Source: an uncultured delta proteobacterium
GTDB taxonomy: Bacteria > Myxococcota_A > Polyangia > Polyangiales > Polyangiaceae
Reading direction: 5' to 3'
Assembly (NCBI GenBank): GCA_963716725.1
Contig: CAVQUB010000001.1
Span: 160,001 to 224,000 of the forward strand
Length of the DNA: 64,000 nt
The notes beneath the pieces were generated by a model. It was given only the letters and a program-made list of their open reading frames with translations, was not told the DNA's origin and did no database searches. Each line of letters begins with the position of its first letter. The stretch's first letter is position 1. A program made the position numbers and the translations under genes. Positions 1-64,000 of the stretch are shown here, piece by piece.

Positions 1-192
1 CCCGTGCGTGCTCTTCACGACATGAGCAGCCGCTCCGGCCGCGCCTACGACCACCGGATCAAGGAGCAACTCGTACGGACCCGAAACTCGGACCTGTTCC
101 CGGAGCTCGGCATCCCGCGATCGACAGCGGAGCGCGGCGGGGCTCAGCCCTTCGCCCCCATCAACCTCGCCGCCTCGATCGCTCCATACGTA
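1..192. repeat. Direct-repeat copy of 19784-19977: IS transposase 5' fragment fused to the last 49 bp of hemB (144-192)
   Basis: Near-identical to 19784-19977; both read M(S/N)[53 protein letters not shown]. Runs off the window start. Confidence 0.9.
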
Positions 193-197
193 TTGTC

Positions 198-387
198 CTG
201 CCTCCCCTCGCGTCGCTTCGCTCCGCGGTCCCCTCCAAGCCCGGTGCGCGCGAGCGGAGGCGCCTTGCCAAGATCACCAGCGCCGTTTCGATGCTCGCGC
301 GCACGCGGGCGCACGCGGGCGGAGGGGACGCGTCGTTCCGATCTCGGCGCCTGGTCGTGACTCGGGAGCAGGGGAGGCTCCGCGCTC
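198..387. repeat. Dispersed repeat A (MITE-like), copy 1
   Basis: Similar to 2651-2831; 9-bp inverted ends GCCTCCCCT (200-208) / AGGGGAGGC (370-378). Confidence 0.75.
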
Positions 388-531
388 CCTCGTCAGGGAC
401 TTGCCCCTCCGGGCACTTCCCAGGGTCGTCCCAGGGTCGTCGGTAGGTCGCGTCGTCGAGCTTCCGAGGGTCGGCGGATTGCACCACCGATACACGAGGC
501 TCGCTGCTTGATTACGATTCTGCCGGCGAAG

Positions 532-552
532 TTGGGTTTTCACCACCCACAG
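532..552 (-). mobile_element. Probable IS terminal remnant
   Basis: TTGGGTTTTCACCACCCACAG recurs as TTGGGTTTTCGCCACCCATAG at 2909-2929, each time shortly after a repeat A copy. Confidence 0.45.
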
Positions 553-767
553 CCAGAACTTCGACGTGATCAGGACGGAATCCCATGGTTGGCTGGCGTC
601 GCAGCATCGGACGAATCGCGATGTGCCGCGTTGACCCGAACGCGTGCGCCTACACTGGTCAGGTGGCAACGGACACTAATCTCTTCGCCAGGCTGCCCGC
701 GGCGTGAACATGACGCTTCTTCCAAACGGATGGGTCAGGTAGCCATGACAGGAAATTGCCAATGCCG

Positions 768-1421
768 CTAGTCCGGCGCGGCGGCGCGGCGAAGGCGGCG
801 TACTAGGTCGGCGATGTAGCTGCGGAGCTCTCCGGCTTCGACGTTTGCGGGCAAGGAGACGCCATCCGGGATCTCAACCTGCGACAGCAACCATGCGAGC
901 GTCGCTGGCGTGCAACCGCCGTCTTTGTCGAGCGCGGCCGACAGCGCATTTTCCACTCGGTATCCGGCGCGTTCGAGCAACATGACATCAATGACGTCGC
1001 GCTCTTCCGCGCGACTGACCAGTGTGTTCAGCTTGTTGGCTAAGATCTCCTCAGGAGGGTCGACCAGCACGCCATCGTGATCCGGTTTGTCCGCGCAGAG
1101 CTGCTTGACGCGCTCCAGCACCAAGTCGACCAGCAGCGTTTCGCCGCTTCGGGAAACGCCGTAGCGACGAAAGCCTGGTGCGTCCTGGAGGATTTCCAAT
1201 TCGGCGGCTAGCGACTCCGCTAGGTCCGCCATCACGTGGCGTCCGCGCTCGAACGCGATCGGATCCATGGTGAACAGGTCCAGGTCCGTTGTGGTTCTGT
1301 GCCGCAAATGAAAACCGGCCAACGCCCCGCCACCAGTGAGAAAGAAGCCGCGCTCACGTTCGAAGAACGCCCCGAGCACCTCGCCCTGCAGGGGGCTCAG
1401 TAGGCCGAGCTCTTTTTTCAC
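768..1421 (-). CDS. Nucleotidyltransferase AbiEii/AbiGii-family toxin
   Basis: FFLTGGGALAGFHLRHRTTTDLDLF (GG..AL, R.T.DLD), later ILANKL and ERDVIDV. Confidence 0.85.
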   Translation of the reverse strand: MKKELGLLSPLQGEVLGAFFERERGFFLTGGGALAGFHLRHRTTTDLDLFTMDPIAFERGRHVMADLAESLAAELEILQDAPGFRRYGVSRSGETLLVDLVLERVKQLCADKPDHDGVLVDPPEEILANKLNTLVSRAEERDVIDVMLLERAGYRVENALSAALDKDGGCTPATLAWLLSQVEIPDGVSLPANVEAGELRSYIADLVRRLRRAAAPD

Positions 1422-1451
1422 TCCGAATTCAACCTCGGCATCGGTCGGCGC

Positions 1452-1757
1452 TCATGCCGCGATGATGCCGTCCTCGCGCCAACCGTTTATGAGAAACTCC
1501 CAGAACGCGCGGCGGCGACCGAGCGTTCGACCAAGGGCAGGCAGCTCACGCGCAACCTCTTCGGGAGTTGTGAACAGCCACACGTCGATATCCCGAGCCT
1601 CCCGCAGCATCTTGCCCAACAGACGGAGGCGCTCCCGCTCGTCATCGCCGCTGAGCTTGGCGCGCAACTCGTCGATGGAGACGTCCTCGTCCCAAAGGAA
1701 ATACGGGCGCTTGTCCCCTTTGGAAAAGTCCGTCGTGAGCGGGCGCATGCGTTTCAA
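1452..1757 (-). CDS. Small putative antitoxin upstream of the AbiEii-like toxin
   Basis: 101-aa ORF with PYFLWD and RRRAFWEFL, co-oriented 30 bp upstream of the toxin. Confidence 0.7.
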   Translation of the reverse strand: MKRMRPLTTDFSKGDKRPYFLWDEDVSIDELRAKLSGDDERERLRLLGKMLREARDIDVWLFTTPEEVARELPALGRTLGRRRAFWEFLINGWREDGIIAA

Positions 1758-2063
1758 AGCTTATCACGCACCTCGTAGCTGGACGAGGTTTTCCCGTGGC
1801 ACTGCCATCGCCCTGGTCGCCCGGCGGTTTGTCCGTGCAAGCGATGAACACGATCGAGTCCTTCTTGGGCGTGTCACTGCCGACGAAGCGCAGGTTGCGC
1901 TGAGGGTGGCAGTCCTTCACCAACTCCGGATTGCCCTCCACGACCGCACACGTCGGTCGACGTGCTGCCGTCCGGGTTCCGTGTGATCCTCCTGTGGTGG
2001 CTACTTCGCACATCCGCGACATGATCGCGCCGAAAGCGGCCGAGAACAAGACTTGAAGATGTC

Positions 2064-2240
2064 GTGGGCGTGACCGACAACTCGAGCGTGGTCACGCTGC
2101 TCATCGAACGGATCCGCGGCGCCGTGGCCGGGCTGCTCGCCCGAGGTCGGGCGGTCGCGCGGGAAGCGGCGCGACCCAGGCCAGTGCTGATCGGCCTGGC
2201 GGTCGATGCGTTCCGATCACGCGAGGAGCTTTTGGTCGAC
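2064..2240 (+). pseudogene. N-terminal fragment of an integrase-core transposase
   Basis: AARPRPVLIGLAVDAFRSREELL resembles the N-terminus of integrase-core transposases, then breaks off. Confidence 0.4.
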
Positions 2241-2264
2241 GACCCTGGGAAGTCCCACCCCTTC

Positions 2265-2375
2265 GGCTCATGATTGATCGGATCTCGTGAGGGACGGGGC
2301 TACCAGAAGCTCCTCGACTACGAGATCGGCTTCCGAGCTGCCCGGTCCCAGATGGGATCCGATCAATCATGAGCC
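2265..2375. repeat. Long hairpin with perfect 20-bp inverted arms
   Basis: GGCTCATGATTGATCGGATC (2265-2284) / GATCCGATCAATCATGAGCC (2356-2375); imperfect pairing continues inward. Confidence 0.85.
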
Positions 2376-2445
2376 CTTCGGGTATCGCGAAGCGCGTCTC
2401 ACAGCGCGCATCATCGCACGGCGAGGGCTGGCAGCGCGTTGAGTC

Positions 2446-2613
2446 TCGATGCCGTTCGGTCTTCCCCGGCGCCGCGTCCGGGCTGTGCCCGGGTGGCGCA
2501 CGGGTCGCGCCAGGCGCGTCGGAACGGTGAAGCATCAAGCTAGTTTTGGGAGAACTGCCCATCGCGCTCCGTCGCGCTCCGCGCCTGTCACGCCCCCTGC
2601 GCCGTGATCGGGC
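2446..2613. repeat. Dispersed repeat B, copy 1
   Basis: 168 bp near-identical to 14084-14251; internal hairpins CCGGGC-TGT-GCCCGG and TGGCGC...GCGCCA. Confidence 0.85.
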
Positions 2614-2650
2614 AAAGCCCGGACGCGACGCCGGGGGGCCAGGAGTGGTG

Positions 2651-2831
2651 CTGCCTCCCCTCGTCTCGCTTCGCTCGCCGGTCCCCTCCAAGCCCGGTGC
2701 GCGCGAGCGGGTGGCGCCTTGCCAAGACCCCACACGCCTTGCCGATGATCGCGCGCACGCGGGCGGAGGGGACGCGCCGTTCCGATCTCGGCGCCTGGTC
2801 GTGACTCGGGAGCAGGGGAGGCTCCGCGCTC
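2651..2831. repeat. Dispersed repeat A, copy 2
   Basis: Similar to 198-387. Confidence 0.75.
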
Positions 2832-2976
2832 GAGGCCACTCACTTCGATGACGGCATCGTGAGCTTCCGAGCCGAAGGCACGGCGTGGTCACAGCTCTCC
2901 CGACGAGTTTGGGTTTTCGCCACCCATAGGAACTGCGCTCGCGCTCGTGGCCTCCGCGCAGGCCCTCCGACGTCGG

Positions 2977-3004
2977 TGGTGGCGGTGGGGGGATTTGCAC
3001 CCCG
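2977..3004 (-). other. tRNA-like 3' half (T-arm, acceptor strand, CCA); possible att-site relic
   Basis: Minus strand reads CGGGG-TGCAAAT-CCCCC-CACCGCC-A-CCA; no 5' half upstream. Confidence 0.45.
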
Positions 3005-3053
3005 GTGCCTTCTGGCACAGAGTGGCTCCGGCCGAACGATGGGGAGGGCGAAG

Positions 3054-3746
3054 ATGTCAGGAAGCATGCTTCGTCACACGGTGGTCATCGCGGTAGCAAC
3101 GATCGCGGCGAGTCTCTCTGGTTGCTCGTGCGACGACGAAAGCGGCGCGACGAAGAAGCAGCAGCCACCGGCATGCAGCGCCCACCCGTCGAATCCCGCA
3201 TGCTTTCAGTGCGCTCAGAGCGCCTCGGGTGAGTGCGACTGCTTCTACCCCGACTATACGAGCTGCGCGGGCAGCTTGCCGCCCGATCCCGCGCCGCTCG
3301 GACGGCAGGTGAGCTTTCTCTCGACGGGGAAACCCTCGATCCAGGCGGATGCGACCGGAACCAGCGTGAGCTCGAAGCTCGACGCGGTGCGCGTGAGCGT
3401 GATCGCTGGGACGGTCAACGGCCCAACCGGAAAGGCCGCGAAGCTCAGCGGCCTCCCCGGTGCGACGGTCAAGGTCGTCAGCGATCCGAGCCTCGGCCAA
3501 GTCCAGACCGAGTGGGGAAGCCCCGATGCCTCGGTGACACCAACGGGTCGCTTTTTCATAGCGGTGAATGCCGGGGTCCCCGTGCGCCTGCGCTTCGAGA
3601 AGGCTGGGTTTCTGAGCGCCGAGCGGGTGGTCGATCCCGTGGCGGGCCAGTACGTGAAGCTGGATCCAGTAGAGCTCGTTCGACTCGACTCCGAGACGTC
3701 GGTCACGCCCGGGGCCGCGACCTGGACGGTCGTGTCGGGCCTCGAG
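3054..3746 (+). pseudogene. Truncated lipoprotein resembling the N-terminal region of bacterial teneurin-like/RHS-YD proteins
   Basis: RBS GGGGAGGG; lipobox-like LSGC; GRFFIAVNAGVPVRLRFEKAGFLSAER..V.LVRLD resembles the transthyretin-like domain of teneurin-like proteins; cut at the transposon end (3747). Confidence 0.5.
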
Positions 3747-3922
3747 TGTAGTTTCCCACGCTCTTCCCCCGCCTGAATCCCGGGCATTTTCGTGATGCCC
3801 TCGGGGTGGTTTCCCGGAGTGCGGTGGTCGAGTGGGCGTGGCGAGGTGGTGGCAGAAAGAGAGCGGCCCGACGGAGACGTGGATCTCCGCCGGGCCTTGT
3901 GGACCGTCGCCGGGCGCTGGGC

Positions 3923-4720
3923 TCAGGTGACTTCGGCCATGGCGGACTGGATGTGCTCGGTCGTGACGGTCCTGCTCTTGGTGAGCGCGGCGGCCATGAG
4001 CGCGTGGTGAGCGAGCAGGTTCACCTTCCGGGGCAGGCCGTTCGACGCCTGGAAGATCGCCTCCTGGGTTGCGGGCTCGAAGAGTTCGAGCTCGGTTCCG
4101 GCGAGTCGGAGCAGGTGCGTGAGGTACGGGCCGAGCTCGTCACGGGCAAGACCCGGGACGTGAGCGCGCACGACGACGCGCTGCGAGAGTGCCTCGTGCA
4201 CCGCCATGCCGAGGCGGCGGCGCAGTTCCGGGTGTCCGACGAGGACCAGGCAGAGGCGGTTGTCGGAGTCCATCGCGTAGTTGGTGAGCAGGCGCAGGTC
4301 CTCGAGCACGTCGCTCCTGAGGTGATGAGCTTCGTCCACGATCAGGATCGGTTTCTGCCGGGCCTCGCTGCAGAGCCGCGTCACCTCGGTCCGGATCTGC
4401 CGGAACAGTGCGGCGCGGTTGCGCTCGGTGGGTAGGCCGATCTCCCAGGCGATGGTCTTGTAGAGATCCATCACGTTGCCGGTGGTGAGCGACACGTAGA
4501 GGACGCGGTGCAGACCCGTGTGGAGACCGGCGACGATCTTCCGACACGCGGTGGTCTTGCCGCTGCCGCTCTCACCGGTGACCACACCGATGCCGCGCAA
4601 GTCGAGGAGATGGGCGAGCCGGGCGTCGAGTTCTCGGAGCGCACCGGAGGCGAAGAGCTCGTCGGGCTCGATGTTTTTGGCGAAGGGGTGGCGGGTGAGG
4701 CCGAAGTGCTTGCGGTACAT
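3923..4720 (-). CDS. ExeA/TniB-like AAA ATPase (transposition helper)
   Basis: MYRKHFGLTRHPF start, Walker A GESGSGKT, Walker B ILIVDEAH, GLPRKVN. Confidence 0.9.
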   Translation of the reverse strand: MYRKHFGLTRHPFAKNIEPDELFASGALRELDARLAHLLDLRGIGVVTGESGSGKTTACRKIVAGLHTGLHRVLYVSLTTGNVMDLYKTIAWEIGLPTERNRAALFRQIRTEVTRLCSEARQKPILIVDEAHHLRSDVLEDLRLLTNYAMDSDNRLCLVLVGHPELRRRLGMAVHEALSQRVVVRAHVPGLARDELGPYLTHLLRLAGTELELFEPATQEAIFQASNGLPRKVNLLAHHALMAAALTKSRTVTTEHIQSAMAEVT

Positions 4721-6123
4721 CAGAGGAGGTCCCCCTCGTCGTCGCCAGCGCCGCCCTGCTGGTTGTCCCCGACATCGAAGTCGAAGTCGCTCAAGCGCAT
4801 GCCGGGGGGCGGCTCGTCCACGGGCTGAGATGGATGCAGGGCCTTCGTCGTGTGATCGCGTCGGACGAAACAGTTGGCGTAGACGTCGACACGGCGAGCG
4901 ATCTGGATCTGCTTTCCGCGATGCCAGACCTGGACGGCACGTGTCTCTCGCGGACGCGCCGGATCGAAGCGAAGGACGACGGTCTCGCCGACGAGCATCG
5001 CGTCCACTTCGTAGGCCACGCTGTCGAGCGACACGGTGCGGTCGGCCTGCACACGGCGCTTCTGCTCGAAGAGAAACAGATCGGCGAGGTCGCTCGACGA
5101 CTGGCGCACCTCGTCTGAGCGCATCGCCCAGCGATCCGCGGGCGTCTCACCGTCGAGTCCGCGGTGGGGACTCCGATGATACTCACCCTCGACCCACGCC
5201 CAGAGACGGCGGTTGAGTGCTTCGAGACTCCGCCTGTCCTCGGGCTGGAGCGTCGGCAGGAGCTGAAGACGCACGGTCCGAAACCACCGCTCCATCTTTC
5301 CTTTTCCCTGGGGCGTGTAGGGACGCGCGTGGATCAAGGTGATGCCGAGCTTCGCGCACACGAGCGCCAGGTGCTGTGCTTTGAAGGCGGCACCGTTGTC
5401 GACGTAAAGCCGCTTGGGGATCCCGCGGCGGCAGATCCCTTGCTCGAGCACGCTGAGAAGGGTCGCGGCGTTCTCGCTGAGCGCGAAGGCCGCATACGGC
5501 ACCATCCGTGTCGCGTCGTCGATGACGGCGAGCAGGTACGTCTTCCGCTGCCGCCCGGACACGGCGACGGCGGGGCCGTGCATCACGTCGCTCATCCACA
5601 GTTCGCCCGCCTTCTCGAAGGCGAAGCGTCGGCGGTCCTTCGCCGTCGGCTCGCCCTGCTTCTTCTGCATGAGTCCGGCCCGAGACAAGATCCGGTGCAC
5701 CGTCGATGGCGCAAGCGTGACCCCCTCCGGGATCTTCGCGAAGCGCGTCACGTGCGCGATGACGAGTCCGACGCTGAAGTCCGCGTGCTGCTCTTTCGTC
5801 TCGCAGAGCAGATCCGCGATCTCCCGGGGAATGGCGCGAGCCGAGCCCTCGTCCCGTCGGATCTTCGGGACAAGGGCGTCGAAGCCGCCGCGTCGGTAGT
5901 CCGCAAGCCATCCGCGGATCGTTTCGGCCTGGACCTTCCGCCGGAGCGTTCCGGGGATCTCCCAGTCCTTCTCCGCCTTCTCGCGCAGCTTCGCGTACAT
6001 GCCGCGCGCACCGCGCTCGAGGTGGAGCAGATCTGCGATCACGCCATAACGGAACAGCGCGATCTGCTTTCTGCGCTCGGCGTCAGCGAGCGTGCGTTCG
6101 TTTTCGGGGGTCGGTGTCCTCAT
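4720..6123 (-). CDS. DDE transposase (integrase core with Mu-like C-terminus)
   Basis: LWMSDVMHGP, VIDDATR, LYVDNGAAF, PQGKGKMERWFRT, C-terminal RRVQADRTVSL. Confidence 0.92.
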   Translation of the reverse strand: MRTPTPENERTLADAERRKQIALFRYGVIADLLHLERGARGMYAKLREKAEKDWEIPGTLRRKVQAETIRGWLADYRRGGFDALVPKIRRDEGSARAIPREIADLLCETKEQHADFSVGLVIAHVTRFAKIPEGVTLAPSTVHRILSRAGLMQKKQGEPTAKDRRRFAFEKAGELWMSDVMHGPAVAVSGRQRKTYLLAVIDDATRMVPYAAFALSENAATLLSVLEQGICRRGIPKRLYVDNGAAFKAQHLALVCAKLGITLIHARPYTPQGKGKMERWFRTVRLQLLPTLQPEDRRSLEALNRRLWAWVEGEYHRSPHRGLDGETPADRWAMRSDEVRQSSSDLADLFLFEQKRRVQADRTVSLDSVAYEVDAMLVGETVVLRFDPARPRETRAVQVWHRGKQIQIARRVDVYANCFVRRDHTTKALHPSQPVDEPPPGMRLSDFDFDVGDNQQGGAGDDEGDLL

Positions 6124-6174
6124 CGGAGTTCTCTTTCGGTGTCGGCCCGGGTCCGTCCCGGGCACACCAACCCG

Positions 6175-6852
6175 CTATCGGTCCCGCCGAGGAGGGTCCG
6201 GCCCCGTTTCGTGTGGGGTCGGCTCTCGCGATGCTTGCCGCGCTCGCCCTCGCGCCCGCAGTCCGACCGGCGCTGGCATGGCGGCCAGGTGAATGGCCGC
6301 GGCCGACCGCAGCGCCACGAGCGCATCCGACACCCCGAGTCGTTGCCGCACCGCGCCGAGCGTCGCCGGGCAGCCCGTGAGCGCCGGCACCAGCGTCACT
6401 GCCGCCACGAGCGCCGCGTGGACAGCAACACGCCGCCGCCGGAGCCACCGCAGCGCGCTTGGAAGCGTCACCGCGTCCGCTGCGATCGCGGGGCGCACCT
6501 TCTCGGCGACCGCCTCCAGACTCTTGGCGCTCTCGGCCACCTCGACGGCCCGCTCGACCTCCTCGAGCGTGCCCGACAGTCGGGAAGCCAGAAAATCAGG
6601 CAAAAGGCTGATAGTCACCCGAGCCCGCGGGCACCAGAACCGGGCGACGCGGACGCCGACGGGGCGGACCCGACCGTAGCTCCCGCGCCCCGCGAGACCG
6701 CAGCCGCCCTCCGGGTGCAGCGGGCACCGCTCCAAACTTGCGGCCCGCCACGCCTGCTCGGTAACGTACCGCTCGCTGGTGAGGGTCGTCTCGTAACGGA
6801 CAACCAATCCTTCGCTGGCCGGGTCCGTGCGGGTGCTACCGCGACGGACCAA
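6175..6852 (-). CDS. Transposon accessory protein, Cys/His-rich
   Basis: CPLHPEGGC...RFWCP...TISLLPDFLA; first gene of the element; start uncertain. Confidence 0.7.
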   Translation of the reverse strand: MVRRGSTRTDPASEGLVVRYETTLTSERYVTEQAWRAASLERCPLHPEGGCGLAGRGSYGRVRPVGVRVARFWCPRARVTISLLPDFLASRLSGTLEEVERAVEVAESAKSLEAVAEKVRPAIAADAVTLPSALRWLRRRRVAVHAALVAAVTLVPALTGCPATLGAVRQRLGVSDALVALRSAAAIHLAAMPAPVGLRARGRARQASREPTPHETGPDPPRRDR

Positions 6853-7397
6853 CCTTCTCCGGCGATCAGCTTTCCGCGGATCAGCCTCTCAGGAAAAAAG
6901 AACGGCGAAGCTCTCCGGAGTCCGAACCCGGCTCACCCGAAACAACGAGCGCCCAGACCGACACCACGACCGCGGGGGATCACGACGGAGGGTGACGGCC
7001 TACACCCCCCATACCCTCCGACGCGCCCTGCGACCACCTCCCGCGCCGAAATCTCTCCTCGGCGCCGCTGCCCGCTGCGCGCTGCCCGCTGCCGCCCACA
7101 TCCTCCAGGCCACCACCGACGCGGGCTTGTAACACCTACGCGCTCGCTCGGTTGGTCAGCTGTGCCATCGTCACCCCTCCGGTTTCGGTGTTCTGACCTC
7201 TCACCTCTCAGCGGTAAGTTCGGAGCGGGCTCGGGTCAACGCGCGGAATCGACAAATGTCGATCGAGCTCCCTCGCGATGGGCAGCCCGCGACGCCTTCC
7301 GGAAAGGGCTTCGTGCCGCGAGTCGCGGCCCTGCAGGACCCCCACAACCGCTTGCGCGCGTTTCATGCCGGGCGTAGCCTGCATGGGGGAGGGCACA

Positions 7398-7769
7398 ATG
7401 CAGCTATTCCACGTGCTCGTTTTCGACGACGCGCTCGAAGACACGACCTCGGTGTACATCGATCCGAAGTTCAACGCAGATCTTGCTGCGGCCGACAATC
7501 TTCAGATCATGGGTGTCGCGACGCAGATCAGCGGCACGACGCCCACGCTCACCGTCCAGGTCGAGCACTCGCCCGACAATCGACACTTCGCTCCCAAGAG
7601 CCGCACGGCGGAAATCGGTGCTGCCTCCCTCGCTTCACCGCCCGTCCTCGTCAGCGGCACCGACCCTGGGACGGTCCCATCCGGAGGGTTCGTGCGCCTC
7701 CGAATCGCGCTGGGCGGGACTGCTCCAAAAGCGAGACTCCGTCTCTGGGTCACCGGGCGGTCCTTCTAG
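7398..7769 (+). CDS. Small hypothetical beta-rich protein
   Basis: RBS GGGGGAGGG; alternating beta pattern, SGTTPTLTVQVEHSPDN. Confidence 0.7.
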   Translation: MQLFHVLVFDDALEDTTSVYIDPKFNADLAAADNLQIMGVATQISGTTPTLTVQVEHSPDNRHFAPKSRTAEIGAASLASPPVLVSGTDPGTVPSGGFVRLRIALGGTAPKARLRLWVTGRSF

Positions 7770-7834
7770 CCCGGCGGCACCCGCCGTGGCCGAGTCGCGC
7801 GGTGGATGCGTGACCTGATCGGATAGTCGGTCGC

Positions 7835-10403
7835 ATGTGGAGCTTCTACCAGGTCATCTACAATCTCGCGCCCGAGGCAAGGACGCGGAACCGCTTGCTC
7901 GTGGCGGCAAGTGTGGCTTCGGCGGACGTCGCGACGCGTCGGGTGACGTCGGACCTCACGGGGGAGGCGGCCGCGCGATTCGTGGGGCTCGCGCTGCATG
8001 GGCCGCGGATCCCAGCTGCGCCGAGGGACGAGCGAACTTCGACCGAAAGGCCACTCACGCTCGCGCGGCCTCGGATCTCCAGGAGTCAGCGCGGGCCGAT
8101 TGCAGTACCCAAGGTCCCGAACCTGCCTCGTACATATCCCCTCGCCGCTCCGGGCCCCGGGACGGGTGAAGCCCCGCCAAGCGGCCCCATCGCAATTCCC
8201 GTTCCGCTCGAAGCGCGCATCGCGAACGCGATCTGGACCCACGTGAAGGGCGTGGGAGATGGCATCGATGTGGGCGTGGGCGGACGCTGGGTCTGGTTCC
8301 TGCGCAAGAGCGGCTCGGTTTGGAAGGTGGACGGCAGCAACGCGCATCAGGTCGAGTCTTTTCCCAATCCCGTCCTGCAAAACTACGGGCTCGGCATCTA
8401 CCCGGACCCCGTTCGGATCTCGGGGAGCCGACCTTTCGCTGACTCGGGAAATGAAAAGAGCGCGTTCGTCGCGGCCGGCAACTTGACCCTCTTCGGCGTC
8501 AAGATCGTTACCGACACCCCGGTGCTCGTCGATATCAGCGCTCAAGAGTTCGACGAGGACTACCTCAAGGACGGCGGTATCTTCGATGTCTTCGGCGTCG
8601 GCACCAAGGGCGAACTGCTCGCTCTCGTCCGCAACAGCGGCTTGACCTACTGGATGCCGATCAGCCTCGGCTACAAAGTGAAGGCCGTGCGTGTCGCCTC
8701 CGCGCGCAAGAACCCGCACCAGACGAATCCACTTGGCCTGAGCGAGGTCTGGTTCATACGCGACGATGACGAAGTCGCGAATTTGGTCGATCCCTCCGTC
8801 GGATTGGGTCCGTCGTCCGGCGGGGCGTGGGATCTCGGCGTGGGAGCCGATGGAATCGTATGGGCTGTCGGAACCTACGAGTCCTCAGACCCAGGCTCTC
8901 ACGGCAGTCTGCTCTGGCGATTCGACCCCGAGATCTCGCGGTGGGACTGGGTCTCGCCGGGTTGGGGCGTCGCCGTGGACGTGGACTCCGAGGGCAACCC
9001 ATGGGTGCTCGACGACCAGGGCAAGCTCTTCGTGCGCGGCCTCCGCGTGCTCGGGATCAACCGCGACATGCCGCGCGGTGAGCCACACCCGAATCAGAGT
9101 TGGGACAATTACTTCATCGAATTGGCCTGGCACGTCCTGGAGAGCGGGAAGATGCAGCCGCTCTCGACCGAGGCCGCAGCACGAACACGGGCACTCGGCG
9201 CAGGCGGGGCCACTTCACTGCACGCGTGGGACAAGGTGGACAACCTGCTCGCGTTCCTGCCTCCCTACGTGTCGCGCGATCCAGGTTTCGAGACTCTGTT
9301 CTGCCTCGCACCGATCTTCACCACTCGCCACCACATCCCGAACGAGGTTCGCCAGCAGGTCCCTGACGCTTTCGCGTCCGTCCAACTCCCGGGCGGAGGT
9401 GCGTTCGAACGCATCGACTTCTTGAAGCTGGTGCAATCTTTCCTCGTCAGCTTGCTCCAGCTTTCGTCGATTCCTGGCTTCAGGGACCGCGTTCGCTACT
9501 TGTCGTTGGGGAACGAGGTGGATGTCTACTTCAAGGACGTGTTCAACAAGCTGCCCGCAGGCGATGGGGCGAAGGTGCTCGGTAGCTACATCGAGTTCTG
9601 CAAGCAGGTGATCTCGAAAATCAGGATGACGCTGCCGAATACCAAGATTGGCGTATCCCTGACGCACCGGGCAGTATCCGAAGCGGTCGATGGAGGAGCA
9701 TGGGCGAGCACGTGGCACGCGATGGCCGACCTGTCCGATGTCGTGATCGTCACCTACCTACGCGGTGGACCAGGCCCTCAAGCCGGTCTCGCCCGCGCAG
9801 TACCAAGCCACGTTCGAGAAGCTCCTGAAGTTCGCTGGAGCGCACGGCAAGCCGCTGGTCTTGCAGGAGGTCGGCATGCCGACATACGGCACCGCTTTCG
9901 CCCAAGCCCAAGCGGATTTCGTCGATTACGTCTTCGACCGGTGGGAGAGCGAGGGGGGAAAAATCCGCTTCCTGTCCTGGTGGCCCCTGTTCGACTACTT
10001 CTACGATCCGTTCTTGGCGGTCGAGCTGACTGACCCCAACGACGTCTTTTCGCCCGTCAAGGTGATCGGAAGCTCACCGCCCATCGGCGGAAAGCCTGCT
10101 GTGCCGAAGACAATCACACTGGGCGGGCAGGACACCGGGTTGCCGTTCATCGGAGCGGGCAACGCCATCGCGCCGTTCTTCAATGGCCCGCGGCCGGGAA
10201 AACTGCCCTTCGAATTGTATGTGAACAACATCGACGTCGCCTACTGGCTCAATCAGAACGCGGTCGCAGGGCCAACGAAAGCGTTTTGCCAATTCCTTTC
10301 GACCTGCCGGCTGGCTAGCTCGGACGGAACGCAGAAGCCAGCGTGGGCCCGCTACCACGAGCGCGCCACGCAGCTCGGTTTCCAGTCGGTCGCGTCGCCA
10401 TGA
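7835..10403 (+). CDS. Tectonin-like propeller repeats plus clan GH-A-like glycoside hydrolase domain; one frameshift at ~9758
   Basis: DLGVGADGIVWAVG and AVDVDSEGNPWVLD repeats; YLSLGNEVD (acid/base) and PLVLQEVG (nucleophile); removing one C in ACCTACCTACGCG joins ORFs 7835 and 9765. Confidence 0.6.
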
Positions 10404-11557
10404 CGGGCCGATTCGGACTCTGGTCGGTGAGGTTGGCCGGCGCCGGGCTGATGGCCGCCGCTTGCGGCGGGATCACGGGGCATCAGGACCGGACTGGGGC
10501 AGGTGGTACGTCTTCGGACGCTCAGGACGCAGGTGCCGGTCTGGACGGCCCATGGGATGGAACCGGCCAAACGGACTCCATGCCAGATGCGGGCGAGCAG
10601 GATGCGGGGGATGGCCATGTCGAGCCGAGTTGTCCCGTGCTCGCACCGGGAGGGAGCGCGCCGAAGTGCGCCGTTGCTGGCGTCAAGTGCGGGTGCGGAC
10701 TCGACTGCTGCGACCAGCGGTTCATTCCAGGCGGATCGTTCATGATGGGCCGAAGTCTGAACGGCACTGACGCGTACTCTCTCGGGCTCGACTTCGAGCT
10801 GCCGGAGCACCCGACAAACGTCTCGGACTTCTACCTGGACACGTTCGAGGTCACAGTGGCCCGCTTTCGTCCGTTCGTTCTCGGCTACCCGGACACCCTC
10901 CCCAAGGAGGGCGAAGGCGCTCACCCGAAGAAGCCAGGCACCGGATGGCAGAGCGCGTGGATCGCCGCTTTCGCTGCGCTGCCCGCGACGCGCGCCAAGC
11001 TGGAGACCCAGCTCACGTGCCCGGGCGAGAATCCGGGTATCGTCGAACCAACGTACGCCGCCGAGCCCGGCCCGAACGACGCGCTACCGATCAACTGCGT
11101 GAACTGGTACGAAGCGTTCGCCTTCTGCGTGTGGGAGGGCGGAAGGCTGTCCACGGAGGCCGAGTGGGAGTACGCGGCGGCTGGAGGCGCAGAGAACCGT
11201 CTCTACCCCTGGGGTGCCGAGCCGCCGGATTGGCCGTTCTTCAAGCGCTCTTGCCTGCATTCCAGCTGCATCGGGAAGTACGGAACCGTGGCTGGCGCGA
11301 GTCGTTGGGGGAACTTCGACCTTGCCGGCTCTCTGATGGAGATCGTCCTCGACACTCCGGCTGCCTATTCGCCAGACGAGTGCACGGACTGCATCGTGTA
11401 CGATCCGACGAAGTTCGGGAAGGATTCTCAGGTGATAACGGCACGGGGAGGGGCCTTCATCAGCAGCGAGTCTGAGCAGCGCGCAGCCTGGAGGGGTTCT
11501 GGGCTTCCGTGGATGTGGAGCGTTGGTTCGGGGTTTCGGTGCGCGCGCTCCCCATGA
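10400..11557 (+). CDS. FGE/SUMF1-domain lipoprotein
   Basis: MAAACGG lipobox; FYLDTFEVTV, PINCVNW, RLSTEAEWEYAA, YPWG, DLAGSLME, GFRCAR; ATGA overlap with the upstream stop. Confidence 0.9.
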   Translation: MTGRFGLWSVRLAGAGLMAAACGGITGHQDRTGAGGTSSDAQDAGAGLDGPWDGTGQTDSMPDAGEQDAGDGHVEPSCPVLAPGGSAPKCAVAGVKCGCGLDCCDQRFIPGGSFMMGRSLNGTDAYSLGLDFELPEHPTNVSDFYLDTFEVTVARFRPFVLGYPDTLPKEGEGAHPKKPGTGWQSAWIAAFAALPATRAKLETQLTCPGENPGIVEPTYAAEPGPNDALPINCVNWYEAFAFCVWEGGRLSTEAEWEYAAAGGAENRLYPWGAEPPDWPFFKRSCLHSSCIGKYGTVAGASRWGNFDLAGSLMEIVLDTPAAYSPDECTDCIVYDPTKFGKDSQVITARGGAFISSESEQRAAWRGSGLPWMWSVGSGFRCARSP

Positions 11558-11644
11558 GCGCCGCGACCGCCATGCCTGTGCCCCCCGGTCCTCGGTTGTG
11601 GCGACGGCATCGGCTCCCCGGGGACGATGATCACGTGCACCTCG

Positions 11645-13089
11645 CAGCTGCGGCGCCGAACATCTTGGAGTCGGCGCGATGCAATTGCACGCCGCGCAGC
11701 TGCGGCGCCGAACCTTCTGGAGCTGACGCTGTGCAACTGCGCTCGCCAGAACTCCCGGTCGAAAGCAGCGTACGCTTCATGCGGCGACGTCCTCCTCGTG
11801 TTGACGGGAGCACCGGTCGCACGCTTGTTGACGATTGTGGTCCAGCCGCCGCTTGCGCGCCTCTTGCCGCCGAGCAGCGAGCTCGTCAGGCACTCGAGCC
11901 CCGCGCCCGAAGTACATCTCGTCCGGGGTCTGCCCGTCGAACGCACTGTGGGGCATCCGCTCGTTGTGCTCGACCACGTAGAACTCCACGAGCCTCTTGA
12001 CGGTCGCGATGCTGTCGAGTTGGTGCAGGAACAGCCACTGAGTTTTGAGGGAGCGCCACCACGATTCGATCATCGAGTTCGAGAAGCTCACGTCGATCTG
12101 CGCGATGACGCGGCGAAGGACACCTTCACTGAAGAGCGGGTCCACGCTGGCGTTGAGGTTCTCGACGCCGGAGTCCATGTAGACCTCTGCTGTCATCGGC
12201 CCCTCCAGGTTGCTCGCCGCCCTCACAAGCACGTCGCGGGTGTTCATGGGATCGAGTCGGTCGGCGATCGTCCAGGCGAGGATTCTCCGAGAGAAGTTGT
12301 CGATGACCGCGTGCAAGTGCGCTTTCGTTCCATCGAGCAGCTTGATGATCGTGACATCCACGTGCCACGCGGCGTTCGGCGCGAGCGCGCGCACGCCGAC
12401 CTTGGGTTTCGGTGGGTAGAGACGGAGTCTCGGCCGCCGCCAGCCGTAGCGTCGGATGAGCTTGCCCCAGTTTGCCGGGTGAGCGAGGACTTCACCGACG
12501 CGCTGGGCGTGCAAGGCAAGCGCTCGGATGGACATGTGGCGATGTTCCTTGGACTGAACCAGGCTGCCGATTGCCTCGACCTCCGGCTGGGTCAGTCGCT
12601 GCGGCACAGTGCGCGGACAGCTTGGGCGGTCGTCGAGATCGCATGCTTTTTCGGCTCGAAACCAGACGTGATTGCGCGCTCGGGAGAGGCGGAGCACTCG
12701 GAGCGCCGCGGACAAGGCCATGCAGAAGCAGTCGAACAACTGTGATGAGCACCGCGGTCCGCCGCTCGAGCACGACGACACGAGCGCGAAGCTCGCCCTC
12801 CGCGCCAAGGTTCGGCTCCAGACAGACGACGCTCCCCATGCCTCGCCGGATCCAGCTCCGAACTGTCGAGCGCGGGATCTCGAACTCCGGAAACAGCCCC
12901 GGATCCCCGGTCTCGGCGATCTGCTGCTTGATGCGGTGGTCGTACGTACGGCGGGAGCGAGTGCTCATGTCGTCAGCAGAGCATGCACGGGCGCGTCAGT
13001 ATCGGCGCGCGGAGAGTCGGAAAAAAGCGAAGGTTTTCGCGGTGTGCAATTGCATCGTGACGGCTACAGAATGTTCAGCGCCGTAGCTG
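11645..13089 (-). mobile_element. IS element with ~45-bp imperfect inverted repeats and a degenerate transposase
   Basis: CAGCTGCGGCGCCGAACATCTTGGAGTCGGCGCGATGCAATTGCAC versus reverse-strand CAGCTACGGCGCTGAACATTCTGTAGCCGTCACGATGCAATTGCAC; second degenerate end copy at ~11697. Confidence 0.85.
11777..12968 (-). pseudogene. Integrase-core (rve) DDE transposase with frameshift/internal deletion near 12720
   Basis: N-terminus MSTRSRRTYDHRIKQQI in one frame; WHVDVT, VIDNFSR, YMDSGVEN, NSMIESWWRSLK in another. Confidence 0.85.
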
Positions 13090-13400
13090 GGCTTCTGCGC
13101 ACACCAACAGGTTCGGCTTCCAGCGTGCTCGCCGTTGGGCCCGGGGCTTGCTCCCGACTAGCAGTGCCCGGAGCAAGAACGCCCGTGGTTACCGCCTTCC
13201 AGTTCCACGAATTGGAGATCGGATCCCTCAGCATCAGCAGCGAGGGTGGTGCCCGCCTGACGCGTCGTGCGCTGCCCCACCGAGGAAGCGAGGAAGCTCC
13301 GTGGCTGGGCATCAGGGCCAGTGCGTTCGGCGCCCTCGTTCGTCGCCTGCACGTCGTCGGTCGGCACATCGCCGAGGCGGTCCGCAGGTGCGGGCCGCGC

Positions 13401-13772
<372 letters not shown>

Positions 13773-14083
13773 TCACGAAGCGCGTCGCGCCGCCTGCCCC
13801 CTCCTGATCCGGCAAGCGCCGCCAGCGGTTGGGCGCTGCGAGAAGGTGGAGTTGCTCCGCGGCTGCGTCGCCGACACGACCGCCGCCGGCGCTTGCGCGG
13901 ATGGAGGGGGCGCGTTGAGCCGAGACCGTGTGCGCGTGGGCGGACTGGAGACAGGGAGCAGCAGCAGCGTCAGCGCAGCGCTGCGGACAGCGCTGGGAGC
14001 GCGGGCACCGTGAAGCTCCTCGGCTCTCGGGATCTGTGCGCCGGCGCCGAGCGCAGCGATGCCGCGATCGCAGCGATCGCGTT

Positions 14084-14251
14084 TCGATGCCGCTCGGTCT
14101 TCCCCGGCGCCGCGTCCGGGCTGTGCCCGGGTGGCGCACGGGTCGCGCCAGGCGCGTCGGTGCGGTGAAACGTCAAGCTGGTTTTGGGAGAACTGCTCAT
14201 CGCGCTCCGTCGCGCTCCGCGCCTGTCACGCCCCCTGCGCCGTAATCGGGC
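14084..14251. repeat. Dispersed repeat B, copy 2
   Basis: Near-identical to 2446-2613; abuts the DUF559 fragment. Confidence 0.85.
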
Positions 14252-14452
14252 GTGGTCGACCTCGCGGTGCGAGCTGCGAAGCTGGCCATCGAAGCCGATG
14301 GCGCGAGTCACGCGGGGCGCGCCGCCGCCGATGCCCGCCGCGACCGCAAGCTCGCGCGGCTCGGGTGGCGCGTGCTTCGGCTCGAGGCGGAGCTCGTGCT
14401 CCGCGAGCCGGAGGGCGCGGTCGAGCGGGTGCGGGAGGCGCTCAAGCGGTGA
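14252..14452 (+). pseudogene. C-terminal fragment of a DUF559/Vsr-like endonuclease
   Basis: VDLAVRAAKLAIEADGASH...DARRDRKLARLGWRVLR. Confidence 0.75.
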
Positions 14453-14631
14453 ATGCGAGCGCCGGGCTCGACGCGCCTCGCGTGCACCGCGATCCTCACG
14501 CCGGTGAACGCTCGCCTCCTGCTCCCGGGACTTCCAAGTCCAAGGGGTCATCTCGATCCCGTTGCCGCGCCATGGTCGCTGAACCGGGACACCCGACCAC
14601 CGAGCAAGACGGGCGCTAGTCCCCTTCGGTG

Positions 14632-17600
14632 TCAGAACGCGCAGCGGGGGTCGCCATTCTTCGCGAACGCGCTCGGAGCAACCGTGCAGCCGGGAGTCGC
14701 GGCCTTGGGCACGCTCACGCTCGCGGTCGCCTGGCTCACGTTGCCGGCGGCGTCGCGGGCCTCGAGGGTCACCGTGTAGATCCGGCCAGAGCCGGTCCCG
14801 AGGCGGGACGCGCGCAGGCAGGTGCTGTCGGCGTCGAAACCGAGGTCTGCTGGCTCGTTGCTGGTGATTCCCACGATGCGCACCTGCGGATGCGGATCGC
14901 AGGCGTCACTCACGGCGTACTGGATGGTCGAACCGAGCTCGTCCCCCGTCGGGGACTTCCCAAGGTCGTAGGCGACGAGCTTGCCGTTGGGTGGCCAGAG
15001 GCAGGCGGGTGCGATCGTCAACGAACCGAGCACCGGGGGCGTCAGATCCGGCAGGCAGTCGAATCGAGTCCCGCCCGCGAGCACCAGTTTTCCGGCGTAC
15101 CGCGGGGGAGCCTGGGTGCGCGGCACGAACGCTGGTCGCGCCTTCGTGATCACGGCACCGAAGAGCGCATCGCGGCGAGGTGGCGCTTCGACGAGCTCGA
15201 TGACTTTGTCAGCAGCCAGTTCATTGCCGATGCCGAGTGTCGCGGAGTCCTTGACGCGGATGATCGCGGACCACCCGGTTTGTGGCAGCTCCGGCGCTCC
15301 GGTGCTGGGTGCGACATCCTCCCAGGCCGCCCCGATCACGATGACGCCGTTGCTGGTGCCTCCGACGCTCCAGCCAAAGCGATCGCCCGGAGACAGCGGG
15401 TTCGGGTTCGGCGGGGTCTCGCCTTGGTCGGGGATCGGCGCGGTCCCTTGCCGCCACAGCGCTTGCCCTGCCGCCGTGATGCCGTTCGGGCCGCCGCGCA
15501 GCACGTGCGCTGCACCCTTCGTGGTGTCCTCGTTGAACGCGCCGATGATGAGGTCGTCGTAGCGATCGAGGTCGGCGCGCGTGATCGCGAGATGCGCGCC
15601 AAACCCGTCATCCGGCTCACTCGCGTCCTTGATGGTCGTCCCGTCCGCGGCAGGGCCGCCCTGGACCAAATGCTGGCTCCCGGTGAGCCGCAACCCATCG
15701 CTGCTCCCGTACAGGACGTAGACCGCGCCGTTGCTGATGGAACCGCTCCCCTCGCCCGAGTGGACCGCGAGATCGACGCACGGACGACCGGCGTGGGAGT
15801 CGCCGTTGAAATTGCCGGCGGCGAGCTCACCGCCGCCGAAGAAGCGGCTGTTCGGAGGAGTTCCACCGATCAGAGCCAGATCGACGCGCTGGCGCAGGTT
15901 CTTGTCGAGGCCTGCCGCGCTTCCATAGAGGATCATCACCGCGCCGGCTCCAAGAATCACGCCCGCGTCGGGGTCGGCGGGCGTCGCCGCTTCCAACGGG
16001 TCGCCCACCGCGAGATCCTCGAAGCCGTCGCAGTTGAAGTCCCCCGTGGTCAACCCTCCGTTGATCGCTGGCGGCGAGGCCAGACCGAGGTCGGCGCTGG
16101 TGAAGATCGGCTCATTGCCGGTTGCCTGGAGACCAACGCCCTGGACTCCGTACATGATCTGCACGTCGGTCCCGGTGCGGATTGCCAGGTCATCCCTAGA
16201 ATCGCCGTTGAAGTCCCCAGCCGCGAGATCCTGGCCGAGACCCGCATCCGTGGCTGGAGCGCCCGAGAGCGGACCGCGATCGAACGCGACCGCCGTGAAC
16301 AAGCTCGGGGAGCTGGGCTCGTGGCGCAACGTCGCTATGATGCCTGCGCTCGACAAGCCCGAGACCGTGACGCCCGGAGCGCCGATCACCAGATCCTGGC
16401 GATCCGGGCTTCCATCGAAGTTTCCCCACGCGAGCGCGCGGCCGAACAAGTCACCGAGCGTCGATTTGTAGGTGAACGCGGCGGGGGAGCCGGCCGCGAG
16501 AAAGTCTAGCGTCACGGCTTGGACTTCCAGACCGTCCCAGACGACGTTCGTCAGGTTGTCTGTCGCCAGGCTGACCTGGCCGATCACCGGCTGGATGCCA
16601 ACCCCGCCCTGGCAGAACTTCTCGACACCGGCATCGGCGTCGGTGCCGGCATCTTCGCCAGCGTCGGCGCCGGCGCCGGCCCCTGCGTCCGGTGGATACG
16701 CGCACGTGCCTCCGGCGCAGCACTGCGCGTCGAGCGTGCAGGCCTGGCCGTTGGCCTTGCAGTCATAGATGCCAGGCGCCGAGATCGCGAAGGCCTCCTC
16801 GTCGCCGGGCCCATACCAGTTGAAGCCGCGTGGGACGAACTGCGCAGGCACGGTGAGCCCAACTCCTGACTTGCCCAGGAACACGTCTTCGCTCCCATCA
16901 AATCGGACGGCTGCGGTGTCGTCGATGCTGTCGCCGTCGAACCGCCCGACGGTGTAGTACTCGTACGGCCCCGCTGGCGTCCACGCGGCCGGGTTGTTCG
17001 AGAGCGTGAAGCTCGACGAGAACGAGTTCGGCGAGGTCCCGTTGAAGTAGAGAGGTAGCGCAGCGAGCACGCCGCCAATCGTCGAGACGATGTCCGCGTC
17101 ACCGTCACCGTCGAAATCGCCGTGGAACATGCAGCCGACATCCGCCGATACCGTTGGGAATGGCGTGTCGAGGAGGAATTGCTCCGTGCCGTTGTTGAAC
17201 GTCGCAGCGAGCTGGAGGTTGCCGAGAGGCGAGCTGCGGATCCCGATGGAATCGTCGGCTTGCCCATCACCGTCGAGGTCGCACGGAGTCAAGCTGACTC
17301 GCTTGTGCAAGCGGCAGCGCAACCAATTGCGGAACCCCGGCGCCGCGGAATAGTGCCCGAATGCCGGGGCAGGTGGGCCAGCATCATTGCCCAAGCGCGT
17401 GGGATCGCCTTCTTTGTAGATGCCGACGACGTCCCCGGCCACCCCGGTCGTGTGCTCGATGCACGGTCCGCCGGAGTCCCCGCCGACCGGCATCGCGGCA
17501 TAGGCACTGCTGTCTGGCTCGTACACCGTCGGAGTCGGTGTCACCTCGCCCCCGCGGCTCACCGCGAACATCGTGTCGGTGCGCTGGAGCGACGGAAACT

Positions 17601-18315
17601 TCGTCACCAATGGGTGCGGGTACTCCAGGACGGTGAAATCCGCCTTGCGCAACTGCCCGATAGTGGTCGCTCCACCCAGTGGTGCGCTGGCGGCCATGCC
17701 ATAGCAGGTCACCTTCTTCTGGTAGAAAGCCGAGGTCGGTTTCTGCGTGACCGCACGCTCGTAGAGACTGCCGATCCCGTTCACGGGGAGAGTCCCGAAG
17801 TTCATGATCGCGGCGACGTCTTGCCCGCGGTTATTGGCAAAATAGGAATCGTCCGAGCCAATGGGTGACACGTATCCTGGCGGGAACTTCGCGCCACAGC
17901 CCTCCTTCTTCTTCTTGGGGTCAGGAATCGAGGAGTCGCCGCACGAGACGAGTCTCTGCTGAACGCCACTGGCATCCGGCATCCTGATGCGCAGGTAGTT
18001 TGGCGCCGCGCCCTGGTTGGCCAAGCACGTCTTCTTGGCGAGCGTGTAGTCGGCGACGTGACCCGCGGTCAGGATGACGTCGTTCGCAACCAGCACACCC
18101 GTTCCCAGCGAGCAGCCGACCGGGTCGTTCTGGTTGATCACGTGCTCCAGCCACACGATCCCGAATTGACTTGCGACCGGGACCGCCGTGCCGCCGTAGA
18201 GCGCAGACGAGCCCTTGTTCGCAGGTTCATCTCGCGTGTCGCCACACGCGAAAGCCGTCAGCCCGATGCAAACAAACAGGGCGCTCGGGATGACGCGCCA
18301 GAAAGTGCTCCCCAT
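14632..18315 (-). CDS. Lipoprotein: trypsin-like serine protease + FG-GAP repeats + C-terminal LWPPN domain
   Basis: TAFAC lipobox; triad ILTAGH / GQDVA / GGDSGGP; repeated GDFNGD..DDLA and DLVIGAP; CLWPPNGK...GRIYTVT. Confidence 0.85.
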   Translation of the reverse strand: MGSTFWRVIPSALFVCIGLTAFACGDTRDEPANKGSSALYGGTAVPVASQFGIVWLEHVINQNDPVGCSLGTGVLVANDVILTAGHVADYTLAKKTCLANQGAAPNYLRIRMPDASGVQQRLVSCGDSSIPDPKKKKEGCGAKFPPGYVSPIGSDDSYFANNRGQDVAAIMNFGTLPVNGIGSLYERAVTQKPTSAFYQKKVTCYGMAASAPLGGATTIGQLRKADFTVLEYPHPLVTKFPSLQRTDTMFAVSRGGEVTPTPTVYEPDSSAYAAMPVGGDSGGPCIEHTTGVAGDVVGIYKEGDPTRLGNDAGPPAPAFGHYSAAPGFRNWLRCRLHKRVSLTPCDLDGDGQADDSIGIRSSPLGNLQLAATFNNGTEQFLLDTPFPTVSADVGCMFHGDFDGDGDADIVSTIGGVLAALPLYFNGTSPNSFSSSFTLSNNPAAWTPAGPYEYYTVGRFDGDSIDDTAAVRFDGSEDVFLGKSGVGLTVPAQFVPRGFNWYGPGDEEAFAISAPGIYDCKANGQACTLDAQCCAGGTCAYPPDAGAGAGADAGEDAGTDADAGVEKFCQGGVGIQPVIGQVSLATDNLTNVVWDGLEVQAVTLDFLAAGSPAAFTYKSTLGDLFGRALAWGNFDGSPDRQDLVIGAPGVTVSGLSSAGIIATLRHEPSSPSLFTAVAFDRGPLSGAPATDAGLGQDLAAGDFNGDSRDDLAIRTGTDVQIMYGVQGVGLQATGNEPIFTSADLGLASPPAINGGLTTGDFNCDGFEDLAVGDPLEAATPADPDAGVILGAGAVMILYGSAAGLDKNLRQRVDLALIGGTPPNSRFFGGGELAAGNFNGDSHAGRPCVDLAVHSGEGSGSISNGAVYVLYGSSDGLRLTGSQHLVQGGPAADGTTIKDASEPDDGFGAHLAITRADLDRYDDLIIGAFNEDTTKGAAHVLRGGPNGITAAGQALWRQGTAPIPDQGETPPNPNPLSPGDRFGWSVGGTSNGVIVIGAAWEDVAPSTGAPELPQTGWSAIIRVKDSATLGIGNELAADKVIELVEAPPRRDALFGAVITKARPAFVPRTQAPPRYAGKLVLAGGTRFDCLPDLTPPVLGSLTIAPACLWPPNGKLVAYDLGKSPTGDELGSTIQYAVSDACDPHPQVRIVGITSNEPADLGFDADSTCLRASRLGTGSGRIYTVTLEARDAAGNVSQATASVSVPKAATPGCTVAPSAFAKNGDPRCAF

Positions 18316-18361
18316 GACAACATGCTTCGCATTTTTTTTTTCGCGTGTCACGCTGCGTTTG

Positions 18362-19597
18362 ATGAAGGTGCGCTGTTGCACGTCGGGTCGGTCGAGCGGT
18401 CGCCTGGGTGCGAGAGTGTGGTTGGCCGCGTTGCTCACGCTCGCCACGAGCTGCACCACCAGCTCGACGACGCCGACTGGCCACCCGCCGCGACCGACTG
18501 CGCCACCGTCGGCGTCCGCGCAGCCGACTGCGCCGCGCCACGCGCTTCGCGATACCCGAAGGGGTGGAGCCACGTGCCCGAAGGCCGCACCCGGACCGTA
18601 TCCCGCACTCAGCCGCAGCTTTCATCAGATCGCGTTGCCTGCCGAGGTCGCTTTCGAGCAGCTCGTCGGTTGGGACAATCGCGCGTGGCTGTTGTCTGGC
18701 GAGCGCCTGTTCGTGCACGACGGGAACACCATTGTCAGCGAGGTCCAGCTTTGCCCCGGCGCGGTCCCGAGCCGCGGCAGGTCGTACGGTCTCAGCGTCG
18801 GGTTGTCTGGAGTGTTCGCGGTCGGAATGGACGTGCGAGAAGATTTTGTCCTGGCGCGCGTCGCGAAAGACGGGTCCGTGAGCTGCCAGAACGTGCCGCG
18901 ACTGCCGGCAGGCAGCCTGCAACTCACGCTCGCACTCTGGCCGCAGAAAGATGTGATCGCCCCGCTCCCGCGTGACACGCGACCGTATCTGGGCCTGTCA
19001 ATCCCGTCCCCGCCGGTTGGTTGGGAGGTCGGTTGGTTCCTCTCCACCAGTCCCCGCTCCGCGTGGTTGCAGATGCCCGAAGTTCTGAACCGACGCATGT
19101 GGACCTTCCACTTCGACGGGCAGCGCTGGGCGCCCGCACCGGACGTGCCCTTCGGCCTGGCCGGCGACATGTGGGAGGATCCCACGGGCGTGACTTGGGC
19201 CATCCCCGAGCGCGGACCACGGCTGGCTCTGTTGATCCCCGGCGAAGTCTACTCAAGCTGCCCGGCCAAATACGATGGGAAGACCTGGAGTCTGGTTCCA
19301 GCCGCGGGAGAGAACTGGTTTCAGCCGCATTGGCTGACCGGAACCGCGGCGGATGACATGTGGTTCGTGGGCAGAAAGATCGTATTGCAGTGGGACGGCG
19401 GGCAGTGGCGGGTCGAGAGCTTCGAGGAGGACCTGGAGCGCCGCAGGCTGGTCGGGGCGTCGTTCGAGAGCCAGCCCTTCATGGACCAGTCGGGCTCCCT
19501 GTGGCTTCTGGGCAGGGATCATGCAGACGGAAAGCAGAAGCTCTATCGGACCGATCCGAAGCCGCCCAATGCTCCGCGAGGAAAGCCACCGGGCTGA
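18362..19597 (+). CDS. Hypothetical lipoprotein with Trp-rich propeller-like repeats
   Basis: LATSC lipobox; HFDGQRW, YDGKTW, AADDMWFVG, WDGGQW; start uncertain. Confidence 0.65.
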   Translation: MKVRCCTSGRSSGRLGARVWLAALLTLATSCTTSSTTPTGHPPRPTAPPSASAQPTAPRHALRDTRRGGATCPKAAPGPYPALSRSFHQIALPAEVAFEQLVGWDNRAWLLSGERLFVHDGNTIVSEVQLCPGAVPSRGRSYGLSVGLSGVFAVGMDVREDFVLARVAKDGSVSCQNVPRLPAGSLQLTLALWPQKDVIAPLPRDTRPYLGLSIPSPPVGWEVGWFLSTSPRSAWLQMPEVLNRRMWTFHFDGQRWAPAPDVPFGLAGDMWEDPTGVTWAIPERGPRLALLIPGEVYSSCPAKYDGKTWSLVPAAGENWFQPHWLTGTAADDMWFVGRKIVLQWDGGQWRVESFEEDLERRRLVGASFESQPFMDQSGSLWLLGRDHADGKQKLYRTDPKPPNAPRGKPPG

Positions 19598-19685
19598 GGC
19601 GCCAAGGGCCAGTGCCGTTCACTGGGCGGTCCGACGCGAGGTTGGGCGGCGCTTTCGTGCGTAGTTGCTCATCTTGATCTTCACG

Positions 19686-19915
19686 CAGCTGCGGCGCTGA
19701 ACATTCTGTAGCCATCACGATGCAATTGCGCGAGGCGAAAACATTCGCCTTTTTCCGACTCTACGCGCGCCGATACTGACGCGCCCGTGCGTGCTCTGCT
19801 CACCACATGAACAGCCGCTCCGGCCGCGCCTACGACCACCGGATCAAGGAGCAACTCGTACGGACCAGAAACCCGGCCCTGTTCCCGGAGCTCGGCATCC
19901 CGCGATCGACAGCGG
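19686..19915 (+). mobile_element. Truncated IS (one end plus transposase 5' fragment), same family as 11645-13089
   Basis: CAGCTGCGGCGCTGAACATTCTGTAGCCATCACGATGCAATTGC then MNSRSGRAYDHRIKEQ. Confidence 0.85.
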
Positions 19916-19928
19916 AGCGCGGCGGGGC

Positions 19929-20906
19929 TCAGCCCTTCGCCCCCATCAACCTCGCCGCCTCGATCGCGCCATACGTAAAAATAATATCCGCGCCCGCTCT
20001 CCGCAGGCACAGCAAGCTCTCGAGCAGGCACCGGTCGAACTCCATCCAGCCGTTCTGCGCGGCGGCCTTGAGCATCGCGTATTCGCCGCTCACGTGATAC
20101 GCGGCGACGGGCAGCTCGGAGATCTCGGATACCGCGCGCACCACGTCCGCGTAAGGCAGCCCCGGCTTGACCATCAACCAGTCCGCGCCCTCCTCTTCGT
20201 CCAGGCGCACTTCGCGCAAGCATTCGCGGATGTTGGCTGGGTCCATCTGGTACGTCTTCTTGTCTCCGGCGCGTGGGGCCGAATCCAGGGCGTCGCGGAA
20301 GGGGCCGTAGAAGCCCGAGGCGTACTTCACGCAGTAGCTGCAGATCAGCACGTCGGTGTGGCCGGCCTCGTCCAAGGCCGCGCGGATGGCGCCGACGCGG
20401 CCGTCCATCATGTCGCTGGGAGCCACGACGTCGGCGCCGGCGGCGGCCTGGGCGACAGCCATCTTCGCCAGGAGCGGGACCGTCTCGTCGTTGTCGATGA
20501 GCCCGTCGATGACCACGCCGTCGTGGCCGTCCGACGAATACGGGTCCAGGGCGACGTCGGTGATCACCACCAGCTCCGGCAGCGCGGCCTTGAGCGCGCG
20601 GACGGCGCGCTGGAGCAGGCCGGAGGCGTTCAGGCTCTCGGTGCCGCGCTGGTTCTTCAACGCGTCGGTGAGGGCGGGGAAGAGCGCGACCGCGGGCACG
20701 CCGAGCTCGAACGCTTCGCGAGATTTTTGCACCAGGAGCTCGAGGTCGAGGCGCGCGTGGCCCGGCATGCTCGCGATGGGATGCGCGCCGGGACCTTCGT
20801 GGACGAAGAGCGGCAGGACCAGGTGCTCCGGTCCGAGCGCGGTCTCGCGCACGAGCCCTCGGATCCCGGCGCTCACTCGGTTACGTCGCGGTCGGTTCAT
20901 CGGCAT
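19929..20906 (-). CDS. hemB: Porphobilinogen synthase (ALA dehydratase), Asp-rich metal site
   Basis: [62 protein letters not shown]. Confidence 0.97.
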   Translation of the reverse strand: MPMNRPRRNRVSAGIRGLVRETALGPEHLVLPLFVHEGPGAHPIASMPGHARLDLELLVQKSREAFELGVPAVALFPALTDALKNQRGTESLNASGLLQRAVRALKAALPELVVITDVALDPYSSDGHDGVVIDGLIDNDETVPLLAKMAVAQAAAGADVVAPSDMMDGRVGAIRAALDEAGHTDVLICSYCVKYASGFYGPFRDALDSAPRAGDKKTYQMDPANIRECLREVRLDEEEGADWLMVKPGLPYADVVRAVSEISELPVAAYHVSGEYAMLKAAAQNGWMEFDRCLLESLLCLRRAGADIIFTYGAIEAARLMGAKG

Positions 20907-20972
20907 GGCCGGGATCTACCGCACTTCCATCGGCGTGCGAACAGCCCGCCCGCGGTGTGGTAGCCTCCTCGA

Positions 20973-22103
20973 ATGGCGGGGCGTCAAACGGTCCGGTTCG
21001 CAGTTCGGTTTTCTTTGGCCGGCATGCTCGCACTGTGTGCGCTGCACTGCTCGGCGGGTGGAGACAGCGGCGGGGGCAACGGAGCCACGAGCGGCACGGG
21101 GGCCGGCGGTTCTGGCGGCAGCGGCGCGAAGGGAACCGGCGGTGACTCGGGGCTGATCATTCCCTTCGACGGAGAGGCGCCGGACTACTCGACGGACGCG
21201 TTCTTCGCGGTCGATCCTCCGCCACCCGACTGCAGCGACTCGGGCGCAAAGCCCATCAAGCCTGGTGGCACGCCGGAGTGCCCCGACGACAAGAACCTCC
21301 AGGGCTGTCCCTGCCCGACCGCGGGCGCCACCGCGCCCTGCTGGCCCGGCAAGCGCAAGAACCGAAACCGCGGCGCGTGCAAGGACGGCGTCACGACCTG
21401 CGCGGGCAGCTCCGAGTTCAAGCTCGCCTGGGGCGAGTGCAAGGGCTTCGCGGGCATCGCTCCGCCGACCTTCGAACCGGCGCCGGGCGCGACGGGCGCC
21501 GCGGCCTGCACCTGCTTCAGCGGCGGTTACTGGGACGTCAAGAATACGAGCCCGTGCTTCTACACCGACGCCGGCGGCAAGGTCATCGGCGGAGTCTCGA
21601 CCATCGTCGACGCGAGTGGGCCGCGCTGCCCGACCGAGAGCGAGATGAGCTTCACCACGGGCACGCCGCCGGCGCAGCCCTTCAGCGCCAACACGCTCAA
21701 GGTCGACTGCAACGGCTACTTCAAGCTCTGCTTCACGCTGCAGGCTTTGTCGCAGAAGGGCGCCGCCAAGAATCAGGGCTCCGACTGCCAGGTGATGCAG
21801 GTCTGCAGCGAGGGCCACTACGGCGAGGCCGGCAAAGGCCCGAACGGCACCGACGGCGTGCAGACGATGCCGGACCTGCCCGGGTGGATCACCAAGACCT
21901 CGGCCGAGACCGCCTGCGCCGGATCGTTCTACACCAACGGCGGCTACGGGACGTTCAGCGTCGAGGGCATCAGCGACGAGTGCGATCAGGTGAAGAAGGG
22001 CTTCTTGACCTTCGACTACTGCCCCATCTACTGCAACGAGCCGGCGAACAAGAGCAAGCCCGAGTGCGTGAACTGCAAGACGGGCAGCGGCGGGCCGTTC
22101 TGA
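20973..22103 (+). CDS. Cys-rich secreted/lipoprotein
   Basis: Signal peptide with ALHC, Gly linker, many Cys; strong GC3. Confidence 0.8.
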   Translation: MAGRQTVRFAVRFSLAGMLALCALHCSAGGDSGGGNGATSGTGAGGSGGSGAKGTGGDSGLIIPFDGEAPDYSTDAFFAVDPPPPDCSDSGAKPIKPGGTPECPDDKNLQGCPCPTAGATAPCWPGKRKNRNRGACKDGVTTCAGSSEFKLAWGECKGFAGIAPPTFEPAPGATGAAACTCFSGGYWDVKNTSPCFYTDAGGKVIGGVSTIVDASGPRCPTESEMSFTTGTPPAQPFSANTLKVDCNGYFKLCFTLQALSQKGAAKNQGSDCQVMQVCSEGHYGEAGKGPNGTDGVQTMPDLPGWITKTSAETACAGSFYTNGGYGTFSVEGISDECDQVKKGFLTFDYCPIYCNEPANKSKPECVNCKTGSGGPF

Positions 22104-22120
22104 GCTAGGATCGGCCGACC

Positions 22121-22747
22121 TTGGGCATCCTCTACCTGGCCGCGCTGATCATCGGCTTCGGCACCATCGCGCTCCAGCTCGCCATGGGCGGCGAGTCGGA
22201 CGCGGACGCGGACGCCGACGCGGACGTGCACCTCGACGCGGAGCTCGACGCTGACGCGGACGCGGACGCGGACGGCGATCACGGCCACGCCGACCACGGC
22301 CACGGCGACGGCGGCTTCCTGCCGATCTTCCTGTCGCTCCGCTTCTGGACCTTCACCTTCATGGCCTTCGGGCTCAGTGGATCGCTGATCCACTATCTGG
22401 ACTTGGCAAACTCGGCGGTGGCGCTGATCATCGCGATCGCGCTGGGTCTCGGCGCTGGCCTGCTGGCGTCGCTGACCTTCCGGGCACTCTCCAACAGCGA
22501 AGCGAACTCCGGGGCCACGGATCGTGACGCGGTGGGCACGGTCGGGAAGGTGCTGCTGCCGCTTGGCAAGGGCGCACGCGGCAAGATCCGCATCCAGCTC
22601 AAGGGGCAGACGGTGGATTTCGTCGCCACCACGGACGACGAGCAAATCGAGAGCGGGCAGCTGGTGATGATCGAGGAAATGCGCGAGACCACAGCGCACG
22701 TTTCCCGCGCTCCGGTCGAGCTGCTTCCGCCGAAGCGCGAGCCGTAG
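22121..22747 (+). CDS. NfeD-like (YuaF-type) membrane protein
   Basis: TM, acidic/His loop, two TMs, C-terminal OB-like VGTVGKV...GKIRI; upstream of flotillins. Confidence 0.85.
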   Translation: MGILYLAALIIGFGTIALQLAMGGESDADADADADVHLDAELDADADADADGDHGHADHGHGDGGFLPIFLSLRFWTFTFMAFGLSGSLIHYLDLANSAVALIIAIALGLGAGLLASLTFRALSNSEANSGATDRDAVGTVGKVLLPLGKGARGKIRIQLKGQTVDFVATTDDEQIESGQLVMIEEMRETTAHVSRAPVELLPPKREP

Positions 22748-22781
22748 CGCGCCGCGCAGAGCTCGCCTATGCTCGCGAGCC

Positions 22782-24083
22782 ATGCAATCCCAATTGCCGC
22801 CGGAGCTGGGGCTGGATCCGGATTCGATGATGGTGCTGCTCGGGGCAGCGGGCATCGTCTTCGGACTCGCTTTCCTGATCTTCTTGTTGTCGCGTCTGCT
22901 TGTGATTTGTAAGCCGAACGAGATCGTGGTCATCAGCGGGCGCAAGCACCAGCTCGCCGACGGCTCGACCGTCGGCTACAAGGTGCTGCACGGCGGCCGC
23001 GGGTTCCGCATCCCCCTGCTCGAGCAGGTCAACCGCATGGACATGCGGCTGATCCCGGTGCAGGTCGAGGTGCACAACGCCTACTCGCGCGGTGGCATCC
23101 CGCTGATGGTGCACGCCATCGCCAACGTGAAGATCTCCAGCCAGCCGGGCCTGGCTCGCAACGCCATCGAGCGGTCGCTCAACATGACTCCGAGACAGAT
23201 CGGGGCGGTGGCGCAGCAGACCCTGGAAGGCGTGTTGCGCGAGGTGGTCGCGGAGCTGACGCCCGAGGAGGTCAACGAAGACCGGCTCAAGTTCGCTGGC
23301 ACGCTGATCCGCCACGCCAAGGACGACTTCGACAAACTCGGGATTGAGCTCGACGTGCTCAAGGTGCAGAGCGTCAGCGACGAGCAGAAGTACCTCGCGA
23401 ACCTGGGCCGCGCGCGCATCGCTCGCATGATCCGCGACGCGCAGAACGCCGAGAACAGCGCGAACCAGGCCATCGCCGAGGCGCAGGCGACCAACCGCCA
23501 ACGCGCCGAGACCGCCCAGAAACAATCCGAGGCGCAGGTGCTCACCAAGCGCAACGAGCTTCGAGCGGAGCTCGCTCGCCTCGAGGCGCAATCCAAGTCC
23601 ATCGAGAACGAGGCGGACGTCGCCGCACAGACCGCGCGGTCCGAAGCGGAGCAAGAGCTCCAGCAGTTGCGCGCGGAGTTCGAGCGCCTGCGCCTGGAAT
23701 GTGACGTGTTTTTGCCGGCAGAAGCCGATCGCCTCGCCTCCGAGGCGGACGCCCGCGGTCACGCCGCGCCCGTCGTCGAGAGCGGAAAGGCGTCGGCAGA
23801 GGCCCTGCGCATGGTGGCGCACGAGTGGCAAGCCGCGGGTCGGGATGGTCGCGATCTCTACGTGCTCCAGCACCTGCGCCAGTTCGTCGAAGCCGCGGTC
23901 GCCCGCGTCACCCGGGCCAAGATCGGGGAGCTGAATGTCGTGGATGGTGGTGACGGTGCCAGCTTCACCGGAACGGTGGCCAGCTTCCCCGCCGCCGTGT
24001 CTCAGGTCCTGCAGGAGACTGGAAACGCCCTCGGCGTGGACATGAAATCACTGCTCGAAGGCAAGAAGGAGGCAGGACGATGA
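22782..24083 (+). CDS. Flotillin/SPFH protein
   Basis: CKPNEIVVISGR, TLEGVLREVVAELTPEEVNEDR, Ala/Glu coiled coil. Confidence 0.92.
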   Translation: MQSQLPPELGLDPDSMMVLLGAAGIVFGLAFLIFLLSRLLVICKPNEIVVISGRKHQLADGSTVGYKVLHGGRGFRIPLLEQVNRMDMRLIPVQVEVHNAYSRGGIPLMVHAIANVKISSQPGLARNAIERSLNMTPRQIGAVAQQTLEGVLREVVAELTPEEVNEDRLKFAGTLIRHAKDDFDKLGIELDVLKVQSVSDEQKYLANLGRARIARMIRDAQNAENSANQAIAEAQATNRQRAETAQKQSEAQVLTKRNELRAELARLEAQSKSIENEADVAAQTARSEAEQELQQLRAEFERLRLECDVFLPAEADRLASEADARGHAAPVVESGKASAEALRMVAHEWQAAGRDGRDLYVLQHLRQFVEAAVARVTRAKIGELNVVDGGDGASFTGTVASFPAAVSQVLQETGNALGVDMKSLLEGKKEAGR

Positions 24084-25319
24084 CCGGTCTACTCATGGTT
24101 GGCGCGATCACGGTCTTCGTCGTTTTTGTCGCGCTCTACTTGATGGTGAAGAAGTTGCTCTGGGTCTCCACGCCCAACGAAGCGCTGATCTTCAGCGGCA
24201 CGACCCGGCAGCTCGGCGACGGTCGAAGCGTCGGATTTCAGATTCGTGCGTGGCGGTCGCGCCTTGCGTCGACCGCTGGTCGAGAAGGTCGACGTGCTGG
24301 ACCTCAGCATGTTCACCGTGGTGGTGAACGTGACTGCGGCGTTCTCCAAGGGCGGCATCCCGCTGACCGTGCAGGGCGTGGCCAACGTCAAGCTGCCCGG
24401 AGAAGATCCCTTGCTCTCGAACACGGTGGAGCGCTTCTTGGGGCGCTCGCGTGAAGAGATCTATTACATCGCGAAGGAGACTCTCGAAGGCAACCTGCGC
24501 GGGGTGCTCGCGAGTCTGACTCCCGAAGAGGTCAACGAGGACAAGCAGGCATTCGCGACCAAGCTCTTGGACGAGGCCGAGCACGACATGAGCCGCATCG
24601 GCCTCGTGCTCGACACGCTCAAGATCCAGAACGTCACCGACGAGGTGAACTACCTGCAGAGCATCGGTCGCATCCGCGGCGCGGGCCAGAATCAGCTCCA
24701 GGCCATCGCCGAGGCCGAGGCGCGGGCGGACGCATCGGTGCAGCAGGCGTCCAACTGGGCCGCCTCCGAGGTGGCCAAGGTCGACGCGGACGTGCAGATC
24801 GCGCGGCAAGAGACCGCCAAGCGCATCGCCGAAGCGACCAGCCGGCGCGAGGCGATGATCCAAGAGTCGCGCGGCCAGGTTCTGGCTCAGATCGCCCAAG
24901 TGCGCGCCGAGATCGATCGGCAGAAGGCTCGAGCGCCTCAAGAGAAACGCCGACTCGACGCTGACGTGGTGCAGCCGGCCATCGCGCGCCAGCGCGCTGC
25001 GGAAGAATCGGCGAAGGGCGACGCAGCCTCGACCATCGAGCGTGGGCGCGCCGAAGCGGCCTCACTCAAGCAACTGGTCGAGGCCTATCGTCAGGGCGGG
25101 ACGGCGTCCCGGGACGTGCTCGCCTTGCAGAATCTGATGCCGCTGCTGGCTCACGTGTCCGGCGCGCACCACTCGCTCAGCATCGGCAAGCTCACGGTGT
25201 TGCCGACCCGCGAGGCCGAGGGCAGCGACGTCGCCCGCAAGGCGATTGGCGCGGCGGAGCAGATCCGGGCCGCGACCGGCGTGGATCTGGCGGGAGTCGC
25301 CAAGAAACTCGGAGGCTGA
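24080..25319 (+). CDS. Second flotillin/SPFH protein; frameshift at ~24237
   Basis: PNEALIFSG (frame 1) joins GGRALRRP...TLEGNLRGVLASLTPEEVNEDK (frame 2) on removing one T from GGATTTCAGA. Confidence 0.88.
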
Positions 25320-25336
25320 TCGCGGTCAGCCTCGCG

Positions 25337-26167
25337 GTGGCGCGTCGCGCCGGAACCGCGCATACTGCCTGGGCCTTGCGAAAGCTTATTTCGATCTGGG
25401 GCCCGGGCTGGGCGCGCCGCTGGACCGTGCTCGGCGCGATCGGCGCAGCACTTGCGTTTGGCGGCTGCGACTTGAATCCTCAGCCCGAGGTGCCGAGCAA
25501 CACCGCGGGCGGTGGCGGCGGCATCGGCGGCGCTGGCGGTGGTGCCGGCGGCGTTGCGTCCGGCGGCGCGCCGACCGGCGGCGGAGGCGGCCTGGCTGGC
25601 GGCGGTGCTGGCGGCGGGGCCGGCGGGGCCGGCGGGGCGGGTGGCGGTACGTCGAAGTGCAATGGCGGCTGCGCTCTGGGCGAGCTGTGCAACGAAGGCA
25701 AGTGTGCGGACGATCCCTGCGCGCCGAACTCGTGCATGTCGGACCAAGCCTGCAAACCCAGCGCCGACTTCACGGCGTCGAACTGCGTCGAGTCGTGCGC
25801 GGACGTCGTGTGCAATGCCGGCGAGACCTGCACAGACGGAGCCTGCAAACCCACGGGTTGTGCCGTTCCCTGCGCGTCCGGCGAGGTGTGCGCGCAGAAC
25901 ACCGATGGCGGCGGCGGGTGCGTGCCGGATCTCTGCGCGGGTGACGCGGCGATCTCGTGCGGGCTGGGTGAAAGCTGCGCGCCGACATCGGGCGTCTGCT
26001 CGCCTGACCCGTGCAACGGGGTGAAGTGCCCAGCGCAGCAGATCTGCGCCGCGGGTGAGTGCCGATGGTCGGGTGACGGCGGCGCGGCGGACGGTGGCGC
26101 GGGCGACGCGGGCGACGCGGGCGACGCGAGCGAGGCGAGCGACGCGAGCGACGCGAGCGCGGACTGA
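25337..26167 (+). CDS. Cys-rich lipoprotein
   Basis: AFGGC lipobox, poly-Gly linker, repeated C..V.C..GE.C..G.C; start may be downstream. Confidence 0.75.
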   Translation: MARRAGTAHTAWALRKLISIWGPGWARRWTVLGAIGAALAFGGCDLNPQPEVPSNTAGGGGGIGGAGGGAGGVASGGAPTGGGGGLAGGGAGGGAGGAGGAGGGTSKCNGGCALGELCNEGKCADDPCAPNSCMSDQACKPSADFTASNCVESCADVVCNAGETCTDGACKPTGCAVPCASGEVCAQNTDGGGGCVPDLCAGDAAISCGLGESCAPTSGVCSPDPCNGVKCPAQQICAAGECRWSGDGGAADGGAGDAGDAGDASEASDASDASAD

Positions 26168-26234
26168 AGCGCATTTTGCAGGCAGACGGGCCACTCCCGC
26201 CGCCTGCCGCAATGTGCCAGAATGCGGCTTCAGC

Positions 26235-27359
<1,125 letters not shown>

Positions 27360-27362
27360 CGC

Positions 27363-30133
<2,771 letters not shown>

Positions 30134-30137
30134 GGCC

Positions 30138-31382
30138 ATGACGCCGCGACCTCTCGCGTACCTTCTGATCGCCGGCGTGGTGGCCTGCGGCGAGTCGCGT
30201 CCTGCCGAGTCTGCGCCGCAGGGTGCTCGCAGCAACGCGCCCCCACCGCCCGGTCTCTACTCGGAGATGCACGCGCCCGCGCCTGCGCCGCCGCCTCTGG
30301 GCACCGCGCCGAGCTGCGTGCCCGGCGTGCCCTGCGCTCCCGGCATTGCCGCGCCTGCGCCAGCGAGCGCCACGCCGCCCCCGCCGCCCGCGCCAGCAAC
30401 GCCCGAGCCGCCCAAGGCGGGCAAGATGCCCGGCGGGCTGTCCCGCGGCACCGGAGACGCGCTCGACGCCGCGCTCTTCGAGGGGGACAAGGCCTACGCT
30501 GCCGATCAGCTCGCCGCCGCTGAGCAGCACTACACACGCGCGAAGAAGCTCGCGCCCAGAGATCCGGCGCCGGAAGTCGGCCTGGTGCGCGTGGCGCTGT
30601 CCAGGTCCGGAGTCGCAACCGACTACGCGGCGGCGCCCAAGGACAAGAAGATAGGCGCCCTGGAAAAACGCGTGAGCGCCGTGATCCGGGCGCATGCGAG
30701 CTATGGGCCCGCGCGCGTCGAGCGCGGCCGCCTGCTCTTGATCTTGGGTCTGGCCGACCAAGCGCTGTCCGAGCTCGAACAGGCGGTCACCCTCGAGCCC
30801 AACGATCCCGAGTCGCACTCGGCGCTGGGCGTTGCGCTGCTCGCGACCGGCAAGGCCGATCAGGCCCTGGCGCGGTTCCGGCGCGCGGCGGAGCTGGACC
30901 GCGACAACCCCGCGCGGCTCACGAACCTGGGGACGGCGCACATGATGCGCGGTCAGGTCGAGGACGCCATCAAGGCCTACGAGCGCGCGGTCGCGCTGGC
31001 GCCGAACGACGCGCGCGCGCGGGGCGATCTCGGTACGGCGCTGCTCTCCGCAAACCGCCCGGACCACGCGCTGCCGCACCTGGAGGCAGCGGTCAAGCTC
31101 GCGCCCGAGCGCGCCACCTTCCTCTCGAACCTCGGCTACGCACAACAGCAGCGTGGCAAGCTCGACCAGGCCATCGACACCTACAAGCTCGCGCTCAAGA
31201 AAGATCCCAAGCTGGGATCGGCGTGGATCAACCTGGGCACCGCTCTCGCGCAGAAGGGCAAGCTCGACGAAGCCGAAGCGGCTTTCAAGAAGGCGCAGGC
31301 GCTCGACGCCAGCGACCCGCGCGTGAAGGCCAATCTGGACGAGCTGGCGGAGCTGCGGAAGAAGACCAAGCCGAAGCCCTGA
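30138..31382 (+). CDS. TPR-repeat lipoprotein
   Basis: VVAC lipobox, Pro-rich linker, tandem TPRs (NLG..A...Y..A..L.P). Confidence 0.9.
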   Translation: MTPRPLAYLLIAGVVACGESRPAESAPQGARSNAPPPPGLYSEMHAPAPAPPPLGTAPSCVPGVPCAPGIAAPAPASATPPPPPAPATPEPPKAGKMPGGLSRGTGDALDAALFEGDKAYAADQLAAAEQHYTRAKKLAPRDPAPEVGLVRVALSRSGVATDYAAAPKDKKIGALEKRVSAVIRAHASYGPARVERGRLLLILGLADQALSELEQAVTLEPNDPESHSALGVALLATGKADQALARFRRAAELDRDNPARLTNLGTAHMMRGQVEDAIKAYERAVALAPNDARARGDLGTALLSANRPDHALPHLEAAVKLAPERATFLSNLGYAQQQRGKLDQAIDTYKLALKKDPKLGSAWINLGTALAQKGKLDEAEAAFKKAQALDASDPRVKANLDELAELRKKTKPKP

Positions 31383-31398
31383 GCGCGCGGCCGCTGCC

Positions 31399-32220
31399 TC
31401 AGTTGTGGCGTTCCCAAGGGTGGTCCCGCCGCGCGGCCCGGACCCCCGAAATCTCGAGCCCCGGCAGAGCCTGGTATTCGAGGGGCTCGACCAGTCGTAC
31501 GAGCTGGTCTCTGGTGACCAAATAGGGTCGGCCGTCGACCTGGATGAACGCCGTTGCCCAGAATGCGTCGAGGTCCTTCTCTCCGGACCTCACCACCACG
31601 TAGCCCTCGCGCACGTGCCTCAACGTGAGCGTCGCGCCTGGCACCTGGTTGACGACCAACTGCCGTCGCGCCTCGCCCAGGCCGTCGCTCTGGGTGTCCA
31701 TGCCCTCCCAGTTGGGCAGGTAGGTGAACGCTTTCACCTCGGCGTGGGGCGGGCTCGGCACCGCCACGCGCGGCAGAAGCTCGCTGCAATTTGCAGCGCG
31801 CCACGCGCGGCAGCTCGTGCCCTGCTCCCTGCTCTCACCCCGCGCGAGCAAGAGCTCCGCGCGCGCCCGCGTCTTCTGTCGGCACACCGACTGGGCTCCC
31901 ACCAGAAAGAAGGTCACTTCGTTCTCGGCATCGGGCAACGGCCGATAGCCCAAGATGACGCCCGCCGCCGCCGACTCTCCGAAGCAATCCGAGTCGGGCA
32001 ACAAGACCTCCGCCGGAGCCCGGCCGATCACCAACGGACGCACGATCTTGCTTGGTAGGACCGCGGCTTTCGCGTCGGTCCGCGCCGGTCGAGGCTCGGG
32101 GACCTCCACGGTGGCGGGCGGCGCCGCGCTCGCGCAGGGCGAAGGCGGGCTGCCGCAGGCGACTGCGGCGATCGCAAACGCCAGTTTTGGGACGGGACCC
32201 ATGCTGCCGGGTCTCAGCAT
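31399..32220 (-). CDS. Hypothetical lipoprotein
   Basis: AAVAC lipobox; fills the gap between neighbouring genes. Confidence 0.6.
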   Translation of the reverse strand: MLRPGSMGPVPKLAFAIAAVACGSPPSPCASAAPPATVEVPEPRPARTDAKAAVLPSKIVRPLVIGRAPAEVLLPDSDCFGESAAAGVILGYRPLPDAENEVTFFLVGAQSVCRQKTRARAELLLARGESREQGTSCRAWRAANCSELLPRVAVPSPPHAEVKAFTYLPNWEGMDTQSDGLGEARRQLVVNQVPGATLTLRHVREGYVVVRSGEKDLDAFWATAFIQVDGRPYLVTRDQLVRLVEPLEYQALPGLEISGVRAARRDHPWERHN

Positions 32221-32247
32221 AGTCCGAGCTCGGCGCTGCGGGCCACC

Positions 32248-33807
32248 TCACCAGGGCGCGGGCTTGTAGTCCTTGAGGAACTGACCCCACATGTGCTCGC
32301 CGGTGTTGATGCCGTCCAAGATGGGATCGACGATGCGCGCGGCGCCGTCCACGATGTCGAGGGGCGGGTGGAAGCCCTGCTCGACGGTCTTGCGCTGGGC
32401 GATGTGCGCGGGGTCTTCGTCGGTCACCCAGCCCGTGTCGACGCTGTTCATGTGGATGCCGTCCTTGACGTAATCGTCGGCGGAAGTGCGCGTCATCATG
32501 TTCAGGGCGGCCTTGGCCATGTTGGTGTGGGGGTGTTTGTCGGTCTTGAAGCGCCGATAGAACTGGCCCTCCATGGCCGACACGTTGACGATGTGTTTGT
32601 CGTCGGACGCTTGGCGCAGCATCAGCGGCTTGAGCCGGGCGTTCAGCACGAAGGGCGCGATGGCGTTGACGAGCTGCACTTCGAGGAGCTCGACAGTGCT
32701 GACCTCGTGCAGCGCGAGGCGCCAACTGTTGACCTCGCGCAGGTCGACCTGCTGCAGATCCGCGTCGAGCTTGCCGCTGGGAAAGAGCTGGATGCCCGCG
32801 TCCAGATCCTCGTCCACCAGGGGGATCTGAGACAGATTTGAGGATTGGTGCAGCCCGACTCGCGCGCCGGCGTCTGCCGAGGTCTGGTGGACACTGGTCA
32901 TCGATTCGGCGCCCGAAAGCGCGCTGTGCCGTTCGAGCAGGCGCTGCGCTGGTGGCGGCAACGCGGCCAGGGGCTCGCGCTCGGCCTGCATCAAGTGAGC
33001 GTAGAAGCCCGGCGGCCGGCGCACGGTCTGGCAGGCGTTGTGCAAGACGAAGTCCAGGCGAGACTCCGTGTCGTTCAAGTGGCGTGCGAAGACCTCGACG
33101 CTGGGCGTGTGCCTCAAGTCGAGGCCGTAGATTTGCAGCCGGTCGCTCCACTTGGGCGCGTCCGCTTCTTGGGCGAAGCGCAGGGAAGCGTCGTGGGGAA
33201 AGCGCGTAGTGACGATGACCCGTGCCCCTGCGCGCAAGAGCAAGATGGCCGCCTGATATCCGATCTTCACGCGGGCGCCGGTGATCAGCGCGACGCGGCC
33301 GCCGAGTTCGGCGATCTGCGATCGCTTCATGTGATTGAAGTCACCGCAGGTCTGGCACATCTGGTCGTAGAAGAAGTGCACCTTCGCGAAGAGCTGCTTG
33401 CAGACGTAGCAGACTCTGGGCTTCTTCAGCTCCGAGCCCGCGAGCGCCAGGTCCATCTCGGGCGCTTCGTCGGCAGCTTCGGCCGCCAGCGCGTCGCGCT
33501 TTGGCGTGATGAACACCGGTTGCTCGCGCTTCTTGCGGATCGAAGCCCGCTCTAGCACGGCCTCGTCGGCCTGGCGCAGCGCCTTCTTGTTGTGTTTGCG
33601 CAGGGCGCGGGCGAGCAGCTTCTGCTCGAGGCGATGCGGCCGCGATACGCGACCGGCGGCGGCCAGCAGGCGGTTCCGATCGTCGAGGGGCAGCTTCGCG
33701 AGGTGCGCGCGCGTGTCGATCAGCTCCTCGAGCACGCGGATGCACTGCTCGAGATCCGCGGCGGTCAGGTCGAGCTTGGGGCCGGGCTTTTCGGGGGGCG
33801 AGTTCAC
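32248..33807 (-). CDS. Extended SDR-family oxidoreductase with N-terminal Cys motif
   Basis: CYVCK...MCQTC, ALITGARVKIG, HNACQT, IVNVSAMEG, HTNMAKAALNM, SVDTGW. Confidence 0.9.
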   Translation of the reverse strand: MNSPPEKPGPKLDLTAADLEQCIRVLEELIDTRAHLAKLPLDDRNRLLAAAGRVSRPHRLEQKLLARALRKHNKKALRQADEAVLERASIRKKREQPVFITPKRDALAAEAADEAPEMDLALAGSELKKPRVCYVCKQLFAKVHFFYDQMCQTCGDFNHMKRSQIAELGGRVALITGARVKIGYQAAILLLRAGARVIVTTRFPHDASLRFAQEADAPKWSDRLQIYGLDLRHTPSVEVFARHLNDTESRLDFVLHNACQTVRRPPGFYAHLMQAEREPLAALPPPAQRLLERHSALSGAESMTSVHQTSADAGARVGLHQSSNLSQIPLVDEDLDAGIQLFPSGKLDADLQQVDLREVNSWRLALHEVSTVELLEVQLVNAIAPFVLNARLKPLMLRQASDDKHIVNVSAMEGQFYRRFKTDKHPHTNMAKAALNMMTRTSADDYVKDGIHMNSVDTGWVTDEDPAHIAQRKTVEQGFHPPLDIVDGAARIVDPILDGINTGEHMWGQFLKDYKPAPW

Positions 33808-33874
33808 GTGGGTGCGGCGTCTAGCGCTGATCGTGCATCGACGCCAGGGGTCGAGTTGAGCTAGCGTCTTCTCG

Positions 33875-34474
33875 ATGAGCCGACTTGCGCTGGTGACTGC
33901 GGCGCTCGTGCTGCTGGGGTGCTCGACTGACGAGGGGAGCGGCGGCAGCGGGGGTGCCTCGGGCAGCGGCGGCGCGTCGGGCAGCGGCGGCGCGTCGGGC
34001 GGCGGTGGCGCGGCAGGCAGCGGCGGCGCGGCAGGTAGCGGCGGTGCATCCGGGAGCGGCGGCGTATCCGGGAGCGGCGGCACCTCGACCGGTGGCGCCG
34101 GGGGGACCGGGGGCTCGTCCGCTTGGATCGATCCGCTCGCGGGCGTGGGCAGTGTCGAGAAGGTCGCCGGCGGCTTCACCTTCACGGAGGGGCCGGTTTG
34201 GTTTGCGAAGACCGGAAAGCTCTACTTCAGCGACATCCCGAACACGCGCATCCACGAGCTCTCGCCGCCGAGCAGCGTGAGCGTGTATCGAGAACCGAGC
34301 GGTCAGGCCAACGGGCTCGGCATCGACCAGAATGGCTTGCTCGTTGCGTGTGAACACCAAGGCCGCCGGGTCAGCCGCACCCAGAGCGGCGGCACGGTGG
34401 TCTCGGTCGCCAGCACGTATCAAGGCAAGAAGCTCAACTCCCCGAACGACGTGATCGTGAAGAAGGACGGCAAT
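33875..34474 (+). pseudogene. SMP-30/gluconolactonase lipoprotein, 5' half (interrupted)
   Basis: LLGC lipobox; FTEGPVW, LYFSDIP, ANGL, KLNSPNDVIV..DGN, then the element begins. Confidence 0.9.
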
Positions 34475-34499
34475 TAACCGGCCAATCGTGCCGCGCTCC

Positions 34500-35882
34500 T
34501 CAGCGCGGAGATTTGCGAAGCAGTCTGCGGAGATCGGCTTGCAGTCGGCGGACACGTCGGACGAGCATGCGTGCGGAGTCGCGATCGAGCCCATCGTCTT
34601 GGGTGCGCTTCTGCACGTATCTAGCGAGGTCGGCCAGCAACTTGAGGGGCTCCGGAGCGGGGGGTGAGGCGGTAGCAGCCGTGGGAGTGATCATGGGGTA
34701 GCGCTCGGCAATTCGCTCGAGTGCCGCGGCGAATTCGGCGAACACGGTGGTGCCGGTGATCTCCGCGTATCGCAGGGTCATGCGGTAGTCGGTGTGGCCG
34801 AGCAATCGCATGACCGAGGGAAGGCTCATTCCTGCGGCCAGGAGCGATGTCGCGTAGGTGTGACGGAGGCGATGCGTCGTCATCGGTTCGGCGAACTGAA
34901 TGCCACGGCAGGCCTCGCGAAGTGCTTCTCTATAGGACCCGTAAAGGGTCTTGCGACCGGCGGCAGTTGCGAGCAGCAGGGTGCGCTTACGCGGGCCTGT
35001 CCGCCGCAATCTGGAAACGAGCGTGACGGTGCGCGGATCGAGCGGGACCAGCCGCTCGGTGGCGAGCTTGCCGAGCGGGACCTTGAGCAGGGTGTTGCCG
35101 CTGTGGTCGGTGCGGATGCAGTGGTACGGTAATGCGATGAGCTCGCCGATGCGAAGTCCGGTGCGTCGCATCAGGAGCAAACCGAGCTGATACATGCACC
35201 CGGACTTCTTGAACCGGCGCTGAAGGAGGAGGTCGGTGTCAGGAGGAACCGGGCGAGGCAGGTACTTGGGGAGCTTCGGCAGGTCGCTGCCACGGATCAA
35301 TGTGTCGGCGGGCACAGAGAGCACGCGCTGCTCTTCGAGCGACTCGAGGTACGCGCGGATGTTCTGGATGGCGTGAACTCGGGTGCAGGCAGCGAGGTGG
35401 CGAGCGTGGAGCCAGGCGAGCCAGGACTCGATGTGTGAACGCTCCAGGCCGACGAGAGACACATGGTTGGCGTTGAGCCAGATGTGAAACTGTCGGAGAT
35501 GGGTTTGATAGGCGCGTACGGTCTGCAGCGAGTGCGTGGGTTTGAGCAATTCGAGGAAGCGGCTGGCATGTGGTGGCAGCGGGAAATTCGAACGCGGCCA
35601 AGCGCAACGCGGGTCGAAGCCGAGGAGACCACGTGCATGAAGCCACTCGAAATACATCAGGGCGAGGCGGCGTTGGCGGGCGCGCACATGCTCGGGCACC
35701 GGCGCCTTGGATGGCTGCTGAAGGAAGCGATCGATTTCCGAGCTCTCGAGCTGCAGGATCGGCCGGCAGCTGGCCTTCAACCAAAGGTGAAATTGGCTCA
35801 GAACGCCGCGCGCTCTCGGCTCGCGCTGCAAGAATTCGAGCGCGAAAGGGGGCAGATGGGCGAGGGGGTCGCGGCGCGCCAT
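34500..35882 (-). CDS. Tyrosine recombinase (460 aa, extended N-terminus)
   Basis: TGLRIGE, GK, HRLRHTYAT, LLGH...TLRY. Confidence 0.95.
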   Translation of the reverse strand: MARRDPLAHLPPFALEFLQREPRARGVLSQFHLWLKASCRPILQLESSEIDRFLQQPSKAPVPEHVRARQRRLALMYFEWLHARGLLGFDPRCAWPRSNFPLPPHASRFLELLKPTHSLQTVRAYQTHLRQFHIWLNANHVSLVGLERSHIESWLAWLHARHLAACTRVHAIQNIRAYLESLEEQRVLSVPADTLIRGSDLPKLPKYLPRPVPPDTDLLLQRRFKKSGCMYQLGLLLMRRTGLRIGELIALPYHCIRTDHSGNTLLKVPLGKLATERLVPLDPRTVTLVSRLRRTGPRKRTLLLATAAGRKTLYGSYREALREACRGIQFAEPMTTHRLRHTYATSLLAAGMSLPSVMRLLGHTDYRMTLRYAEITGTTVFAEFAAALERIAERYPMITPTAATASPPAPEPLKLLADLARYVQKRTQDDGLDRDSARMLVRRVRRLQADLRRLLRKSPR

Positions 35883-35891
35883 GATGCAATC

Positions 35892-36941
35892 TCATTGCCG
35901 ATAGCGGGCGGCGATTTTCTTGAGCGCGCGCCGGAACTCGTCGGCCACGTCGGCCATGGACAACCGTACGTACTGCAGTGTTGTCTTCAGATCGGCATGG
36001 CCCATCATCTGTTGCAGAACGGGCAAGCGCACACCAGCGCGCGCCATGTCGGCCCCGAACGTGTGTCGAAACCGGTGGGGGTTGGCGATCGCGAGCACGC
36101 GCCGGCGACGACGATGCCGGAACAAGCTCCTCAGTCCAGCCGGCGTCATGGGCTGGCCGCGGCGCTTACCCTGTAAGACGACGAACAGACTCGGCTTGCT
36201 ACACTGCCTGGGCCTCTCGAGCTCGAGGTACCGCCGCAACGTGCGTGAGAGCACGAGCGGCAAGGGCAGTGCGCGGTCGCGCTGCCCTTTGCCGCAGACG
36301 CGAACACGGCCGTCGCTGAAAACGACGTCGGCAAGCTCGAGCCCGAGAACTTCAGCCGAGCGAAGGCCGCACAGGAGCATGAAATGGGTGATGGCGAGAT
36401 CCCTGTAGCGGGTGAGACTGCGAAGGAACGCTCGCACCTGCTCGGGCGTGAGCGGCTCGACGAGCTTGCGCGGCTCTTGGACACGGAGCTTGAGCACGCC
36501 GCGTCGTCGGAGCCGGTGAATGCCGAGGTAGTGATCACGACCGGGCCCCTTGTAGTGCGCAGCGGGCAAGCTCACGCGAGAGCCGACGCCGAGCTCTCGA
36601 TTCATCCAGAAGCGATACAGAAGGCGGGCTGTGGTCAACCGGCGATTGATTGAGCGTGGCTCTGCGCCGGCCTTGCGTTGCGCTGCGATGAACCCCAACA
36701 AGTCGCGTGCCTCGAGCTGCCGAAGCGAGCGCCCCTCAGCACGCATCCATCGATAGAGCAGCAGCAGATCATATGCGTACGCCCGGACCGTACGCCGGGA
36801 TAATCCGCGGACCCCGAGTGCCGAGAGAAACTCATGAACCTCGGCGACCACGCCATTGGCATCCACGAGCGAATGGCCAATCTCCGAGTGCGCGACCACG
36901 CGCAAGGCGGTACCGAGGTCGCATTGCAGGCTGCTGCTCAT
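35892..36941 (-). CDS. Tyrosine recombinase (349 aa, Tn554 TnpA-like N-terminus)
   Basis: TVRAYAYDL, CGLRSAE, GKG, HRFRHTFG, MGH...TLQY. Confidence 0.95.
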   Translation of the reverse strand: MSSSLQCDLGTALRVVAHSEIGHSLVDANGVVAEVHEFLSALGVRGLSRRTVRAYAYDLLLLYRWMRAEGRSLRQLEARDLLGFIAAQRKAGAEPRSINRRLTTARLLYRFWMNRELGVGSRVSLPAAHYKGPGRDHYLGIHRLRRRGVLKLRVQEPRKLVEPLTPEQVRAFLRSLTRYRDLAITHFMLLCGLRSAEVLGLELADVVFSDGRVRVCGKGQRDRALPLPLVLSRTLRRYLELERPRQCSKPSLFVVLQGKRRGQPMTPAGLRSLFRHRRRRRVLAIANPHRFRHTFGADMARAGVRLPVLQQMMGHADLKTTLQYVRLSMADVADEFRRALKKIAARYRQ

Positions 36942-37237
36942 GGCACTGCACGTCGCTGGTGCGCTCGGATGCCGTGGTGCACGGTGGCGTGATCGCGACG
37001 GAACAGCGATGCAATCTCCAGGAGGCTGTAATGGCGATCGGACTGATTACGAATCAGCCACCAGAGCTCCTGGCGTGCACGTGACACGCTCGAGGTCCGA
37101 GCTCGGCCGCAGAGCTCTTCCCGAACCACGCCACGACGACGGCAGACGTCCTCGAGCAAGGGCGTGAGATTGCGCACCTCGAGCGCTGCGAGGACGGCCG
37201 TGGCGCTGCTCGCGCCGTCGGGGCTGGGCGCGGTCAT
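36938..37237 (-). CDS. Stand-alone DnaA C-terminal (domain IV)-like HTH protein
   Basis: R..SVSRARQELWWLIR...SLLEIASLFRRDHATVHHG matches the DnaA RDHTTV.HA pattern; ATGA overlaps at both ends. Confidence 0.8.
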   Translation of the reverse strand: MTAPSPDGASSATAVLAALEVRNLTPLLEDVCRRRGVVREELCGRARTSSVSRARQELWWLIRNQSDRHYSLLEIASLFRRDHATVHHGIRAHQRRAVP

Positions 37238-37608
37238 CGAGGCACTCCGAAGAGCAGCATCTGCCTCAAATCGCAGAATTCACCGACGCCCACGAGGTCG
37301 CGATGACGGCGACGAACGCGAGCGGGCGGTGGTACCCAGTCCACGGTGTACAGCGGCGCCCCGTTGTCGATTGGGATCCCATCGTAGGCTGACAAGTCCG
37401 CTTCGACGCCCCGCTCTTCCGCAGCGAGCGCAACGCGGACCGGTTGCCCCTGCCACAGCGCCAGCGCCTCGAGCAGAAGCGGCAACGCCCGAGGGTGCGT
37501 CGGCGGGCGCAGCAACCGGGCCTTTAGAATCGTCTCGCTCGGGCCGGCCATTGCGAGCACGCGCATCTCCTGGGGCCCAGGTGCAACGCCCATCCAAATC
37601 GAGCTCAT
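37234..37608 (-). CDS. Element accessory hypothetical protein
   Basis: RBS GGGAG; ETILKARL..HPRALPLLLEALALWQG; stop overlaps the next start. Confidence 0.75.
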   Translation of the reverse strand: MSSIWMGVAPGPQEMRVLAMAGPSETILKARLLRPPTHPRALPLLLEALALWQGQPVRVALAAEERGVEADLSAYDGIPIDNGAPLYTVDWVPPPARVRRRHRDLVGVGEFCDLRQMLLFGVPR

Positions 37609-37924
37609 GGGTCGACTCCCGCTCCGAGCTCGATGCCGCCCCAACGACGGCCTCGGCTACGAACGGGACGACCATCTCACGATGGCCAAGTTTTTCGGCT
37701 GTGCTGTGCGTTACATTTTTCTGCTGCTCACGCCAGCGAGCCACTCGCGCCGCCGTCGTCGTGTGCCCCAGCTTGCTGCGGCGGTACCGGCGCACGGACG
37801 CTTCGCGCGACAAGCGTCGGCACTCCGGGTCGCAGAACAGCCTGCCGTAGTTGCACGCCGGGCAAACGTCGAGCACGTTGTGGCATCCAACGCGAGAACA
37901 CTTCGCCTGCTGAAAAACGACCAC
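37280..37924 (-). CDS. Zn-finger-like accessory protein (3' part overlaps the next gene out of frame)
   Basis: CSRVGC...VCPAC.YG..FC..EC followed by basic RRYRRS..G...AARVARWR. Confidence 0.6.
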   Translation of the reverse strand: MVVFQQAKCSRVGCHNVLDVCPACNYGRLFCDPECRRLSREASVRRYRRSKLGHTTTAARVARWREQQKNVTHSTAEKLGHREMVVPFVAEAVVGAASSSERESTHELDLDGRCTWAPGDARARNGRPERDDSKGPVAAPADAPSGVAASARGAGAVAGATGPRCARCGRAGRRSGLVSLRWDPNRQRGAAVHRGLGTTARSRSSPSSRPRGRR

Positions 37925-38152
37925 CGCTGCGAATGCAGAAAGCTGGCCGCAGCACGGGGTGGCATGCGAGGGTAGCGCCGTCGACCGCGACCACCGCGAC
38001 GACCTGAGGGCTCGGAAGTGACCATCCGGGCCCTCTCACTTTCTTCCGCCGTGATCATGGCTGATTCGACACGGCACGGGCCAACTCGGGGCAGAGGGAA
38101 CAGAACGAATCGCCCATATCGGCGACCCGAGATTGGCCGGTTAGATCTCAAT

Positions 38153-38620
38153 CTCTATTTCACCGATCCGCCCTACGGAGGGAACCCGAACGAGCTGGGG
38201 TTCCAGGGCGTATTCCGCGTCGATCCGAGCGGCGCGCTCTCGCTGGTCGCGAGCGACATGTTTCGCCCCAACGGCATCGCGCTCGCGAGCGACGAGAAGA
38301 CGCTCTACGTGACGGACTCGGAGCAGAACTTCATTCGGACCTACGTCGTTGCCAGCGATGGTGCCACGTCGAGCCCGAAGAAGTTCCTCGACACTGCGGC
38401 GACCCCGGACGGCATGGCGGTGAACTTGCAAGGCGATCTGTTCATCAGCACCCAAGCGGGCGTCGAGGCGTACAAGGCCGACGGCACCAAGCTCGGCACC
38501 ATCCCCGTGCCCGAGCAGCCGTCCAATTGCACCTTCGGCGGCACGGACGGCAAGACGCTGTACATCACGGCGCGCAAATCGCTCTACCGGGTCGCGCTCG
38601 GCGTGGCGGGGTTGCCTTGA
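38153..38620 (+). pseudogene. SMP-30/gluconolactonase, 3' half
   Basis: LYFTDPPYG, PNGIAL..DEKTLYV, PDGMAV, PSNCTFGG.DGKTLYITA. Confidence 0.92.
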
Positions 38621-38628
38621 GGGTCCAC

Positions 38629-39195
38629 TCAAATGCACGCCCCGGGCTTGTCCTCGCTCTCGCACATCGCAAGGCACGGACACACGCTCGCCCCGGCGCA
38701 TGACTTTCCTTTAGGGCACTCCGCGTCGCTCCAGCACGCATCGAGCACCGGGACCTTGCATACGCCGTTCACGCATGGCGTGTACGACTCGTCTCCGCAG
38801 TCGAAGTCCTGCTGGCAGCAGCCGTCCGTCGGCGCCATGCACCAACCGAGCTTGTCCTCTTGGTGGCAGTCGAGGCCGCAGGCGCACACGCTCGCGCCGG
38901 TGCAGAGCCCGAATTGGCAATCGGAGTCGATCCAGCAGCGGTCGGTGGGCGGCATCGCGAGGCAGACTCCCGAGACACAATTTATCGGCTGGGGCGGGCC
39001 GTCGTCGGGGCCGCCGGGCTCGTAACAATCGTACTTCGTCGAGCAGCAAAGCGTGTTGCCCCCGGCACCGGAGCTGCCGCCGGATCCCGAGCTGCCGCCT
39101 GCGCCGCCTGCGCCGCCTGCGCCGTCCTTCGAGACTGAACCACCGCAGGCGGCGACCGAGAGCGCAGCGCCGAGCAAGAACCATCGCGTCATCAT
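38629..39195 (-). CDS. Cys-rich lipoprotein with duplicated domain
   Basis: VAAC lipobox; two copies of CC...C...CV.GVC...CW.D..C...C.GASVC.C...C..EDK.G.C. Confidence 0.8.
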   Translation of the reverse strand: MMTRWFLLGAALSVAACGGSVSKDGAGGAGGAGGSSGSGGSSGAGGNTLCCSTKYDCYEPGGPDDGPPQPINCVSGVCLAMPPTDRCWIDSDCQFGLCTGASVCACGLDCHQEDKLGWCMAPTDGCCQQDFDCGDESYTPCVNGVCKVPVLDACWSDAECPKGKSCAGASVCPCLAMCESEDKPGACI

Positions 39196-39538
39196 CGAGT
39201 GGGGTGAGTGCACCGGGCGTGCCACGCACGCGGGCGGGTTTGGGTGCGTGTTGGACCACTAGTGACACACGCTGGCACAGCAAACGGGCCGGAGTGTCAG
39301 GGGGCGGGCCGCGCGCTGAGATCTCGTCGTTCGCTCGAAGCAGGCGGCTCGGGCGAAGCGGCGCCACGAGGGAGGCGCATCAGCGTGTGTCCGAGGAGCG
39401 GCAGAGCTTCGGGACCGTTGGCGGCGACGTCACCGGCCGCCGCGCCTCCACCCGCTCCCGCCGAGGCCGCCCCTGCAATGAAGCCGTCGACGAAGAAGCC
39501 GGCCTACAGCCCTGAAGCGCCTTGATCGCGCCCCTCCC

Positions 39539-39865
39539 TCAGTCGCACCCGACCGCGATGGCGAGCGCGCGGCAGATGTCGCTCATCTTGTCCGGGCGGA
39601 CGGTGCCGACGAGCCGCGACAGATCTCGTTGTCGCACCGTTTGCACGTTGGCGAGATTGGCGCATGACGGCGCCTTCAGTCCGTCTTCGACACCGAGCTC
39701 GACTTCAGTGGGCGAGCCGTGCGTCGTGGTGGTGATTGGCACGACCGTGGCCGTCTGCAGAACATCGAGCAAGACCTGTCGACTCAGCACCAGGACCGGT
39801 CGCCGCTTGTCGGGCGGCCGGAACGCGTAGAGGCGGATCTCGCCGCGGCTCACTTCTCGGGCCAT
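39539..39865 (-). CDS. PemK/MazF-family toxin
   Basis: RGEI...PDKRRPVLVLSR, TVVPITT, GL..PS.AN. Confidence 0.92.
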   Translation of the reverse strand: MAREVSRGEIRLYAFRPPDKRRPVLVLSRQVLLDVLQTATVVPITTTTHGSPTEVELGVEDGLKAPSCANLANVQTVRQRDLSRLVGTVRPDKMSDICRALAIAVGCD

Positions 39866-40093
39866 GCTTGCCCCTCGAGCATGGCTTCGACATCTGCCAG
39901 GAGCTCGTCGTGCTTGCCCGCGAATGCGCTGCGGATGCTCTGGTCGATGTCACGCCGGCGCTTCGCGTCGAGGTACAGCAAGACCGCATCGCGGATGAAG
40001 GCCGAGCGGCCCTCCTTCTTGGTCTTGGGATCGCGGTCGATGCGCGCGAGCAACTCGCGGTCGACCGAGATTCTGAACGGGCTTGGCGCTCAT
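39850..40093 (-). CDS. CopG/RHH antitoxin; frameshift at ~40071
   Basis: MSAKPVQ joins ISVDRELLARID...RSAFIRDAV on removing one base; overlaps the toxin start. Confidence 0.8.
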
Positions 40094-40197
40094 GTTGGGA
40101 ATATCACACATGAACCATGTTGCGTCGAGCCACCATGCGAGGCCATGCGTGCGAAACCGAGCTTTACGCTGCTCATCCCCCCGACTACGAGCGGGCC

Positions 40198-40890
40198 ATG
40201 GCACGGGCTGTCGCATGCGCTCTCGCAGCGGCGTGTTGCGTGTTCTGCTTCAGCAGTCCCGCTGTAGCCCAGGACCGCACCGAGCAGCGCTATCAGTTCA
40301 TCTTGCGAGAGCTGGCGGCGGGGGAGGGCGCCTCGAGCCTTTGGTGGAACGGCTGGGTCGGCGGTTTCGCCGTGGCGACCGCAGGACAGACTGTGCTGGC
40401 GCTCACGCTCAACGATCGGGGGTGGCGCATCGACAACGCGGTGGGTGCCGCGAGCTCGGGGCTCGGCTTGATCGGGACCTTGCTCGAGCCGCGCACGCCC
40501 GTCACCGCCGCCGCCGACCTCAGAGTCATGGAGGCGAGCACTCCGAAGGAGCGAGCGCTGCGCTTGCAACGGGCCGAAGCGCTCCTGTTGCAGTCTGCGC
40601 AGGAAGAGATCGACGGCCGCTCCTGGTTTCCCCACGTCGCCGGCGCCGCGACGACCGTCGCCGCGTCGGCGGTGCTCTGGTACGGATACGATCGCTACGA
40701 GTCGGGCTGGATCAACATCATCGGCGGAGTGCTGGTGACCGAGCTCCAGATCGCGACGCGACCGACCGCCGCGATAGGTTCGTACCGGGCGTACTACGAT
40801 CGGTACGGGACACGCCGGCAGAGCCTCGCGCCGCGGCGCTGGTGGATCACGGCGCAAGGGCTCGGGCTCGGCGTGGCCGGCGAGCTCTGA
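40198..40890 (+). CDS. Hypothetical membrane protein with signal peptide
   Basis: Signal (PAVA-QD), hydrophobic segments, C-terminal LGLGVAGEL. Confidence 0.65.
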   Translation: MARAVACALAAACCVFCFSSPAVAQDRTEQRYQFILRELAAGEGASSLWWNGWVGGFAVATAGQTVLALTLNDRGWRIDNAVGAASSGLGLIGTLLEPRTPVTAAADLRVMEASTPKERALRLQRAEALLLQSAQEEIDGRSWFPHVAGAATTVAASAVLWYGYDRYESGWINIIGGVLVTELQIATRPTAAIGSYRAYYDRYGTRRQSLAPRRWWITAQGLGLGVAGEL

Positions 40891-40896
40891 GCGCCG

Positions 40897-42966
40897 TCAA
40901 GCCTCTGCGCGGGGAAGTCGGACCTCGAAGACCGCGCCGCTCTCGCTGGGGAGCAGCTGCAGCTCGCCGCCGCAGCGTGTCACGATTTCGTGGGAGACCG
41001 AGAGACCAAGGCCGGTGCCTTCGCCCGGCTCGCGCGTCGTGAAGAAGGGCTCGAAGATCCGCTCGCGAAGCTCAGGTGGCACGCCGGGACCGGTGTCTGC
41101 GAAGCGGATCCACACGCTCGCTGTATCCGAGCCGGTCGACACGGTCAGCGTGCCTCCGCCGTCGTGCATGGCTCGGCACGCGTTGACGACCAAGTTGAGG
41201 AAGACCTGCCCGAGCTCGCCGGGACGACTGACGCAGGGTGGGATCGGATCGATCGTCTCGACGAGCTGCACCCGAGATCGCTCGAACTCGTCGGTCGCGA
41301 GGACGAGAACCGCTCGCAGCTCCCGAGTGAGGTCGGTGGCGGCTGGCTCGGACAGCCCGGACTTCACGAACGACTGCAGGTTCGAGACGATGGACCCGAT
41401 GCGCTGGGTTCCAGCGTCGACCAGATCAAGGGCGGTCGATGCGGTGGCGCAGGCTTGGCTTGCGCGAGCGACCTCGTCGCAAGACGGCGCGTCGCAATTG
41501 TCACGCAGGGAAGCTACGAAGCGCGACACCGTGCCCAGCTCGTCGCGGAGCTTTGCGGCGCCGCCAGCGCTGAAATTCAGGGGGTTATTGACCTCGTGGG
41601 CGACCCCTGCGACCAGCCGGCCGAGGGAGGCCAGGCGTTCCTTCCGGGCGAGCTCGATCTGTGCGGACTCGAGCTCGTCGAGCGCGACGCTCAGCTCTTC
41701 CGTGCGCTCGGCGACGCGTTGCTCCAACGTTTCGCTGTAGGCCCTTCGGCTCTCCGCCAGCGCGGCGGTGGCGCGCTCTTTGTCGCGCTGAGCGACGTTG
41801 ATGCGATTGGCGAGCGCAAAGGCCAGCAGCAACGCCTCGGCGCCGGAGCCGATGCGCAGGTGGAGAGTCTGGAGTTCCGGACGATCGAGCACCCCGGCGG
41901 TGGTCAGCGTGTCGAGCACCGTGAATACGCCCATGAACACGAAAGCAATCGCGAGGAAACGAGCGTTGGGGATCGCCCGGACCCAGCCGATGACCCCCGT
42001 ACCGATGGTGGCCATCAGCGACACCATGGCGAGGTAGAGGGTCGCTTGCTGCACCCACGTGTGTGAGGTCAGGGCGCCCAGGGGCAGCAGCACGGCGCCC
42101 GTCGCCATCAGCCCCACCAGCAGCCGGTCCAGGCGGGGGAAGTGGCGCGGCACCTCGAGAAACGAACGCGCGAACCAGACGCCGGCAGTGACGGCCGCGG
42201 AGCCGAACACCAGCTCACTCCGAGCGGACCACACCGGACTGTTGGGCCACAGATACTGAAAGGCGTGGCGTTCGAAGATCGCGAGGAGCGCCGCGTAGGA
42301 GATCTGGAAGACGAGGTAGGGCCCGTAGGCGGGCGCACGCGTCGCTATGAAGACGAACGTGTTGTAGAGAATCAGGGCGAGCATCAGGCCGAAGTAGAGG
42401 CCGTCGGCCAGTGCCCCGGTGCGCACGTGCGCGTGAAACGCCGGCTCGGTCCAGAGTTGCGGGCTCAGGTCGAGCGTGTCCGAGGATTGAAGGCGCGCGT
42501 AGTAGACGACCCGCTGCCCCGCTTCGAGCGGCGTTCGGAAGACGAAGTCGGCATCGATCACCTCGCGCGAGCCGAAGGGACTGCGGCTGCCCGTGGAAAC
42601 GTGCCGCACGTTGCCGTTGCGGATTTCGTACAGGTCCAGATGGTCGATGGTTCTGCGCAACTCCACGAGCAGCGCCCGCTTCTCGGTGCCGCGGTTCTCG
42701 GCGCCGAAACGGATCCAGAAGGTGATGGGCGTGTACCCGATGTTCAGTCCGCTGGCGCGTGGCGCGAACCGACTCGGATCTGCCGAGACGTCCTCGAAGC
42801 GCAGGCTGCCCGCAGGATCTTCGAGAACCTCTACCTCCGGGACCAGGCCGGCGACCTCGCCGTCGGGCGGCACGACTGCGGGCGCGGAGGTTGCCGGGGG
42901 CGTGAGCAGCGTCAGGGCGGCGAAGGCGAGGGCGCCGAGCAGAGCGCGAGTGTGAGCCGCGCGCAT
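40897..42966 (-). CDS. 7TM-DISM sensor histidine kinase
   Basis: VLEDP..SL.FEDV, IGYT..FWIRF; seven TMs; H-box AGVAHEVNNPL; N, G1, F and G2 boxes. Confidence 0.93.
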   Translation of the reverse strand: MRAAHTRALLGALAFAALTLLTPPATSAPAVVPPDGEVAGLVPEVEVLEDPAGSLRFEDVSADPSRFAPRASGLNIGYTPITFWIRFGAENRGTEKRALLVELRRTIDHLDLYEIRNGNVRHVSTGSRSPFGSREVIDADFVFRTPLEAGQRVVYYARLQSSDTLDLSPQLWTEPAFHAHVRTGALADGLYFGLMLALILYNTFVFIATRAPAYGPYLVFQISYAALLAIFERHAFQYLWPNSPVWSARSELVFGSAAVTAGVWFARSFLEVPRHFPRLDRLLVGLMATGAVLLPLGALTSHTWVQQATLYLAMVSLMATIGTGVIGWVRAIPNARFLAIAFVFMGVFTVLDTLTTAGVLDRPELQTLHLRIGSGAEALLLAFALANRINVAQRDKERATAALAESRRAYSETLEQRVAERTEELSVALDELESAQIELARKERLASLGRLVAGVAHEVNNPLNFSAGGAAKLRDELGTVSRFVASLRDNCDAPSCDEVARASQACATASTALDLVDAGTQRIGSIVSNLQSFVKSGLSEPAATDLTRELRAVLVLATDEFERSRVQLVETIDPIPPCVSRPGELGQVFLNLVVNACRAMHDGGGTLTVSTGSDTASVWIRFADTGPGVPPELRERIFEPFFTTREPGEGTGLGLSVSHEIVTRCGGELQLLPSESGAVFEVRLPRAEA

Positions 42967-42970
42967 CGGA

Positions 42971-44347
<1,377 letters not shown>

Positions 44348-44478
44348 CCCCGATGGCCGCGGCGACCGTATCAGGTCGCAACCGGACTAGCCGACGACAT
44401 CCGTCATTTCCCGTCGGTCACCTCTCGACGGATCTCGCCGGTCGGTGCCGGATCGCCGGGATTGCTACCGGCTCTCGG

Positions 44479-44495
44479 CCGGCACGGCGGTTGCC
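44479..44495 (+). promoter_or_regulatory. Sigma-54 (-24/-12) promoter
   Basis: CCGGCACGGCGGTTGCC: GG-N10-GC with GGCACG and TTGC, just upstream of ORF 44509. Confidence 0.7.
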
Positions 44496-44508
44496 ATGAC
44501 GGGGCAGA

Positions 44509-45102
44509 ATGGAACCTCAGGAAGTCGAGCTTTCGGCCCTCGGGACCCGACTGGTGAGCGGAGAGGTCCGGGTGGTTAAGCGGTCGGAGCGCGCGGACGG
44601 GTCGTGCGCGCTGCAGCTCACCTCGCCCGGGATGGCTCCCTCGCTGCGGCAGGAGTTGGCGCTGCGCCTCGCTGCCCACGGCCGCAGCTCGAAGCAGATT
44701 GCGGCCGACCTCCGGGTGTGCCTCTCGACGGTGTTCGCCGATCTGGGCGCGGGCCTCGATCGAATGGGGCTGATGCGGCACGAGATCGCTCTGCTCCACG
44801 AGGCCGACCGCTGCGACGGGTGTTCGGACGGTGGCGCGACCGTGTATTGGATGCCATTGGCAGCCCGGCTTCCGGAGGGACTGTCCCCAACGGAACGCGA
44901 GATCGCCAAGGCGATCCTGGAGGGCCTCTCCAACCGGGAGATCTCCGAGGCCCGGGGGCGCTCCCTCAACACAGTGGCCAATCAGGTCGCGTCGGTGTTC
45001 CGTCGGCTGGGGATCAGCTCTCGCGCCGAGTTGTTCGCCGGAGTTTGGCTGAGTGCGGTTGCGCCGCCGCCCTGCAACGGCCAAATCTCGCTCGCGTCCT
45101 GA
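44509..45102 (+). CDS. LuxR-family regulator with two HTH-like segments
   Basis: GRSSKQIAADL..CLSTV and LSPTEREIA..GLSNREI..SLNTVANQV..LGISSRAEL. Confidence 0.88.
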   Translation: MEPQEVELSALGTRLVSGEVRVVKRSERADGSCALQLTSPGMAPSLRQELALRLAAHGRSSKQIAADLRVCLSTVFADLGAGLDRMGLMRHEIALLHEADRCDGCSDGGATVYWMPLAARLPEGLSPTEREIAKAILEGLSNREISEARGRSLNTVANQVASVFRRLGISSRAELFAGVWLSAVAPPPCNGQISLAS

Positions 45103-45186
45103 GGATGCCGGCTCCGCCCCTTGACCCCGGCCGACCTCCGATCAAATGCTTCGCACGCGAAGTAATTCGCGACGGAGCCAAGACCG

Positions 45187-45669
45187 GTGCGTGCCGCCCC
45201 GAAATCCCCTGCCGCCGAGCAGCCCGAGCTCGACTCCATCGTCGAGGCCATCCTCTACCTCTACACAGAGAGCCGGCGCATCACCAAGGACCTCGCGGCG
45301 CGGCATGGCGTCACCGGACCGCAGCTCGCGGTGGTGAAGATGCTCGAGCCGGTCGGCAAGCTCTCGCTCTCGGAGCTGTCGTGGAGGATCCGCGCCCGCA
45401 ACAGCACCGTGACCGGCATCATCGACCGCATGGAGCGCGAGGGGCTGGTCGAACGCAAGCGCTCCGATGACGACCGGCGCGTGATCCACATCACGCTGAC
45501 CAAGAAAGGGCAGCGTCTCGCCGGCGAGATCCCGGTCGAACCGGTGCAGATCTTCCGGCAGATATTGGGTGAGCTCAGCCCCCGCGACGCCTCCGAGCTC
45601 AGCCGCATCCTGAACCGTCTGGCTCGCCGCGTGCGCGAGCTGGTGCAAGAGAAAGGTGAAGCCGAATGA
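45187..45669 (+). CDS. MarR-family regulator
   Basis: TVTGIIDRMEREGLVER..DDRR...LT.KG. Confidence 0.93.
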   Translation: MRAAPKSPAAEQPELDSIVEAILYLYTESRRITKDLAARHGVTGPQLAVVKMLEPVGKLSLSELSWRIRARNSTVTGIIDRMEREGLVERKRSDDDRRVIHITLTKKGQRLAGEIPVEPVQIFRQILGELSPRDASELSRILNRLARRVRELVQEKGEAE

Positions 45670-46550
45670 TCAGCGACTCCAAGCCCACTCGTGATCCCGA
45701 CGTCTGCGTGGTGACCTGCGCGCTGACCGGCGTGCTCGCGAACCGCAAGCAGTGCCCCGGCATCCCCTACACGCCCGCCGAGATCGGCGAGGAGGCCCGA
45801 CGGGCCCACGAGGCCGGGGCGTCGGTGGTGCACATCCACGCGCGCAACGATGACGGCTCGCCGACCTTCAGCCCGGCGGTCTTCGCCAAGATCCGCGAGG
45901 AGGTGCGGGCTCGCAGCCCCGTCATCCTCAACTACTCGACGGGGACCATGAGCGACGACGTGACCGAGCAGAGCACGTACATCCGGGAGACTCGGCCCGA
46001 GATCGCCGCGCTCAACATGGGCACCATGAACTACTCGAAGTACTCCGGAAAGCGGAAGGAGTTCGTGTTCGACATGGTGTTTCCGAACACGTACGCCAAG
46101 ATCATCAGCCTGCTTTCGGCGATGAACGAAGCCGGCGTCAAGCCCGAGCTCGAGTGTTTCGACAGCGGGCACACCCACGGCGTTTGGCCGTTGGTGGACA
46201 TGGGCGTCTTGAAGCCGCCGCTCCAGTATTCGTTCATCGTGAACGTGCTGGGCGGGATCCCTCCACGGGTCGAGTCGCTGCAGCTGCAGGCGCAGCTGGC
46301 GGTGCCCGGCAGTGAATGGGAGGTGATCGGTATCAGCCACGGCCACTGGAAGATGCTGGCGGCGGCGTTGGTTTTGGGCGGCAACATCCGCACGGGACTC
46401 GAGGATCACCTGTACCTGCCCAGCGGCGAGATGGCGAAGTCGAACGGCGAGATGGTCGAGACCGCCGTCGGGCTCGTGCGCACCGTCGGCCGACGCCCGG
46501 CGACGGTGGAAGAAGCGCGACAGATCCTGAGCCTGTCCCGGGTGTCGTGA
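45666..46550 (+). CDS. BKACE / 3-keto-5-aminohexanoate cleavage family (DUF849)
   Basis: TCALTG, PYTPAEI, VHIHAR, PELECFD, IRTGLED. Confidence 0.93.
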   Translation: MISDSKPTRDPDVCVVTCALTGVLANRKQCPGIPYTPAEIGEEARRAHEAGASVVHIHARNDDGSPTFSPAVFAKIREEVRARSPVILNYSTGTMSDDVTEQSTYIRETRPEIAALNMGTMNYSKYSGKRKEFVFDMVFPNTYAKIISLLSAMNEAGVKPELECFDSGHTHGVWPLVDMGVLKPPLQYSFIVNVLGGIPPRVESLQLQAQLAVPGSEWEVIGISHGHWKMLAAALVLGGNIRTGLEDHLYLPSGEMAKSNGEMVETAVGLVRTVGRRPATVEEARQILSLSRVS

Positions 46551-47335
46551 TGCAGGTGCGCGAGTACCGGACGTTGATCGTCGAGTCTGAGGCCGGCGTG
46601 GTTCGGATCACGCTGAACCGTCCGGAGCGGCGCAATGCCATCGGAACTCAGATGGTGAACGAGCTGCTGTGGGCTCTGGACGACGCGCGTGACGACGAGT
46701 CCGTGCGCAGCGTGGTGATCACCGGCGCCGGCAACTCGTTCTGCGCCGGCGGCGACTTTCAGCAAATGACCGCTGGCACCGATGCGAACGAACTGCCGTT
46801 CAAAGGCGACTACAAGGATCTGCTATTGCGGCTCTGGCGCGGCGAGAAACCCGTGATCGCTCGGGTCAACGGTCACGCCATGGGGGGCGGACTCGGGTTG
46901 GTCGCGGCCTGCACCTTCGCCGTCGCGGCCGACGACGCCAAGCTGGGCACGCCGGAGATCAAGGTCGGCCTCTTCCCCTTCATGATCATGGCGCTGCTCG
47001 AGCGTCTGATGGGGCGGCGTGCGCTGGTGGAGATGATGCTGAGCGGGCGGCACCTCAGTGGCGAGGAGGCCGCGCGGCTGGGCTTGGTGAACAAGGCCGT
47101 GCCTGCGGAGTCCCTCGATGCCGCGGTGGGTGAGTACACCACGATGATCGCTGGCAAGAGCCCGAGCACCGTGCGACTCGGCCTTCAGGCGCTGCGGGAC
47201 ACGGAAGAGCTCGGGCTCGACGAGAAGCTGCCGATCCTCGAGCAGCGCCTGCACCAGTGTCTGGCCACCGACGACGCGCGCGAAGGCCTGATGGCGTTCT
47301 TGGAGAAGCGCGACCCGAGGTGGATCGGGACCTGA
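46550..47335 (+). CDS. Enoyl-CoA hydratase/isomerase
   Basis: LNRPERRNA, FCAGGD, AMGGG, PEIKVGL, DAREG..AFLEKR.P. Confidence 0.93.
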   Translation: MQVREYRTLIVESEAGVVRITLNRPERRNAIGTQMVNELLWALDDARDDESVRSVVITGAGNSFCAGGDFQQMTAGTDANELPFKGDYKDLLLRLWRGEKPVIARVNGHAMGGGLGLVAACTFAVAADDAKLGTPEIKVGLFPFMIMALLERLMGRRALVEMMLSGRHLSGEEAARLGLVNKAVPAESLDAAVGEYTTMIAGKSPSTVRLGLQALRDTEELGLDEKLPILEQRLHQCLATDDAREGLMAFLEKRDPRWIGT

Positions 47336-47342
47336 TCGTGGT

Positions 47343-48683
47343 ATGGGGCGGACCATGTCGAGACTCGGCGCCACCCCTGCCGCCCTCTTGGTTGTGTTCG
47401 TTGGCTGCGGGCCTGGGACCCGTCCGACGGCGCGCGCTCCCGAGTTTGCTCCGGCCGATCAAGCCAAGTGTCGGGTGAACAAGAGCTCCGACCGACCGCT
47501 GATCATCGAGTGGCCGTCGTCGGATCGCGCCGCCCTCGAGTCGACGGCCAAGCGCGGGCTGGTGGTCGTGCGCTACTCGGGCTGCGAGATGGAAGTGCTG
47601 CCTCGCTGTCAGCTCGGCGGGTCGTATCGCTACACCGCGACCACGCACAAGCTCGAGAAGGTGTCGATCCGCGACGCGGACGAGCTCTACGCTCAGGTCC
47701 CGGTGGGCGCGGCCAAGCTCGAGGGCAAGCTCGAGAAGGCGGGTGAGCTCAACGTCGCGATGCATGTGGTCGGCCGCTACGACGCCATCGAGCCGGAGAA
47801 ACCCGAGCTGCAAGGCGCCTGCGATGGCGCCACCCACCTGGTCACCGCCATGACCTCCGGCGCCTTCGAGTTCTTCGCTGGGGCAGAAGCGGCGGCGGGC
47901 GGCGGTGCGTCGGTGTTCGGAGCCGGAGCAGGTGCGAGGAGCGCTACCAAGAGCGAGCTGTTGAGCAAAGACGGCGATGTCGAGGCGTGTGCGGGTTCCT
48001 CTCCCAGCACGGAGTCACCGCCGGCTGGCTGCGGAGCGATCCTCCGGCTCGAGGTGTCGGATCTGGCGAGCCTGGCAAAGCTCGCGAAATCAGCGCCGAT
48101 GCCAGAAACCGAGAAGGTCGGCGGCCTGGGCGTGGCGGGGACTTCGGGCGCGTTGATCAAGACCGGGCCGGGCGTGGTGCGCATGCGCATCGAGAGCCCC
48201 GAGCCCAACCTGGAGCTGCACGGCCTGGGCGCGCAGCGACTGGACAAGGTCCCCGGCGGCTACGTCGGACAAGGCCCGAGCACGCTGCTCTGTCGCGCGC
48301 CCTGCGACACCGTCATCGACGCGCGGCTGGGTCAGCCGCTCAAGATCTCGGGGGCGGACATCCCCGACTCGGCGCCGTTTCAGGTCTTCGACAAGGAGGG
48401 CGAGGTGACGGCGCGGGTTCGCCCTGGCAGTCAGGGCAAGCTGACCTGGTCGGCCATCACCGGTTCGATCGGGATCCTGGGAGCGATCACCGGCGGCAGC
48501 CTGCTGCTCACCGGCGTCTTGGTCAACTCCGGGGACTCGGAGTCGACGACCGGCGACAGCCTCACCAAGTGGGGCGGCATCACCCTGGGCGTGGGCGTGG
48601 CGCTGACCGTCACCGGCGTCGTGCTCTACAACTCGGGCACCACCGACGTCACGCTCGAGGGCGGCGGCGGGCGCCAGCGCTGA
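47343..48683 (+). CDS. Hypothetical lipoprotein with C-terminal TM segments
   Basis: FVGC lipobox; PLIIEWP..DRA.LE...VVVRYSGCEM.VL..C; two hydrophobic C-terminal helices. Confidence 0.75.
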   Translation: MGRTMSRLGATPAALLVVFVGCGPGTRPTARAPEFAPADQAKCRVNKSSDRPLIIEWPSSDRAALESTAKRGLVVVRYSGCEMEVLPRCQLGGSYRYTATTHKLEKVSIRDADELYAQVPVGAAKLEGKLEKAGELNVAMHVVGRYDAIEPEKPELQGACDGATHLVTAMTSGAFEFFAGAEAAAGGGASVFGAGAGARSATKSELLSKDGDVEACAGSSPSTESPPAGCGAILRLEVSDLASLAKLAKSAPMPETEKVGGLGVAGTSGALIKTGPGVVRMRIESPEPNLELHGLGAQRLDKVPGGYVGQGPSTLLCRAPCDTVIDARLGQPLKISGADIPDSAPFQVFDKEGEVTARVRPGSQGKLTWSAITGSIGILGAITGGSLLLTGVLVNSGDSESTTGDSLTKWGGITLGVGVALTVTGVVLYNSGTTDVTLEGGGGRQR

Positions 48684-48726
48684 GAACGAGCTTTTCGCCG
48701 GCAGCGCCCGGCGCGACACTCGCCCC

Positions 48727-50290
48727 ATGAACATGAGAGACCGGGTCGCCGAGCTGGAGGCGCGTCGCGCGAAGATCCGCGAGATGGGCGGCGTCGAGCG
48801 CATCGCTCGGCAGCACGAGCGCGGCAAGCTCACGGCTCGCGAACGCATGAGCGCGCTGTTCGACGAGGGGCAGTGGTTCGAGGTCGGCATGCACGGCCGT
48901 CAGATGGGCGCCGCGGGCGAACGCGGCGACACGCCGGCGGACGGCGTGATCTGTGGCTTCGGCAAGGTCGATGGCCGCATGGTCTGCGCGGCGGCCTACG
49001 ACTTCACGGTGAAGGGCGGCAGCATTGGGCAGACCGGCGAAGAGAAGGTGACGCGGTTGCGAAAGATGGCGCTCACCGGACGCTGGCCCATGGTCTGGCT
49101 GATCGACTCGGCAGGCGCCCGCATCGATCCCGGCAGCGGGCATCATCCCGACGAGCTGAGCACCTTCGCCGGATCGGGGCACTTGTTCCGTGAGCAGGTG
49201 ATCATGAGCGGTGTCGTGCCTCAGATCGCCGCCATGGTCGGGCCCGGCGCCGCGGGCACGGCCTACATTCCAGGCCTGGCGGACTTCGTGCCGATGGTGA
49301 AGGGCGTGGGCACGCTGGCGCTCGCCGGGCCGCCGCTGGTCAAGGCCGTCACCGGGCAAGACATCGACGAGCAGTCGTTGGGCGGCAGCAAGGTGCACTG
49401 CGAGCTGAGCGGGGTGGGCGACGCCGAGGTCGCCGATGACGCTGCCTGCATCGCCATGGTGAAGCAGTACCTGTCGTACATGCCCTCGAGCGCCGACGGG
49501 TCTCCGCCTCGGATTTCCTGTGACGATCCGATCGATCGCCGGGATGAGAGCCTACTGGATCTGCTGCCCGAGAACCCGCGGCAAGCCTGGGACATGTACG
49601 CGCTTGATCAAGAGCCTGGTCGACCACGGCGAGTTCCTCGACATCAAGCCGAAGTTCGGGCGAAGCATCATCACCTGCCTTGGCCGCATCGACGGGCGGA
49701 GCGTGGGCATCGTGGCCAATCAACCGAAACACCTGGGCGGCATCCTCGAGAACGACAGCGCCGACAAGGCCGCGCGCTTCATCCAGATCTGCGACGCCTT
49801 CAAGATCCCGCTCGTGTTCTTGCAAGACGTGCCCGGGTTCATGGTCGGCTCGAAGGTCGAGCACGCCGGCATCATCCGACACGGCGCCAAGATGCTGCAC
49901 GCCATGAGCGCGGCGACGGTGCCGAAGATCACCGTCATCGTGCGCAAGGCCTACGGCGCGGGCTACTACGTGATGTGCGGCCGCGCCTACGAGCCCGATC
50001 TGATCGTCGCCTGGCCGACGGGTGAAGTGAGCGTGATGGGTGCTGAGGGCATGGTCGGCATCGCGGGCAAGAAGCTCTTCGGTGGCGGCGAGCCGGACCC
50101 CGAAGTGAAGGCGCAGTTGGTCGAACTCATCCAAAAGAACATCGACATCTACAAGGTGGCGGGCTGGGCCTTCGTCGACGACGTGATCGATCCGCGCGAC
50201 ACGCGCCGCGCCGTGGCCTGGGGCCTCGAGCTCTCGGAGCACAAGCGCGTGGAGCGACCGGCGAAGAAGCGGAGCATCCTGCCGGTGTAG
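48727..50290 (+). CDS. Acyl-CoA carboxylase beta (carboxyltransferase) subunit; frameshift at ~49604
   Basis: RQHERGKLTARER, DFTVKGGS, DSAGARI, GIVANQP, DVPGFMVG, RKAYGAG, DDVIDPRDTR. Confidence 0.92.
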
Positions 50291-50292
50291 TG

Positions 50293-50871
50293 CTAGCAGC
50301 GCGTGCCCGCCCAGCGCTCGAGCTCGCCGAAGGGATCGAAGACGCCCGTCAGCACTCCGCGCCAGGTCCGATCGCCAATGCTGTGGGCGAGCGTCCAGCC
50401 CAGATAGCGTGCCTCGCCCAGCACGAGGCCAGCTGCCGGCGTGTACCAGAGGTCGAGGCCGCTCGGGCGCACCCCGTTGGCCTCGAAGCCGTACTCCCAG
50501 ACCGTACTGCTGATGGCGGTGAAGGCCAGCGCGGGCAGGATCGAGTTCTTGCAAGTCCGCGCGCGCAAGTAGAGTTCGCTTCCGAAGAGCGCGTGTCCGA
50601 TGCCGTTGACCCACCAGGGATCGCCGTCCCACTCGAACGCCGGCTTCGACGAGTCCCATTTTGGCGGCCTGGTGAAGGCGGCCTCGTAGCTTCGTCCCAT
50701 GCGCGACAGATCCGTGTCGGCGAAGGGATCAGGCCAGATCACCGCCTCGGTGAGCCGCATCGTGGTCATCAGGCCGAGCGCGTGCAGCGAAGGGATGCTC
50801 CAGGACGGATCGTCTTCGGGCGGAAGCGCGGCGCTGCCCGTGAGCAGGAGCACCGTCAGCGCTGGGCTCAC
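50293..50871 (-). CDS. DUF3943-like membrane protein
   Basis: WDGDPWWVNGIGHALFGS..Y..AR, STVWEYGFE...PS..DL..TP.AG..LGE. Confidence 0.8.
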   Translation of the reverse strand: MSPALTVLLLTGSAALPPEDDPSWSIPSLHALGLMTTMRLTEAVIWPDPFADTDLSRMGRSYEAAFTRPPKWDSSKPAFEWDGDPWWVNGIGHALFGSELYLRARTCKNSILPALAFTAISSTVWEYGFEANGVRPSGLDLWYTPAAGLVLGEARYLGWTLAHSIGDRTWRGVLTGVFDPFGELERWAGTRC

Positions 50872-50894
50872 GCGCTCACCGCCACCAGTTCGGC
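50830..50894. repeat. 65-bp perfect direct repeat, copy 1
   Basis: Identical to 52498-52562. Confidence 0.95.
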
Positions 50895-51000
50895 CCGGCA
50901 CCGACCAGCGGCGGTCGCGAAGCGGGCTGTCAGCAGCGCACGCTGTGCGCGGAGGAAGTCCATCGCGCCAATTCTGCGAGATCGCGCTGGGAGGGCGAGC

Positions 51001-51036
51001 ACAAACCAAGGCGTTTGTTTGGCGCGCCGCGTGCAT
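51001..51036 (+). promoter_or_regulatory. Putative sigma-54 promoter with adjacent palindrome
   Basis: ACAAAC-N6-GTTTGT (51001-51018) then TTGGCGCGCCGCGTGCAT (GG-N10-GC). Confidence 0.55.
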
Positions 51037-51099
51037 TCTGCGCGCCAAACCCCGAACCCACAGGTTCGAAACTCAATCGGGGGAGAAGGACACACGAAT

Positions 51100-52425
51100 A
51101 TGTTTAGAGTATCTTCATTGTCCACGCTCGGCGTGGCGATCTTGGTTGCGACGGTCGCGGGAATGACAGGTTGCGGCAGCGACGACGACGAGGACCCCAA
51201 GAAGAACACCGGGGGCACCGGCGCAAGTGGTGGCAGCGGCGGCAGCGGCGGCAGTACCGGTGGCACTGGCGGAACCGCCGGCAGCGGCGGCACCGCGGGT
51301 AGCGGCGGCGCATCGGGTGGGATGGCCGGTAGCGGCGGCGCAACGGGCGGCACCGGAGGCATGGCCGGTTCCGGTGGCACCGGTGGCACGGCCTGCACCG
51401 AACCCACCTCGACGACGGCGCTCGAGTCCGTGAAGGTCGCGACGGCTCCGACGCTCGATGGCGACGCGGCGGACTGGGGCTGCTTGCCGGTGTTCGAGAA
51501 GGACTTGTCCGCCAACTTGGTGTACACGCCAGCTGGCGCGCCGACCTCGCCCTCGTATCCCGGCCTGACGAAGACCAAGGTCTCGATGCGGTCGGTCTAC
51601 ACCGCGACGGACGTCTACTTCGTCGCCACCTGGGCGGACCCCACAAAATCGTTGGCTCGCGTCCCCTGGACCAAGCAGGCCGACAACAGCTGGAAGCAGC
51701 TGGCGAACAAGGACTCGTCGGGTCACGAAAACACGTACTACGAAGACAAGCTCAGCATCCAATGGGACATCAACAGCAGCGACTTCGCCACCGCTGGCTG
51801 CTTCGCGAGCTGCCATCTCGACGGCACGCCCAGCTCGTCCACATTCCCCGGCAAGAAGTACAACAACAAGGCCGGCGAAACCACGGACCTGTGGCACTGG
51901 AAGGGCGTCCGCACTGAACCCAACGGCCAACTCGACGACACACACGTCGTGTACAAGGCGAGCATGGCCAATGGGCGCGTCAGCGACACCAACACCAGCG
52001 GCGGCTACAAAGACAACACCTTCGGCGGCTTCGCAGCAGCGTGTGCGGGTGACCCGGCCGGAACGCTGGGGTTGCCCTGTTTCATGGGCCCAGCGGGCAA
52101 GGAGCTAGTGGCCAACGACACCTTCTGGATCTTCGACAACGAAAAGCAGACCTTCGCGGACACCTTCGCTGCCACCAACCAGGTCGCCGCCATGATCACC
52201 GCTCCCTTCGTGGGCGGGCGCGCCGATGTCGCCACCAAGGCCAAGTACGCCAACGGCATGTGGACGCTCGAAATGAAACGAGCGCTCACCACGGCCCACG
52301 CCACCGAAGACGTGCAGTTCAGCGATCTGAAGAAGAAGTACCTCTTCGGTGTCGCCGTCTTCGACAACACTCAGATCAACCATGCCGTCCACGGCGGGAC
52401 CCCTGAGTTCACCTTCCGACCCTAG
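51100..52425 (+). CDS. Ethylbenzene dehydrogenase gamma-like (DOMON-like heme-binding) lipoprotein
   Basis: MTGC lipobox, Gly linker; AP.LDG...DW, W.DPT, YYEDKL, GCFASCH, DLWHWK, WTLEMKRAL. Confidence 0.8.
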   Translation: MFRVSSLSTLGVAILVATVAGMTGCGSDDDEDPKKNTGGTGASGGSGGSGGSTGGTGGTAGSGGTAGSGGASGGMAGSGGATGGTGGMAGSGGTGGTACTEPTSTTALESVKVATAPTLDGDAADWGCLPVFEKDLSANLVYTPAGAPTSPSYPGLTKTKVSMRSVYTATDVYFVATWADPTKSLARVPWTKQADNSWKQLANKDSSGHENTYYEDKLSIQWDINSSDFATAGCFASCHLDGTPSSSTFPGKKYNNKAGETTDLWHWKGVRTEPNGQLDDTHVVYKASMANGRVSDTNTSGGYKDNTFGGFAAACAGDPAGTLGLPCFMGPAGKELVANDTFWIFDNEKQTFADTFAATNQVAAMITAPFVGGRADVATKAKYANGMWTLEMKRALTTAHATEDVQFSDLKKKYLFGVAVFDNTQINHAVHGGTPEFTFRP

Positions 52426-52446
52426 CCAGCCCAATCAGAAAATGGG

Positions 52447-52482
52447 GACGAGGCGAGACGTGTGTCTCGCCTCGTCTTCGTT
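52447..52482 (+). terminator. Intrinsic terminator-like hairpin
   Basis: 13-bp stem GACGAGGCGAGAC-GTGT-GTCTCGCCTCGTC then TTCGTT. Confidence 0.75.
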
Positions 52483-52497
52483 GGTGCGCCCGGAATG

Positions 52498-52562
52498 GGC
52501 GCTGCCCGTGAGCAGGAGCACCGTCAGCGCTGGGCTCACGCGCTCACCGCCACCAGTTCGGC
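52498..52562. repeat. 65-bp perfect direct repeat, copy 2
   Basis: Identical to 50830-50894; includes the metallophosphoesterase stop. Confidence 0.95.
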
Positions 52563-53402
52563 TCGCGCGCGCTCGCCGTCGGTTTCGAGGCAAACGTGGT
52601 AGCGCTGACCGCTCTTCTCGATGCGGGGCACGCGAGCGGCGTTGACGTACAGGACGCCGTCGGTCTCGACGAGCCACTTGCGCTCGCCGCCGCCCTTCAG
52701 CCGATGGTGCATGTGCCCGGCGACGACCGCCAGCACGCGCTTGCCAACCTGCTTGGCGTGATCGATGGCGGTCCGAAGGTCCGCGTCGCCGAAGTCGCCC
52801 TCGACCTTGCGAAAGTCGCACCCCCAGATGTCGTGTCTTCGCGCTCCCAGTCCGTTCGGGCCGTTGTGCCCCAGGAACACCACGCGATCGTGAGGCGCGT
52901 CGTCCACGAGCTGGCACAAACGCTCCGCCGACTCCGCCAGAGAGCGCACGCCGTATTTGGCCTCGAGATGCCGGGAGAACGCGAAGAACCCGCCGCCCTG
53001 GGAGTGAGGTCGCGCTGCGATCAGGCTCAGCCGCAGCTCGGCGCGCCGCACTTCGTGCAGGCTGTACCCCGCGAGCGGAACCGGGCCGAGCATGGCCGCG
53101 AGATCACGGCAACGGCGGTCCTGTCCGCGCCCCATCCATCGTGCGAGCGACCGACGCTCCAGGGTCTCGGCGGCGAGGTGCGGCAGGCTCACGCCGTCGT
53201 GGTTGCCCGGGATGACGAGCGCCGGAGTGATCAGGCGCGCGATGCTCGAAGCCACGGCGAGCGCGTCCCGGCGATAGCCCGCGAGATCGCCGACGAAGGC
53301 CACCAGGTCGTAGCGCGCGCGATCGATGAGCTCGACGTCCTGGTCGTCCCAATGCAGGTGCACGTCGCCGACGACGCCGATGCGTATCGCCGTGCGATCC
53401 AT
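52536..53402 (-). CDS. Calcineurin-like metallophosphoesterase
   Basis: GDVH, FVGD, GNHD, GHNGP, GHMH. Confidence 0.9.
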   Translation of the reverse strand: MDRTAIRIGVVGDVHLHWDDQDVELIDRARYDLVAFVGDLAGYRRDALAVASSIARLITPALVIPGNHDGVSLPHLAAETLERRSLARWMGRGQDRRCRDLAAMLGPVPLAGYSLHEVRRAELRLSLIAARPHSQGGGFFAFSRHLEAKYGVRSLAESAERLCQLVDDAPHDRVVFLGHNGPNGLGARRHDIWGCDFRKVEGDFGDADLRTAIDHAKQVGKRVLAVVAGHMHHRLKGGGERKWLVETDGVLYVNAARVPRIEKSGQRYHVCLETDGERARAELVAVSA

Positions 53403-53899
53403 CAGTCCACGGGCGGGGTTCCGGAGACGGGGTGCTTCAGCTTTCCGTTGCACAGCCACTCGCAGCCGCAGACGATGAACTTGTGACCGCTCTCGGTGCA
53501 GGCGTCCTGGAACGCCGCGCTGGTGTCGGGGGGTGAGCAGTCTTTCTGCTCGGGCGGGCAGGGCTTCTCGCGGCTGTCGGCGTCGTAGCCTGACTTGGAG
53601 CCCTTGCGCCTGCCAGTGCATACGTTCGAACAGCCGCACTGCATGATGCGGAAGCCGGCGAGTCGACACTCGTCCTTGAACGCGAGCGGGACGTCGCCCG
53701 GCGTGCAGGACCGATCCGGTGGCGCGCAAATCAGCTCTTTGCCGCCGGCGTCGTAGACCTTCTGACCGGCCATGCGGTCCTTTGGCAGCTCCACGGGCGC
53801 AGGGTCAGCGGTCGGAGGGTTTGCTGGCGGCGAGCCGCCCGCGCAGCCGGCGAGTCCCAGTATCAGCCCGAGGTAGATCGGTGAGTTGGCCAGCGCCAT
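53402..53899 (-). CDS. Cys-rich lipoprotein with duplicated domain
   Basis: LAGC lipobox; two YDA..E..C.P...C...AF.D.C...G....CGC repeats. Confidence 0.8.
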   Translation of the reverse strand: MALANSPIYLGLILGLAGCAGGSPPANPPTADPAPVELPKDRMAGQKVYDAGGKELICAPPDRSCTPGDVPLAFKDECRLAGFRIMQCGCSNVCTGRRKGSKSGYDADSREKPCPPEQKDCSPPDTSAAFQDACTESGHKFIVCGCEWLCNGKLKHPVSGTPPVD

Positions 53900-53995
53900 G
53901 ACGGAGGTTTCTATCGTGGAGATTGTGCGCCGTCACCCCCCTCTCGGCGCTGCGCGTGAGGGAGCCGCGCTTTTGCGTCAGCGCCGCACAGAGGA

Positions 53996-54529
53996 CTAGA
54001 AGCGGTACTTCAGGTGGCAGCTCGTGCAACCCTCGAGCACCACGCCGAGCTGCTTGGTCGCTGCGGGCAGATCGTTGGCCTTGGAGGCCTTCAGGAGCTT
54101 CACGAGCTCGTCGTGGAAGGCCTCGTCCTGCTTCTTGAACTCGGCAACGCTGGCGCCGGCCTTCGGCGGCTTGTACTCGCCCTTCTCCAACGCCTTCTCG
54201 GTGACCATGCGCGCGCCGTGCACCTTGGAGATCCCTGGCGGAATGCTGGCGAGATCGTTCTGGGCGATGGCGGTCACCCAATCGCGGGTGGCCTCGTGGA
54301 GCGCGCGCATCTCCGCTTGAACCGGGTTGAGCTGCGGGGTGGGGGCCGGCGTGCTGGTGGGTGGCGCCGGCTGTGCATGATCGGCGTGCGCGTGCGGATC
54401 GGGTTTGGCCGCGGGAGCCGTCGCGCTGGGCGCCTCGGCAGTTGGGTGCAGATCTGCTGCCTTCTTGTCGCAGCCGGCAGCGAGGGCGATCAGCGAAACG
54501 ATTCCGATGGTGAGCGTCGATGGTCTCAT
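53996..54529 (-). CDS. Cytochrome c'-like lipoprotein
   Basis: AAGC lipobox, helical sequence, C-terminal CTSCH..YR. Confidence 0.85.
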   Translation of the reverse strand: MRPSTLTIGIVSLIALAAGCDKKAADLHPTAEAPSATAPAAKPDPHAHADHAQPAPPTSTPAPTPQLNPVQAEMRALHEATRDWVTAIAQNDLASIPPGISKVHGARMVTEKALEKGEYKPPKAGASVAEFKKQDEAFHDELVKLLKASKANDLPAATKQLGVVLEGCTSCHLKYRF

Positions 54530-54942
54530 GCGCGAGCCTTTCTACAGCCGATATGTTTGCATCCGAGCCACGCGATGGCGGTCCACAGCCCGGTCCGGAA
54601 GGTCATTGCGAGCACCGTGCGGAGTTCGTGGGCGGTTCCGAGCACGACGTGAACGCCAAAGGCCAGATAAACCAGCGCGGTGAAAGCTGCAATGGCCACC
54701 GATAGCCGCGCGGCGCCTGGGCTGCCACGCCACAGGCCGATGCCGGCCACGACATAGGCGAACCCGGCGACGAAGTTGAACCACAGCACGAAGGGCACGA
54801 TTTCGCCGGCGGCGATGCGAGCGCTCTCCGGCCCGAACAATACGCGGCCACCCGAGAAGACGGTAGCGATGCCGAAGAGCACGGCCACGACCGCCGCTAA
54901 GCGCAACGCGAGGGGTTTAGGGGTTGCTCGGATCGTTTCCAT
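54526..54942 (-). CDS. Four-TM membrane protein
   Basis: VPFVLWFNFVAGFAYVVAGIGLW; ATGA overlap with the cytochrome gene. Confidence 0.85.
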   Translation of the reverse strand: METIRATPKPLALRLAAVVAVLFGIATVFSGGRVLFGPESARIAAGEIVPFVLWFNFVAGFAYVVAGIGLWRGSPGAARLSVAIAAFTALVYLAFGVHVVLGTAHELRTVLAMTFRTGLWTAIAWLGCKHIGCRKARA

Positions 54943-55540
54943 GGTCCTTGGTGGTCAACAGTCGTCGTAGCGACCGCCACGCGCTGGTCGGATCGAGCCG
55001 TCCGGAGCGTCGTCGCGAGTTCGGCGCGGGGCTCGACCCGGCGGCGCCGTGCAGCACCCCGGTGAACGTCCACACGAGCACCTCGATGGGCACGTCGTCG
55101 CGAACGACCTGTTGCTGACGCGCGCGCGTCAGGTGCTCGCGGATGAACTCGATGGAGCGTTTCACCACGGCGCGCACTCGAGCGGCGCCCTCTCTGCCCG
55201 CGACTTCGGTCAAGCGGTCGCTCAGGGCCAAGCGCAGAAACTCCGGCCGCTGTCGCGCCAGGACCAGTCGGCGATGAAAGAACTCGGACAGAGTCTCGAG
55301 GGGATCCGAGCCGGGTTCGGGGAACGTCCCGGCCATCTGCAACTCGAAGGCATCGATGGCCGCGTCCACGATCGCTTCTTTGCTGGCGAAGTGCCGGAAC
55401 AGCGAGCCGTCTCGCACGCCCACGCGGGCCGCGATGGCGCGGGAGGTCAGGCCGCCGACCCCCTGAGTGGCGAGGATTTCCAGGGCCGATGCCGCGATTT
55501 GCAGGCGCCGCTCGGCCGCGGGGAGGCGTTTAGCTAGCAA
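54917..55540 (-). CDS. TetR/AcrR-family regulator
   Basis: ERRLQIA..ALE...G...LT..AIA.RVGV..GSLFRHF.SKE. Confidence 0.9.
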   Translation of the reverse strand: MLAKRLPAAERRLQIAASALEILATQGVGGLTSRAIAARVGVRDGSLFRHFASKEAIVDAAIDAFELQMAGTFPEPGSDPLETLSEFFHRRLVLARQRPEFLRLALSDRLTEVAGREGAARVRAVVKRSIEFIREHLTRARQQQVVRDDVPIEVLVWTFTGVLHGAAGSSPAPNSRRRSGRLDPTSAWRSLRRLLTTKDHGNDPSNP

Positions 55541-55577
55541 GTGCTCGCTAGCTTATGGCTTCGGGTTGCGGCGTCAA
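55532..55577 (-). promoter_or_regulatory. Sigma-70-like promoter and palindromic operator over the tetR start
   Basis: Minus strand TTGACG-N16-TAAGCT; AGCTAGC-N8-GCTAGCT at 55532-55553. Confidence 0.65.
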
Positions 55578-55644
55578 CCGGCAGCGAGTGGTAGATTCTC
55601 GGGGTGATGGGCCCGCGGGTGCTTTGGGGCGGGGGACGCGCGCG

Positions 55645-56418
55645 ATGATGCGGGCGCTGGCTGCATTGGCGGCGCTGGTGCTGGTCGCCTGTGGCACCAC
55701 CGCCTCCGACGAGGACGACAGCATCCCGACGGGCGGTGGTGGGAGTGGCGGCAGCTCCGGCGACGGCGGCATCATCCCGTCGGCGGGCTTTCCCGGATAC
55801 GACGGGGGTGGCGGATCACCGAGCGGCGGCGGCGGGTGGCCGAGCGGTGGCGGATCACCGAGCGGTGGCGGCTCGCCGAGCGGCGGCGGCTCGCCGAGCG
55901 GTGGCGGATCACCGAGCGGCGGCGGGTCATCGAGCGGCGGCGGCGGATCACCGAGCGGTGGCGGCGGGCCATCGAGCGGCGGCGGCGGATCACCGAGCGG
56001 TGGCGGCGGATCACCGAGCGGTGGCGGCGGATCACCGAGCGGTGGCGGCGGATCACCGAGCGGTGGCGGCGGGTCGAGTCAGTGTGGTGTGCTCCTGCCC
56101 GGCCAGTCCTTGTCCGCCGGTCAGAGCAAGAAGTCCTGCGACAAGCGCTTCGAGCTCGCGATGCAGACCGACAACAACCTCGTGCTCTACGGTCCTCCGG
56201 GCGCGCTCTGGTCGACCAACAGCGTCGGCACCGGTGCGAACGCCGCCGTCATGCAGAGTGACGGAAACTTCGTCCTATACGCGCCCGGCGGCGCTCCGAA
56301 GTGGGACTCGAAGACCGGCGGCAAAGCCGGGGCGTACCTGGCGATTCAGGATGACGGCAACATGGTCGTCTACCTGGGCGGGGCGGCGCTCTGGAATTCG
56401 AAGACCTGCTGCTATTGA
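55645..56418 (+). CDS. Bulb-type (B-type) mannose-binding lectin lipoprotein
   Basis: LVAC lipobox; three QxDxNxVxY motifs (QTDNNLVLY, QSDGNFVLY, QDDGNMVVY). Confidence 0.92.
   Translation: MMRALAALAALVLVACGTTASDEDDSIPTGGGGSGGSSGDGGIIPSAGFPGYDGGGGSPSGGGGWPSGGGSPSGGGSPSGGGSPSGGGSPSGGGSSSGGGGSPSGGGGPSSGGGGSPSGGGGSPSGGGGSPSGGGGSPSGGGGSSQCGVLLPGQSLSAGQSKKSCDKRFELAMQTDNNLVLYGPPGALWSTNSVGTGANAAVMQSDGNFVLYAPGGAPKWDSKTGGKAGAYLAIQDDGNMVVYLGGAALWNSKTCCY
55804..56073 (+). repeat. Coding tandem repeat (18-21-bp units, GGGSPS linker)
   Basis: Repeated GGCGGCGGATCACCGAGCGGT. Confidence 0.9.
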
Positions 56419-56533
56419 GGGCGCAGTTGCGCCCACCTGTCGTCGCCTCTGGGGAATTGATATAGGGGGCGCCGTCGGCGGTGCCTCGCACCGACCGATC
56501 CGAACGCGTGCGTTCGGTGCACGGGAGGCATGC

Positions 56534-59500
56534 ATGTCGAAGAACTTCCTGCGGCGGTCCATCGCCGCGCTCTCCATCATCGGTTGCTCTCTGCTCGCGG
56601 GTTGCGCCGAAGAGCGCGACCCCATCAACCAGGTCCAGGCCAATGCCTTGGCAAAGAGCTTCTTCGTCGGTGAGCTGGCGAAGCCCGAGGACGATCCCGA
56701 GTTCTACATGCGCGTCACCGTGGTGGACGTGGACTCCGGCGCGGGCTCGGACGGCCTGTTCACCAACAGCGACGCCCAGCCCACCATGCGTGTGCGCTGG
56801 GAAATCACCGAGAACCTGCTGCTCGCGCGCCTGACCTACGAACGCATCGACAACACCGACGGCAAGGGCGTACGCCGCACTCCCGACGGTCAAGCCGTCG
56901 CGGCCTACACCATCGAGAGTCACTTCGACATCAAGCGCTCGTACAACGAGAGCACCGGCGAAGAGCTGAACGTGATCGTCGAGAACGACACGGATCGGCC
57001 GTGGTTCCGTCGAGAGCACTTTCGCGTCGATTGGTCGAAGAACCTGATCACCACGGCCTACGAGCTCGACACGCTCTCGCAGCTCGGCATCTACTACGGC
57101 GTCGAGGTCGAACCGGTCGCGTACTACGTGAACGACCCGGCCCACGCCGACACGCCGGTTTTCGACCGGAAGCGCGGCTACTTCGATGTGACCCACAAGG
57201 TCTGGGCGAAACCCCAGGTCATCAAGGACGAGATCTGGGGGGACTTTCCCGCGTGCTGGCTGTACGGCAGCTTCCCGAGCACGAACTGCAACCCCAGCGA
57301 GGTCACGCTGCGGCAGTCGTATCTGAAGATCGAGGACACCGACTACGAGCCGCTCGAGTACGACGGCACGAAGATGGACATGTTTGGCCTCTTCACCGTC
57401 GATCGCTTCGGCTACGACCGGAGCTACGGCGTGGTCGATGATCGCTGGCACCGCTTCGGCGCCCGCTGGAACCTCTGGCAGCGCTCCCACGCCGAACCCG
57501 TGGTGGCCTGCAACACGCCCGAGTCGACCCCGATCGGAGCTGACCCGCATCGCGACGACGACCAGAGCGGAACCGAGGACGAGTGCGAGAGCGTGGGACG
57601 CGGCAGCCGCTGCGACAAAGTCGTCGGCGAGTGCACGATCCCGCTCCGGGACCGCCAGAGCCGCACCATTGCCTGGCACGTGAATCCGGGTTTCCCCGGC
57701 GATCTCTTCGCGTCGACGAACGAGCAACTCTCGGCATGGAACGACGCCGTGCGCGTCGCCGTGCTCGCGGGTCGACTCGCCGAGTGCCGCCGCACCGGTG
57801 AACAGGGCTGCGAGGCCACGCACGGTTGGCCGGCGCGTTGGTCAGACGATTTCGTGCCGCCCGTGGGCAAGGCCATGGGCGCCGAGGTGCCGAACATCTT
57901 CGTGCTCTGTCACAACCCCGTGTCGAGCGCGGAGGGTGACGATCCGGCCTGTGGCAAAGACGGGACTGCGCCCCGGATTGGCGACCTGCGCTACAACATT
58001 CTGGCGGTGATTCAGGACCCGCAGATCATGGCTCCGTGGGGCATCATGATGGACGCAGAGGATCCGCTGACCGGCGAGAAGATCGCGGGCTCGGTGGCCG
58101 AGTGGGGCTCGGTGCTCGATCGCGCCGCAGCGACGCTGGCGGATCTGGTCGGCCTCATCAATGGTCAGATCGAGCCCGACCAGTACATCAAGGGGCAGAA
58201 CGTGAGCGACTGGGTCGCCGCCAATCAGCCCAAGGGCTCCGCGCAGAAGCTCCCGGGTCTCTCGAAGGAAGAGCTCTCGTCCCGCCGCGGGGCCTTCGAT
58301 CCGAAGGTGCTCACCAAGTACCTGGAGGGCGCTCCGACCGGCAAGCCGCACCGCCATCCGCTGGCCAAACGCGCGGCGCGCGCGAAGTTCCTGCTCGACT
58401 CGGGCAAGCTGGGTCCGGGCAACGCCGCGCTCTCGGCGCGCATGTCCGCCCTTCGGGGCAGCGCTGTCGAGGCGAGCCTGGTCACGCCGGAGATGGTTCA
58501 GGCCTCCGGGGCCGATCCCAGCGTGGCCCCCAGCGCCGAGGCGATCCGTCGATCGTCGCCCTTCGACCGACGCATGAACCCGACCCTGCGGGCCTCCGAT
58601 CGGCGCGCGCGAATGCTCGGGAACGCCAAGCGCCACGCCTGTCGCTACGACGCCATTGAGCCCGACAACCTGCTCGGCATCGCGCGGCGGGTGGCCAACA
58701 GCTTCCCGGCGCCCGATCCGAAGGACAAGGCGGCCGTGAACGCCTACAAGAAGCAGGTTGTCGACTGGGCACGCGCCGAGCTCAACCGCGGCGTCATGGC
58801 CCACGAGATCGGCCACTCGATGGGGCTCCGACACAACTTCGGAGCCTCCTTCGACTCGCTCAACTACGAGCCGGAGTACTGGCAGCTGCGCACCGGCGAC
58901 GGCAAGATCACCGCCGCCTGCGCCGATGGCACCACCGATGGCTCCGGCTGCGTCGGTCCCCGCTGGCGTGACCCGATCGGCAACGCCGAGATCGACGGCG
59001 AGATCCAGCGCTACTCGACCTCGAGCGTGATGGACTACCCGGGTGAGCACAGTCAAGACATGGTCTTGCCTGGCAAGTACGATCGCGCGGGCGTGCGTTT
59101 CACCTACGGTGGGGTGGTCGACGTATGGGCGAAGCAGGGCGTGAGCGTGAGCGGTGCTGGCGCGGCCAAGGCCCAGGCTTACAAGCTGACCGCGTTCACC
59201 AACAGCCCGGGTCTGTTCGGCGTCCACTACTTCCCGCCGGTCGACATCAACGATCCCTACGAATTCATCCACTACAGCCAGTACCAGAAGGAGTTCGGGC
59301 TGATCAGCGGCTGCGCCGTGGACTCGGCCGCGGCCCTCGGCACGCGCTGTGAGCAGGCGGAGATGGACGTGGTGGACTACCGGGACATGGAGGACTTCGC
59401 GTCCGACCCGGACTACGCGTCCTTCTCGTGGGCAGTGCAGGCTCGGGCCGTCGATCCCGGCGGACGCGTTCGCCGGGGGTATTTGTTCTCCAGTGACGAG

Positions 59501-60844
59501 TACGCGGACACCGGCAACGTGCCGTCGTTCAGCATGGACTCCGGCGCCGACGCCTACGAACAGGTGCGCTTCCTCGAGCAGGGCTTCGAGAACCGCTACG
59601 TCTTGGACTCGTTCCGGCGCAATCGGGTGGAGTTCAACTCCTTCGACGTGACCTCGCGCATCCAGTACCGGTACCTGGACAAGATCCAGCAGATCAGCAA
59701 GGCCTTCGCCTTCGGCGCCGTGCTCGAGGGTGACCCCACAGCGCCGCCGACCGCGCTGCTCGCTGACGGCAACTTTGGTCCACTGGCCCTCGCAGCCAGC
59801 CACGGCCTCGATCTCTTCGCCCGCATCCTGACCCGCCCGGAGCCTGGCTACTATTGTCCGGCCTCCATCTGCGGCGGGGGGCAGCCAGTCGGCGTGCAGA
59901 CCGAGCTGTTCGCAGCGGACTCGGCGCCTCTGCCGGACGTGTTTGCGTACGACTTCCGCGTCGCGCTCGGCGACGGGCGCTATCTGCACAACGAGTTCGA
60001 CTACTCGCAGGGTTACTTCTGGGGCGACTACCAGACCCAGGTCGGCGCGTATTACGAGAAGATCTGGGCGACCTACTACCTGGCCGAGGCCTTCGACTCC
60101 TTCGTGTCCAACTCGAAGGAGGACTTCTACGACTCGCGCTACAAGAACGTGAGTTTCGCCACCGTCTACCCGGAGCAAGTCCGGCGCCTGTACTCGTCGC
60201 TCTTGACCGGTGATCTCGACACCTTTGCGCCTTGGGTCGCGGTCAAGACCAACCCGAACGACACGCCGCTCGGAACCCTGACCTACCCCAAGTGGCATGA
60301 CGCGACGGATCTCGGCACGCGCCCCGCGAGCGCATGCCTCGCCGATCCGAACTACGGCTTCAACCCCCAGCTCTACGCCATGGTTTGGGGCAGCATCTAC
60401 TTTCCCACCAACTGGTCGAGCTCGTGGGTCCACGACGCGCGCATCGCGGTCTTGCCCAACGAACTTCCCGACTGGCCGGCGGACGAGGTCATCAAGTTCA
60501 GCTACCCGCCGAGCGGGCTCACTTACCGGGCGCACCGCACGGGCACCGAGACCTTGTTCGGTCAGGTGCGGGACAAGAGCGTGGGCGCCCGCATGCTCGG
60601 GTGGGCCAACCACCTGCTGGCGCTCGTCTACAAGGTTCAGCTCGACACCAACGGCAAGCCTGTCTTCAACGCCGACGGGACGCCGGCCTTGGAGCTCGAC
60701 GTCAACGGCAAGCCCCAGAAGAGCGGCGCCAACCCCGGAGCCGAGGCGGCGCTACAGAAATACGTCGATCAGATCGACCTGTTTCGGCAGCTCACCGCGA
60801 AGTTCGTGATGCCGCTCGACGGCGACAGCTTGCCAGCGCCCTGA
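56534..60844 (+). CDS. Large zinc-dependent metalloprotease lipoprotein
   Basis: RBS GGGAGG; LAGC lipobox; HEIGHSMGLRHNF and SSVMDY Met-turn. Confidence 0.9.
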   Translation: MSKNFLRRSIAALSIIGCSLLAGCAEERDPINQVQANALAKSFFVGELAKPEDDPEFYMRVTVVDVDSGAGSDGLFTNSDAQPTMRVRWEITENLLLARLTYERIDNTDGKGVRRTPDGQAVAAYTIESHFDIKRSYNESTGEELNVIVENDTDRPWFRREHFRVDWSKNLITTAYELDTLSQLGIYYGVEVEPVAYYVNDPAHADTPVFDRKRGYFDVTHKVWAKPQVIKDEIWGDFPACWLYGSFPSTNCNPSEVTLRQSYLKIEDTDYEPLEYDGTKMDMFGLFTVDRFGYDRSYGVVDDRWHRFGARWNLWQRSHAEPVVACNTPESTPIGADPHRDDDQSGTEDECESVGRGSRCDKVVGECTIPLRDRQSRTIAWHVNPGFPGDLFASTNEQLSAWNDAVRVAVLAGRLAECRRTGEQGCEATHGWPARWSDDFVPPVGKAMGAEVPNIFVLCHNPVSSAEGDDPACGKDGTAPRIGDLRYNILAVIQDPQIMAPWGIMMDAEDPLTGEKIAGSVAEWGSVLDRAAATLADLVGLINGQIEPDQYIKGQNVSDWVAANQPKGSAQKLPGLSKEELSSRRGAFDPKVLTKYLEGAPTGKPHRHPLAKRAARAKFLLDSGKLGPGNAALSARMSALRGSAVEASLVTPEMVQASGADPSVAPSAEAIRRSSPFDRRMNPTLRASDRRARMLGNAKRHACRYDAIEPDNLLGIARRVANSFPAPDPKDKAAVNAYKKQVVDWARAELNRGVMAHEIGHSMGLRHNFGASFDSLNYEPEYWQLRTGDGKITAACADGTTDGSGCVGPRWRDPIGNAEIDGEIQRYSTSSVMDYPGEHSQDMVLPGKYDRAGVRFTYGGVVDVWAKQGVSVSGAGAAKAQAYKLTAFTNSPGLFGVHYFPPVDINDPYEFIHYSQYQKEFGLISGCAVDSAAALGTRCEQAEMDVVDYRDMEDFASDPDYASFSWAVQARAVDPGGRVRRGYLFSSDEYADTGNVPSFSMDSGADAYEQVRFLEQGFENRYVLDSFRRNRVEFNSFDVTSRIQYRYLDKIQQISKAFAFGAVLEGDPTAPPTALLADGNFGPLALAASHGLDLFARILTRPEPGYYCPASICGGGQPVGVQTELFAADSAPLPDVFAYDFRVALGDGRYLHNEFDYSQGYFWGDYQTQVGAYYEKIWATYYLAEAFDSFVSNSKEDFYDSRYKNVSFATVYPEQVRRLYSSLLTGDLDTFAPWVAVKTNPNDTPLGTLTYPKWHDATDLGTRPASACLADPNYGFNPQLYAMVWGSIYFPTNWSSSWVHDARIAVLPNELPDWPADEVIKFSYPPSGLTYRAHRTGTETLFGQVRDKSVGARMLGWANHLLALVYKVQLDTNGKPVFNADGTPALELDVNGKPQKSGANPGAEAALQKYVDQIDLFRQLTAKFVMPLDGDSLPAP

Positions 60845-60859
60845 AGCAGCGCGACCGCG

Positions 60860-61582
60860 CTAGCAAGTCGGGCAACCGCAGGTCACGCCCTTGACCCCAG
60901 ACAGGTCATTGCACGTGTTGAAGTTCCCCGTGCAGACGCTCGGACCGAAGCAGGAGCAGCTGGCGTTGCCGCCGCAGGCCAGCGGCACGTCGACGCAGTG
61001 GTGCTTCGGTCCGGGTTTCGCGATGTAGGTCACGCAAGCTGATTGGGAGTCGCAGTCCGCGCAACCCGTGACGTCTTTGCACTCGGTGGTCGGCACGCAC
61101 GCACCAGTCCAGCAGCTGCCCTTCACCTGCGGAACCTCGCCGGCGGGGCATTTGGGCGGCATGCCCAAGCACACCACGCCGGTGGTGTTGCAGTCGAAGC
61201 CGACCACGCAGCGTCCGGCGATGCAGGAGACCTCGGTGGACGAGACGCCGAGCACGCCGCACTTCTTGGTGGTGCAACCCAGTTTGCAGATGCCCGGGTT
61301 CGCGGACTTGGGAATGCCCTCGCAGGAGCAGCAATCTTCGAAGACCTTGCAGTCGCTGGCTTCCTTGCACTCGGGCAGAGCCGCCACTCCGCCTCCTGTG
61401 CCTCCTGTGCCCCCAGTGCCTCCGGTGGTCGTGCCGCCTGTGCCTCCGGTAGTCGTGCCGCCAGTGCCTCCGGTGACGGAGCCTCCGGTGCTCGAGCCCC
61501 CGGTTCCGGTCCCGTCCTCGGATTCGCCCCCGCACGAAACCGCCAGCGTCGAAGCTACGATCAAGACAGCAAAGCCACGCAT
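60860..61582 (-). CDS. Cys-rich lipoprotein
   Basis: AVSC lipobox, GGT linker, many Cys. Confidence 0.8.
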   Translation of the reverse strand: MRGFAVLIVASTLAVSCGGESEDGTGTGGSSTGGSVTGGTGGTTTGGTGGTTTGGTGGTGGTGGGVAALPECKEASDCKVFEDCCSCEGIPKSANPGICKLGCTTKKCGVLGVSSTEVSCIAGRCVVGFDCNTTGVVCLGMPPKCPAGEVPQVKGSCWTGACVPTTECKDVTGCADCDSQSACVTYIAKPGPKHHCVDVPLACGGNASCSCFGPSVCTGNFNTCNDLSGVKGVTCGCPTC

Positions 61583-61740
61583 CTCTGACCTCCCAATCCC
61601 TGAGCAATACGGGGAGCGCGCTCCGCCGGCAAGCGGAGCCCACGCAAACTGTCGGCGCGACGCGACCCGGAGCCCGCCTGACGCCGAGCGCCGAAGGGGC
61701 TACTATCGAGCTGTCCCGCGCGCTCGATGAGGAATGGACG

Positions 61741-63600
61741 TTGGCGGACGCCGATAACGACACAGTGGTCGCGGTCCCGTCGCCGAATGACTCGGCCGAC
61801 GACGCGCCGACCACGCTCTCGGGTCCATCTGTTTCGGCCTCCGGCGTCCGGGGCACCCAGGGCAGCGCGGTGCAAGAGCGCTCTGCCTCCGCTGCGTCCG
61901 TCGAGCTGGCCACCCGGGGCAGCGCCGTCATTCTGAGGCGCGAAGAGGCCGAGCGCATCATCGCGATGATGAAGGTCATCGGGCTGGTCGCCGCGCTGGC
62001 CGGCGTGACCCAGTGGATCCCGCGGGACCTGCCCTACCGAGGGGCCTGCAGCGTCGTCTACGCCTTCACGGTGGCCGTGACGCTGGGGCTCTTGTCGCGT
62101 TTTCGGGACCGCTCGCGCTACGATCACCGACTCGCGATGTTCCACGCGGGCTGCGCCGTCGCCAGCGTGCTCGCTGCCGCCGCGTCGGTCGGCGTCTTCT
62201 CCGGCACCATCGTCTCCGCCGCCCTGGGCATCTTCTTCTACGGATCGGGCGACGACAAGCGGCTCGGTTGGTTCGTCTACGCGACCGGCACGCTGGGCTA
62301 TGCCGCGCTCTTCGCGCTGACCATCGGCGGCGTCATGCCGCTCGACCGTGGCCTAGTCGCCATCGCCGAGCCCGACGTGTTGGGACTCGTGGTGCTCTCC
62401 CTCGAGCTTCAGGCCTTCTTGGCGTTCACGTTCTGGAGCGCACGTCGGGTCCGATCGGCCACCCGCGAGGCGTTTCTGCGACTCGAAGGCGCGGCCCGAC
62501 GCATCGAGCAGCGAGAGGCCCTGCTCGACGAGGCTCGCGCCGATTTGGATCGGGAGCAGGCGGCGCGCCTCGGGCGCTACACCGGGCAGTCCGTCGGCGA
62601 ATACATGGTCGACGAGGTGATCGGACGGGGCGCCATGGGCGACGTGTACGCGGCTCGGGCCGCAGACGGCTCGCCCGCCGCGCTCAAGTTCTTGAATCCG
62701 AATCAGTTGACGGAGCCGGGCGCGCTCCAGCGCTTTCTGCGCGAAGCGGAGATCGCTGGGACGCTGAAGTCACCGCACGTGACCCGCCTCTTTGGGACGG
62801 GCGAGGCCAGCGACGGCGCGCCCTATCTGGCCATGGAGCTCTTGGTCGGTGAAGACTTGGGCAAGCGCCTGCGCAAGAAGAAGCGAATGAGCGCCCGTGA
62901 CGCCGCGAAATTGGTCAGAGAGGTCGCCGAAGCCTTGGAGGTGGCTCGGGAGCGCGGCGTGGTGCACCGAGACATCAAGCCGCAGAATCTGTTCCTGGCC
63001 AGCGAGGGCGGGCGCAGGCGCTGGAAGGTCTTGGACTTCGGGGTGTCCAAGATCCGTGAGAGCCACGCCACCCTGACGCAGGGCGCGGCGATCGGCACCC
63101 CGAGCTACATGTCGCCGGAGCAGGCCCGGGGCAAGGACCTCGACCATCGCTCCGATGTCTTCGCGCTGGGCGTGGTCGCGTACCGCATGCTCACTGGACG
63201 TCCCGCGTTCACCGGAGCGGACAGCGCGATCACGCTCTACAACGTGATCTACAAACAGCCCGAGCGCCCCTCGGAGGTGGTGAGGCTCGGGCCGGACGTC
63301 GAGCGGGTGCTCGCGCTCACTTTGGCCAAGGACCGGGAGCAACGGCCGGCGACCGCGCGGCTGTTCGCCAGAGCGCTCGCCGACGCGCTTGGTGGCAACT
63401 TGGAGCCCAAGCTGCGCGAGGCCGCGGATCGGTTGATCGCCAAGCAGCCCTGGGGCGAGGAGATCCGACACCCGAAGCGCCCGAGTCGAGGCGTCGCCGG
63501 CTCAGCGCTTCCCGTGGGCGACCTTCACGACCCGCAGCGTGCGCTTCTGGAGGAAAGGCTGCTCTCCGGTGCGGATGCGCACGGTGGCCGGCGTCCGTGA
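61741..63600 (+). CDS. Membrane-bound Hanks-type Ser/Thr protein kinase
   Basis: Several TMs; IGRGAMGDVY, ALK, HRDIKPQN, DFG, GTPSYMSPEQ, SDVFALG. Confidence 0.95.
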   Translation: MADADNDTVVAVPSPNDSADDAPTTLSGPSVSASGVRGTQGSAVQERSASAASVELATRGSAVILRREEAERIIAMMKVIGLVAALAGVTQWIPRDLPYRGACSVVYAFTVAVTLGLLSRFRDRSRYDHRLAMFHAGCAVASVLAAAASVGVFSGTIVSAALGIFFYGSGDDKRLGWFVYATGTLGYAALFALTIGGVMPLDRGLVAIAEPDVLGLVVLSLELQAFLAFTFWSARRVRSATREAFLRLEGAARRIEQREALLDEARADLDREQAARLGRYTGQSVGEYMVDEVIGRGAMGDVYAARAADGSPAALKFLNPNQLTEPGALQRFLREAEIAGTLKSPHVTRLFGTGEASDGAPYLAMELLVGEDLGKRLRKKKRMSARDAAKLVREVAEALEVARERGVVHRDIKPQNLFLASEGGRRRWKVLDFGVSKIRESHATLTQGAAIGTPSYMSPEQARGKDLDHRSDVFALGVVAYRMLTGRPAFTGADSAITLYNVIYKQPERPSEVVRLGPDVERVLALTLAKDREQRPATARLFARALADALGGNLEPKLREAADRLIAKQPWGEEIRHPKRPSRGVAGSALPVGDLHDPQRALLEERLLSGADAHGGRRP

Positions 63601-64000
63601 GACCGCCCGCCCCACGAAAGCGTCGAGATCCCACTCTTCACCGGCCTCGGTGGCGTCGTAGCGGGCGTGCACCAGGTACAGGCCCGGGCTGCCGAAGGTG
63701 CCCGTCGGGCAGAGCTCGATCAACCGGCTCACGACCGAGATCGAGCCGCCGGGACGGAGCCGGGTGAAGGCTTGTCGATCTGGGGCCCGGGTGTCCGGCT
63801 GGGGGTCGCAGGTCATCAGGCCATCCGGGCGCATCACCTCGAACTTCACCAGCTCGCGGCGAAAGTAGACGGTCTCGGTGCGTTTGCCGCGGTTCTGAAG
63901 GGTGAGCTTCACCGTGGCGGTCCGCTCCGCGTGGGCGTCGGAGCCTTGCACCATGCGCAAGACGAGGGGGCTCTCGTCGCTCGCCTTCCGGTCGGCGGCG
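63502..64000 (-). CDS. Hypothetical protein, 3' end (runs off the window)
   Basis: Open beta-rich frame continuing past the window end. Confidence 0.6.
   Translation of the reverse strand, partial: AADRKASDESPLVLRMVQGSDAHAERTATVKLTLQNRGKRTETVYFRRELVKFEVMRPDGLMTCDPQPDTRAPDRQAFTRLRPGGSISVVSRLIELCPTGTFGSPGLYLVHARYDATEAGEEWDLDAFVGRAVSRTPATVRIRTGEQPFLQKRTLRVVKVAHGKR

Follow-up and report, generated by a model that had tools for sequence, protein, structure and literature searches.

In 2023, transposons moved by tyrosine recombinases were listed in five groups, and the route taken by Tn554 was given as unresolved (PMC10214605). The same account describes Tn554 as inserting without target duplication and in a sequence-selective manner and as bringing with it, on moving, 6 bp from its previous flank, and it attributes imperfect inverted repeats to the transposon (PMC10214605), contradicting the preliminary description of the DNA studied here, which held that Tn554 has no terminal inverted repeats. 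Van Houdt et al. (2012) delimited a class of actinobacterial Tn554-like elements, some members of which are reported to be without TnpC (PMC3414803). RIT elements comprise three recombinases and 34-bp repeats (PMC10214605). [quoted passage not shown] BIM elements consist of one recombinase and a conserved second protein, labelled as an SMC-domain protein (PMC3414803).

Within the window, the 64,000-nucleotide stretch of DNA analysed here, we identified a 3,678-bp insert which is probably a member of the Tn554 superfamily, an IS-like transposon, autonomous and free of cargo, that has entered an SMP-30/gluconolactonase (SGL) gene. The branch of the Tn554 group to which it belongs is widespread and, apparently, new to the literature. 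The features of the locus are as follows.

33875..34474, plus strand: N-terminal half of the SGL gene (PF08450 profile positions 1-98, E 6e-15)
34471..34474, no strand: CAAT at the left junction, common to target and element, with the presumed crossover inside it
34475-38152: the element, 3,678 bp, with perfect 13-bp inverted ends
34475..34487, no strand: left terminal arm TAACCGGCCAATC, adjoining the 3' end of YR2
34500..35882, minus strand: YR2, TnpB-like tyrosine recombinase, 460 aa (PF00589, E 5.6e-22)
35892..36941, minus strand: YR1, TnpA-like tyrosine recombinase, 349 aa (PF00589, E 1.4e-28)
36938..37237, minus strand: stand-alone DnaA-domain-IV-type helix-turn-helix (HTH) protein, 99 aa (DnaA_C, PF08299, E 8.4e-13)
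37234..37608, minus strand: orf124, predicted RNase-H-like fold, no Pfam family
37280..37924, minus strand: Cys-rich zinc-ribbon-like ORF, its 3' part overlapping orf124 in another frame; end approximate
38131..38143, no strand: right terminal arm GATTGGCCGGTTA, upstream of the operon, exact reverse complement of the left arm
38144..38152, no strand: 9-nt element-borne spacer GATCTCAAT, its last 3-4 nt common to the target
38153..38620, plus strand: C-terminal half of the SGL gene (PF08450 profile positions 99-244, E 5e-28)

Insertion site, ends and relatives

The SGL gene is broken precisely between Pfam profile positions 98 and 99, and the TAA stop following GGC AAT of the left half comes from the first bases of the element. 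The homologue in a genome of the same genus (G001, locus L092) is unbroken at the insertion point and aligns without gaps over the junction (...GAAGAAGGACGGTAAC directly followed by CTCTACTTCACC); by this empty-site comparison, no bases were added upon insertion. Both halves are still open (200 aa on the left, 155 aa on the right) and sum to the 355-aa ORF that had been predicted to result from their rejoining. The profile halves and the intact homologue bear out the preliminary view of an insert splitting a gluconolactonase gene, and its five co-oriented genes are all present as minus-strand ORFs. No gene follows YR2, the stop codon of which lies 12 nt from the arm, and a scan of positions 34300-38300 for sigma-70 promoters returned 0 sites.

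At one mismatch or fewer, the arm is matched twice in the window, at the two element ends (shuffle expectation 0.03), a number reached in none of 100 shuffles, and the perfect inverted ends are confirmed, as is the presence of CAAT at both junctions (34471-34474 and 38149-38152). CAAT directly precedes the arm at all five left junctions read (L001, L002, L003, L009 and L020), and GATCTCAA follows it at seven of seven right junctions read, from two species, so that the element-side 8-mer is constant; the target-side flanks have GAAA..GTCAAT in common.

Relatives of 3.3-4.0 kb, with ACCGGCCAA ends and no cargo, are present in metagenome-assembled genomes (MAGs) labelled Myxococcota, Acidobacteriota, Planctomycetota and Chromatiaceae. 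In all 14 loci from L026 to L039, YR2 comes after YR1, and both arms were found in 10 of the 18 loci read, delimiting units of 3.27-4.01 kb. The ends, which the preliminary description had expected other copies to share, are conserved across phyla as an arm motif with two variable positions, and the relatives insert at many different sites. Where both ends were available (ten elements), the two flanking 9-mers invariably agree from position 2 onwards, over 3-8 nt, with 8 nt in L036 and L039. No published description of this branch of the Tn554 group was found in the literature, in keeping with the earlier suggestion of a little-described family. In MAGs, such elements go under XerC/XerD annotations, and they fragment assemblies; among the matches listed, YR1 homologues are mostly on contigs of ~1-5 kb.

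Recombinases and affinity to described systems

All six catalytic residues of YR1 (R194, K218, H289, R292, H315, Y324) and of YR2 (R244, K272, H337, R340, H363, Y372) align to those of E. coli XerD, R148/K172/H244/R247/H270/Y279, which we take to be the catalytic numbering and the letters of which were confirmed in the alignment; the full set proposed earlier for both recombinases is thus present. YR2 has an extra N-terminal SAM-like region. YR2-like proteins measure 378-397 aa in the sister clade and, among the best 150 representatives listed, relatives of YR2 range continuously from 217 to 695 aa. YR1 is 35% identical to a 360-aa Rhodococcus recombinase (E 1e-49) and YR2 34% identical to one of 637 aa (E 1e-38). 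Of the Tn558 proteins, YR1 matches TnpA at 100 bits and TnpB at 36, and YR2 matches TnpB at 86 bits and TnpA at 49. The tree placement that had been called for puts YR1 beside the Rhodococcus A-type protein as its sister (support 99) and groups YR2 and the B-type together (support 91), with RIT and Xer separate. In the free tree, the staphylococcal Tn558 TnpA and TnpB joined each other, on long branches and with odd composition; trees in which each family was constrained to include its Rhodococcus and Tn558 protein lay 7.7 and 8.0 log-likelihood units above the free quick search (p-AU 0.82 and 0.87). The adjacent, co-oriented recombinases correspond one to one to TnpA and TnpB, a correspondence to be read against the long staphylococcal branches and the XerD match of YR1 (107 bits), approximately equal to that of Tn558 TnpA.

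The actinobacterial class is exemplified by the copy on the Rhodococcus opacus plasmid pR1CP1 (L065), bounded by TAACCGGCTAATC and GATTAGCCGGTCA, with similarity edges within ~30 nt of the arms in most of the full-length plasmid matches listed. Like the window element, it has an adjacent short and long tyrosine recombinase, nearly equal 13-bp inverted ends (TAACCGGCTAATC) and a compact (3.4-kb unit), cargo-free, multi-copy form, and the window element is itself bounded by 13-bp inverted arms of the form TAACCGGC(C/T)AATC, as in this class. The two differ in the length of the long recombinase (637 aa versus 460 aa in YR2), in the DUF6262 (TnpC-like) gene downstream of the Rhodococcus pair, whereas nothing follows YR2, in the upstream region, empty of genes in Rhodococcus but holding three in the window element and a primase in the sister clade, and in host, Actinomycetota for the Rhodococcus type. 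With Tn554/Tn558 (L067) the window element shares the order tnpA then tnpB and, with Tn554, insertion at selected sequences without target duplication, as seen from the empty-site comparison and the common GAAA..GTCAAT. Tn558, by contrast, has TnpC (DUF6262), cargo resistance genes, a 637-aa TnpB and AT-rich ends without the ACCGGCCAA motif; none of the five proteins of the window element matches DUF6262 at E <= 0.1, YR2 is shorter than a TnpB of ~610-830 aa with a large N-terminal extension and, in contrast to the ~6-bp carry-over of Tn554, the spacer is constant in all copies (the same 8-mer at all seven right junctions read, from two species). The preliminary description had matched the layout to neither RIT nor Tn554. 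For Tn554 this goes too far, given the pairing of YR1/YR2 with TnpA/TnpB and the near-identical Rhodococcus arms, whereas the exclusion of RIT stands: RIT elements, too, are cargo-free, with inverted repeats enclosing tyrosine recombinases, but the window element has two recombinases only, and RIT proteins, both those from a Bradyrhizobium plasmid and those from a trio in the genome of the window element (C15:638-3928), form clades apart from YR1 and YR2.

Other assignments were likewise rejected. SE (intA-tfp-intB plus srap) and GInt (ginA-D) have a third recombinase-fold gene that the element lacks, and the NCBIfam models GmtY and GmtZ reached 50 and 18 bits, far short of their cut-offs (340 and 600). 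The architecture differs from that by which BIM are defined in PMC3414803. The best XerC/XerD scores, 152 and 106 bits, fell below the equivalog cut-offs (335 and 330), and the likely host Xer genes, on contigs C4 and C2, cluster with E. coli XerD and XerC.

Accessory genes

What is new here is the accessory set and the host range, with a DnaA-domain-IV HTH protein in the lineage of the window element and a DnaG-like primase (Zn_ribbon_DnaG, DNAG_N, Toprim) in the sister clade, where it was recognized in all five ORFs tested (L034 and L036-L039); the primase is absent from the clade of the window element. Homologues of the HTH protein form 47 clusters, nearly all on contigs of 0.6-5.4 kb, and in L026 and L029 the gap between orf124 and YR1 is too small for the HTH gene. 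DnaA boxes were rejected as its target: TTRTCCACA, at one mismatch, has eight matches in the window against 7.9 expected, one of them in the element.

Elsewhere, the pair of predicted zinc-ribbon and RNase-H-like genes occurs on IS21 elements. In those of Myxococcota, the zinc-ribbon ORF and orf124 lie upstream of the transposase with an equal overlap, and of 29 loci from other genomes, 27 have the orf124 homologue upstream of an IS21-type transposase. The transposition genes of IS21 are IstA (DDE: rve and Mu-transpos_C_2) and IstB, whereas those of the window element encode tyrosine recombinases; with IstA and IstB absent and the upstream two-gene module alone in common, assignment to IS21 was rejected. 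In comparison with the G003 copy, orf124 has 25, 7 and 7 substitutions at third, first and second codon positions, respectively. Its AlphaFold2 model (pLDDT 74; beta3-alpha-beta-alpha-beta-alpha) aligns with many RNase-H-like folds at VIA-align Z up to 8.0, with no specific family indicated, and its top Foldseek matches in the PDB, at TM ~0.45, were uninformative, namely, ribosomal protein chains, pantothenate kinase and a domain of HIV reverse transcriptase. The Atlas offered a lead, and a lead only, to the IS110 DEDD domain (score 0.89). A shrunken primase was rejected (hhalign probability 0.2%). In the Cys-rich ORF, three cysteines are invariant in all eight aligned relatives, and seven of the eight, including L037, which has no overlapping gene, have a second C-x-x-C in the tail; the codon-phase signal is weak.

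Movement and maintenance of the element

In the loxP/Cre and dif/XerCD sites, a short asymmetric spacer separates two inverted arms to which the recombinases bind. We propose that YR1 and YR2 would act on the two identical terminal arms, that joining of the ends would create a lox- or dif-like site (arm, 9-bp spacer, arm), and that this site would recombine with a target having 3-8 bp in common with the spacer, here (T)CAA(T). Agreement between the two starts at the second spacer position beside the arm on the YR2 side, where the flank of the target is loosely arm-like. Unlike loxP and dif, the site would exist only after end joining, with a 9-bp spacer and a partner sharing 3-8 bp; the arms are identical at both ends, although two different recombinases would share the site. 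The three upstream genes may be accessory or regulatory, and a DnaG-like primase stands in their place in the sister clade. Because there is no target duplication, exact reversal would restore the SGL gene.

The arm-N8-10-arm arrangement was detected in 19 metagenome loci, three of which (L117, L106 and L110) contain family genes in circle order, with a 9-nt spacer; in L117, for instance, the YR2 3' end, the junction and the zinc-ribbon ORF follow one another. The three contigs may derive from a circle or a tandem copy. The other 16 loci, without a recombinase and between ordinary genes, were rejected as joined ends. The joined-end site foreseen by the preliminary description was recovered for relatives, whereas for the window copy neither the back-joint 38152->34475 nor the empty-site joint 34474->38153 was present in the contigs of four runs (X1, X4, X5 and X6), a weak negative, as the search used Logan contigs, which drop rare forms. 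We infer a circle for the window copy, the parts of the two recombinases in binding and cleavage, the replicative or excisive course of movement and all accessory roles.

Replicative copy-out, in which one strand pair would be exchanged at the ends and a circular copy completed by DNA synthesis, leaving the donor in place and no empty site, is a less likely alternative. The synthesis would be served by the DnaG-like primase in the sister clade and by the DnaA-type HTH protein in this lineage, and the raised number of near-identical copies as well as the joined-end contigs of relatives are consistent with it; copy-out has been proposed for SE, with a likeness to Tn554 noted (PMC10214605), and the same route is suspected for the latter. 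Nevertheless, DnaA-box-like 9-mers are not enriched, the spacer is constant, without the variable carried-over flank of SE and Tn554, and the clade of the window element has no primase.

That the element has lost its mobility, its copies being relics multiplied through segmental duplication or through a mixture of strains in the MAG, is improbable. The genome, a MAG with 3.9% contamination, contains three full copies (99.6-100% identity) and one cut by a contig end. The flanks of the C33 and C31 copies are 96-98% identical, maybe representing one locus in two strains, and the C31 and C15 copies have many frameshifting single-base indels, which could reflect decay or assembly error. However, the window and C33 copies differ by 19 substitutions and no indels, with all five ORFs open and the catalytic residues intact, and they reside on contigs of 290 and 141 kb, the flanks of the window copy being unrelated to those of the others. 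At least three distinct flanks are present in this genome, and more in metagenome contigs of two studies. The other copies lie in unrelated, non-SGL contexts; the C33 copy is flanked by ORFs with a distant amidohydrolase and a weak HAMP match in Pfam, and by an adjoining ORF without a family. The element is real and recently mobile, and multiple copies in the genome together with ends conserved across phyla uphold the earlier identification of a cargo-free tyrosine-recombinase transposon.

Elements do interrupt genes in sporulating or heterocyst-forming bacteria, and excision at the common CAAT would rebuild an intact ORF from two open halves, but the on/off switch suggested earlier, whereby the element would be kept because its reversible excision toggles the gluconolactonase gene, is most improbable, given that other copies and relatives are inserted elsewhere, that at least one junction of this insertion is spanned in contigs from runs of three studies and no contig joins 34474 to 38153, that the same-genus genome is simply without the insert, and that exact restoration is expected of any tyrosine-recombinase insertion, with no special adaptation.

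Returning to the Tn554-type transposon, a bolder and rather doubtful reading is that the recombinase pair constitutes a portable core, repeatedly joined by replication-type helpers, a DnaG-like primase in one clade and the DnaA-domain-IV HTH protein with the IS21-borrowed zinc-ribbon/RNase-H-like pair in this one, and moves by self-primed or recruited replicative copy-out. If true, it would give the long-unsolved Tn554 pathway a simple model and would represent a mechanism so far undemonstrated among tyrosine-recombinase transposons. In a minimal, IS-like, multi-copy form, the Tn554-type pair also occurs in bacteria from soil and water that belong to several phyla. The sharp ends and simple joined-end site of this form offer a small system for locating cleavage sites and for distinguishing excision from copy-out, and the swapped accessory modules, namely, the primase, the DnaA-type HTH protein and the gene pair shared with IS21, are leads on control or replication.

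The insertion and its recent mobility

The 3678-bp insert at positions 34475–38152 is a real, precisely bounded and recently mobile element. As the preliminary description had it, the insert carries perfect 13-bp inverted ends with CAAT at both junctions. Its five co-oriented open reading frames (ORFs) all lie on the minus strand, and both tyrosine recombinases, YR1 (349 aa, catalytic tyrosine Y324) and YR2 (460 aa, Y372), possess the full R-K-H-R-H-Y set at positions aligned to Escherichia coli XerD. The terminal arms are:

34475–34487, left terminal arm (YR2 side), TAACCGGCCAATC
38131–38143, right terminal arm (operon side), exact reverse complement of the left arm

Allowing at most one mismatch, the arm has exactly two matches in the window, both at the ends of the element, compared to a mean of 0.03 in shuffled sequences, where two matches were reached in none of 100 cases. 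The right arm is followed by a 9-nt spacer, GATCTCAAT, which ends in CAAT; the same four bases directly precede the left arm.

A single SMP-30/gluconolactonase (SGL) gene is split between the two flanks, as previously described: the left half (200 aa) corresponds to positions 1–98 of the Pfam SGL profile and the right half (155 aa) to positions 99–244. The homologue in G001, a genome of the same genus, is unbroken, shares 82% identity with the window over the left flank and aligns across the junction without a gap or added base; therefore, the empty site that had been predicted, GACGGCAATCTCTATTTC, is correct. At its start (33935–34100), the SGL gene encodes a lipoprotein-like leader followed by an extended repeat of Gly, Ser and Ala; the DNA of this repeat has matches at many places in related genomes, which swamped the flank search. 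At the other boundary, a 200-aa ORF (38018–38620) begins with GTG inside the right end of the element and continues, without a change of frame, into the second half of SGL; a fusion product is conceivable. The operon-side end also contains a hairpin with a 9-bp stem (38106–38129, minus strand), located 2 bases inside the arm, and, about 40 nt further inward, an arm-like copy, GAGTTGGCCCGTG, comparable to those in a copy from another genome of the genus (L009) and in two relatives (L027, L028).

The window's genome, a 7.9-Mb metagenome-assembled genome (MAG) of 35 contigs (84% complete, 3.9% contamination), holds three full-length copies with 99.6%–100% identity, on the window contig and contigs C33 and C31, and a fourth that breaks off where contig C15 ends. 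Between the C33 copy and that in the window there are 19 substitutions, 17 of which fall within the first 305 nt on the operon side, and no indels; the C31 and C15 copies contain many single-base indels, which may reflect decay or assembly error. The flanks of the C33 and C31 copies are 96%–98% identical, and the two may be a single locus seen in two strains, or their region may have been duplicated. The C15 copy has a third flank, different from these and from the SGL gene, and contigs from public runs add two more, one each in contig sets X1 and X5. G003, of the same genus, contains two copies (80%–83% identity) and one solo end. CAAT precedes the arm in all five left junctions examined, and GATCTCAA follows it in all seven right junctions. 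The non-SGL copies (L006 9435–10023, on G000:C33 in the window's genome; L009 and L020 in G003) reside in an intergenic stretch that is repeated and weakly conserved, beside an ORF that belongs to no Pfam family and contains an Arg-Pro repeat. This stretch, present in two species (71%–78% identity over 59–136 nt), may be a preferred target.

A branch of the Tn554 superfamily

NCBIfam models returned only Xer scores for the recombinases, all sub-threshold. The nearest plasmid-borne relatives are elements of Rhodococcus and Mycobacterium with recombinases of 360 and 637 aa followed by a DUF6262 protein, which correspond to the actinobacterial Tn554-like class (PMC3414803; Van Houdt et al., 2012). 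YR1 matches the 360-aa protein (35% identity, E 1e-49) and YR2 the 637-aa protein (34%, E 1e-38), and the two match each other at E 1e-12 only. Compared to Tn558, a genuine Tn554-family transposon from a staphylococcal plasmid, YR1 reaches 100 bits against TnpA and 36 against TnpB, and YR2 reaches 86 against TnpB and 49 against TnpA; the link of YR1 to TnpA is weak by itself, because XerD scores 107 bits as well. In a tree of 48 proteins, the Rhodococcus A-type protein is sister to the YR1 group (support 99), the YR2 group joins the B-type protein (support 91), Xer proteins form a separate clade and RIT proteins, represented by a Bradyrhizobium plasmid trio and a trio from contig C15 of the window's genome, three clades of their own. 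Both staphylococcal proteins paired together as long branches; trees constraining each family with its Rhodococcus and Tn558 counterparts gained 7.7 and 8.0 log-likelihood units over the unconstrained quick search (p-AU 0.82 and 0.87). The ends of the Rhodococcus element, TAACCGGCTAATC and GATTAGCCGGTCA, differ from those of the window element by one base per arm, and in most full-length plasmid matches listed similarity begins and ends within about 30 nt of the arms.

Protein, tree and end evidence therefore place the element in a branch of the Tn554 superfamily, of which it is a variant that occurs across a wide range of environments and has an unusual accessory set of modular make-up, rather than in the separate transposon family proposed initially; the accompanying view that it matches neither RIT nor Tn554 holds for the former, but is too strong for the latter. 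Neither BIM (one recombinase and another protein) nor SE/GInt (four core genes) fits the element. In contrast to Tn554-type elements, no gene follows YR2 here, and TnpC is therefore lacking. YR2 is also shorter than its Tn554-type counterpart, and apparently includes two core-binding regions of SAM-like type; among the best 150 of 256 representatives at E ≤ 1e-30, its relatives span 217–695 aa. The C15 trio, three adjacent tyrosine recombinase genes at the contig start (G000:C15:638-3928, outside the window), clusters one-to-one with the Bradyrhizobium trio and is therefore a RIT-type element. Full-text literature searches turned up no publication that deals with this branch or its ends, nor with DUF6431 or DUF6262.

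More than 120 clusters are homologous to YR1 at ≥61% identity, many of them named XerC or XerD and nearly all on contigs of ~1–5 kb, as is typical of a repeat that has collapsed in assembly. YR1 is followed by YR2 in all 14 loci from species-representative genomes (L026–L039), the MAG labels of which (Polyangiaceae/Deltaproteobacteria, Gemmatimonadaceae, Terriglobia/Bryobacterales, Planctomycetota and Chromatiaceae) are subject to unsure binning of such short contigs. Arms were found upstream in 14 and downstream in 14 of 18 loci examined, and on both sides in 10; the remainder mostly run out at contig ends. The arm core, ACCGGCCAA, is constant across family loci, and the ten complete units measure 3.27–4.01 kb, in which cargo would not fit.

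Accessory genes and a pair shared with IS21

Upstream of the recombinases come the accessory genes: in the Myxococcota clade, a zinc-ribbon-like Cys-rich ORF and a 124-aa ORF (orf124). Between orf124 and YR1, the window lineage carries an additional gene for a 99-aa DnaA-domain-IV helix-turn-helix (HTH) protein. Almost all of the 47 clusters homologous to this HTH are on short contigs, and there is no space for the gene in L026 and L029. The sister clade (L034, L036–L039) encodes, in the accessory position, a complete DnaG-like primase partnered by a DUF6431 protein or the Cys-rich ORF.

Substitutions between orf124 and its G003 copy (25, 7 and 7 at third, first and second codon positions) indicate a real gene. 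Its predicted model (pLDDT 74) has an RNase-H-like strand/helix order and matches sugar kinases (Z ≤ 8.0), poxvirus Holliday-junction resolvase (7.6), an IS110-type recombinase (6.9), Ydc2 (6.7) and RuvC (6.2), a level that may reflect the common fold only; an alignment of seven sequences contains no invariant acidic residue. The tail of the Cys-rich ORF overlaps orf124 in a different frame (37280–37608) and is open through all of it, as in L026–L030 and the IS21 copies, and a second C-x-x-C motif in the tail recurs in seven of eight aligned relatives, including L037, which lacks the overlapping gene. The two are possibly a true overlapping gene pair.

Among 201 genomes of the order, a profile search with orf124 gave matches in 36, the window's genome being one of them. 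Among the 29 loci returned from other genomes, none has the recombinase pair and 27 have an IS21-type DDE transposase just 3′ on the same strand; L153 (G160:C4), for instance, reads Cys-rich ORF, orf124 homologue, IstA (rve + Mu-transpos_C_2) and IstB. A second, diverged pair in the window's genome (G000:C1:286789-289900, outside the window; L005, L152; orf124 62% identical) is likewise followed directly by such a transposase (rve + Mu-transpos_C_2), without recombinases. IS21 elements thus have the pair in common with the window element despite an unrelated transposase type, which makes it a portable leader module of two transposase types and suggests that it may act in regulation or in interaction with the host, not in recombinase chemistry.

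Joined ends and a probable route of movement

Joining of the element ends would yield right arm, 9 nt and left arm. Scanning metagenome contigs for two arms separated by 8–10 nt produced 19 loci, in three of which a recombinase 3′ end abuts the junction. One of these, L117 (a 3973-nt contig), reads YR2 end, junction, leader and Cys-rich ORF, the gene order expected of a circle or tandem copy. The joined-end junction foreseen in the preliminary description is thus present in relatives, none of the three from the window element's own subfamily. The other 16 loci (L103–L105, L107–L109, L111–L116, L118–L121) are palindromes flanked by ordinary genes, one lying behind pheS, for instance, and another amid genes of an ABC transporter; T-runs follow several of them, as in terminators. 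The two free arm positions are complementary in all 19 matches.

In the ten complete elements, we set the 9 nt that lie beyond one arm against those beyond the other. The base adjoining the YR2-side arm is invariably A (10/10); identity between the flanks begins at the next base and runs for 3–8 nt (ATTG in the window element, 8 nt in L036 and L039), and the remaining spacer derives from the element on the operon side and from the target on the YR2 side. The YR2-side target flank is alike among copies (GAAA..GTCAAT) and, by our own count, matches the element spacer and arm at 10–11 of 21 positions. This pattern fits a model in which the joined-end site would integrate site-specifically into a loosely matching target, with strand exchange anchored at one spacer edge. 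Carried-over flank bases are reported for Tn554 and SE (PMC10214605); unlike these, the present family shows none.

The donor copy may be either excised or copied; the sister-clade primase and the DnaA-type HTH of the window lineage hint at DNA synthesis, but DnaA boxes are not enriched. The suggestion that the element serves as an adaptive on/off switch of the SGL gene has no support: contigs from runs of three studies cross one or both junctions of the insertion in SGL (left and right in X1, right in X4, X5 and X6), none of the public-run contigs, in which rare forms are invisible, joins both SGL halves, the remaining copies and relatives occupy unrelated sites, and exact gene restoration upon excision is a general property of tyrosine-recombinase chemistry. 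The chief value of the element lies in the questions on mechanism that it raises.
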